DNA of 63,641 nt, filler included, from Octopus bimaculoides (taxonomy: Eukaryota): NCBI RefSeq assembly GCF_001194135.2. It is 4 parts of 4 records of this genome, joined end to end, with 100 filler letters (N's around TTAATTAATTAA, not from the genome) between each part and the next. Parts side by side here need not be neighbours in the genome. Positions count along the whole stretch, not along the records: positions 42,900 to 60,664 come from NC_068996.1; 3 more parts are not named here. One strand, given 5' to 3'. Of this stretch, positions 1-63,641 are shown one piece after another; positions within the stretch are counted from its first letter, which is position 1; every line of letters starts with the position of its first letter. The notes under the pieces were generated by a model, which worked only from the letters and a program-made list of their open reading frames with translations, had not been told where the DNA came from and ran no database searches. Made by a program: the position numbers and the translations under genes.

Positions 1-2
1 TA

Positions 3-262
3 GGTGCCATAGGTATAATAAAAAAATATTCAGACAAATACATAACAAAAACACCAGGACTTACAAATATATATAACATACAGAAAATTGCACTACTGGG
101 TACTGCACACATTCTACGCAAAACACTTTCAATACAGTAAACATAAGAGCACCACAGCAAACCACAGCACATACCCAAGGCGCACAGAGCTGCGCTCGGT
201 AGTGAAGTGAAAGCACGTTATAAAAATAAAACTACTGAATAATAATAATAATAATAATAATA
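3..262 (+). mobile_element. 3' end of an RLE-type non-LTR retrotransposon (R4/Dong-like) with a (TAA)n tail
   Basis: Frame from base 3 reads GAIGIIKKYSDKYITKTPGLTNIYNIQKIALLGTAHILRKTLSIQ*, matching the GALG...QK..L.GTA.ILRK C-terminus of restriction-like-endonuclease LINEs. A short UTR and (TAA)n follow at ~237-262. Confidence 0.8.
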
Positions 263-822
263 AAAGAGATCCTTCCAAAGTCCTATGGGTTTTTCAAGAC
301 AGACCAGGTACCTGAGTACAACAAGCCGGACCTAATTGTATTTGATAAATTAAACTACAATTGATATTGCGTGCCTATATAATACCCACAATACTTATGA
401 ATTATCATCTCAGTCATTTAAAATGCAAGCGAGATATCCGCTACAGATTTATTTCATAAAGAGTTTGACACAATGAGGTTACGATAGCTAGCAAATTGTT
501 TGTTCTCTCGCGCAAAATAATGTTAATAATCTACATATTTCCGTCTTATAAAAATTCTTCATATGCATGTGTTCTACTCAGATGACAGCATTAATCATAA
601 ATGATATATATGGAGATGCTAAGAACAGAACGGCATTGAAGAAAGCTACTAGAAGTGAGCATTGCCCACACTAAAGGTATATGCATTATTTACATTTGAC
701 GGATATTTGTCCTCATCTTGTTCGTTGTTAACACAACGTTTCGGCTGATATACCTTTCAGCCTTCATCAGGTGCCTTGGGGAAATTTTGAACCTGTGTTG
801 TCATTCCTAAGGTATTTTTCGA

Positions 823-825
<3 letters not shown>

Positions 826-863
<38 letters not shown>

Positions 864-905
864 GTATTATCATTATTATTATTATTGTCTTTGTTGTTGT
901 TGTTG

Positions 906-973
<68 letters not shown>
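826..973. repeat. (TTA)n/(TTG)n microsatellite
   Basis: Directly visible; accounts for the poly-L and poly-I ORFs at 757-1025. Confidence 0.95.
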
Positions 974-3900
974 GAGGTCACTGCTTGGAATCGAACTCGT
1001 AATCTCTAGTAGCCCGCGCTCTTAAACACTATGCCATATGCCCGTGCCTATGTGTGTATCCATGTGTGTGTGTCCACGCCTGTATGCGTGTGGGTGCGTA
1101 TGTACACGAGCATGCGTGTGCGCACGCGACTGGTTGTACGTGTGTGCGTGTATGTGTCTGTTTATGTCTGTGTATGTCTGTGTATTTTTGTGTCTATGTA
1201 TACATATGCCTAAATAGCAAACTGTTTATATCACCGAAATCTCATAGCCTCTACAGTTATGTGTGTATATCTATGTGACTGAGTATATATAAAACTTAGA
1301 AAACGTACTGTATTAAACGTTATGTGTGATACCAATTAGTCTATAAGCTGAATGTTTTGATGGCACAGTACATATTTTATGAAGGATTAGTAATTCACTG
1401 CAAGTAAGTTTATTCCCATATTGTAAATTATGGCACTTGATGGATGTAAGATAAATAATGGCGTTTAAAGAAAACGAAAAAGAACTAATACTATTATTAT
1501 TACTACTACTATTGGTAGTGGTACTGATGCTGATGCTGCTTTTCCGAAATGAGCTATAAATGCTATCAGGAAACATTAATGCACATGTGTAAATTTACTT
1601 AAATTACATATAATTTTGTGTGTGTATTATTCTGAAAGAGCTACTCACTTGTGTAAACACCACTTAAAAAGTAGAACCTGCATGAACTGGAATTTGTTAA
1701 AGTATCAGACAGTCTACGTTATGAACTGGAGTCAATCTCAAAAGTTTCAATAGGTTTACAATAACCTCTACAAAATGTGCTCACCTTAAACTAAAAGCAT
1801 TAAACCACCATTAAATACCTTTAATATTATATATTGTAGATGGTATTTAACATGCTGTTTATTTTATGTAGGTCTAATCACCACTCCGCTGAAAAATGTT
1901 TGCGTATTGACAACTCTGGAAATTATTACATTTGTTTAGTTTGAATTTTGTTTTCTCAAAATTACATTTAGCATTTTTAAGAATTCTGCATTAAGATAAA
2001 TATATACAGAAAATGTTACTAGTTTCTTGCACTGAAACTTTCAAGTGAAAGTTGATATATTTCGAAAAATGACTAATTTTAATCTAAGGGTGACAAACGT
2101 GAATTAGTTGCAATATTACTTATCCAAAGAGGATTTCATTAATAACAGTAAACGAGAAATTTTCCACAAAGTTGCTAGCTCAGCATAATTAAATGCCAGT
2201 GATAATTGTTTAAGATATATCTAGAAACAAAAGTTAAATACAGATTTGATGGTAATAAGCAATTAAAAGGTCTCCCAACACACACGCACACATATAAAAT
2301 TATAAAGTATATAGATTGTTGGAAGTGGTGTAAATAATATATATATTGAGAAAAAAATGAGGTAATAGGAGTCTTGGATAATTATTTACTTTGCCCCCTC
2401 ATCTCGTTTCGGGCAATCATCAAAACTGATATCTTTAGAGAAAATGTATGCCTTTTATATATGTTCTTTGAAAAATCTGGAGTCGCATGAGGAAGAGAAT
2501 ATTCTTTTGGTATCTATACGTGTGTGAATAAATATGTGTGGATATATATGTATGTGCGTATGTATGTATGTATGCATGTATGTACGAATCCATGTATGTA
2601 TGTATGTATGTATGTATATATGTATGTAAGTTAGTATATTTGTGGTATATTTCTGGAGGTATGGTTAGAAAGAAAAAGGAAGGACGGAAAGAAATAAACA
2701 AAAAAAAGCTAAGGGAAAGACAAGAGATCAGAAAGAAGAGCAAGAAAGAGAGAAGGAAAAGAAGAAAAAGGAGAGTAAAGCATATTTCTCCAGAAATTTG
2801 AAATTGTATTGCATCCTTAATGGCGAGTGGTTATGCTACGAAGCCGTAAAAAGGGATCATTTTCTCTGATGGTTGAAGTTGACAATTCAAGATGTCAATT
2901 TTGTTTTACTCGTAGTTTCGTCAGGTGTTTTATATATATATATATATATATNNNNNNNNNNNNNNNNNNNNNNNNNNNNNNNNNNNNNNNNNNNNNNNNN
3001 NNNNNNNNNNNNNNNNNNNNNNNNNNNNNNNNNNNNNNNNNNNNNNNNNNNNNNNNNNNNNNNNNNNNNNNNNNNNNNNNNNNNNNNNNNNNNNNNNNNN
3101 NNNNNNNNNNNNNNNNNNNNNNNNNNNNNNNNNNNNNNNNNNNNNNNNNNNNNNNNNNNNNNNNNNNNNNNNNNNNNNNNNNNNNNNNNNNNNNNNNNNN
3201 NNNNNNNNNNNNNNNNNNNNNNNNNNNNNNNNNNNNNNNNNNNNNNNNNNNNNNNNNNNNNNNNNNNNNNNNNNNNNNNNNNNNNNNNNNNNNNNNNNNN
3301 NNNNNNNNNNNNNNNNNNNNNNNNNNNNNNNNNNNNNNNNNNNNNNNNNNNNNNNNNNNNNNNNNNNNNNNNNNNNNNNNNNNNNNNNNNNNNNNNNNNN
3401 NNNNNNNNNNNNNNNNNNNNNNNNNNNNNNNNNNNNNNNNNNNNNNNNNNNNNNNNNNNNNNNNNNNNNNNNNNNNNNNNNNNNNNNNNNNNNNNNNNNN
3501 NNNNNNNNNNNNNNNNNNNNNNNNNNNNNNNNNNNNNNNNNNNNNNNNNNNNNNNNNNNNNNNNNNNNNNNNNNNNNNNNNNNNNNNNNNNNNNNNNNNN
3601 NNNNNNNNNNNNNNNNNNNNNNNNNNNNNNNNNNNNNNNNNNNNNNNNNNNNNNNNNNNNNNNNNNNNNNNNNNNNNNNNNNNNNNNNNNNNNNNNNNNN
3701 NNNNNNNNNNNNNNNNNNNNNNNNNNNNNNNNNNNNNNNNNNNNNNNNNNNNNNNTATATATATATATATATATATATATTTGTATTTGCGTAACATTTC
3801 TCTGTTTTTTTTCCGTCCTTCTTTTCGTACACATTCGCTGCTTTCTTCCAAGGAATGTAATGCTCCTAGCTGGTCAGATTCGAGCTATCTCGAGTATAGC

Positions 3901-4543
3901 CAGGCGAAATTGCAAAGATAATCTGGATCTCGACTGAGGATAGAAAACTCCGCATAATGCGTCCTTGTTTTCCTTGTATCGTTTGTTAGGAACTATTTCT
4001 ATGGTAATGACGATACAAAATGTTACTCTCACATCGTAATCAGTATGCTAAATATCTTAGTTAATCAGATTCAAATCACATGTTTTCAATTCGTTTGAAA
4101 ATGATTCAGTATTTAGAACAAAAAAATCATTATAAACGTAAGAATGCAAACACAGATTAGTAGTTACAGCTCGCTACATGCGTAGAAGGCTAATACATAT
4201 ATGATAATGATATTTTCAAGGAAGATCTGTGATAAATAACGCAATTGAAGCCAAAATATCAGCTTCAAAAGAGTCAGCATTTCATATCTTAACATACAAT
4301 GATTAACATCTCAGTAAACCATCCGAAACAAATAAAAATATATAGTAAAAATTAAAATCCTATAGAATTTTAGAAATAATGCATTCAAATATTTACATGG
4401 TTTCGCTTATAAAACTGTGTAAACAGTAATATAAAAGATGCGTTTTATACGCTGAACAAAATATTTCCTTATGTATGTGTGTGGAGGATGGTGCATTTGT
4501 GTGCGTTTGCGCGCACGTGTGTGTGTGTATGTAAATATATATG

Positions 4544-4577
<34 letters not shown>

Positions 4578-5869
4578 NNNNNNNNNNNNNNNNNNNNNNN
4601 NNNNNNNNNNNNNNNNNNNNNNNNNNNNNNNNNNNNNNNNNNNNNNNNNNNNNNNNNNNNNNNNNNNNNNNNNNNNNNNNNNNNNNNNNNNNNNNNNNNN
4701 NNNNNNNNNNNNNNNNNNNNNNNNNNNNNNNNNNNNNNNNNNNNNNNNNNNNNNNNNNNNNNNNNNNNNNNNNNNNNNNNNNNNNNNNNNNNNNNNNNNN
4801 NNNNNNNNNNNNNNNNNNNNNNNNNNNNNNNNNNNNNNNNNNNNNNNNNNNNNNNNNNNNNNNNNNNNNNNNNNNNNNNNNNNNNNNNNNNNNNNNNNNN
4901 NNNNNNNNNNNNNNNNNNNNNNNNNNNNNNNNNNNNNNNNNNNNNNNNNNNNNNNNNNNNNNNNNNNNNNNNNNNNNNNNNNNNNNNNNNNNNNNNNNNN
5001 NNNNNNNNNNNNNNNNNNNNNNNNNNNNNNNNNNNNNNNNNNNNNNNNNNNNNNNNNNNNNNNNNNNNNNNNNNNNNNNNNNNNNNNNNNNNNNNNNNNN
5101 NNNNNNNNNNNNNNNNNNNNNNNNNNNNNNNNNNNNNNNNNNNNNNNNNNNNNNNNNNNNNNNNNNNNNNNNNNNNNNNNNNNNNNNNNNNNNNNNNNNN
5201 NNNNNNNNNNNNNNNNNNNNNNNNNNNNNNNNNNNNNNNNNNNNNNNNNNNNNNNNNNNNNNNNNNNNNNNNNNNNNNNNNNNNNNNNNNNNNNNNNNNN
5301 NNNNNNNNNNNNNNNNNNNNNNNNNNNNNNNNNNNNNNNNNNNNNNNNNNNNNATATATATATATATATATATAAATAAAAAAAGGCAACACGGATTTTA
5401 ATGATTATTGCAGTATGCACGTTTGATGCTACTACATTTATTTAAGAAATAAGAATACATTAAAAAAAAAACATCTTGACATAGCCAAGGCTAGCCTGCT
5501 AGGCTTTTATGGTTTCTTCTTTCCCACTTAGATTTTAAATGTTGCCACAACAGTAAATATGTCCATTCTGCTGAAACGAAATTTTCAGTAAATTCTCTAT
5601 ATACTTGTGCAGCTGATTGCTCTGCATTTTGCATTTAATGTAATTCACACACACGCACGCACACACACACACATACACACACACACGCACGCGCACACGC
5701 ACGCACACACACACAGACACACACACGCATGCACACACACATATAAACTAACACACGCATGCATATTTCCCAATGTTGAAGTGAATCTAATTGTTTTTGT
5801 GTGCTTTTAAATGGCTTATCAACATCTCCCATGCTGCAATTCTTTTTTGTTTCAGCACACGATCTCAGA

Positions 5870-7950
5870 CCAAGTAACTTGCTATGGAAATACATCTCCG
5901 TAATAAACATACATAGTTGACATTTAAAGAAAAAAACAAGAAAAACGATGACAGGTGTATGAACAACAAGCATGTTTTTGACGTTCGGAAAAGTAGAGAA
6001 TGTCTTTTGCCGTTTGTGGATGTTTGGGTGTGTAATTGTGTGCGTCTGTAACCTGTGGATGCGTAGATAATGGATTGTGGGTGTGAGGATGAATGTGTGT
6101 GGGTGTGTGCATGTGGGTGCTGGGAAGTGGTCAGTGCTAGTGTGTGTAAAGTGGCGTGGTTTGGTGTGGTGATGTGGAGGCGTGGGGCTGTTGGTTGGGC
6201 TTGGTATCAACGAAGGGAGAAGATTGGTAGGAGTCAAGAGAGGAAATAGGTGCCAGCGGTAGAGTGGAGAGGACAGGGAAGTATGAGTGGCATCGGGTGG
6301 TATCTGGTGAGACAGAATGCAGGAGTAAGTGGATTTATGTTGTTTAGTGCGACAGAGGATCTCGTGAGAAATGTGATTTAAATGGATTAGGAATCGTAGA
6401 GCGGAATGTGCAAAGGAATGTGAAAGACAGGAGAAAAAGGTGAAATAAGCAAGAGGGAGAAGGCGGTCGAGAGCGCGTATTTTGGAGACATTAGAACAAA
6501 TCGTGCTACGCATTATACGGTAGGAATTAGTACGGAGTATGGGTAGGATGGCAGAAGCAGAGTGGAAAGTGGGGTAGAAATGAAGGCAGAAACATTTCAG
6601 GAGGAGGTGGCGGTGGAGGCAGCGACTGAGAAAGGAAAGATGATTGAGAAGCGTGATTTAAAAAAAATCAATAGGGAAATATTGATAGAAGGTTGAAAGC
6701 AGCGTGAAGGAAACGTGGAAAGCAGTTTCTTTAGGCGGTGGTGAAGGCGGAGGAGGAATGATTTGTAATAGAGCATGTTGGAAAAAGGAGAAAAAAGGAA
6801 AAAGAGAAAAAGAGAAAAGAGAAGAAAGAGAAAAAGAGAAAGAAAGGCAAAGTAATAACGTACGGAGTATGAAAGTTTATAAAAATTCAAAAGCCGAGAA
6901 AAGAAGAAAGGAAATGGAAGAAAAGGAGAGAAAAGGAGAAGAAAGAAGAGAAGTCGAAAAATAGAAGAAAAGGAGAGAGAAAGGCAAAGTAACAACGTAC
7001 GGAGTGTGAAAAAACAGACAGTTCAAAATTGTTCAGACCTCGTGGTATATTGGAGGCAGTGAAATCCGTGAAAGTATAGCCAGTAGTAATCCGAGTGGAG
7101 TGCTGACATGTAGACGAAAAGAGGTACAGAAAATTAACCTCCTACTCTTTGGACTAACAGTCCAAAGAGTAGGAGTTTAAGGCAGGATAAAACTGGGGTG
7201 ACCACGTGAGCGTATAATATATAGCTGAAATTTACAGAAAAAAACAAATGACGAAGACAGGTGTATTAGTTTGACGCTCGGGAAAGTAGAGAAATTATTC
7301 TATGTTTGCAGCGTACGCTCCTCAACAGAAAGGTATAAGAGAAAAAAAAACAGAGACTGAAATACATGTGGATTCAGCGGTATCACAGGAGAGGTAGAAA
7401 GAAGGTGAGATAATAAAGTATTGGTGATCCAATAACGAAGGTGAACTTGCGTGTGTGTGCATGCAAGAATGTGTGTGTTTGGATAGGGGCTAGTGACTTT
7501 GACGTGTTTGGGTATGTGCATGAGTATGTGTGTGCGTCTATAACGTGTGGGTGCGTGGATGATGGTGTGAGATGTTCAGATGATGGTGTGTGGTGTGGAT
7601 GCTGGGAAGTGGTCAGTGCTAGTATGTGTGGAGAGCTGTGAAGTAGTGTGATGTGGTGTGGTGGTGCACTGGTGTGGGGTGGAGTGTGGAGTTCAGGGAT
7701 GTAGGGTAGGCGTGTGGGGACTCGGAGGATGTGTGGGTAGGGTGAGGATGGAGGGGTGTAATCAATGAAGGGAGAAAGTATGTAGGCGTGAAGAGAGGCA
7801 GTAGGTGTCGGAGGAAGAGAGGAGAGGAGAGATAGGTAGGAGTGAAGAGAGGAAGTATGTGTCAGATGAAAAGAGGAGGGGAGTGCCGCCAATGTGGTGC
7901 GAATAGAGAAAATTAGAACTTGTTCACGGCGAAGGCGGTTGTCCGGATAG
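5870..7950 (-). mobile_element. Two related degenerate repeat copies (~5870-6480 and ~7230-7950) around a purine-rich tract; family uncertain, possibly Penelope-related
   Basis: Shared blocks in both copies, e.g. GGAAAAGTAGAGAA, GCTGGGAAGTGGTCAGTGCTAGT and GAAGGGAGAA. The His/Thr/Pro-rich minus-strand ORFs have no recognisable domain. Confidence 0.35.
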
Positions 7951-7989
7951 CCCCTGTCCGAACACAACCCGAATAGAGTATTGTAGTGA

Positions 7990-8323
7990 ATGAGCGGAAA
8001 TGGCAGGATGGCGACAAAGTGCAGGCGACTGGCTGGATGGATCCTGAGAACATTCAGAATCAGAGATAAGGAAACCATGATGATCCTCTGGAGGACATTC
8101 GTCCTCAGCCGCCTGGATTACTGCTCACAGCTGTGGTCACCCACCAGTGTGAAATTAACAGCAGACCTTGAAGCAATCCAGAGAAGATTCACAAAGAAGA
8201 TTGTCTCTTTGCAACTGCTCAGCTACTGGGAAAGGCTGAAACAGCTAAGACTCTACTCCCTGGAGAGAAGGCGGGAGAGGTATGCAGTAATATTCATCTG
8301 GAAGATCCTGGAAGGAATTTGCC
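7990..8323 (+). mobile_element. CR1/L2-group LINE, C-terminal part of the RT ORF
   Basis: LWRTFVLSRLDYCSQLWSP...LEAIQRRFTKKI...SYWERLKQLRLYSLERRRER; truncated by an N gap. Confidence 0.85.
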
Positions 8324-9442
8324 NNNNNNNNNNNNNNNNNNNNNNNNNNNNNNNNNNNNNNNNNNNNNNNNNNNNNNNNNNNNNNNNNNNNNNNNNNNNN
8401 NNNNNNNNNNNNNNNNNNNNNNNNNNNNNNNNNNNNNNNNNNNNNNNNNNNNNNNNNNNNNNNNNNNNNNNNNNNNNNNNNNNNNNNNNNNNNNNNNNNN
8501 NNNNNNNNNNNNNNNNNNNNNNNNNNNNNNNNNNNNNNNNNNNNNNNNNNNNNNNNNNNNNNNNNNNNNNNNNNNNNNNNNNNNNNNNNNNNNNNNNNNN
8601 NNNNNNNNNNNNNNNNNNNNNNNNNNNNNNNNNNNNNNNNNNNNNNNNNNNNNNNNNNNNNNATAAACAACAACAACAACATATATATATATATATAATT
8701 TATATATGTTTTTTTCCTTATGGGGTTTTGTCACGCTGACTACTTGATAAATTCTTATAAAGATTTTATCCTATATTATATTATAAATAATTAGAATATA
8801 TTCAGTGCTGAATATTATTCTGTAAAAGCACGTGTTACCGAGATGAGATGCAACTGGATAAAGCTAGCCTCTTTCACGGATATATAATGATGAACAGAAG
8901 TCATCGTACTGTGTTGGGTACATCGGGGTATGTTGATTTTTGTTTATTTTTTATGTGTCTCGACCATACGTGCACTGATGAACAAAAGATGCAGCTTACT
9001 TCACAGTTTTGCTGTATTAATTGTGAAACCAGTGGTTTGCCGTCAAGTTAAATGGTTTTAGGAGGTTAATTTATGAAAGTTGCAACTCCCACGCTTTCGG
9101 TAAATATGTGCTTATTTTTGGGTAGTTTTTTTTACCTATTTAGTCCCTCTAAGCGTGAGGCATTACTATATAGTTAATGCTCTTATATAAATTATATATA
9201 TTTATGGGAAAAAAAACGATGGTTTTTTTTCCTTATGGGTTTTTTTCACGCTGACTACTTGATAAATACTTATAAAGATTTTATCCTATATTATATTATA
9301 TTATATTATATATATATATATACTTGTGTATATAAGATTGACCTGTGACCGAACTGTTAAAATGCTAGAAGAAGCTCACTTAAAATAATTCTCAAATACG
9401 GATTCAGCGGAGCAAAAACAAGCGCGCTAGACCAGTGAAAAT

Positions 9443-9725
9443 TGTACATACCTCGATTATCTGCAGACTATAGTTTCAAAATCAACATTTTCAAAATAAA
9501 AATGTCTATTTATCTTCAGTACAGATTGCCGATATTTTTACAATCGAATTTTAATCTTTATAATGGATAGAATCACGTGCACGCTTTCACTAGTTGAAAA
9601 CAACTAGCACGAGATTCTGTTCGATTGTAAAAATATCGGCAATCTGTACTGAAGATAAATAGACATATTTATTTTGAAAATGTTGATTTTGAAACTATAG
9701 TCTGCAGATAATCGAGGTATGTACA
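9443..9725. mobile_element. MITE-like or foldback inverted repeat with ~106-bp arms
   Basis: 9443-9548 (TGTACATACCTCGATTATCTGCAGACTATAG...TTTTTACAATCGAA) is the near-exact reverse complement of 9620-9725. Confidence 0.8.
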
Positions 9726-10613
9726 TTNNNNNNNNNNNNNNNNNNNNNNNNNNNNNNNNNNNNNNNNNNNNNNNNNNNNNNNNNNNNNNNNNNNNNNNNN
9801 NNNNNNNNNNNNNNNNNNNNNNNNNNNNNNNNNNNNNNNNNNNNNNNNNNNNNNNNNNNNNNNNNNNNNNNNNNNNNNNNNNNNNNNNNNNNNNNNNNNN
9901 NNNNNNNNNNNNNNNNNNNNNNNNNNNNNNNNNNNNNNNNNNNNNNNNNNNNNNNNNNNNNNNNNNNNNNNNNNNNNNNNNNNNNNNNNNNNNNNNNNNN
10001 NNNNNNNNNNNNNNNNNNNNNNNNNNNNNNNNNNNNNNNNNNNNNNNNNNNNNNNNNNNNNNNNNNNNNNNNNNNNNNNNNNNNNNNNNNNNNNNNNNNN
10101 NNNNNNNNNNNNNNNNNNNNNNNNNNNNNNNNNNNNNNNNNNNNNNNNNNNNNNNNNNNNNNNNNNNNNNNNNNNNNNNNNNNNNNNNNNNNNNNNNNNN
10201 NNNNNNNNNNNNNNNNNNNNNNNNNNNNNNNNNNNNNNNNNNNNNNNNNNNNNNNNNNNNNNNNNNNNNNNNNNNNNNNNNNNNNNNNNNNNNNNNNNNN
10301 NNNNNNNNNNNNNNNNNNNNNNNNNNNNNNNNNNNNNNNNNNNNNNNNNNNNNNNNNNNNNNNNNNNNNNNNNNNNNNNNNNNNNNNNNNNNNNNNNNNN
10401 NNNNNNNNNNNNNNNNNNNNNNNNNNNNNNNNNNNNNNNNNNNNNNNNNNNNNNNNNNNNNNNNNNNNNNNNNNNNNNNNNNNNNNNNNNNNNNNNNNNN
10501 NNNNNNNNNNNNNNNNNNNNNNNNNNNNNNNNNNNNNNNNNNNNNNNNNNNNNNNNNNNNNNNNNNNNNNNNNNNNNNNNNNNNNNNNNNNATATATGTA
10601 TGTATGTATGTGT

Positions 10614-10645
<32 letters not shown>

Positions 10646-10809
10646 ATCAATGTGACGGATCCGCCCACTATCAGAACAAATAACAACGACCCATAGACTG
10701 AGGTCAAAGTGCATCCAAGAAATTGACTTTATCATATTTCTCAAAATTTATCACTGACATAATAAAAGTATGAAAGTAAAACATATTTCACAGTTACACA
10801 TCTCCTTCA

Positions 10810-11075
10810 AACGGGCCCACAACCTGTGTGACCTCTTGGTCCACAGTTTCGTCCATGACCCCACTTGCCTCATTCTTTTGCTCTCGTCACCACTGCCGCA
10901 CTTGCCCCTATATCTCCAGCAACACAGGCACCCATCAGCGTCACTATCATATCACCAACTCCTTTACCTGCTCTTCTAGCAACGTCATTTACTGCACCCC
11001 CTGCTCTTTTTGCCCTTCTCTGTACATCCGCTTGGTTGACCGGTTCGTGGAACAACTCCAAGACATCAGAGTTGG
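10810..11075 (+). mobile_element. Penelope-like element, GIY-YIG endonuclease fragment
   Basis: RAHNLCDLLVHS...CRTCPYI...SFTCSSSNVIYCTPCSFCPSLYI-RLVDRFVEQLQDIR matches the Penelope FTCTSSNVIYCI.C..C..LYIGET.RRL.DRF.EHLRDI pattern, with the GET residues deleted. Confidence 0.8.
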
Positions 11076-11124
11076 AAAGAGGTATCATCACTCATGTCGA
11101 TACCCAGGTCTCTCACTGATTTAG

Positions 11125-11480
11125 GCTCTGGGGTTGAAATTCCCTGCGGACCAGTGTACTCTGTAAGTTTCATATTCAGTTTTGGACGTTGGTAGCGGAG
11201 GGCTTGGAATTTTTCAGCATTAAACTGCATATTATTATCCTCATCCCATCTATAAACTAAGTCCAACTCCTGCTGCAGATGTGCAGCATCACTGGAGTTC
11301 TGTATTTTGTGAGAGACTTTCGTATCCTCTGCGTAGCTTGCAAGAGTGGCTCTCCGGGCACTTGAAGGTATATCTGAGAGAGCGACTATAAAAAGCAATG
11401 GTCCCAAGACAGTGCCCTGTGGAACATCGCTCATTATTTGTGTTTTCACAGAGGTGGCTCCATTCGCCACTACTGCCTGA
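11125..11480 (-). mobile_element. CR1/L2-group LINE RT core fragment (degenerate)
   Basis: VPQGTVLGPLLFI...SYAEDTK (YADD decayed)...WDEDNNMQFNAEKFQAL...VRDLGI. Confidence 0.85.
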
Positions 11481-11511
11481 CTTCTGTCTTTCAGATATAT
11501 GTATTTAATTC

Positions 11512-11855
11512 GCTGTTTCAGAGGTTCTCGCAAGGAAGCCATGGTCCCGAGGATGTGATTTCTGATGGTTTTCGGTACATGAGGAAGCCCGAAGCTGGTG
11601 AAGATGGCTTCACTTGTTTGTCAAGGTTACCCACATAACTTGTTGCCTGTACTTCTTTAATCCCTAGCTGTCACAGTCTTGGATGTGCTACAATCGGATC
11701 GCTTCTTTCTTGGTGAATAGTCTATCAGGAATCGTCTAACCGCGTCCAAATGACACCCTAACGTCTCCGCAATAACATGAAGAGAGGTGACTTTACCACT
11801 TTCCTTGATGATGACAGATTTTTCTTCATCATCAAGGCCTTTTCCACGTCCTATT
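11512..11855 (-). mobile_element. Tc1-like transposase N-terminal DNA-binding region (pseudogenised)
   Basis: GRGKGLDDEEKSVIIKESGKVTSLHVIAETLGCHLDAVRRFL...RKKRSD...IFTSFGLPHVPKTIRNHIL, with internal stops. Resembles the bipartite HTH of Tc1-family transposases. Confidence 0.6.
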
Positions 11856-12714
11856 GTTCTTAGACAGGAGGGACGGTATTAGCGTGGTTCACCTAAAAAC
11901 TGAAGAACCTGAAATAAAAAAGGATGGACGTTACACAGAATAATCAAATCCTAACAATGGTGTTGTTATTGTGTGCAAACGAGCTTGGACAAGTTTTATC
12001 AAAATCTATTTCCAGAGAAGCAAGTAATCCAAATTTTTCTCCTAAGCTATTAGCGTGTTTGTGGTGAGGCTTCCGCCACTGAAATTTCTAAGCTTCTTTC
12101 GATATTCTCTTTGTCTTCTATCCTGCGATATATTATTTAGGAGTTGTGTACGTTCCATTAGCTACCGCTTAATACGCATAAATAATAGTATAAACTGCAA
12201 TTCATACTCCGAAATTTGAAGCATGAGACGTCACTCACTTGGTCACACCACGAATCTGGATAAGTTATTCTCTAGAAAATGATTATATACATTATATGAA
12301 CATTATGCATAAAACACACTGGCCCCATATACTTATGAAAGCGGTTTTGGCAGAAACTTGGCAAACATGCCTCTCGTACCCAAATCTTAAGTGATAATAG
12401 ACTGTAGCTAATCTTCACATCCTTCTTTTACTCAGAGTTGGTGATTCGGCGATTTCCCCTCACAGCTGAACGCGCATCTGCAATGAGTTTCTCAGTTCTG
12501 CTGTTTGCGCGTCTCTCGGAACATTTGTCAATATCGACATTTTTTCGGCCATCTTGAAAAGGTTTGAACTGCTCATACACTTGTGTGTGCAGCTCCTACA
12601 CACCTCTCCATACATACACATTTTACAAATTTGCGCAGGCTTCTGAGCAGGTATCGCCATGACAACTTTCTCTGTCATGGTCAAAACTGAGTGCACGCTG
12701 CAAAGCGGCGTTCA

Positions 12715-12800
12715 TGTACCAAGTACATGTACCAAGTACATGTACCAAGTACATGTACCAAGTAAATGTACCAAGTACATGTACCAAGTACATGTACTAA
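12715..12800. repeat. 13-bp minisatellite (ACATGTACCAAGT) x ~6.5
   Basis: Directly visible tandem repeat. Confidence 0.9.
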
Positions 12801-12992
12801 GTGGCTTCCCTCAGCGTGCTTTATTTTCGTCACAATGGCAGCAGTCCCGATACTTATTGATCAGACCATGTATGCAGAAAGTCATAAATTTAGAATCCCA
12901 AGGAACATGTTTAGCGTCAAAATCAGTGAAAATCAGCAATTATATACGAATACTCATACACGAAATGAACGCCGCATAACACATTCTGCGCA

Positions 12993-13054
<62 letters not shown>

Positions 13055-13779
13055 GAGAGATAGATAGATGTAGATGTATTAGGTATAAATAGATATATAT
13101 ACACGTATATGTATATGTGTGTATGTGTGAGTGTATATATATATATATGCATATGTACGTTTGCATTCAACATTTAAACCACGCTTTACTTCATACTTTT
13201 CCGTTTCTAAATCTCAAGTCTCAATAAACCGTTCTGCATTATTCTGCATAAGGTTTTGTTTGGACATCTCTCATAAGATATTCTACTCTCGTGTTACAAA
13301 AATATTGAACAAAGTTTATGAATTATCGATATAAGTGAGAAAAGCAATTACTAAAACATTACTCTATTTTTAATTTCCTGTAAATGTTTCCTCATATTAA
13401 TTATATAAACATTTTGTACTTACAGTATAACGAAAGAATTTCACCATAAGTAGAGCACATTGTTCTTTTCAGACAATCCCATGAGTCAATTGACCATTTC
13501 ATTATTTACGTTGCAGACATTTTCAAAACATTTTTTCCGTCACATCCGTGTTGAAATTGTAAGGAAAGAAACAAAACAACAAAAGAAGTAAATATGTCAA
13601 ATTCAATATAATAACAATTACAAAAGATTCATTATAAAGTGAACACAATGATGGCAATAACAATATAATCAAAGACCAAAACATATATTCATACAAATTC
13701 TTAATATATTTTCCCAGATATTTTAGCAGACGATAGTGTCATGGAATTGTGAATTCTTGTAGTGCGAGCGGTGAAACTC

Positions 13780-14720
13780 TCCTATTTAGCCCAAAAGTGC
13801 TCCTCAAAGCTCAACTCTCAAACATCTTCCCTTCTTCGGTTCTTGGAAGAGAAAGGCTGGTCCTGAAAACTGTTTTGATCTCCAAGAACCGCATAGAAGC
13901 TATTAACAAATTAGCAGCACCCGTTGTAAATACAATTTCAATGTCCTCAAATGTCCTGACCTGGAAACAGTGGACGTAAAAGTTCGAAAGGACCATCCAA
14001 CGACTTATAGAGAGTGCCTCTACTTACCAATCAAGGTAGATTGAACATGGCCGATCAAACTAGATACGGCAACAATAGCTCTGCAGAAGGACTTAAGCAA
14101 CAGTAATCGTTGAATGAAGATAGTAGCGAGAGAACATAAATCCCTGAAGAAACATCATTCTGTAAACAAAGAAGCTGGGAAATATAGGGCAAAGTTACAT
14201 GTCGTAGAAATAGAAAACGCCAACGAAGATTACCTAATACCAATAAAAGCAGCCAATATGTTCAAGATTACTGCAAAAGCAGAATGATTTAGAACCTTGA
14301 AAGAGAGATTGCAGAAGCCTCTCCATGGTCAGTACCCACTGCGCCCCCAGGAAAATGTAGTCAGCCAATCAAAATCCCATAAGTGGTCGATAAAATCAGG
14401 GTTAAAGGCAGAAACAGAGGTATTCATTCTTATCAGCGACGAAACAATCGACCATATACTATCTGGATGTCAAAACCTAACTCCAAACGAGTATAAATCT
14501 ACATATGGCAGTGTATGCCAATAACTGCACTTAATTTAGTGCAAACGCTTGGGTTTGAACATGCGAAAAACCGGTAGGAACAGCAACCTAAACCTATATT
14601 TGAAAGTAACAGTATTACCATTTACAGACTATTCTGTTCGCAAAATTAGGTTAACCACCCATATATTCTTGTTAAACACAACAAAATCAAGACCTGCCTG
14701 TCTATAAACATATCGATACT
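13780..14720 (+). mobile_element. Degenerate R4/Dong-like LINE (RT C-terminus, CCHC finger, start of RLE)
   Basis: KNRIEAINKLAAPV; LHGQYP...SGLKAETEVFI...DETIDHILSGCQNLTPNEYK; multiple frameshifts and stops. Confidence 0.75.
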
Positions 14721-15348
14721 GTTTGACAAACATATACTTCCCATTAATAAAGGAGAAATAACAACAACAAACACAGCAACAACAACGATAATAATAAATG
14801 CCCTGACGCAGTACAAAGCACTGGTTTTCATGGTTTCTGATCTTAACTGATCGAAGTGTCCTCATGTACATTGTTTTGTCTTCGTATAAAAGATACGCTA
14901 CACCAAATATTGCACTGAGTACCACAGATTTGCTTGTCAATTGTTTGGAAATAAACAATTGAACATGTCCCTTGGTGGCTGAGGATATGTGCATCTCTGA
15001 TCAGGAGCAGAAATATAGGGGAAGCACCATAACCGTATGTTAAGAGTTCTTTGGGGTTTGAAAAATTCACCTGTAGAAGAATTGATGTTTCGTTCATCAT
15101 TCTTAAGCAATCCTTATTGAAGGACCTTTTGGTCGAGAGGAGGTACTCGACATGAAGAAAAATGTAACTGGCCCAACTTGCAAGGTCAAGCGCTGTTTAT
15201 CTTAATATGAGAACATCATGTCGTGCACATATGATTGTGATGCATGTGCCTGAGTACTCTTATCAGACTTGTAGTCATAAAGTGTATATTATGTTTCGTA
15301 CATTTGTACCCCAGTGTCACTTTGATATCATGCACTGCTCTCTCTCTC

Positions 15349-15349
<1 letters not shown>

Positions 15350-15417
<68 letters not shown>

Positions 15418-15664
15418 CGATATAAACGTATCTGTCAAGACCTACCAAAAACTGAGCAAATATAAAGATCTTGAAATAGAAATTAGCAAAATGCCGAATC
15501 TGAAGACGGAAACAATACCTATTGTCATAGGTGCCCTGGGAATGACAGCGAAACGGGCTGATTACTACCTAGATCAGATTCCAGGAAACCCCAAAATGGC
15601 TGAAGTTCAAAAGATAGTGCTCATGGGAACTGCCCATATCCTACGTAAAATACTGTCTATGTGA
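15350..15664 (+). mobile_element. 5'-truncated R4/Dong-like LINE 3' end directly preceded by (AAT)n
   Basis: 15419-15664 reads DINVSVKTYQKLSKYKDLEIEISKMPNLKTETIPIVIGALGM...VQKIVLMGTAHILRKILSM*; (AAT)n at 15350-15417. Confidence 0.85.
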
Positions 15665-15699
15665 TCTCAAATTTTTAAGCAAACACATAATTTTCTTAT

Positions 15700-15799
15700 N
15701 NNNNNNNNNNNNNNNNNNNNNNNNNNNNNNNNNNNNNNNNNNNTTAATTAATTAANNNNNNNNNNNNNNNNNNNNNNNNNNNNNNNNNNNNNNNNNNNN
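15700..15799. other. Artificial scaffold linker (N44-TTAATTAATTAA-N44)
   Basis: Exactly 44 N, a palindromic 12-mer with stops in all six frames, then 44 N; an identical structure recurs twice more. Confidence 0.95.
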
Positions 15800-16499
15800 C
15801 AAGGTGGACGTGACGAAAACGGGCCTCAGTAGATGGAAATTGTCCAAGTGGGGTACAAACGTGCCGGTGGACTTTTGCACTCTGGCACTTCAAGCAAGAG
15901 CGTGCCCAGGTGGTAATTGACCGCCGCATGTTGGGCCAAAAAAACCGAGCTGTAATAAGTTTGACTGTCGCAGAGATGCCCGGGTGTGACAAGGAATGAA
16001 GGGCATCAAAAACAGAACGTTGATGGTTCTCAGGCACTAAGGGCCTGAGAGAATCGGTGGAAGTGTCACACAAAATAGAGCCTCCAGAGGAAGGGAGCGG
16101 AAGATAGGCAAACTTACAAGTATGGTACTTTGGTGAAGTTAAGTCTAAACTTGACAAAGGATGTTGCTCCTGCGAAATTGCTAGCAAATCAATTACCGCG
16201 GGAGTGGAAATAGAATGCACAGGGAGTCGCGAAAGAGCATCAGCTGAGAAGTTCTCTTTCCCTGGCACATGACGAATGTCACCTGTAAACTGTGAAATAA
16301 AGTCCAGGTTACGAAAAGCACGAGGAGATAGTTTGTCCGTTTTAGAGGACAGAGCAAAAGTGAGGGGCTTGTGATCAGTATAAATCACAAACTCCCGTCG
16401 CTTGAGCTGTAGTTGGCAAGAAAAGAAAGCCAAAGGTTGTATGTTTCTATCTACGGTGTGGTGTAAGACAGCACCAAACGCAGAATCTGATGCGTCCAC
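15800..16499 (-). mobile_element. Gypsy/Ty3 LTR-retrotransposon pol fragment (RNase H and integrase zinc-binding region)
   Basis: DASDSAFGAVL, PLAFFS, FVIYTDHKPL, HVPGKENFSADALSR, HSLSHPGISAT...FFWPNM...ARSCLKCQ. Confidence 0.92.
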
Positions 16500-17589
16500 A
16501 GATAATGATTATTTTGAATTACGGAAAAATATGGGTAAGTTCTATTTTTACTTTGCTAAATGATTTTCTACTATTTGAAAATATGTATTCTTGTTTTTTA
16601 TATTATTCATTTGGTTTTTTTAAAGATTATTTTTAATAGATAACTTATTTAACACTAAATTATTTAGAAGTTAGAGTATCATTTCAACATAATATATGAC
16701 TTCGATTTGAATAGTGTTGATATATTTTCGATTATTTTTGATTAATAATATTTGATTAATAATTAGTCATTATTGTTTATAATATCGTTAAAGTTTTTTT
16801 TTTTATTAAAACTTAGTATATATAAAGTTTAATCTTTTATTCTTAATAATTTTTTTCATTCTTAATTTTTTCATTCATATTTTTATTTTTATTTCTACGT
16901 TTGTAGAAATAAGTATTATTGTATTTTTCTATTATTCAATTGATTTTAATGATAATTAAATAAACGTTTTTAGTTTTAAATAATCTAGCTTTAACTATTA
17001 CACCGGTTAAATATGTACTAATATTATCTTTATTATTATTTTAACCTTAAACTTCGTTCAAATTGTATTTAAAACGATAATAATTTATGTAAGCTGGTTT
17101 TTGTATATAATATACATGTTAGCATATATTATAATGGATGTAGGGATGATTATGGAATGTTTATTATTTTGATATTTTTAATATTTTTTCTATCTTTATA
17201 AAATAAGTATTTCATATAAATTCATTTGGTACTTATTGTTGGTTGATATATATATATTTATTTATTATAATTATTGTTCTATTTAAGACCTGNNNNNNNN
17301 NNNNNNNNNNNNNNNNNNNNNNNNNNNNNNNNNNNNNNNNNNNNNNNNNNNNNNNNNNNNNNNNNNNNNNNNNNNNNNNNNNNNNNNNNNNNNNNNNNNN
17401 NNNNNNNNNNNNNNNNNNNNNNNNNNNNNNNNNNNNNNNNNNNNNNNNNNNNNNNNNNNNNNNNNNNNNNNNNNNNNNNNNNNNNNNNNNNNNNNNNNNN
17501 NNNNNNNNNNNNNNNNNNNNNNNNNNNNNNNNNNNNNNNNNNNNNNNNNNNNNNNNNNNNNNNNNNNNNNNNNNNNNNNNNNNNNNNNN

Positions 17590-17637
<48 letters not shown>

Positions 17638-17639
17638 AA

Positions 17640-17950
17640 TTGTGGAGGCACATGGCCTAGTAGTTAGAGCAGTGGACTCGTGATCAAGAGATTGTGGTTT
17701 CAAATCTCAAACTGGGTTATGTGTGTGTTTATGAGTGAAACACCTAAGCTCCATGCAGATCTGGCAGAAAGTAATGATGAACTTCTGCTGACTCTTTTGC
17801 CACAGCTTTCTCTCACTCTTTCCTCCTGCATCTAGCAGTTCACCTGCGACAGACTGGAGTCCCATCCAGGTGGAGAACTTAAATGCCAATGAAACCAGGA
17901 AACTGGCCCTTATGAGCCAGGCATGGCTCGAGAAGGAACAAACAACATAT
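17640..17950 (+). mobile_element. tRNA-derived SINE
   Basis: Head GGCACATGGCCTAGTAGTTAGAG (A box) and GGTTTCAAATCTC (B box-like); body shared with the copy at 48830-48910. Confidence 0.65.
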
Positions 17951-17954
17951 CATC

Positions 17955-18980
17955 ATTATCATTTAATGTCCGCTTTCCATGCTAGCATAGGTTGGACGAT
18001 TTGACTGGGAACTGGCGAACCAGATGGCTACACCAGACTCCAATCTGATCTGGCAGAGTTTCTACAGCTGGATGCCCTTTCCTAACGCCAACCACTCCAA
18101 GAGTGTAGTGGGTGCATTTTACGTGCCACCGGCACGAGGGCCAGTCTGGCGGTACTGGCAACGGCCATGCTCAAATGGTGATTTTTTTATGTGCCACCTG
18201 CACAGGAGTCAGTCCAATGTTTTGTTCACATGCTACTGGCACAAGTGCCAGTAAGGCAAAGCTGGAAACGATTGCGCTCAAATGGCACGGAAGTGAGACC
18301 ACTGCTCTGGCAGTGATCCCACTCGGATGATGCTGCTAGTGCTCCACTGGCATGGGCGCCAGTCATCAAATTAGGTTCAGTTTTGATCTCACTTGCCCCA
18401 ACAGGTCTTTGCAAGCTGAGTTTAGTGTCCAATGAAGGAAGGTTGGCATGGGTGCCAGTCAACGAATTTGGTTCAATTTTTTATTTCGATTTCACTTCCC
18501 TCAACAGGTCTTCGCAAGCAGGGTTTTGTGTCCAAAGAAGGAAAGGTATGCATAAGTGGGCTGGCTACACCCCTCGTAAAGGCCATGGGTTATGGTCTCA
18601 CATGTCTTGCTGGGTCTTCTCACGCACAGCATATTTCCAAAGGTCTCGGTCACAAGTCATTGTCTCGGTGAGGTCTAATGTTCGAAGGTCGTGCTTCACC
18701 ACCTCATCTCAGGTCTTCCTGGGTCTGCCTCTTCCACAGGTTCCCTCAACCACTAGGGTGTGGCACTTTTTCACACAGCTATCCTCATTCATTCTTGCCA
18801 CATACCAGCGCAGTCGTCTCTTTTGCACACCACATCTGATACTTCTTAGATCCAAGTTTTCTCTCAAAGTACTTACACTCTGTCGAGTATGCACAGTGAT
18901 ATTACACATCCAGCGGAGCATACTGGCTTCATTCCTTGCAAGTTTATGCATGTCCTCAGCAGTCACGGCCCATGCTTAGT
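17955..18980 (-). mobile_element. RTE-clade LINE 3' portion with 3' UTR
   Basis: MTAEDMHKLARNEASMLRWMCNI...IRCGVQKRRLRWY...EGTCGRGRPRKTW; the same family recurs at 38k, 47.8k and 24.5k. Confidence 0.85.
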
Positions 18981-20159
18981 CACATGTATATATTAAAATG
19001 TTTTGCTTAGGCATAGCAATGTTAAAACTCAATATACATATTCTTCAGAGTATGTTGGGTAGAGAGCATAATTATGGAAGGTAAGCTCCAAAGAAGCTAT
19101 TTGGTGATACACAATCACTTACCTCTGAGTGCACTGCCCTCTTATAGCAAAAACAGCTGTAAGCTGTTCATTGCCTGATTTCCTGTTCCTTTATCATATA
19201 TTCAATTTCACCCCCCACCCCCCACACACACGCACACACACACATGCACACACATACACACACACACAAGTGTGTGCGTGTGTCTTTGAGTTTGTCACCC
19301 CCACTGCTTGACAATCAGTGTTGGTTTGTTTACATTTCTGTAACTTAATGATTTAGTCAAAGAGACCAATATAATAAGTACCAGGTTTAAAAAGAAGTAC
19401 TAGGGTCAATATGTTTGATTAAACAGTTCAGGGTGATGCCACAGCATGGCCACAGTCAAATGACTGAAACACGTAAAAGAAAACATAAAAGAAAAAAAAA
19501 CCTAAACTAAAATTTCAAAATAGAAAATGTATTTGAAAAAAACAGACATAATCATTTTTTTAAAGTTTTATTCTTATTAATATCCTAGTTAATTCTTTTG
19601 TTTATTTTTAATAAGATATATTTTTCAGAATCAAAAAGCACATTGGATTAGGAAAATTTCTTATCATATTAAGTGATTTCTTCAATAAACACAAGTTTTG
19701 GCCTTACGGAAAAAAAAAAAAAAAAAAAAATCAGTTTTGAAGGCAATCAAGTTATCCTTAATAATGTAAATGACATTGTATATTTCAAATATTCTAATTA
19801 TCACATTGAATGATAGAGTGAAAACAGCTGGCTTAGTCTTGTTGCTTTACATAAGTTCAACAGTTGATATCTTATTTCTGTGCTGTGCTGTGTTTCTTCT
19901 CAAAACACTTAACCCTTTGCAGTTCATTCTCAGTAATAATGAGGTACTGTTCACGTAAGTAAGTAACTGATGTACCATATAATTAACAAATGTTTTGTTA
20001 ATTATATGGTACATCAGCTGGCTCAGATCCTTGTAAAGGCTGTGGAGAAGGACAAGAGGAATATTATTCGGTATCAGGAACACCTACAATGTTGTTCCAA
20101 AATCATAATCATTTATGGGGTTGGAGTAATAACTAATCTTGAAAATAATTTATTTTTAG

Positions 20160-20728
20160 GTTTAATAGAACACTGTCTTGGTCTTGGAACATATATAGAG
20201 ACTGCAATCACAACACGGACATCACATCTTATGGTCTTAGAAAAACGTCATGAAGACTTATTTCTGAAGAAAACCAACAATGGGTTACAAAGCAATGAAC
20301 ATTTTCAGAATGCTGCCTACTTTAGGTTATTACTGTATGCTCACCGCTGTCCAATAACTGATTCTAGTTCTATTTTTAAATATTTTCTGCTAAAATTACA
20401 AGATGAATCCATGTTACTTGACCTCCGTAAACAGAAAACTGTCACTCCTGTGAAGAAACAAACTTTACCTAATAATCAAACATCTAAACAACAAAAAGAA
20501 GATAAAAGTAGAATTGGTATTTCTAATATTCAACTATCAAGGATGAAAAGACCTGTATCAGAAGCTTTTGAAAAGCAACTACAGAGACGGAATACAGAGA
20601 AGCTTATTCTTTCACATGTACAACAATTATTTCTGAAGTGGAAAATGTATACTAAAAGTAACAACAGAGTTTTGAAACCAAGACAAGATGAACAAAGAAA
20701 TGAAGTGAAGGTTAAACTGAAATGGTGA
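20160..20728 (+). CDS. Candidate terminal exon of an unidentified gene (inside the 252-aa open frame 19970-20728)
   Basis: Long non-repetitive open frame in AT-rich DNA, a TTATTTTTAG acceptor ending at 20159, and AATAAA motifs downstream (~20970, ~21158). No domain recognised. Confidence 0.45.
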
Positions 20729-21563
20729 TTATTAAAAGTATTCACATATAACAACACATCTTAATGCATTTCCTCTTATATTGTTGAAACTCTATTTTAC
20801 CTATAGGTAAGTTTCATTCCATATTGTGTCACCACCATACCAAAAAAAAAAACAAAACAAAACAAAAAAAAACATTAAGTTAAAGAAAAAGACATGTTTA
20901 TATAACTTTAAAACTATAATTTCAGAAGTACGAACAAATTCTTTGGTTTTACTGAAAATAATTTTATTAAAATAAAGAGGTAAACGCAAATGACTTAAAT
21001 GACACACAAGCTAAAAATGAGTATACACCTAATGAAGTGCTAAATAAGTCTTTTTGAGTTTCCGCCCAATTAATGTATTCTTCATTCAATCTTAGATTAA
21101 ACATTAAGAAAAATTTTTTTTTTGATTTTATGAATTTAAAATGGAAACATCAATTTAAGAATAAAGATTTTATATTTATACATATGTTTCCAATAACTAG
21201 CGTAGTTTGTGTGAGCAAAGAACTGATATAGTTTTCCTAAGGTATTTAGGAGTATTTCATTGCATTAGTTTCTAGTAAAATATTAGTGTAAATGGTCAAA
21301 AAGTGATATGATTTCTTGCATATTGAAATTATATATGAATGGCCAGCTGTCAAGATGCTGTTACAAAACATATAATAACATCATCAGCTCCTCAAATTAT
21401 AGTGATTATTTTGACTAATCATAAGGACCCTTCTACATTACACTTGAGGGGGCTTCCACCATAGTATATTGCTGGTACTTATTTCATATATTTCAGGGAT
21501 GGACAGAATTTGAAAACTGAGTCACAAAATTAGATAACTCTATTTCATGATCTATCCTATTTC

Positions 21564-22426
21564 AAATCAACAGTGTGTAATTTTAAACAAACATTGAATA
21601 ATATTTTTAAATTACTTGAATGAGTTTTCTATTCTTTTAAATTAATTTCCATTTTGACAGGATTTCATTTTATTAGTTTTGAAGCTTAACAAGAGCTTTT
21701 ATTCATTTAGATTTTATTTTTCAGTTTCTAGAAGTTATCACCTTTTACTCATATTTTTAGTTTCTTACTTCTTAGCTTTTTTCCAAAGCACCTTCTTCAA
21801 TAAATTTTAGCAACTATTTCCTGGTTATTTATGTCATTAATAGATCTACCTTCATCACTTGCCACCAATTTCATTGACATCTTCCTGTCTTACTGTAAAA
21901 ACAATTATATTTACTAACAGTTTCATAACTGACAGTTACTAATGAATTTTCATTAAAATCTATTTCATTATCATTGATAATTATTTGCTTACAGTTTAAC
22001 TTATTAACACTCTTTACTAACAGCAGTCAGTTTAAGGATGGCAGACATACCATTAGTAACTGTCAGTTATGAAAGTGTTAGCAAATATAATTGTATTTAC
22101 AGTAAGGCAGGAAGATGTCAATGAAATTGGTGGCAAGTGATGAAGGTAGATCTATTAATGACATAAATAACCAGGAAATAGTTGCTAAAATTTATCGAAG
22201 AACATGCTTTGGAAATAGATAAGAAGAAACTAGAGGTAAGAGTAAAAAGTGATAACTTATAGAAACTGAAAAATAAAATCTATATGAATAAAAGCTATTG
22301 TTAGGCTTCAAAACTAATAAAATGAAATCCTGTCTAAATGGAAATTAATTTAAAAGGACAGAAAACTCATTCAAGTAATTTTGAAATAATATTCAATGTT
22401 TGTTTAAAATTATACAATGTTGATTT
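21564..22426. repeat. Long inverted repeat: ~380-bp arms (21564-21944 and 22051-22426) with a ~105-bp spacer
   Basis: The arms are reverse complements over their whole length, e.g. GATCTACCTTCATCACTTGCCACCAATTTCATTGACATCTTCCTG versus CAGGAAGATGTCAATGAAATTGGTGGCAAGTGATGAAGGTAGATC. Confidence 0.9.
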
Positions 22427-22635
22427 CAGACAATGTTTTTTTTTTTGTAAGATAACCTAGGTATTTAACAATTATTTTGTAAGATAATCTAGGCATTTAA
22501 CTATTATTAACTTTATTTCATGTTCTATCCTATTTTAAGAAGTCAAGTAATATTTCAGATCCATTGAAACATGCAAATAAGACAAATATTTGCTACAGCT
22601 ATCAATGAAAAATAAGAATAATACAAATAACATTG

Positions 22636-22725
22636 TTAAACATCAGAATCAATAATCTCTGAGAGTTCATAAATATCTTCTTGAGTAGACTGGTTTGTAG
22701 CACTGGATGAAAAACGTCCAGATAC
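22636..22725 (-). CDS. Coiled-coil gene (CCDC162-like), terminal exon: VSGRFSSSATNQSTQEDIYELSEIIDSDV*
   Basis: Acceptor TTTTTCTCTTTCAG; phase 0 matches the upstream exon; TAA stop with AATAAA ~120 nt downstream. Confidence 0.7.
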   Translation of the reverse strand, partial: VSGRFSSSATNQSTQEDIYELSEIIDSDV

Positions 22726-23164
22726 CTGAAAGAGAAAAATAAACTGAAAAAAGTACTTATAAAGAAGGTAAACATTCATACAACAAAATAAACCTCTTTT
22801 TTTTATGTTAAAAAAATTGTATGCAGAAAATAAAATAAAATTGAGATTTAAAATATCAGTTTGGAATGCAGAAAGCAGATATATTTACTATATATTTTAT
22901 AGCTCTTAACAGCAGAAAACAATTTTATATACCAATCTATCTTTTGTTAAAGAACATCATGATTGAAACTATTTTCCGTTGATATATGTCAAGTTTAATG
23001 AAGCAATATGACTTGCAGAAAATATCAATTCTATTTTTTGGTAGATTCAGCAAAAGAATACATTTGATTAAAAATTCCTCAAGGTAGTGCTCCAGCATGG
23101 TCACAAGCTAATGACTGAAACAAATAATAGATAAAACACAGAAATTTATATGAGAACCTTATAC

Positions 23165-23505
23165 ATGCTAGGAGTAAAGTCCCCCCTTCGGTCATGAATG
23201 ACCATGGGATTGTACTTAGAAAGTTCCCCTCTGAGGCACAAGTCCGGGCAAGGTTGTGTATGGAAGACCAGCAGTTGCCCATGCATACCAGTCTCCCCTC
23301 TCCAAACCACCAATGTTATCCAAAAGAAAGGTAAAGGCTGATACAGCTTGGCACCAGTGATGTTGCAACTCACTGAGTGAACTGGAATAATGTGAAATAA
23401 AATATCTTGCTCAAGAGCACAATACATAGCCTGATCCAGGAATTGAACTCACTACCTCATGATTGTGATCCTGATGCTCTAACCTCTGAGCCATGCACCT
23501 TCACT
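23165..23505 (-). mobile_element. tRNA-derived CORE-type SINE
   Basis: Minus strand has a tRNA-like head (GGTGCATGGCTCAGAGGTTAGAG...GAGTTCAATTCC) followed by a TGTGCTCTTGAGCAAGA CORE-like block. Confidence 0.65.
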
Positions 23506-23552
23506 ATGCTAGGAGTACATATCACTAATTTACATTCTGTATTACTATACTA

Positions 23553-23870
23553 GAAGTGGCTGGTAAGAAATTTGCTTTTCAACCTCATCGTTCTGGATTC
23601 AGTCCCACTGTGTGGCATCTTGGGTGTCTTCTACTATAACCCTGGGCTGACCCAAAGCCTTGTGAGTAGATTTGATAGACGGAAACCAATAGAAACTTGT
23701 TGTATGCATATATGTAAGTATTTTGTGTGTGGTGTGTGTGTGTGTGTGTGTATGTGTTTGTTTGTGTGTTTGTGTTGTTCCTACCATCACTTGACAACAG
23801 CTGTCGGCTTGTTTACATCCTTGTAACTTAGCAGTTTAGCAAAAGAAACCGATAGAGTAAATATCAGACT
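23553..23870 (+). mobile_element. tRNA-derived SINE with an internal (GT)n
   Basis: GTGGCTGGTAAG...GATTCAGTCCCACTGTGTGGCATCTTGGG...CAAAGCCTTGTGAGT; same family as 47578. Confidence 0.7.
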
Positions 23871-23952
23871 AAAAAAAAGAAGAAAAAAAAAGGATAATAA
23901 GTACTGAAGATAAATAAATGAAAAAAAGTATTGCTAAAATAACTTTTCTTAC

Positions 23953-24086
23953 AGTCTTTGGTCTTTGTGTTAACTTCTTGTGATCACACACTTGATTGTC
24001 ATAAATATCAATTGAAAGATTACGCTTCTTCGCCCATGACGCGTCAACATTTCGCAAGTTAGCTGGTTTAGATAGCAATGTTCTGT
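23953..24086 (-). CDS. CCDC162-like exon: (Y)RTLLSKPANLRNVDASWAKKRNLSIDIYDNQVCDHKKLTQRPKT
   Basis: TTTTATTTTAG acceptor, GTAAGA donor, 134 nt, phase 1 to 0, in frame with both neighbours. Confidence 0.75.
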
Positions 24087-25084
24087 CTAAAATAAAAATT
24101 AAATATAACTGAACTTGAAATATGGTTAAAGAACAGATGAAAATAATAACACAATAAATGAAAATATTCTAAAACTATAAGATGAAAATGTCACCAAATC
24201 AATAAAACTTACAGGTGACTGATTTTGTGGTTTTGATTCTCATCTGTAACAAATGTTGGCATTTTGAAAGACACCCTCAATTTTATTGCCAATGCTTCAA
24301 TATATAAAATACAATCATACCAGAGCTAAGCTTTGATATTTAATGAAATGATGCTGTTATCTGAAGCAATGTATCAGTTTCACAAATATCAAGCGGCAAG
24401 CCATTCTATTCTTCATGCCAGTAATATTATTCCTGTCATTTATAAATACAGGATATGTCACTTTATGTTGTAGCAAGAACAGGTTGTGTTGTTGCATAAA
24501 AAGATCATTAAGTTTTGCTTATATATGTAGAGAGAAGACTGCGCTGGTTTGGTCATGTGATGTGGATGGATGCCGGCAGCTCCATAAAGAGACACTGATC
24601 TCTCAAAGTGGATGGAACACATGGAAATGGGGAGACCCAGGAAAACATGGATGAAGTACAGAAAAACAACCTTAGGAAGCTAAACCTTTCAGGTGAGATG
24701 ACAAAGGACCGAGATACCTGGCCCCTGGCCATACTCAAGAAGATCCACACCCCACATCAGAAGTGTTAAGACCGATTTGGGAATCAGGCTGACTCCGCGG
24801 GTAAATTAAAAACATTCCAGGCCAAATCTGGACCCGCAATCCTGAAATTTTCGATTCCCAAATATTCGTTACGGGCATACAAAAAAACAAAAACATTAAG
24901 GGGAGATAACTAATAAGGGAAGCGAAGGGAAGTAAGTCAACTTAACTGCCAAAATGAGTTTACAAAACACCAAAATTAGTTTAGTTTGGAATTGGAAATT
25001 GATCAAGATGTCACATAGAAGACCAGCGGCACTGCAGTTTATTGTACCTGAGTGGAAATCCTCAATCACGAAACAATGTTAGAA

Positions 25085-25700
25085 GAATCGTGGAATATTA
25101 CAAAATTTGCAGAATCATGCAACAACATTCTTCAATGGTTGGCACAGTGCTGTTTAATTATGGACAGGTACACCTGTGAATATTGCAATTCATCTTGTGG
25201 CTCTATCACATGTGGTGGACGGAAAAGTTTGGTACTGCAAGCTTTGTAAACACAAAAATCAATCCGTCACAGATCATACTTTGACAAAAGCCATGTGCCC
25301 CTGATAACATCCTTTTAATCATTTGTTGTTGGTCATGTGATATGTTGCAAAATGATATGATGCATGAATCTTCCATACAAAGTAGAACTATGATCATAGA
25401 TTGGAGTAATTTCTGTCGAGCAATATGTGATGCTTGGCTTAAACAAAATTCAATGCAAATCGGCAGCATTGATGCTAATGGGCAACCAGTTGTTGTGGTG
25501 ATAGTTCAAAAGACTTCAGTTTCCAGTGTGAGTGAGCTATGCACTGTCAATCAATAGGTCCCAAGTACAATCACAGAAAGTAACTGGGGTTCATCTCATG
25601 GCTAGCTCTAGGTTGGTTGTTCAAGGGTTGGGAGTGGAAACAAGTTATTGGTTCTGACACCAAACGGGAAGGCCAAACATGTTTATTATGCAGATTTGCA
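25085..25700 (+). mobile_element. Merlin/IS1595 (ISXO2-like) DNA transposase remnant
   Basis: Zn-finger-like TCEYC and WYCKLCKHKKSIRHRSYF, then DWSNFCRAICDAWLKQNSMQIGSIDANGQPVVVVI, matching the DW.NF.R.VC...IGG....VEIDE region, and KYNHRK downstream; frameshifted. Confidence 0.7.
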
Positions 25701-26494
25701 ATAAGTTCTAAATAGACAAATTATATCATTGTTTTGATGAAAACTGTTAATTGTTTGTAAAATTTAATATGTACTCAATGCATGTAAAGAAGTGTCAGTG
25801 TTGGGCCCAAGGCCCAATGAAGAACCCTCTGCAAGAGCTAGCTTAAAAGCCACCCAATAGGGTGGTTTTTAAGCTAGTATATATATGTATATATATGTAT
25901 ATNNNNNNNNNNNNNNNNNNNNNNNNNNNNNNNNNNNNNNNNNNNNNNNNNNNNNNNNNNNNNNNNNNNNNNNNNNNNNNNNNNNNNNNNNNNNNNNNNN
26001 NNNNNNNNNNNNNNNNNNNNNNNNNNNNNNNNNNNNNNNNNNNNNNNNNNNNNNNNNNNNNNNNNNNNNNNNNNNNNNNNNNNNNNNNNNNNNNNNNNNN
26101 NNNNNNNNNNNNNNNNNNNNNNNNNNNNNNNNNNNNNNNNNNNNNNNNNNNNNNNNNNNNNNNNNNNNNNNNNNNNNNNNNNNNNNNNNNNNNNNNNNNN
26201 NNNNNNNNNNNNNNNNNNNNNNNNNNNNNNNNNNNNNNNNNNNNNNNNNNNNNNNNNNNNNNNNNNNNNNNNNNNNNNNNNNNNNNNNNNNNNNNNNNNN
26301 NNNNNNNNNNNNNNNNNNNNNNNNNNNNNNNNNNNNNNNNNNNNNNNNNNNNNNNNNNNNNNNNNNNNNNNNNNNNNNNNNNNNNNNNNNNNNNNNNNNN
26401 NNNNNNNNNNNNNNNNNNNNNNNNNNNNNNNNNNNNNNNNNNNNNNNNNNNNNNNNNNNNNNNNNNNNNNNNNNNNNNNNNNNNNNNNNNNNNN

Positions 26495-26900
26495 CTACCT
26501 TCACTGAAGATTTTCGATAAAATATTGTTCCATTGAAACAAATCTCACCAGGCTTCTTTGATTGGCTTTTTTGTGTTCGGCATGGGATAATTTTCATAAA
26601 AGTAGCCATACCTTTTTCTCATCAGACCAACTTTTACACTCTTCTTTGAAGATTTCTTCATATCTACAAAAATATGCAGAGAAGGTAAAACCTTCTGGGT
26701 TGTATTTGAATTGTCCAATTGAGTTTGCTATGCTGTCTGGTGGGTACAAACCGGAAGTATTTTCAGACTTCTTCAACATTAATTCCAGCAACTGTTGGTT
26801 TTGTTATTGTTGCTGTTGTAGTTGCTGCTGCTGCTGCTGCTGTAGCTGCTGTTGTTGTTGCTGCTGTTGCTGTTGCAACTGTGCCACAGAGGCCAATAAG
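26495..26900 (-). mobile_element. Gypsy-like gag fragment with an N-terminal CAG/CAA poly-Q tract
   Basis: NSIGQFKYNPEGFTFSAYFCRYEEIFKEECKSWSDEKKVWLLL, then KKPGEICFNGTI after a frameshift; a typical Gypsy gag region. Confidence 0.7.
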
Positions 26901-27207
26901 TTCTCCATGTTAAACAATTTTTTCTTTGATTTCATAACAAAAAATATTTAAACAGCCAACACAAGCTTCAAACAACTCATCACCACTTTTATATCCTTGT
27001 ATTGGATGTATATAATTAACAAAGCAGTGGTGAAGAAAGTATATATACATGACACACTACTGTTACTATTACATGAGACTCAATGCTCTATATAACGGCT
27101 GACAGTAAACTGCTTACCAACCCGAACTTCCAATTGCTCAGTTCTTTAATTTATAACAATGAATTAGTCTACCTTTACACTTGGTGGGTGCTTGGAATCC
27201 TTCCACA

Positions 27208-27246
<39 letters not shown>

Positions 27247-27400
27247 CGACCATGGGATTGCACCTAGCAAGTTCCCCTCTGAGGCACAAGTCTATGCAAC
27301 TTCACTATATATATATGTGTGTATGTGTGTCTATATGTATATATGTCATAAGTATACATCTGACTGATGATTACCTAGATTTATAAATTACTATACTTAC

Positions 27401-27473
27401 AACCATACGAAGGTGTGACAGGTTCAGATCTCTGTTGAATAGGTGTAGGACTTCTCCAGGCTTGGTTTTCAAC
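27401..27473 (-). CDS. CCDC162-like exon: VENQAWRSPTPIQQRSEPVTPSYG
   Basis: CTTTTATTTTTAG acceptor, GTAAGT donor, 73 nt, phase 0 to 1. Confidence 0.7.
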
Positions 27474-27834
27474 CTAAAAATAAAAGACACAACTATAAAT
27501 GTGTTTTGTACATGCACACATATGCACACACACACACATTAATCAGAGTTTACAGTACCATAGATCTATCACAGCTGATTTTACCAGTTGGTTTTACAGA
27601 AGATATTATATAACTGGGCAATTATCTAATATTTGATAGCAGGTATGGTAATAATGTTGCAACTGCTCTCCGTTACTGGAGGTGAGGAAGTATCACATTC
27701 AATTTGTAGGTGTTGTGAAGCAGATGAAAGTTGCAGGAGATAATTGAGGGAATTATCAAGATTTATGTCACTTGGCCCCTCAACCAGCTTTGGTCTCTAG
27801 AGAGACCATGCTTTGGCAATACTGAGGTGGTGTA

Positions 27835-28030
27835 AGTCAGTGAGCTGGTAGAATTGTTAGCACACCAGGTAAAATGCTTATCAGCATTTTGCCTGTCTTT
27901 ACATTTGGAGTTCAAATTCTGCTGTGGTCGACTTTGCCTTTCATCTTTTCGGGGTTGATGAATTAAGTACCAGTGAAACACTGAGATCGATGTAATTGAC
28001 TTATTCTCTCCCCGCAAAATGCTGGCCTGT
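27835..28030 (+). mobile_element. tRNA-derived SINE (GAGCTGGCAGAA family)
   Basis: GTGAGCTGGTAGAATTGTTAGCAC...GAGTTCAAATTC...GTCGACTTTGCCTTTCATC. Related copies at ~35975-36165 (-), 41735-41880, 42525-42740, 62690-62890 and 63430-63590 (-). Confidence 0.7.
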
Positions 28031-28039
28031 ACCTAGATT

Positions 28040-28810
28040 TGAAATCAATATTGATGCAGGGTGGGGTAAATGGTTACACACTTGATAGGCTAAGGAAGGA
28101 CCTTGCCCACACCATGAATTTTCTTGGTCTCAAGATCACAATTGAAACCTTCCTGAAGATAGTTGATTTGCTTGATGTAACTTTGGACTTAGAATCTGGT
28201 ACCTATAGGCCATTTAGGGAGCCAAATGAGAGGCTGGCAACATTAACACAGCTTCCTGTCATCCAGCCACAGTGTTCTGGAACCTAGTGAAGGAGGTCAG
28301 CAGTAAAGAGATTTTCAGTGTTGTTGCCCCATACTATAATAAGTTTCTGACTGTCAGCCCAACCCTAACCTCACCAGGAGAAAATGCTACCAGAAAGTGT
28401 TGTGCTCTCTCTTCCCTAAGTGTGAAAACTTGTGTGGATAAGATCTTCCTTAGCTTAGTGAGTAAACACTTTCTTGAATGTATAGGCTTTGTAACATTTT
28501 TAATAGATACACTTTAAGAGATATATATTAGTGACAGAGGCAGCATTAATACCAAAATGTAACATTTATTTCCACTTAAGCATGTATGTTCAGTTAGAAC
28601 AAACTTTACTGTGGTAGATACCATAAGCGAAACTTTCATATAGGCTTTTGATACAAAATGCATGCTCATTTAAGAGTTTCTTTTAGCTGTGATAGATTCC
28701 CATCTGAGACAGAAGCAGGATGCTCATGCAGAATTAACACCACATGTCCCCTTCGTGGCCAGTGCAACATGGAAACAGTTGAATGGGAGGCAGAGGTAAT
28801 GTTACAAGCT
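28040..28810 (+). mobile_element. Penelope-like element remnant (RT C-terminus to endonuclease linker)
   Basis: LGLKITIETFLKIVDLLDVTLDLESGTYRPFREPN and CSCRINTTCPLRGQC. Confidence 0.75.
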
Positions 28811-28961
28811 AATGAACCACTTTTCATTTTTTTCAGTGCTATTGCTTCTGAGAATGAGAAGTTTACAACAACTATTTGAGATTTAAGTGATTTGGTCATG
28901 GACTGGTAAACCACTTAACTTCCCAAGGAAATATTTTAAATTTATACATAAATTTACTAAC

Positions 28962-29150
28962 CAAGGTGCGTAAAATATCAACTTTTTGAAATGCCATTTT
29001 CTTCAGAGTCCTCTCCTGTCTAAGTGATTTCTTTATATTGATTAGGCTTTTTTGAGATATTTGACTACTTCCTTCAGTCCAGTTGACAACACGGTTATAA
29101 CTTTCACCAAGAAGTTTCAGCTCATTATTTTTCTTTTTTAACTCCTGTTC
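28962..29150 (-). CDS. CCDC162-like exon: EQELKKKNNELKLL...KKSLRQERTLKKMAFQKVDILRTL
   Basis: CACTAACAG acceptor, GTTAGT donor, 189 nt open, phase 0 to 0. ERTLKKMAFQKVD resembles the ER.LKL.AFQRVD motif I recall from CCDC162. Confidence 0.8.
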
Positions 29151-29999
29151 CTGTTAGTGTGAATGAAAACAGTGCAGCAATAGTTTTGAGGGGAACAAAA
29201 ATTATAGAACACTTAGCAAAGACAATTGTTGCAGTTTTGAAGTTCAATTCTATTCTGTTTGCAATACATTTTCATCAAGTTTTACATTAATTGGATGCAT
29301 TTGTAAGCTGAGTTACTGTTATTACAACTTGAAAATTTTTTGACAATGGATTTCATCTGCTACACTAACTACATTTTGATCAGTTCAAATTTTGAGCAAA
29401 GCTAGGTACTCTATATATCCACATAAACATATTTCTATAATGTAAATATAAGATAACAGAAGAGAATCAATAATCCAACTGATCAAAACAGTGTGTAGCA
29501 GACAAATACAGAAATGATGAAATTATTATTAAAAAAAATTTTTATTATCAATCTTAATGTGATCCTTAGGGTAGAATTAAAATAATTACTGTCAAGCATA
29601 GTGTTTCAGGATGGTTGTACAAAGACATCAAATACAAGTGTATAGTTCTGATAATCAAACACACACACACATATGTTGCATACATATATCAGTCTAATGC
29701 TGGGGTGTTCGTAGCAGAGATGCATCAGCATTAGATTGATGTGCCTCTTCTGAAGGTCCAGTTTTATAAATCACACAATAAGGGTCTTTTACTGATTAGA
29801 AATTTTAGGAAAGTAAAAGTACTGCCCTTTGTGAATTGAGGAAAATCTAGTAAATCTGTCTTACTTTTAAACTAACTGTTCTGCTGGGTTAGAAGCTTTC
29901 TGCGATGGCATTTATTCTTGAAAATGGCAAAAGAACTTCCTCTGGAATAGTTCAAAACTTGGTCAAATACCTTGATCCCTTCTTTCTCTAAACTAATGA

Positions 30000-30035
30000 C
30001 CTATACTTTCTTCTTCTTTTTCTTCTTCTTCTTCT

Positions 30036-30087
<52 letters not shown>

Positions 30088-30090
30088 TTC
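30000..30090. repeat. (CTT)n-(CT)n microsatellite
   Basis: Directly visible. Confidence 0.9.
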
Positions 30091-30575
30091 ATTTCCAACC
30101 ATATTCATTTCTAACTTAATAAGGCCATCTTACACCCCCTTTAACTTTAGTACTTCTTTTATGATTACAAATTGTCCAGAAATGAGGTCATCCAAAACAT
30201 CCTACAATGAGGACTTCATATCATTCACTACGCAGCTAAAAGATGTCTGTAGATTTCACCAATACAAACATTTTACAAATCATAGTATCTGAAACTAATT
30301 AAAGTTAAATGTTATTGATAGACTTTCCCAAAGTTAAGTCCTTTAAATGGAAATCATCCAATCCTTCCTTTGAAAATTATAGTAGCTATCAAAATGAAAG
30401 CTGACTGATAGGAATCAAAACTTTTTTAAACAATGTCAGTTGTTGTGGTTCTGGTATACTTTTATCTGGCAGCGATGTGTCTTTTTATAACGTGTGTTAT
30501 AAAGAGGCATGTGTAGTTGTGTGATTAAAAAGCTTAATTCCCACCATTCATGTATCTTGGATTCAGTTCAACTGC

Positions 30576-30616
<41 letters not shown>

Positions 30617-30738
30617 ATATATAAAGTAGACTTACTTGCAAAAAAGGACGTGTGCGTTCAATAATGTAATAATACAAAGAATATATATACATGTATACAC
30701 ACATATATGTACATACTTACATCTACATGTGTATATAT

Positions 30739-31298
30739 ATGCATATCAGGGTACAGGACGTTAGAACAATGAACTACAGACGACGGAACGAACACATAGG
30801 AAAACGGAAAGCCACTTGGAATATTCCTTCATCAGCTGTCTCTATTNNNNNNNNNNNNNNNNNNNNNNNNNNNNNNNNNNNNNNNNNNNNNNNNNNNNNN
30901 NNNNNNNNNNNNNNNNNNNNNNNNNNNNNNNNNNNNNNNNNNNNNNNNNNNNNNNNNNNNNNNNNNNNNNNNNNNNNNNNNNNNNNNNNNNNNNNNNNNN
31001 NNNNNNNNNNNNNNNNNNNNNNNNNNNNNNNNNNNNNNNNNNNNNNNNNNNNNNNNNNNNNNNNNNNNNNNNNNNNNNNNNNNNNNNNNNNNNNNNNNNN
31101 NNNNNNNNNNCTGTGTAGTGGGTTGATCCACTACTCAGGAAGAGGCTATTCTAGAGTACGTTCTGTCTTATCTTCGAAACGTCAGGTTAGAATAGAGACA
31201 GCTGATGAAGGAATATTCCAAGTGGCTTTCCGTTTTCCTATGTGTTCGTTCCGTTGTCTGTAGTTCATTGTTCTAACGTCCTGTACCCTGATATGCAT
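30739..31298. repeat. 108-bp near-perfect inverted repeat around an N gap (Penelope-type terminal sequence)
   Basis: 30739-30846 is the reverse complement of 31191-31298 with about one mismatch; contains GCTGATGAAGG with CGAAACGTC nearby. Confidence 0.7.
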
Positions 31299-31364
31299 AT
31301 ATATACACATGTAGATGTAAGTATGTACATATATGTGTGTATACATGTATATATATTGTTTGTA

Positions 31365-31416
<52 letters not shown>

Positions 31417-31669
31417 CGTGTGTGTGTGCTCTTGTAAGTGAGCATTACTGCTATATAAATGATGTAGTTCATTTCCAGTCTTCCAGAGAGAGCATGATGT
31501 TTGGCTATGTGAAATTTTTTATCTTTCTTGGAAACATGCAAGCATGGAAAAGTGGATGATGAGGATGAAGATGAAGTGTGGAATGAAAACATGAAAGTGA
31601 AAATGAAATGGTAATTGCAAATCAAACTTCTATATTCCCTACCAAACAAATAAAAAAACTCATACTTAC

Positions 31670-31765
31670 CAGGTTATCTATCTGTTCCTGTTTGAATAGT
31701 TCTATATGGTGCTTGAACTGATTGTTCTGTTGTAACATGTACATATTCTCTTCCTTTTCATTTAG
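31670..31765 (-). CDS. CCDC162-like exon: LNEKEENMYMLQQNNQFKHHIELFKQEQIDNL
   Basis: TTAACTCTAG acceptor, GTAAGT donor, 96 nt, phase 0 to 0. Confidence 0.8.
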
Positions 31766-33875
31766 CTAGAGTTAATAAGAACATTTATCATTCTGCCTAG
31801 ACAAGACTATGTACAATTTATTTAAGGAAATTCCTAGAATGCAAAAATCACATTTAAGACATTATCACTGTAACTAAGAACTGTTAAAAGGTATTCCTAA
31901 TCACCTTAATCATTTGATCATTAAGTTAAGACTGATTAAAAGAATATATTTGTATATATGTTTTGTATGCAAACAAATGGATAGAGGTATGGTTGTTTGG
32001 TAAGAAGTTTGTTTTCTAACCACATGGTTCTGAGTTTAGTCCCACTAGGTGGCACCTTGGGCATGTGTCGTCTACTATAGCCTCAGTCCAACCAAAACCT
32101 TGTGGGTGGATTTGGTAGATGGAAACTGAAAGGAGCCCATTGTATATGTATGTGTGTGTGTCTTTGTGTTTGTCCCCAACCACTGCTTGATAACCTGTGT
32201 TGATGTGTTTATGTCCTCATAACTTAGCAGTTTGGCAAAAGAGTCCAATAGAATGAGTACCAGGCTTTACAAAAAAAATAATAAGTACTGGGGTTGGTTT
32301 GTTTGACTAAAAAATTCTTCAAGACAGTGTCCCAGCATGGCCACAGTCTGAAACAAGTAAAATATAAAATATGTAGCATGTACATCAGGTTATATTCGTG
32401 GCATATAGGTCAACAAATTGGCAGTTTATTTTTGCCAACAGCTATGTCAACACCACACAAGTTGGCATAAACAGACATGCCTATATCCTATATGATTACC
32501 TTTTAGATTAAATCATATGCTCAGATACGCAGACATTAAGAGAAATTCTTGTGTCATCACTTTTGGAGCAGTCTATTAGAGTGCCTACTTTATCAACAGA
32601 TGTGACTATCAACACTTCCTGGACTGATCAACTAATCCACTGACTTCATCAAAAGATGTGCTGATGTCATCATCATTTAGAAATGATTGTCAGACTTTAC
32701 AAGCACTACACCAGTCTATCATCACACTAATATTTCTACCAAGCATCAATAATACTCCTGTTACTTCATCAGTGGTCATGAAAACTAGATTGGGATGATC
32801 AGTACACTAGCCAGCTGGATTCTGTTGTGTGCAGTGGAAACATTCACCATTTCAAAAGCAGGTATTGATTTCTTTTCTTTTTTGTGGACAGTAATCTAAG
32901 AGGTAACTAATACAGTAAATACTGCATGTTGTTATAATCATGGGAGTCCAGTGCTTCAAAAAGTAGATTCACAAATTGGCAGTTTGCTTTTCTCAATAAC
33001 TGTCAAACAATAAAAACTTGGCATCAATAGGCTTTATTATAACATTAACTTTCAGGTCAATCAAGTGGCACAATAGCCATTCATCAATCCAGATACACTA
33101 GCAGCAGCAAAGATCTCCATGTCATCACCTTCTGGATTAATCAATTATTTCACTTACTTCATCAGCTGATGAAGTGCCATCACCATATAGACTAATGAAC
33201 AACTTAAACGGATGCTATATTAACAGGCATCTCTGTCACACAGAGAGGTTTAACAAGTAGAGATTAACTACCTTCATGTTTTTATCAGCAATCATTTCCT
33301 AGTTTGACAAATAGAAAGGAAAACAAGCACAACTCTACAGCCACACAGAGAAACAATACAACAACCTGGGCCTTTTCATAGCCAAATTTCCACTAATGAT
33401 ACAGTATGTATATTTTCTTCCCACACTGTACATATATACAAAACATACGCACACACAGATGCATGCATGCACGCACACACACACACTTTACACACATGCA
33501 TGCAAATGCATATACATATGTATATAATTTCTCCCCAAACATGGAGAACACTGTGTTCATCTTCATCTTAGTAACATTCTTTCAAGTTTATTTCTGACAT
33601 TCATTCTTTCTGTATTATTTCGGTGAATTGTTTTCTTGAGGTCACAATAGAAGCTTCCTATCATATATACTATTTATAATGACTAGAACAGCTTGTCATA
33701 GCTACAGAAGTTTATTAACCAGTAGAGAATGTAAATAAATCCCTGCAGTTTTGTTCACCATGCACTGAATGTATATTTTTCTACAGCACATAATAAATGA
33801 TAAAATATGAACACAACCCAGTACTCATTTTTCTTACTGCACGCTGTTTATTGATATCCAAACCCAGATATAATA

Positions 33876-35037
33876 TATTGGGGTAGCAAGAAAGTAATTT
33901 CAGTTTTTTAGTGTGAAATAAAAGTCATTTTTTCATACAAAGAATGAACTTTAATCAATTATATATTTTCCATTTTGTTTGATGACCTTTTGCCATCTTT
34001 CTGGCAACTTCATGATTCCACGCTCATAGAACTTCTGATCCTTATCAGCCAAACACTGAAGCAAGTGCGATTTCAGGTCATCATTATTATTGAAAGTTTT
34101 ACCATTCAAAGAATTTTGCAAACTTCAAAATAAATGGCCCTGATGGTGCAAGGTCAGAGCTATATGGTGGATGTGACATCACTTCCCAACCAAACAATAA
34201 TACTTTTTCACAAGTTAGCAAAGATATGTGTGGTCTATCGTTGTCATGGTGGAACACAATTCCTTTACAGCTTGCCAGTTCTGGCCATTTTTGTTTAATC
34301 GCTTCCTCCAGTTTCATTAGTTGTTGACAGTAAACATCTCAATTGATATTTGGTTCCTTGGAAGCAACTCAAAATACACAACACCCATGTAATCCCACCA
34401 AATTGACAGCATGACCTTTTTTTGAAGCAATTCAGCTTTCCATGTGGTTTGTGTTGGTTCATTACACTTGGACCATGATCGTTTTTGATTAATGTTTTTG
34501 TAGACAATCCATTTTTCATCACCAGTGATGATTCATTCCAAAAACAGGTTAATTTCATTGCATTTGAGATGCATATCGTAAATATTGATTCATTGTGTTA
34601 AGTGAATCCCTTTCAATTTATGTGGAACCCAAATATCAAGCTTCTTAAGTCCAAGACAGTTTAAGTGATTTTCAATTGCTGTGTGTGGTACAGTTAACCT
34701 CTCTGCAATCTTTCGCACAGTTATATGACAATCAGATTCAATTATGGCTTTGATTTGGTCAACATCAACTTTAGTAGGTCAAATAGAACAGCTTTTTTTG
34801 CCTTTATGGAAATAAAAAAGCAAAATATGGTGAAAATGTTTGTATTTGCACTCGATTTTAAAACTGACACTGAACTAACAACTGTAAACAAAATTGCGTG
34901 CAATTTGCTTCTAAAGTAAGTTAGAAGTAACGGCTATCAAATGTCAGAAGGAAAAAATCATAACATTGAAAAAAGTCATTCAAAAGCATTGTAACTCTAT
35001 CAGTGAAAAACGAAATTACTTTCTTGCCAACCCAATA
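33876..35037 (-). mobile_element. Near full-length degenerate mariner transposon
   Basis: ~30-bp TIRs (TATTGGGGTAGCAAGAAAGTAATTTC and GAAATTACTTTCTTGCCAACCCAATA) ending in TA. Transposase motifs include HHDNDRPH and HPPYSSDLAPS; many stops and frameshifts. Confidence 0.9.
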
Positions 35038-35109
35038 AAAATCTGTTTATAGAAACCTCCTTTTGAAGAAAACTTAATAATAATGATTTATAATACACAA
35101 AATTCTTAC

Positions 35110-35280
35110 CTCTGCATTGAGTTGATTTTTGACTGAAGAACATTCTTTGACTAAAATGGATAATTCTTTCCTGAGAACAATTAATTGTTGTTTTAATAGT
35201 CTTGATTCTTCAGATGTTATTAGCTTTAATTCAACATTTGTTTTCTTTAGGCTTTCCACTTCTTTCATTAGGGAATTTAT
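35110..35280 (-). CDS. CCDC162-like exon: INSLMKEVESLKKTNVELK...KECSSVKNQLNAE
   Basis: TTTATTGAAG acceptor, GTAAGA donor, 171 nt, phase 0 to 0, heptad-rich. Confidence 0.8.
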
Positions 35281-36224
35281 CTTCAATAAATAAAATGCAA
35301 TCATTCATCCTCAAATATAAAAAGTAAAGGCCTCCTTTGGTCATGAATGACCATGGGATTGCACCTAGAAAGTCTGGAGCATGCTAGCTTTGAAATAGTA
35401 GTGAAATCTCCTTCTAATAATACACTAACATCATAAAAATGAAATGTTTCACTGGATAATGTAGTCTTAAGGACACTCTGAAACAATGATGGGTTGATCA
35501 GGATGATTACAGCTGGAATATCTTTGACCATTGGTCTGTTTTATGATTGAGCAGGTGCTCAACCATTATAAACACATATTGATCATCAGAAAATATTCCA
35601 ACAGACTATTATTTTCAACAGTGGTACAGATAATTTGTTACCTGGTCTAACACCACCACTCGGTCCTTAGATCCCTTTAGCAGAGTCCACTCTGCTTTAA
35701 ACATTTGGGTCAAGTCTCTGATCTGAAAATAATTTCTTCCTCGTTCTTTCCCTTGTGTTGTTTTTGGGATGACTAACCACTGAAAAGTGTACATTTGTAT
35801 ATGTGAGTAGACACATAAATGTGCAAGCATGTGTTTCTTCATCTACATAGCTATGTTATGTATGTGGTCTCTGTATCAGTTGCCAAAAGAGAAAAGCCTT
35901 ATACACAGGTAAAAAATCAACCCAAACCCATCAAACTTGGTAGATAAAATATTAGTTTCAAATTTTTGGCACAAGACTAGCAATTCTGGGGGAGAGGTTA
36001 AGTCAATTACATCAACCCCAGTGCTCAACTGGTAGTTATTTTATTGATCCTGAAAGAATGAAAGGCAAAGTTGACTTCAGCAGAATTTGAACTCAGAACA
36101 TAAAAATGAATGAAATGCTGCTAAGCATTTTGTTTGGCACACTAATAATTCTGCCAGTTTGTTGCCTTCTTGGTGGACAAAATATTAAATTTTTCAATTC
36201 TTTTATATACCTAAACAGTAACAC

Positions 36225-36790
36225 TGGCAAAAATGGAAACGTAGAAATTGATGTCAAGACTAGACTTGGTACAGCAATGGCAGCCTTCCAATGATTAAGA
36301 CTCATATGGTTCTGCTCTTCCATTCATCAAAATATTAGACTTTGTCTACATGCATCTATTGTCATTCCTACAGCATTGAAGGCAAATGAAATGTGGAAAT
36401 AGATGGACAGGATTTGTAAAATGGTGAATGTTTTTCATTGCCAGTGCCTTAGAAGTATTCTGAAGCTAACCTAGCCTGACCACATCACAAACAATGAAAT
36501 CATGAAAAGAGTTGGCCTAACTAAAGTGCAAGACACCAGCACAGCTAGATGAAGGAAGCTGCTTGACCATGTATTGCATTTAACATTGGAAAGACCAGCA
36601 AGGACAGCCATGAGGACAGTTAAAGAAGGAAGGAGAAAGAGAGGCAGGCTGACAAAGATATAGCAAGGGATTGTGCAGGAAGAATTGACTGAGATGGGTG
36701 TTACCTGGGAAGAGGGATGCAGATTGGTCCAGAATGGCACTGCTTAGAGAACCCACATCACTCAATGCTCTTTGAGCAAATGGAGATAAT
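36225..36790 (+). mobile_element. RTE-clade LINE 3' ORF remnant (second family)
   Basis: DVKTRLGTAMAAF...FHCQCLRSILK...DHITNNEI...RKRGR; many stops. Confidence 0.7.
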
Positions 36791-37318
36791 ATTATCAACA
36801 TAAGTGTCTTAACTACTTAATATTGCTTTCTTTTCTTCAAACTTGTACAAAAGAGAAATTCACTGTTGTTACATTTGTACAACAAAACTGAAATTGCATT
36901 ATTAGAAACAGCCATTCTAACTACATTAGCAGCATTGGGAGTAATTATACATATTACAATAGACACAGGCATGGCACCTTGGACAAGTGTCTTCTGCTAC
37001 AGCCTCAAGCCAACCAAAGCCTTGTGAGTGGATTTAGTTGACAGAAACTGAAAGAAGTCTGTCATGCATGTGTGTATATATCTGTGTGTGTTTTGGTGCT
37101 TGTGTTTCAGCAGTTCAGCAAACGCAACCAATAGAATAAGTACCAGGCTTAAAGAAATGTACAGAGGTCGATTTGTTTGACTGAAAATTCTTCAAGGCAG
37201 TGCCCCAGCATTACCACATTCTAATGACTGAAACAAGTAAAAGATAAATGATAATAATGATGATGATGGTAATGTTGATCAAATAAATGAATGAATGGAG
37301 AGATGAATGAATACTAAC

Positions 37319-37467
37319 TGCCTTCATATAATTAGCTTGATTAAAGTTCCGATGCCAGATGTTGATTGACCTTAGTTTCAAAATTAACAAGTTGAGTTGG
37401 TAATTTTCAGCCTGTAGTTCATGTATTTCTTCTGCCTGTTGCAACTTCTTCTGCAATTCAGATTGAC
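37319..37467 (-). CDS. CCDC162-like exon: QSELQKKLQQAEEIHELQAENYQLNLLILKLRSINIWHRNFNQANYMKA
   Basis: TCTGCTTCTAG acceptor, GTTAGT donor, 149 nt, phase 1 to 0. Confidence 0.78.
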
Positions 37468-37899
37468 CTAGAAGCAGATTTATTGATGTCAACAAACAGA
37501 GCATCAAAATTTCAAGCAAAATACAAACATTATTTTTATGTTAAGAAATCAGATATAGTTAATAAAAAATATCTGTGATTTGGAATACTTGCAACTCTGT
37601 TTCAAATTGAATGAAAATAGTCTCATCAATATAAGATATGTGTGGTGGTGCATGGCTTAGTAGTTAGGGTGTTGAATTCATAATCGTGAGATTGTGGTTT
37701 CAATTCCTAGACCAGGTGGTACAATGTGTTCTTGAGCAAAAAACACTCCATCTCATGTTGCTCTGCAATCATCCAACACCTGTTCAGGCAATATCGATTT
37801 GATTGAGGGAGTGAGCTAATGTAAGGCACATACATCTGATCACTATAAAAACAAATCATTTGTGCAGGTTGTTTGGTAAAAAAGCTGAACACTCAAATG

Positions 37900-39395
37900 T
37901 CATCTTTGACGAGAGATGGGAAAGCGAAATCATGAAGGCACCTGTGCCCAGTGTTGCCTTTCTGGCACTTGTGCTCGCGGCATGTGTAAGGACTTTCGAG
38001 AGAGATCTTTGCCAGTGCCCCTGGACTGGCTCTTGTGTGGGTGGCACATAAAATACACCATTTGAGCGTGGATGTTGCCAGTACCGCCTGACTGGCCTTT
38101 GTACCGGGTTGGACGGTTTGACATGGAACTGGCCAGCTGGGAAGCTGTTCAAACACCGACTGTCTGTTGTAGCATAGTTTCTATGGCCAGACGTCTCTCC
38201 TAATGCCAACCACTTTAACTGAGTCTGCTGTCTGCTTTGTACATGCCACTGGCATGGGTGCATTTATGCAGCACTGGCATGGATGCTTTTGATGTGGCAC
38301 TGGCACCCGGAAGGACAAGCCTGCATGTATAGAAGACAGCAATTTTACCTAGCTTGACATGTCTTATCAAGTACAGCAAATCACAATCCCTGGTTCCTTG
38401 TAATTTCCTCAGTGAGGTCCAGCATTCAAGGATCCTTTCTCACCAATTTGTTCCACGTCTTCCTGGATCTACCCCTTCCACAGGTTCCTTCCACAATTAG
38501 AGCTCAGCACATATTTACACAGCTGTCCTCATCCATGTGCATTACATGACCAAACCAGCACAGTCTTCTCTTTTGCACACAACATCTGATGCCTCTTATA
38601 CCCAGTTTTCCTCTTAAATCATTTACACTCTGTCCTGCATGCATACTGACATTATCCATCCAGTGGAGCATGCTAGCTTCATTTGTATCGAGCCTCTGCA
38701 AGTCTTCTGTAGTCAAAGCCCATGTTTCACTGCCATGTAGCATAGCTGTATGTACACAAGCATCATACAATCTGCCTTTCACTCTGTGGGAGAGGCTCTT
38801 AGTTATCAAAAAAGGTAGAAGCTCTCTGAACTTTGTCCAGCCCATTCTTATTCTAACAACTTTCAGAACTTCCTCCACCACTGCTAACTAGGTCTCCTAG
38901 TTAGCAGTGATCACCCTCAGCAATTGAGGGATCTATTGTCTGTGCATTTTCAGTGCTTATTGTACCTGCACATTTGTCAAACACGAAGACTATATTTTCT
39001 GTTAACATTCCTGTGATACCGCTACATCACTTATGTGTCCAAAGCTTGCATTGGGTACAATGTATGGAGCTTCTCCCAACACCTTTCTTACATACTGAGC
39101 AGGGCCATCTCCCTGAAGAGACTTGTGATTTGTCTGTTTTCCTACTTACTAGGACTTTGGTTTTTGATAAACTAACCCTAAGGCCCATTGATTCCAGGTC
39201 TTGCTTCCACACCTAAAATTTCTTCTCTAGGTCAGGTAGTGATTCAGCTATAAGGACAAAGTCATCAGCGTAGAGGAATTCTCATACACTAAAGGACTCT
39301 GATACACTAAATTCATTGCTATACACAGTGCCAACTTTCATTTTACTGACGACATACCTACATGGCTTGTACAGCTCTCACCAACCACTCATTTA
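37900..39395 (-). mobile_element. RTE-clade LINE, RT domain to 3' UTR (degenerate)
   Basis: LYADDFVLIAES at ~39250-39285, WKQDLESMGLRVSLSKTKVL, KGRLYDACVHTAMLHGSETW and RRLCWFGHVMHM. Confidence 0.88.
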
Positions 39396-39554
39396 TGTAG
39401 TCAATCTGGCTCGTGTGGCCACCAGACTAATAGGTTATCAGGTGATTGGCTGGCTTTCTGAAGTTGGTATTGCAGATCTTAGAAATTATGACAGAAGTCC
39501 AGTAGCCTTGTTCTCTCCTCATTACAAGAGCCAATTTCATGGTCACCATGTACA

Positions 39555-51952: not shown

Positions 51953-52123
51953 TAGCAAAGAGGTAGCTCGAATTTGTACTTGAATCAAACGCCGCCGCGG
52001 ATACATAAGGTGGGGTATTATCAAATAGGTCCCGTATATTAAGAGGCCCTGATTTGAGTGACCCCAACTGGTCTAATTTAAATGCCTGGTTGTTGCTAAA
52101 TGCGAGGTAACCCTCCGTGTAAT
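51953..52123 (-). CDS. Mucin-hemopexin gene exon: (Y)YTEGYLAFSNNQAFKLDQLGSLKSGPLNIRDLFDNTPPYVSAAAFDSSTNSSYLFA
   Basis: CTTTCATTTTTTTCCAG acceptor, GTAAGT donor, 171 nt, phase 1 to 1. LF..TP..VSAAAFD....SYLF fits the hemopexin P..IDAA.......YFF pattern. Confidence 0.85.
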
Positions 52124-52174
52124 CTGGAAAAAAATGAAAGCAATATTCGTTAATATCATCATCGTCACCGTTTA

Positions 52175-52306
52175 GTTAGGTAGTTAGGTAGGTAGGTAGG
52201 TAGGTAGATATAGAGATGGATAGATAGATAGATAGATGGATGGATAGGTAGGTAGGTAGGTAGGTAGGTAGGTAGGTAGGTAGATAGATAGATAGATATA
52301 GAGATG

Positions 52307-52356
<50 letters not shown>

Positions 52357-52363
52357 CACAGAC

Positions 52364-52413
<50 letters not shown>

Positions 52414-52442
52414 GTAGGTAGATAGCGATAGATAGATAGATC

Positions 52443-52496
<54 letters not shown>

Positions 52497-52502
52497 CAGA
52501 CA
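52175..52502. repeat. Compound (TAGG)n/(TAGA)n tetranucleotide microsatellite
   Basis: Directly visible. Confidence 0.95.
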
Positions 52503-52701
52503 GATTCGCCTTTTCTATTTCCTCTCTCTGCTTATTTCTGCATTCCCTTCCGACTAAGAGCGTAGGCTCGCAACATAAAAAGCCTTCGTCTTGTCCCTTC
52601 GTAAATTCTCACTTAAGAAATTACCCACAATACAGACACCCCCCCTAAAAAAAACATTTTGTCCCCGAGATCTACCACAATCTTAAGACCATCGTTATTC
52701 A

Positions 52702-53738
52702 TTTAGGGTCAGGCTTAGGGTTTTAGAGTCAGGGATAGGTTTTGGAGTTAGGGTTAGGGTTTTAGAGTCAGTGAATGGGTTTTATCATTAAGGATAATGT
52801 TTTAGAGATAGGGTTAGGTTCGGGTTTTAGCGTTAGGGATAGGGTTTTAGAGTTAGGGTTAGGGTTCTGGTTTTATAGTTAGGGTTTTAGGGTCAGGCTT
52901 AGGGATAGGGTTTTAGGGTTAGGGATAGGATAGTAGAGTTCGGGTTCGGATTTTAGAGTTAGGGTTAGGGTTTTATAGTTAAGGTGTTAGGGTCAGGCTT
53001 AAGGATAGGGTTTTAGGGTTAGGGATAGGGTTTTAGAGTTAGGGTTAGGGTTTTATAGTTAAGGTTTTAGGGTCAGGCTTAAGGATAGGGTTTTGGGGTT
53101 AGGGATAGGGTTTTAGAGTTAGGCATAGGGTTTTAGAGTTAGGGTTCGGGTTTTATAGTTAGGGATTTAGGGTCAGGCTTAGGGATAGGGTTTTAGGGTT
53201 AGGGATAGGGTTTTAGGGTTAAGGATAGGGTTTTAGAGTTAGGGTTAGGGTTCGGATTTGAGGGTTAGGGATTTAGGGTCAGGGTTATTGTTTTAAGGTT
53301 ATGGATAAGATTTTAGAGTTAGAGTTAGTGTATTAGGGCCAGGATTAGGTTCGGGTTTTTGGGTTAGGGTTTTAGAGTTAGGATTAGGTTCGGGTTTTAG
53401 AGGTAGGGTTTTAGGGTCAGGCTTAGGGATAGGGTTTGAGTGATAGGGATAGGGTTTTAGAGTTAGGGTCAGGGTTCGGGTTTTAGGGATAGGGTTTTAG
53501 AGTTAGAGTTAGGGTTTTAGGGTCAGAGTTAGGATTTTAGAGTTAGTTAAGGGTTTTAGGGCCAGGATTAGGTTCGGGTTTTAGGGTTAGGGTTAGGGTT
53601 AGGTTTAGGGCTAGGGTTAGGTTTAGGGTTTAGGGTTAGGTTTAGGGTTAGGGTTAGGGTTAGGTTTAGGGCTAGTGCTAGGGTTCGGGTTAGGGTTTAG
53701 GGTTAGGGTTAGGGCTAGGGTTAGGGTTGGGGTTAGGG
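52702..53738 (+). repeat. Interstitial telomeric array 3: variant TTAGGG/TTTTAGGG/GATAGG satellite grading into near-canonical TTAGGG
   Basis: GGTCAGGCTT recurs at 52707, 52891, 52991, 53071, 53171 and 53415 (80/100-bp spacing in the core); near-canonical hexamers from ~53580. Confidence 0.95.
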
Positions 53739-53802
53739 TCCGAGCCCTTACCAGCCCCCTATACCCGAAAAATGAAACATGATAAATTATCCATCAACCT
53801 AC

Positions 53803-54160
53803 ATTTCATCACTGCCGTATAAGCAAACGGACACTCGAAGTTCGGTATATTTGGTGGGGCCACAGTTGTAGTTGGTGCAGGGGTCGATGTTGTAGTTGTT
53901 CTTGTCGTTGTTGTCGTCGTCGTGGTAGAAGCTTGCGTTGAAAACAGAATTGTGGACAGCAAGGTTTCTTTCGTACTTGGTAACGTCGATGATAATGGTG
54001 ACGAGGGCGTTGGTGTTGATGTTGTTGGTGTGGTTGCTGGTGATGTTGTTGTTGGTGTTGATGTTGTTGGTGTGGTTGCTGGTGATGTTGTTGGTGTTGA
54101 TGTTGTTGGTGTGGTTGCTGGTGATGTTGTTGTTGGTGTTGATGTTGTTGGTGTGGTTGC
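53803..54160 (-). CDS. Mucin-hemopexin gene, Thr/Pro/Ser-rich exon (5' end lost in a gap): (ATTPTTSTPTT[T]SP)n...TTTVAPPNIPNFECPFAYTAVMK
   Basis: Open frame from the gap edge with 39/42-nt tandem coding repeats. The donor AAAT|GTAGGT at 53802 gives phase 1, matching the exon at 52123. Confidence 0.8.
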
Positions 54161-54488
54161 NNNNNNNNNNNNNNNNNNNNNNNNNNNNNNNNNNNNNNNN
54201 NNNNNNNNNNNNNNNNNNNNNNNNNNNNNNNNNNNNNNNNNNNNNNNNNNNNNNNNNNNNNNNNNNNNNNNNNNNNNNNNNNNNNNNNNNNNNNNNNNNN
54301 NNNNNNNNNNNNNNNNNNNNNNNNNNNNNNNNNNNNNNNNNNNNNNNNNNNNNNNNNNNNNNNNNNNNNNNNNNNNNNNNNNNNNNNNNNNNNNNNNNNN
54401 NNNNNNNNNNNNNNNNNNNNNNNNNNNNNNNNNNNNNNNNNNNNNNNNNNNNNNNNNNNNNNNNNNNNNNNNNNNNNNNNNNNNNNNN

Positions 54489-57400
54489 CCTAACCCTAAC
54501 CCTAACCCTAACCCTAAACCTAACCCTAACCCTAACCCTAACCCTAAAACCTAACTCTGATCCTCTGACCCTAAAACCCTGTCCCTAACCCTAAAACCCT
54601 ATCCTTAACCCTGAAACCCTAATCCTGACCCTAAAACGCTAACCCTAAAACCCGAACCCTAAAACCTGAACCCTAAAAACCGAACCCTAACCCAAACATT
54701 AAAACACAAACCCTAAAAATCGAACCCATACCCTAACTCTAAAACCCTATCCCTAACCCTAAAACCCTAACCCTGACCCTAAACCCTTAACCCTAAAACC
54801 TAAACCCTAAACATAACTCTAAAACCCTATCCCTAACCTTAAAACCCTTACCCTGACACTAAACACCTAATCCTAAAACCCGAACCCTAACCCTGACCCT
54901 AACCCTAACCTAACCCTAACCTTAACCCTAACCCTAACACTAACCCTAACCCTAACCCAAAGTACCGAAGGGCATATAACAGAATATACAAAAAAAAACA
55001 AGAACCCTAACACTAACCCTAACCCTAGCCCTAAACCTAACCCCAAGTACCGAAGGGCATATAACAGAATATACAAAAAACAAAAACCCTAACCCTAACC
55101 CTAACCCTAACCCTAAACCTAACCCTAACCCTAAAACACTAACCCTAACTCTAAAGCTCTATCGCTAACCCTGACCCTAACCCTAAGACTCAAACTCTAT
55201 CCCTAACTCTAAAACCCTGTCCCTAACCCTAAAACCCTATCCCTAACCCTAAAACCCTAATCCTGACTCTAAAACGCTAACCCTAAAACCCGAACCCTAA
55301 CCCAAACATTGAAACACAAACTCTAAAATTCAAACCCTTACCCTAACTCTAAAACCCTATCCCTAAGCATAAAACCCTAACCCTGACCCTAAAACCTTAA
55401 CCCTAAAACATAAACCCTAACCCTAACTCTAAAACCCTATCCCTAACCCTAAAACCCTTACCTGACCCTAAACACCAAACCCTAAAACCCGAACCCTAAC
55501 GCTGACCCTAACCCTAACCCTAAACCTAAACCTAACCCTAACACTAATCCTTACCCTAACTCTAGCCCCAAGTACCGAAGGGCATATAACAGAATATACA
55601 AAAAACAAAAACCCTAACCCTAAACCTAACCCTAACCCTAACCCTAGCCCTCACCCTAATCCCTAACCCTAACCCTTAACCCTAATAGCTAACTCTGATC
55701 CTAAAAACTAAACCTGACCCTAAAACCCTAACCCTAACCCAAACCCTAACCCTAACCCTAAATCTAACCCTAACCCTAACCCTATCACTAACTCTAAAAC
55801 CCTAACGCTGACTCTAAAATGCTAACCCTAACCCTAACCCTAAACCTAACCCTCCAATTTCTTCATTTTTCACATTTTTCTGTAACTCTAACCCTAATAC
55901 CTTAACCCTAAAACCTAACTCTAACTCTAAAGCCCTATCGCTAACCCTAATCCTAACCCTAAATCTCAAACCCTATCCCTAACTCTAAAACCCTATCCCT
56001 AACCCTGAAACCCTAACCCTGACCCTAAATCCCAACCCTAAAAACCAAACCTTAACCCTAACCTAAAACCCTATCCCTAACCCTAAAACCCTAATCCTGA
56101 CCCTAAAACCCGAACCCCAACCCTTACCTGACCCTAAACATCAAACCCTAAAACCCGAACCCTAACGCTGACCCTAACCCTAACCCTAAGCCAAAACCTA
56201 ACACTAACCCTAACCCTAACCCTAACCCTGACCCTAAATCCCAACCCTAAAAACCGAACCTTAACCCTAACTCTAAAACCCTATCCTTAACCCTAAAACC
56301 CTAATCCTGACCCTAAAACGAATTACCCTAAAACCCGAACCCCAACCCTTACCTGACCCTAAACACCAAACCCTAAAACCCGAACCCTAACGCTGACCCT
56401 AACCCTAACCCTAAACCAAAACCTAACCCTAACACTAATCCTGACCCTAAAACGAATAACCCTAAAACTCGAACCCTAACCGAAACATTAAATCACAAAC
56501 CCTAAAAATCGAACCCTTACCCTAACTCTAAAACCCTATCCCTATCCCTAAAACCCTAACCCTGATCCTAAAACCCGAACCCTAACCCCAAGTACCGAAG
56601 GGCATATAGCAGAATATACAAAAAAACCCTAACCCTAACCCTAACCCTAACCCTAACCCCAAGTACCGAATGGCATATAATAGAATATACAAAAAAACAA
56701 AAACATAACCCTAGCCCTAACCCCAAGTACCGAAGGGCATATAACAGAATATACAAAAGAACAAAAGCCCTAACCCAAACCCTAACCCTAACCCCAAGTA
56801 CCGAAGAGCATATAACAGAATATACAAAAAAATGCAAAAACCCTAACCCTAACCCTAACCCTAAAACCTAACTCTGATCATAAAACCCTCAACCTGACCC
56901 TAAAACCCCAACCCTAACTCTAAAGGCCTATCGCTAACCCTGACCCTAACCCTATCGCTAACTCTAAAACCCTGTCCCTAACCCTAGAACCCCATCCCTA
57001 ACCCTAAAACCCTAATCCTGACCCTAAAACGCTAACCCTAAAACCCGAACCCTAACCCAAACATTAAAACACAAACCCTAAATATCGAACCCTTACCCTG
57101 ACTCTAAAACCCTATCCCTAACCCTAAAAGCCTAACCCTGACCCTAAAACCTTAACCCTAAAACCTAAACCCTAACCCTAACTCTAAAACCCTATCACTA
57201 ACCCTAAAACCCTTACCCTGACCCTAAACACCAAACCCTAAAATCCGAACCCTAACCTTGACCCTAACCCTAACCCTAACCTTAACCCTAACCCTAACCC
57301 CAAGTACCGAAGGGCATATAACAGAATATACAAAAAAGCAAAAACCCTAACCCTAACCCTAACCTTAACCCTAACCCTAACCCCAAGTACCGAAGGGCAT

Positions 57401-58403
57401 ATAACAGAATATACAAAAAAACAAAAACCATAACCCTAAACCCAAGTACCGAAGGGCATATAACAGAATATACAAATAAACAAAAACCCTAACCCCAAGT
57501 ACCGAAGGGCATATAACAGAATATACAAAAGAAAGCAAAAACCCTAACCCTAACCCTAACCCTAACCCCAAGTACCGAAGGGCATATAACACAATATACA
57601 AAANNNNNNNNNNNNNNNNNNNNNNNNNNNNNNNNNNNNNNNNNNNNNNNNNNNNNNNNNNNNNNNNNNNNNNNNNNNNNNNNNNNNNNNNNNNNNNNNN
57701 NNNNNNNNNNNNNNNNNNNNNNNNNNNNNNNNNNNNNNNNNNNNNNNNNNNNNNNNNNNNNNNNNNNNNNNNNNNNNNNNNNNNNNNNNNNNNNNNNNNN
57801 NNNNNNNNNNNNNNNNNNNNNNNNNNNNNNNNNNNNNNNNNNNNNNNNNNNNNNNNNNNNNNNNNNNNNNNNNNNNNNNNNNNNNNNNNNNNNNNNNNNN
57901 NNNNNNNNNNNNNNNNNNNNNNNNNNNNNNNNNNNNNNNNNNNNNNNNNNNNNNNNNNNNNNNNNNNNNNNNNNNNNNNNNNNNNNNNNNNNNNNNNNNN
58001 NNNNNNNNNNNNNNNNNNNNNNNNNNNNNNNNNNNNNNNNNNNNNNNNNNNNNNNNNNNNNNNNNNNNNNNNNNNNNNNNNNNNNNNNNNNNNNNNNNNN
58101 NNNNNNNNNNNNNNNNNNNNNNNNNNNNNNNNNNNNNNNNNNNNNNNNNNNNNNNNNNNNNNNNNNNNNNNNNNNNNNNNNNNNNNNNNNNNNNNNNNNN
58201 NNNNNNNNNNNNNNNNNNNNNNNNNNNNNNNNNNNNNNNNNNNNNNNNNNNNNNNNNNNNNNNNNNNNNNNNNNNNNNNNNNNNNNNNNNNNNNNNNNNN
58301 NNNNNNNNNNNNCCCTAACCCTAAGACCCTAACTTTGACCCTAAATCCCTAACTCTAAAAACCGAACCCAAACCCTAATTCTAAAACCTATCCCTAACAC
58401 TAA

Positions 58404-58442
<39 letters not shown>

Positions 58443-58763
58443 CCTAACACTAAACCCTAACCCTAAAACCCTAAAACCCTAACCCTAAAACCCTAACCCT
58501 AAAACCGAACCCAAACCCTAATTCTAAAACCCTATCCCTAACACTAAAACCCTAACCCTATCCCTAAAACCCTAACCTTGACCCTAAATCCCTAACTCTA
58601 AAAACCGAACCCAAACCCTAATTCTAAAACCCTATCCCTAACCCTAAAACCCTAACCCTGACCCCAAAATCTTAACCCTAAAACCCGAACCCTAACTCTA
58701 ACTCTAAAACCCTATCTCTAACCCTAAAACCCTAACCCTAACCCAAACTCTGAAACCCTAACC

Positions 58764-58804
<41 letters not shown>

Positions 58805-58854
58805 CCCTAACACTAAACCCTAACCCTAAAACCCTAAAACCCTAACCCTAAAAC
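54489..58854 (-). repeat. Interstitial telomeric array 4: CCCTAA and variant (CCCTAAAA, CCCTAT, CCCTGA, CCCGAA) higher-order satellite, interrupted by the gap 57604-58312
   Basis: Directly visible; canonical at its left edge and variant further right; both ends run into N gaps. Confidence 0.95.
54959..57603 (+). repeat. 12 copies of a 30-nt cassette AAGTACCGAAGGGCATATAACAGAATATAC plus A-rich tail, embedded in CCCTAA repeats
   Basis: Copies start at ~54960, 55045, 55570, 56590, 56661, 56725, 56796, 57302, 57385, 57444, 57497 and 57570, each with 0-2 substitutions. Confidence 0.95.
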
Positions 58855-60664
58855 NNNNNNNNNNNNNNNNNNNNNNNNNNNNNNNNNNNNNNNNNNNNNN
58901 NNNNNNNNNNNNNNNNNNNNNNNNNNNNNNNNNNNNNNNNNNNNNNNNNNNNNNNNNNNNNNNNNNNNNNNNNNNNNNNNNNNNNNNNNNNNNNNNNNNN
59001 NNNNNNNNNNNNNNNNNNNNNNNNNNNNNNNNNNNNNNNNNNNNNNNNNNNNNNNNNNNNNNNNNNNNNNNNNNNNNNNNNNNNNNNNNNNNNNNNNNNN
59101 NNNNNNNNNNNNNNNNNNNNNNNNNNNNNNNNNNNNNNNNNNNNNNNNNNNNNNNNNNNNNNNNNNNNNNNNNNNNNNNNNNNNNNNNNNNNNNNNNNNN
59201 NNNNNNNNNNNNNNNNNNNNNNNNNNNNNNNNNNNNNNNNNNNNNNNNNNNNNNNNNNNNNNNNNNNNNNNNNNNNNNNNNNNNNNNNNNNNNNNNNNNN
59301 NNNNNNNNNNNNNNNNNNNNNNNNNNNNNNNNNNNNNNNNNNNNNNNNNNNNNNNNNNNNNNNNNNNNNNNNNNNNNNNNNNNNNNNNNNNNNNNNNNNN
59401 NNNNNNNNNNNNNNNNNNNNNNNNNNNNNNNNNNNNNNNNNNNNNNNNNNNNNNNNNNNNNNNNNNNNNNNNNNNNNNNNNNNNNNNNNNNNNNNNNNNN
59501 NNNNNNNNNNNNNNNNNNNNNNNNNNNNNNNNNNNNNNNNNNNNNNNNNNNNNNNNNNNNNNNNNNNNNNNNNNNNNNNNNNNNNNNNNNNNNNNNNNNN
59601 NNNNNNNNNNNNNNNNNNNNNNNNNNNNNNNNNNNNNNNNNNNNNNNNNNNNNNNNNNNNNNNNNNNNNNNNNNNNNNNNNNNNNNNNNNNNNNNNNNNN
59701 NNNNNNNNNNNNNNNNNNNNNNNNNNNNNNNNNNNNNNNNNNNNNNNNNNNNNNNNNNNNNNNNNNNNNNNNNNNNNNNNNNNNNNNNNNNNNNNNNNNN
59801 NNNNNNNNNNNNNNNNNNNNNNNTATATATATATATATTATCTCAGTTATTGAAACTTTCGATAATTTGAATACGTTAATGGTTACCAGAGTTAGCAAAA
59901 TTACACTAAAAAACAAGATATCCCAGCCGTTTTACAGGTTGATATACCGAGTTAAAGTGATACATTTTGAGAATATATGGATAATAACAACAAATGGAGC
60001 AAAATGCACGTCGATGAAAGTTATTTTAATTCCTACATATATGTTTCGAAGAATTATGACGGGGTCAACGGTATTATTCCACGGGCTTTAGGTATAAGAA
60101 CGCTAGTTTACATAGAAATATAAAGGGAGGGTGTTATTGATGTGAAGCTAAAGGTTGAGGTCAAGGAGTTATTTGGGTAAGGGGAGATAATTAAAGTCAA
60201 TGTTTACATATGTGTCTGCTAGGGTGCGGACACCTATGTACAAACACGTGCGTGTACGTACATACACACACACATATGCTTATGTGTACCTACGCAGTGG
60301 GACTGAACCCGGAACCATATGGTTGGTAAGCAAGCTACTTACCACACAGCCACTCCTACACCTATATATATATAGATATGCAGGGCAGTGAATCGTCAAT
60401 TAGTAATAAAATTAATAATTAACAATTTTGCCGGGTAGCTCAGTATGAAAAAACCTTTTCGGTAAAAAACATTTATAATCATAAATATACAGGGATTGAC
60501 AGTAACCTGCTTCTCCACCATACTGAGAATTCAGAAACAGCAGTCAAAGAACTACTGATTTCAAAACTACAAATTATTACTCTAGATTGATAGCGATATT
60601 TTTGATACACACAGAACAAAAAACAGTAGAGAAGAGTAAAAAAAAAACAAAAAAAAAACAACAA

Positions 60665-60764
60665 NNNNNNNNNNNNNNNNNNNNNNNNNNNNNNNNNNNN
60701 NNNNNNNNTTAATTAATTAANNNNNNNNNNNNNNNNNNNNNNNNNNNNNNNNNNNNNNNNNNNN
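60665..60764. other. Artificial scaffold linker (N44-TTAATTAATTAA-N44)
   Basis: Identical to the two earlier linkers. Confidence 0.95.
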
Positions 60765-60811
<47 letters not shown>

Positions 60812-61149
60812 AATGTATAAATATATGCAGTATTGGTAATATCTCGTTTATGAGGACATACTCTTGTGATTGTCTAAGCGAAAAGGTGGCAAAAAAGGAA
60901 GAAAAAACTTTGACTAAAAAACAATCGATTGATTGTTTTAACCAGCAAATTAAACAAACGATCGATTAGTTAGGTTGGTTACATATTTAACCATTTGACT
61001 AAAGTAAAGAAGGGGAATTGAAGCTGTACGCGTGTTATCATTACAGGCGTAATGACCCTCCCAAGAGACAGTAAAATATGCATGTATATATATACATGTG
61101 TTTGTGTGTGTGTGTGTGTTTATACACACAAGCACACATATATATTTGT

Positions 61150-61210
<61 letters not shown>

Positions 61211-61880
61211 CATGTATATACAGGCGTGGCTGTGTGGGTTCAGTCGTTCAGTCGCAATGCGTGTGGCCTTGGACAGCTGTCTTCTCCTACAACCTCGGGC
61301 CGACCAAAACCTTGTGAGTGGAATTAGTAGACGGAAACTGGAAGAAGCCCGTCGTATATATATATATATATGTATANNNNNNNNNNNNNNNNNNNNNNNN
61401 NNNNNNNNNNNNNNNNNNNNNNNNNNNNNNNNNNNNNNNNNNNNNNNNNNNNNNNNNNNNNNNNNNNNNNNNNNNNNNNNNNNNNNNNNNNNNNNNNNNN
61501 NNNNNNNNNNNNNNNNNNNNNNNNNNNNNNNNNNNNNNNNNNNNNNNNNNNNNNNNNNNNNNNNNNNNNNNNNNNNNNNNNNNNNNNNNNNNNNNNNNNN
61601 NNNNNNNNNNNNNNNNNNNNNNNNNNNNNNNNNNNNNNNNNNNNNNNNNNNNNNNNNNNNNNNNNNNNNNNNNNNNNNNNNNNNNNNNNNNNNNNNNNNN
61701 NNNNNNNNNNNNNNNNNNNNNNNNNNNNNNNNNNNNNNNNNNNNNNNNNNNNNNNNNNNNNNNNNNNNNNNNNNNNNNNNNNNNNNNNNNNNNNNNNNNN
61801 NNNNNNNNNNNNNNNNNNNNNNNNNNNNNNNNNNNNNNNNNNNNNNNNNNNNNNNNNNNNNNNNNNNNNAGTAAAAGATA

Positions 61881-61913
<33 letters not shown>

Positions 61914-62038
61914 TATATATACACATACATATATATACACACACACATACATATGTGTGTATGTGTCTACACACATACAGTGTATTCAAACGGAATTATT
62001 ATTTTGCGACTCGAGTTTCCCGCCACAGTAATAGCTAG

Positions 62039-62085
<47 letters not shown>

Positions 62086-62579
62086 ACACGTATACACACA
62101 TATATGTAAGTATAATATATATATATATACATATATATATGTGCATATATGGGTAATTATATCTGTGTGTATGTTTGTATGTAGGTAACACTAGAATGTT
62201 ACCCATTACGTAGCGGAGAGCTTTGGGAGTATACTTTTGTCGTCATGGGCAACATCAGGGAAATATAGCATACATACAATAACCTTAATGAAATCTTTTA
62301 TTAAATTTCTTGCAGTTTATTCGAAATTATGAAATGAATACTAAATTTTTTTCAGAATTTTTTACATTAAAACAAAATGAAATAAAGCAAATTTCTCGTT
62401 CGTATGACTCTTTCTATAATTACTCTATTCGTGCATGTGTATGTGTGTGCGTGTATGTGTGTGGTGTTCCGTTACACATTGCCTGCCACCAAACCTAGTA
62501 TGTGCACTCATCCTGCGTTTCTTATGTTAATCCTCTCTGCATTTCTCATTTACTCTTTCCCTTTTCTCTCTAAAAACCA

Positions 62580-62660
62580 ACCAGCGAATCAACGAATGAA
62601 CGAACGAACGAACGAACGAACCAACCAACCAACCAACCAACGAACCAGCCAGCCAACCAA
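62580..62660. repeat. (AACG)n/(AACC)n microsatellite
   Basis: Directly visible. Confidence 0.85.
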
Positions 62661-63129
62661 CATTTATATCAGCTTTTGTAACATTAAAGTTCAAGGTGGT
62701 GCGCTGGCAGACTTGTTAGCTGACTGAACAAAATGCTTAAACAGTTCGCCTGTACAAGTTCAAATATTGCTGAGGTCTACTTTGCCTTTCATCCTTTCAG
62801 GGTCGATAAAATAAAGTACAGGCGAAGTACAGGAGTCAATGTAATAGATTTATATCCTCGCCTTGAAGCTCATGGCATTCTGCCACAAATTGAAGCCATT
62901 ATCTTATAGAGACTAAGGGGGAAAATGGGACAAATAACTGTCCCAAAGCCTTATTTTGGGACATCGGGGATTATAGTTTGCAAACCGGGACGACAGGACA
63001 CCCTACTTATGACCCTTTTGAGGGTACCTTGCACTAGTTGGAAAGTATTCTCGAACCGGTCACCTATTCTGAATCTTCGAAAGATACCCAAGGGACCAGG
63101 TGCCAGGGTTAAACCTAGTATAGGGATGT

Positions 63130-63432
63130 CTTAGTGATTAGGGACATTCGATTCACGATTGTAAGGTCGTAAGTTCAATTCCTAGCGGCGCGTTGTGACC
63201 TCGAGCAAGGCGTTTTATTTTACACTGCTCCAGTCCACTCACCTGGCAAAAATGAGTAGCACCTGTAATTCAGCCTTGTCACATCCGGTGTCACACTGAA
63301 TCTCCCTGAGAACTACGTTAAGGGTATGCGTGTCTGTGGAGTGCTCAGCCACATGCACGTTAATTTTCCGAGCAGGTTTTTCCGTTGATCGGATCAACTG
63401 GAACCCTTGTCGTCATAACCGACGGAATGCCC
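63130..63432 (+). mobile_element. tRNA-derived CORE-type SINE, near full length
   Basis: Head TTAGTGATTAGGG...AAGTTCAATTCC, CORE-like GTTGTGACCTCGAGCAAGG...CTCCAGTCCACTCA, and 3' body CCCTGAGAACTACGTTAAGGG...AACTGGAACCC. Confidence 0.75.
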
Positions 63433-63641
63433 AGTAAAAATATTTATTGACCCTGGAAGAATGAAAAGTAAAGATAACGTCAACAAGAATCGAACTCACG
63501 ACTCAAACAGCCAGAATAAATACCGCGAGGTATTTTGTTCGACGCTCTAATGCTTTCCGCCAAGTCGTCGAAATATGGCGCTTGAACACCAACAACAACA
63601 ACAACAAACCACCACCGCCGTCACCACCACCACCACCACCA

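What the first reader, a model, noticed from the sequence alone, without database searches (positions are those of the whole stretch)
54959..57603. Constant 30-nt cassette repeatedly interleaved with variable numbers of telomeric repeats
Twelve copies of (CCC)C-AAGTACCGAAGGGCATATAACAGAATATAC-A4-9-(C/G)-A-rich-CCCTAA occur, all in one orientation and one register. Within clusters they are separated by about 1 to 7 hexamers (e.g. 57302, 57385, 57444, 57497, 57570). The cassette is much better conserved than the surrounding variant repeats. Hypothesis A (inference): it is the extreme 3' end of a telomere-targeting non-LTR element or SINE, in the orientation of TRAS-type elements (A-rich tail followed by the C-strand repeat). 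Hypothesis B (inference): it records a reverse transcriptase copying past a template boundary. On the G strand each unit reads TTAGGGTT-TTTGTTTTTTGTATATTCTGTTATATGCCCTTCGGTACTT-GGGGTTAGGG, the product expected if an RNA 5'-..AAGUACCGAAGGGCAUAUAACAGAAUAUACAAAAAACAAAAACCCUAAC..-3' (telomerase RNA or a Penelope/terminon-like RNA) were copied beyond its CCCUAA template and then re-extended. The usually conserved internal C in the tail argues for a templated tail over untemplated poly(A). Hypothesis C: ordinary unequal crossover of a telomere-associated minisatellite with hexamer slippage.
Basis: partly seen in the sequence, partly recalled or inferred. Interest (0 to 1): 0.85.

Follow-up and report, generated by a model that had tools for sequence, protein, structure and literature searches.

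The report
Short insert amplified inside telomere-like satellite
A 30-base non-telomeric sequence with an A-rich tail really does recur 12 times among telomere-type repeats, but the copies were multiplied by ordinary DNA duplication of one old insertion, so nothing here shows an active telomere-targeting element or telomerase copying errors.

Summary
There are 12 same-strand copies of AAGTACCGAAGGGCATATAACAGAATATAC (0-2 mismatches) at 54960-57599, and none are expected by chance. Each carries an A-rich tail and is separated from the next by (CCCTAA)n+CCCC.

The copies are not independent events. They sit at the same place in a roughly 600-1000 bp higher-order repeat of a degenerate telomere-derived satellite. 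They also share variant hexamers in their flanks:
- A 64-nt stretch holding a CCTTAA variant is 100% identical before c8 and c9.
- c2 and c3 match at 90% over 132 nt.
- The four-cassette cluster c4-c7 aligns collinearly with c8-c11, including shared tail variants.

The cassette varies about 2-3 times less than the neighbouring hexamers. That is a modest difference, not a striking one.

The single ancestral insert looks like a reverse-transcript primed on the G strand, because its A-rich tail abuts CCCTAA in the TRAS-type orientation. Its source RNA is unknown:
- No copy extends further 5'.
- There is no RT ORF, tRNA or Rfam match.
- No copy was found elsewhere in the searchable collections, which do not hold this genome.

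Telomerase-RNA read-through cannot be tested, because no cephalopod telomerase RNA is known. The cassette also lacks the template-proximal hairpin found in mollusc telomerase RNAs. Interest is low to moderate.

The parts
54489..57603 (+). C-strand (CCCTAA-type) degenerate telomere-derived satellite with a higher-order repeat. It is bounded by N gaps at 54161-54488 and 57604-58312. It holds all 12 cassettes.
   Evidence: periods 6 and 20; anchors A/B/C; D1-D5.
54489..55149 (+). Higher-order unit U0. Its 5' part is lost in the gap. Anchors B 54691 and C 54857; cassettes c1 and c2.
55150..55925 (+). Higher-order unit U1. Anchors A 55150, B 55301, C 55466; one cassette, c3. It also holds the unrelated filler at 55855-55890.
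55926..56918 (+). Higher-order unit U2, rearranged. Anchor A 55926; two cassette-less sub-units that are 95% alike (56100-56225 and 56325-56450); anchor B 56480; cassettes c4-c7.
   Evidence: D5.
56919..57603 (+). Higher-order unit U3. Anchors A 56919, B 57056, C 57222; cassettes c8-c12. It is cut by the gap.
   Evidence: 56942-57241 is 90% identical without gaps to 55187-55486 (D1).
54960..55004 (+). c1: cassette (0 mismatches) plus tail AAAAAAAAACAAGAA.
55045..55086 (+). c2: cassette (0 mismatches) plus tail AAAAAACAAAAA.
55570..55611 (+). c3: cassette (0 mismatches) plus tail AAAAAACAAAAA. It is the orthologue of c2.
   Evidence: D4: 55003-55134 vs 55528-55659, 90%.
56590..56626 (+). c4: cassette (1 mismatch) plus tail AAAAAAA.
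56661..56703 (+). c5: cassette (2 mismatches) plus tail AAAAAAACAAAAA, followed by the variant hexamer CATAA.
56725..56766 (+). c6: cassette (0 mismatches) plus tail AAAAGAACAAAA(G).
56796..56840 (+). c7: cassette (1 mismatch) plus tail AAAAAAATGCAAAAA.
57302..57344 (+). c8: cassette (0 mismatches) plus tail AAAAAAGCAAAAA.
57385..57427 (+). c9: cassette (0 mismatches) plus tail AAAAAAACAAAAA, followed by the variant hexamer CCATAA. It is the orthologue of c5.
57444..57486 (+). c10: cassette (0 mismatches) plus tail AAATAAACAAAAA.
57497..57541 (+). c11: cassette (0 mismatches) plus tail AAAAGAAAGCAAAAA. It shares the GC in the tail with c7.
57570..57603 (+). c12: cassette (1 mismatch) plus the first 4 tail bases, cut by the N gap.
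57261..57439 (+). Local tandem duplication with period 83 bp, 2.2 copies, 97% matches. Each copy carries the private CCTTAA variant, so c8 and c9 are DNA duplicates.
   Evidence: (D6: 57272-57335 = 57355-57418, 100% over 64 nt).
54918..55125 (+). Local tandem duplication with period 85 bp, 2.5 copies, 90% matches. Each copy carries the CACTAA variant (c1/c2).
58313..58854 (+). Continuation of the C-strand degenerate array after the gap. It has a different higher-order pattern and no cassette.

Best explanation
The array is a telomere-derived satellite, either an interstitial or subtelomeric telomere-like tract. It has a 20-bp degenerate sub-repeat and a higher-order unit of about 600-1000 bp.

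One short insert entered a pure CCCTAA stretch of the ancestral unit once. It was about 42-45 bp: a 30-nt unique core plus an A-rich tail of roughly A6-C-A5.

The insert was then multiplied passively by DNA-level processes at two scales:
- Local tandem duplication or unequal exchange of 53-85 bp units (cassette, tail and a few hexamers). Hexamer slippage changed spacer lengths in steps of 6.
- Duplication of whole higher-order units, including a block of four cassettes.

The original insert was most likely a reverse-transcript primed by a G-strand ...GGGTT-3' end annealed to an A-rich RNA 3' end. That end could have come from a nick or from a chromosome terminus. A 5'-truncated retroposon or mRNA 3' end is the likeliest template. 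The cDNA end was then rejoined to, or extended by, telomeric repeats.

Shown: the copies, the higher-order repeat, and the duplication relationships. Inferred: the single origin, the reverse-transcription origin of the founder, and present inactivity.

My confidence in DNA-level amplification is about 0.75. My confidence that the founder was a reverse-transcript is about 0.5.
For: Cassette clusters lie about 380-440 bp after anchor A, or 80-105 bp after anchor C, in each higher-order unit.

The flanks of the first cassette in U0, U1 and U3 share the variants CCTTAA and CACTAA.

c8 and c9 lie in an 83-bp tandem duplication with 97% matches. Their upstream 64 nt, including CCTTAA, are 100% identical (D6).

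c1 and c2 lie in an 85-bp duplication that carries CACTAA in both copies.

c2 and c3 align without gaps at 90% over 132 nt, flanks included (D4).

The U2 cluster c4-c7 aligns collinearly with the U3 cluster c8-c11. c5 and c9 share the variant first hexamer C(C)ATAA. c7 and c11 share the GC in the tail. The same four perfect hexamers follow c7 and c11.

All 12 copies start at the same base, after CCCC.

Spacers are (CCCTAA)n+CCCC.

There is no copy elsewhere in the piece.

The tail|CCCTAA junction and the orientation equal the TRAS1 TT^AGG(G) nick geometry.
Against: The cassette is somewhat better conserved than expected if it simply shared the age of the higher-order units. None of 36 consecutive columns varies among U0, U1 and U3, whose flanks differ by 6-10%. 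The longest invariant run in the flanks is about 21 columns. c2 and c3 are identical over 42 nt.

That pattern could mean the cassettes are younger than the units, through re-insertion or gene conversion, or that they are constrained. A higher mutation or slippage rate in hexamer and A runs is an alternative I cannot quantify.

The genome outside this 17.7-kb piece could not be searched, so 'single origin' applies to this locus only.

The scaffold is a gap-ridden assembly, and copy numbers in such arrays may be wrong.
Confidence: 0.6

Rival explanations
1. Repeated insertion by a telomere-repeat-specific retroposon. The cassette plus tail is the 3' end, or the whole, of a short non-autonomous element. 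A TRAS-like or endonuclease-independent reverse transcriptase mobilises it into CCCTAA tracts many times, and DNA duplication acts on top of that.
For: The A-rich tail abuts CCCTAA in the TRAS1 orientation and register. Tails vary in length and sequence far more than the core, as retroposon tails do. The cassettes are more uniform than the higher-order flanks. They occur only in the pure-hexamer parts of the units.
Against: All 12 copies share one 5' end, with no variable truncation and no longer copy. There is no RT ORF near the array; the only LINE fragment lies about 10 kb away and is unrelated. There is no tRNA-like or Rfam feature. Private hexamer variants are shared on both sides of different cassettes, and a 4-cassette block is duplicated collinearly, which shows DNA copying rather than fresh insertion. 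Pure tracts in the other arrays of the piece (49103-49582, 49874-50849, 58313-58854) hold no cassette.
Confidence: 0.12
2. Telomerase-RNA read-through. The 42-nt core plus tail is the 5' leader of the species' telomerase RNA. It was copied past the template boundary to the RNA 5' end at a chromosome end or a break. This happened either once, like a type-B TERC-ITS, or repeatedly. Telomerase then re-extended the product.
For: The orientation is exactly what read-through predicts: on the C strand, leader then CCCTAA. Four vertebrate TERC-ITS loci have this organisation (PMC8537989). The constant 5' end would be RNA run-off. The leader length of about 42 nt is in the range of mollusc telomerase RNAs, whose template starts near nt 33 in Pomacea. 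No cephalopod telomerase RNA has been described, so nothing contradicts it directly.
Against: Mollusc and other non-vertebrate telomerase RNAs have a P1.1 hairpin right next to the template (PMC8480181). The putative leader has a 12-14-nt unstructured A-rich stretch there and no stable fold (MFE -2.7 kcal/mol, z=0.06). There is no Rfam telomerase hit. The tails differ in 9 of 11 copies although a templated tail should be constant. The multiplicity is already explained by DNA duplication. Events of this kind are rare in vertebrates: 41 loci in 30 genomes, of which 4 are type B.
Confidence: 0.07
3. A constrained or conversion-homogenised element. The cassette is kept uniform because it has a function, such as a protein-binding site or a small-RNA source in subtelomeric chromatin. 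Alternatively, recombination starts preferentially in the only long perfectly identical stretches.
For: The cassette has the longest invariant run of the higher-order alignment, 36 columns against about 21. Its one CpG is intact in all 12 copies.
Against: The effect is modest (Fisher p=0.03; 4/120 differences between U2 and U3). The RNA has no structure on either strand. No homologue was found anywhere that could be searched. Higher-order units without a cassette exist.
Confidence: 0.08
4. Assembly artefact. The number and order of cassettes are products of short-read assembly of a collapsed repeat, or the cassette is a foreign or adapter sequence.
For: The scaffold has N gaps on both sides of the array and through the piece. 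The last copy is cut by a gap.
Against: The copies carry distinct substitutions, tails and flanks that form a coherent genealogy. The 30-mer has no true match in viral, bacterial or metagenome contigs; the three 20-mer hits are chance.
Confidence: 0.05

Closest known systems
Higher-order subtelomeric or interstitial telomere-derived satellites that amplify embedded non-telomeric pieces by unequal exchange. Examples from my own knowledge, not tested here: yeast Y' elements separated by internal TG1-3 tracts, and the human ALT line with SV40 sequence interleaved with TTAGGG.
   Same: A non-telomeric unit is interleaved with short telomeric tracts, all in one orientation. It is multiplied by recombination or duplication, and the number of telomeric repeats between units varies. 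Higher-order periodicity is present.
   Different: The unit here is tiny, about 45 bp, and non-coding. The host array is degenerate and is not shown to be at a chromosome end.
TERC-ITS loci, type B (Nergadze 2007, PMC2246262; Sola 2021, PMC8537989)
   Same: A non-telomeric fragment lies directly downstream of TTAGGG repeats on the G strand, in the orientation expected from copying past the template's 5' boundary.
   Different: In vertebrates the fragment is demonstrably telomerase-RNA sequence, it is single-copy, and it is inserted at a break in unique DNA with an empty orthologous site. Here the source RNA is unknown, the insert lies within a telomere-like array, and it is amplified 12 times.
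TRAS-type telomere-repeat-specific non-LTR retrotransposons of Bombyx (PMC7265360)
   Same: The sense strand of the insert equals the C strand. An A-rich tail joins the repeat at the position of the TT^AGG nick.
   Different: TRAS elements are kilobases long, encode EN and RT, and show variable 5' ends and independent insertions. None of this is seen here.
Endonuclease-independent LINE-1 insertion at dysfunctional telomeres (Morrish 2007, as summarised in PMC4700185)
   Same: An RNA with an A tail is reverse-transcribed from a telomeric 3' end. This would give exactly the geometry of telomeric repeat, truncated cDNA, A-tail and C-strand repeat.
   Different: That system was shown experimentally in mutant mammalian cells. 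Here it is only a plausible origin for a single founder event.

Membership tests
Tandem / higher-order satellite amplified at the DNA level | Recurrent long-period unit with recognisable anchors | tested here: met
   Anchors A, B and C recur with about 570-1000 bp spacing. 300 nt at 55187-55486 are 90% identical without gaps to 56942-57241 (D1). Units differ by 6.4-10.3% in substitutions.
Tandem / higher-order satellite amplified at the DNA level | Copies of the insert share private variants in their flanks, so flanks and insert were copied together | tested here: met
   CCTTAA lies upstream of both c8 and c9 within 64 identical nt (D6). CACTAA is shared by c1, c2 and c3 (D4). C(C)ATAA follows c5 and c9, and GC occurs in the tails of c7 and c11.
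Tandem / higher-order satellite amplified at the DNA level | Collinear duplication of multi-copy blocks | tested here: met
   c4-c7 aligns with c8-c11 unit by unit at 88% mean column identity. The differences are mostly 6-nt-multiple or tail indels.
Telomere-specific non-LTR retrotransposon (TRAS/SART type) or its SINE | A-rich 3' tail joined to the telomeric repeat at a fixed nick position and in one orientation | tested here: met
   All 11 complete tails join CCCTAA (or a 1-nt variant of it) on the C strand. This matches the TRAS1 TT^AGG nick.
Telomere-specific non-LTR retrotransposon (TRAS/SART type) or its SINE | Variable 5' truncation, and longer copies reaching an RT/EN ORF | tested here: not met
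   All 12 copies start at the same base after telomeric CCCC/CCCA/ACCC. There is no ORF with RT near the array. This applies to this 17.7-kb piece only.
Telomere-specific non-LTR retrotransposon (TRAS/SART type) or its SINE | Independent insertion events, with unrelated flanks | tested here: not met
   The flanks are paralogous wherever they can be read.
Telomere-specific non-LTR retrotransposon (TRAS/SART type) or its SINE | Copies elsewhere in the genome; transcription | not testable with these tools
   The source genome is not in any searchable collection. The 28-mer has 0 hits in metagenome contigs. The 20-mer gives only chance hits. No protein-database hit exists for ORFs across the cassettes.
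SINE (tRNA-derived) | tRNA-like head or pol III boxes | tested here: not met
   ARAGORN finds nothing in the piece. There is no Rfam hit in 54489-57603. The unit is only 30 nt plus a tail.
TERC-ITS / telomerase-RNA read-through product | Insert identical to the telomerase-RNA sequence immediately 5' of the template | not testable with these tools
   No cephalopod telomerase RNA is described. The 21 mollusc telomerase RNAs are from gastropods, bivalves and an aplacophoran (PMC8480181 supplement). No later paper was found.
TERC-ITS / telomerase-RNA read-through product | Orientation: leader then C-strand repeat (G strand: repeat then complement of leader) | tested here: met
   organisation B of PMC8537989.
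TERC-ITS / telomerase-RNA read-through product | Leader compatible with mollusc telomerase-RNA architecture (template-proximal P1.1 hairpin) | tested here: not met
   No stable hairpin is predicted. MFE is -2.7 kcal/mol with z=0.06, and 12-14 unstructured A-rich nt lie next to CCCUAA. This is weak evidence, because the cephalopod telomerase RNA could differ.
Penelope-like / terminon 3' end | Hammerhead-ribozyme-bearing pLTR or RT ORF next to the telomeric repeats | tested here: not met
   No Rfam match of any kind falls in the array at E<=1. There is no RT ORF.

The most novel reading that the evidence does not exclude
The core plus tail (5'-AAGUACCGAAGGGCAUAUAACAGAAUAUACAAAAAACAAAAA-3') is the 5' leader of the still-unidentified cephalopod telomerase RNA. 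It was copied past the template boundary to the RNA's 5' end at a former chromosome end. It would then be an invertebrate, intra-telomeric counterpart of the vertebrate type-B TERC-ITS. It would also be a ready-made probe for finding that telomerase RNA gene.
Probability: 0.07. Interest if true: 0.75.

Novelty: new member of a known kind. Interest (0 to 1): 0.27.

Why it matters
As it stands, this is an example of how telomere-derived satellites capture a small foreign piece and multiply it. That helps as a marker for assembling and tracing subtelomeric repeats in this genome, but it is not a new mechanism.

It would matter more if the 30-mer turned out to come from the species' telomerase RNA or from a telomere-targeting retroelement. 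Telomerase RNA has not been found in cephalopods. Natural fossils of template-boundary bypass inside telomeric arrays are not known outside the vertebrate TERC-ITS loci. A single string search of the full genome and transcriptome would settle this.

Tried and rejected
1. Looking for the cassette elsewhere:
- The 28-mer has 0 hits in metagenome contigs.
- The 20-mer has 2 metagenome hits, 1 bacterial hit and 0 viral hits. None extends beyond the 20 bases and all sit in unrelated contexts, so they are chance matches.
- The G-strand ORF that spans cassettes in all three frames was used as a protein query to reach other assemblies. 675 candidates shared short words with it, and none was significant.
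- A full-text search of papers for four sub-strings gave 0 papers.

2. Source within the piece. The best partial match is GTATATTGTGTTATA at 43453 (-), which is within the range of shuffled controls.

3. RNA families. There is no hit in the array. The many 'miRNA' hits are microsatellite artefacts below the gathering score. No tRNA was found. No fold is better than shuffles on either strand.

4. Identifying the organism through the LINE endonuclease ORF. The homologues are unnamed metagenome or coral proteins with PF03372, so the species is not established. The SINE-like repeats look cephalopod to me, from memory only.

5. Treating the cassette-less units 56100-56225 and 56325-56450 as empty sites. 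I rejected this because they also lack the downstream part of the unit, so they are recombination or deletion variants and not pre-insertion alleles.

6. A gradient of cassette decay along the array, as expected for serial terminal addition. None is seen; the mismatches are in c4, c5, c7 and c12.
Full report
**Observation**

The 30-mer AAGTACCGAAGGGCATATAACAGAATATAC occurs 12 times between 54960 and 57599. All copies are on the + strand, with 0-2 mismatches, and dinucleotide-preserving shuffles give none. The twelfth copy is cut after four tail bases by the N gap 57604-58312.

Each copy is preceded by telomeric sequence ending CCCC (10 of 12), CCCA or ACCC. Each is followed by an A-rich tail of 7-15 nt; most tails are close to A6-7-C-A5, and several have G or T interruptions. 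The C-strand repeat CCCTAA then follows.

Inside clusters the spacers are (CCCTAA)n+CCCC and measure 10-40 nt. No extra or degenerate copy exists on either strand of the piece 42900-60664.

**Setting**

The piece is a gap-ridden scaffold rich in microsatellites and interspersed repeats. It has several degenerate telomere-like arrays in both orientations:
- G-type at 49103-49582 and 52690-53750.
- C-type at 49874-50849 and 54489-58854.

So this is an interstitial or subtelomeric telomere-like region, not a simple terminal tract.

The array holding the cassettes has a 20-bp degenerate sub-period, CCCTAACCCTAAAACCCTAA. On top of that it has a higher-order unit that I traced with three anchors:
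- A at 55150, 55926 and 56919.
- B at 54691, 55301, 56480 and 57056.
- C at 54857, 55466, 56132, 56357 and 57222.

Units U0, U1 and U3 align over about 400 nt and differ by 6.4-10.3% in substitutions. 55187-55486 matches 56942-57241 at 90% without gaps.

**The copies are DNA duplicates**

The four cassette clusters (c1-c2, c3, c4-c7, c8-c12) lie at the same place in the four units, 80-105 bp after anchor C in U0, U1 and U3. Different cassettes share private hexamer variants in their flanks:
- c8 and c9 are each preceded by the same 34 bases, which contain a CCTTAA variant. That 34-base flank and the first 30 nt of each copy form 64-nt stretches that are 100% identical, inside an 83-bp tandem repeat with 97% matches (D6).
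- c1 and c2 lie in an 85-bp repeat that carries CACTAA in both copies.
- c2 (in U0) and c3 (in U1) match at 90% over 132 ungapped nt, flanks included. They share CACTAA and C(C/T)CTAG upstream (D4).
- The whole cluster c4-c7 aligns unit by unit with c8-c11. c5 and c9 both have the tail A7CA5 followed by the odd first hexamer C(C)ATAA. c7 and c11 both have GC in the tail and four perfect hexamers after it.

These are marks of copying at the DNA level, by unequal exchange or replication slippage for the 53-85-bp units and by higher-order unit duplication for whole clusters. They are not marks of fresh RNA-mediated insertions.

**How well conserved is the cassette?**

Among U0, U1 and U3 the cassette and the first six tail bases form a run of 36 invariant columns. 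The longest invariant run in about 410 flank columns is about 21, and no 30-column flank window is invariant.

Within clusters, the cassettes show 5 differences in 360 nt. The spacers show 10 departures from the perfect repeat in 218 nt, Fisher p=0.03. Between the orthologous clusters U2 and U3, the cassettes differ at 4 of 120 positions.

So the core varies roughly 2-3 times less than the hexamers around it, and much less than the A-rich tail. This is real but modest. A higher mutation and slippage rate of G/C-triplet hexamers and A runs would explain it, and so would conversion that starts in the only long identical stretches. Neither was tested. I count it as mild evidence against a purely passive history, and it is what keeps the rival explanations alive.

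**Origin of the founder insert**

On the G strand each unit reads ...TTAGGG-TTTTTGTTTTTTG-[complement of core]-GGGG-TTAGGG. An A-rich RNA 3' end annealed to a ...GGGTT-3' end would prime exactly this product. The junction is the position at which TRAS1 endonuclease nicks the insect repeat, TT^AGG (PMC7265360). L1 can use uncapped telomeres as primers in mammalian cells (Morrish 2007, as summarised in PMC4700185).

I therefore think a single 5'-truncated reverse-transcript of some A-tailed RNA is the likeliest founder. I could not identify the RNA:
- No copy extends beyond the common 5' end.
- There is no RT ORF near the array. The only LINE fragment, an APE-type endonuclease ORF at 44886-45299, is about 10 kb away.
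- There is no tRNA-like or Rfam feature.
- There is no related sequence in the piece.

**Telomerase-RNA read-through**

The geometry fits, and there is a genuine precedent. [quoted passage not shown]

However, no cephalopod telomerase RNA is available. The 21 mollusc telomerase RNAs of Logeswaran et al. come from gastropods, bivalves and one aplacophoran (PMC8480181), and I found no later report. Those RNAs have a P1.1 hairpin directly next to the template as the boundary element. The putative leader here has 12-14 unstructured A-rich bases at that place, and its fold is no better than shuffles.

With the multiplicity explained otherwise, read-through is at most a possible source of the one founder event. 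I put it at about 7%.

**External searches**

The source genome is not in any collection I could query:
- The 28-mer gave nothing in metagenome contigs.
- A 20-mer gave three chance hits in unrelated prokaryote-like contexts.
- A protein-space search with the open G-strand frame across cassettes gave nothing.
- The literature holds none of four sub-strings.

They remain undone and are cheap for anyone with the assembly and reads.

**Verdict**

This is a real, non-random feature. There is no evidence for an active telomere-targeting element or for recurrent telomerase read-through.

It is a new member of a known kind, and interest is low to moderate. A small chance remains that the 30-mer points to the unknown cephalopod telomerase RNA.

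Noticed in passing
window 49103-50849 and 52690-58854: Telomere-like arrays occur twice in head-to-head order: a G-strand array followed by a C-strand array. They are separated by 291 bp (49583-49873) and by about 740 bp including a gap (53751-54488). This is the orientation of a telomere-telomere fusion or an inverted duplication. The scaffold gaps make the order uncertain.
   Followed up: no
window 55855-55890: A second, unrelated non-telomeric filler, CCAATTTCTTCATTTTTCACATTTTTCTGTAA, sits inside the same C-strand array. It is single-copy, and it is A-rich on the G strand, the opposite polarity to the cassette tail.
   Followed up: partly
window 56100-56225 and 56325-56450: Two 126-bp sub-units are 95% identical to each other and 86% identical to 55434-55559. 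They carry anchor C and the pure tract but no cassette. They look like recombination or deletion variants of the higher-order unit, not empty sites.
   Followed up: yes
window 44886-45299 (+) and 43799-44194 (-): These are truncated LINE remnants. The + ORF is an APE-type endonuclease N-terminus whose database homologues carry PF03372 (best 66% identity, unnamed ENA protein). The ORF itself is below Pfam thresholds.
   Followed up: partly
window 47576-47830 (+), 51650-51880 (-), 60280-60360 (-): These are copies of a SINE-like repeat (GGTGTAGGAGTGGCTGTGTGGTAAGTAGCTTGC...) ending in TA microsatellite. From memory it resembles the abundant octopus SINE, which suggests a cephalopod source. ARAGORN calls no tRNA in it.
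   Followed up: partly
window 49086-49108 and 49850-49880: Both inner arrays abut interspersed-repeat sequence abruptly: ...CGTCGTAATCGACGAAG|TTAGGG and ...GGAGCGAAAAAT|CTAACCC. This is as expected if the telomere-like tracts were inserted into, or truncated, older repeats.
   Followed up: no
window 54009-54160: A 42-bp minisatellite (GTTGGTGTTGATGTTGTTGGTGTGGTTGCTGGTGATGTTGTT) has 3.7 copies at 94% and is cut by the gap 54161-54488. It lies between the G-type and C-type arrays.
   Followed up: no
window 46950-47200 and 51090-51425: Dozens of Rfam 'microRNA' matches (mir-297, mir-3149, mir-466 and others) fall on TA/TG microsatellites. All are below gathering scores and are low-complexity artefacts.
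   Followed up: yes
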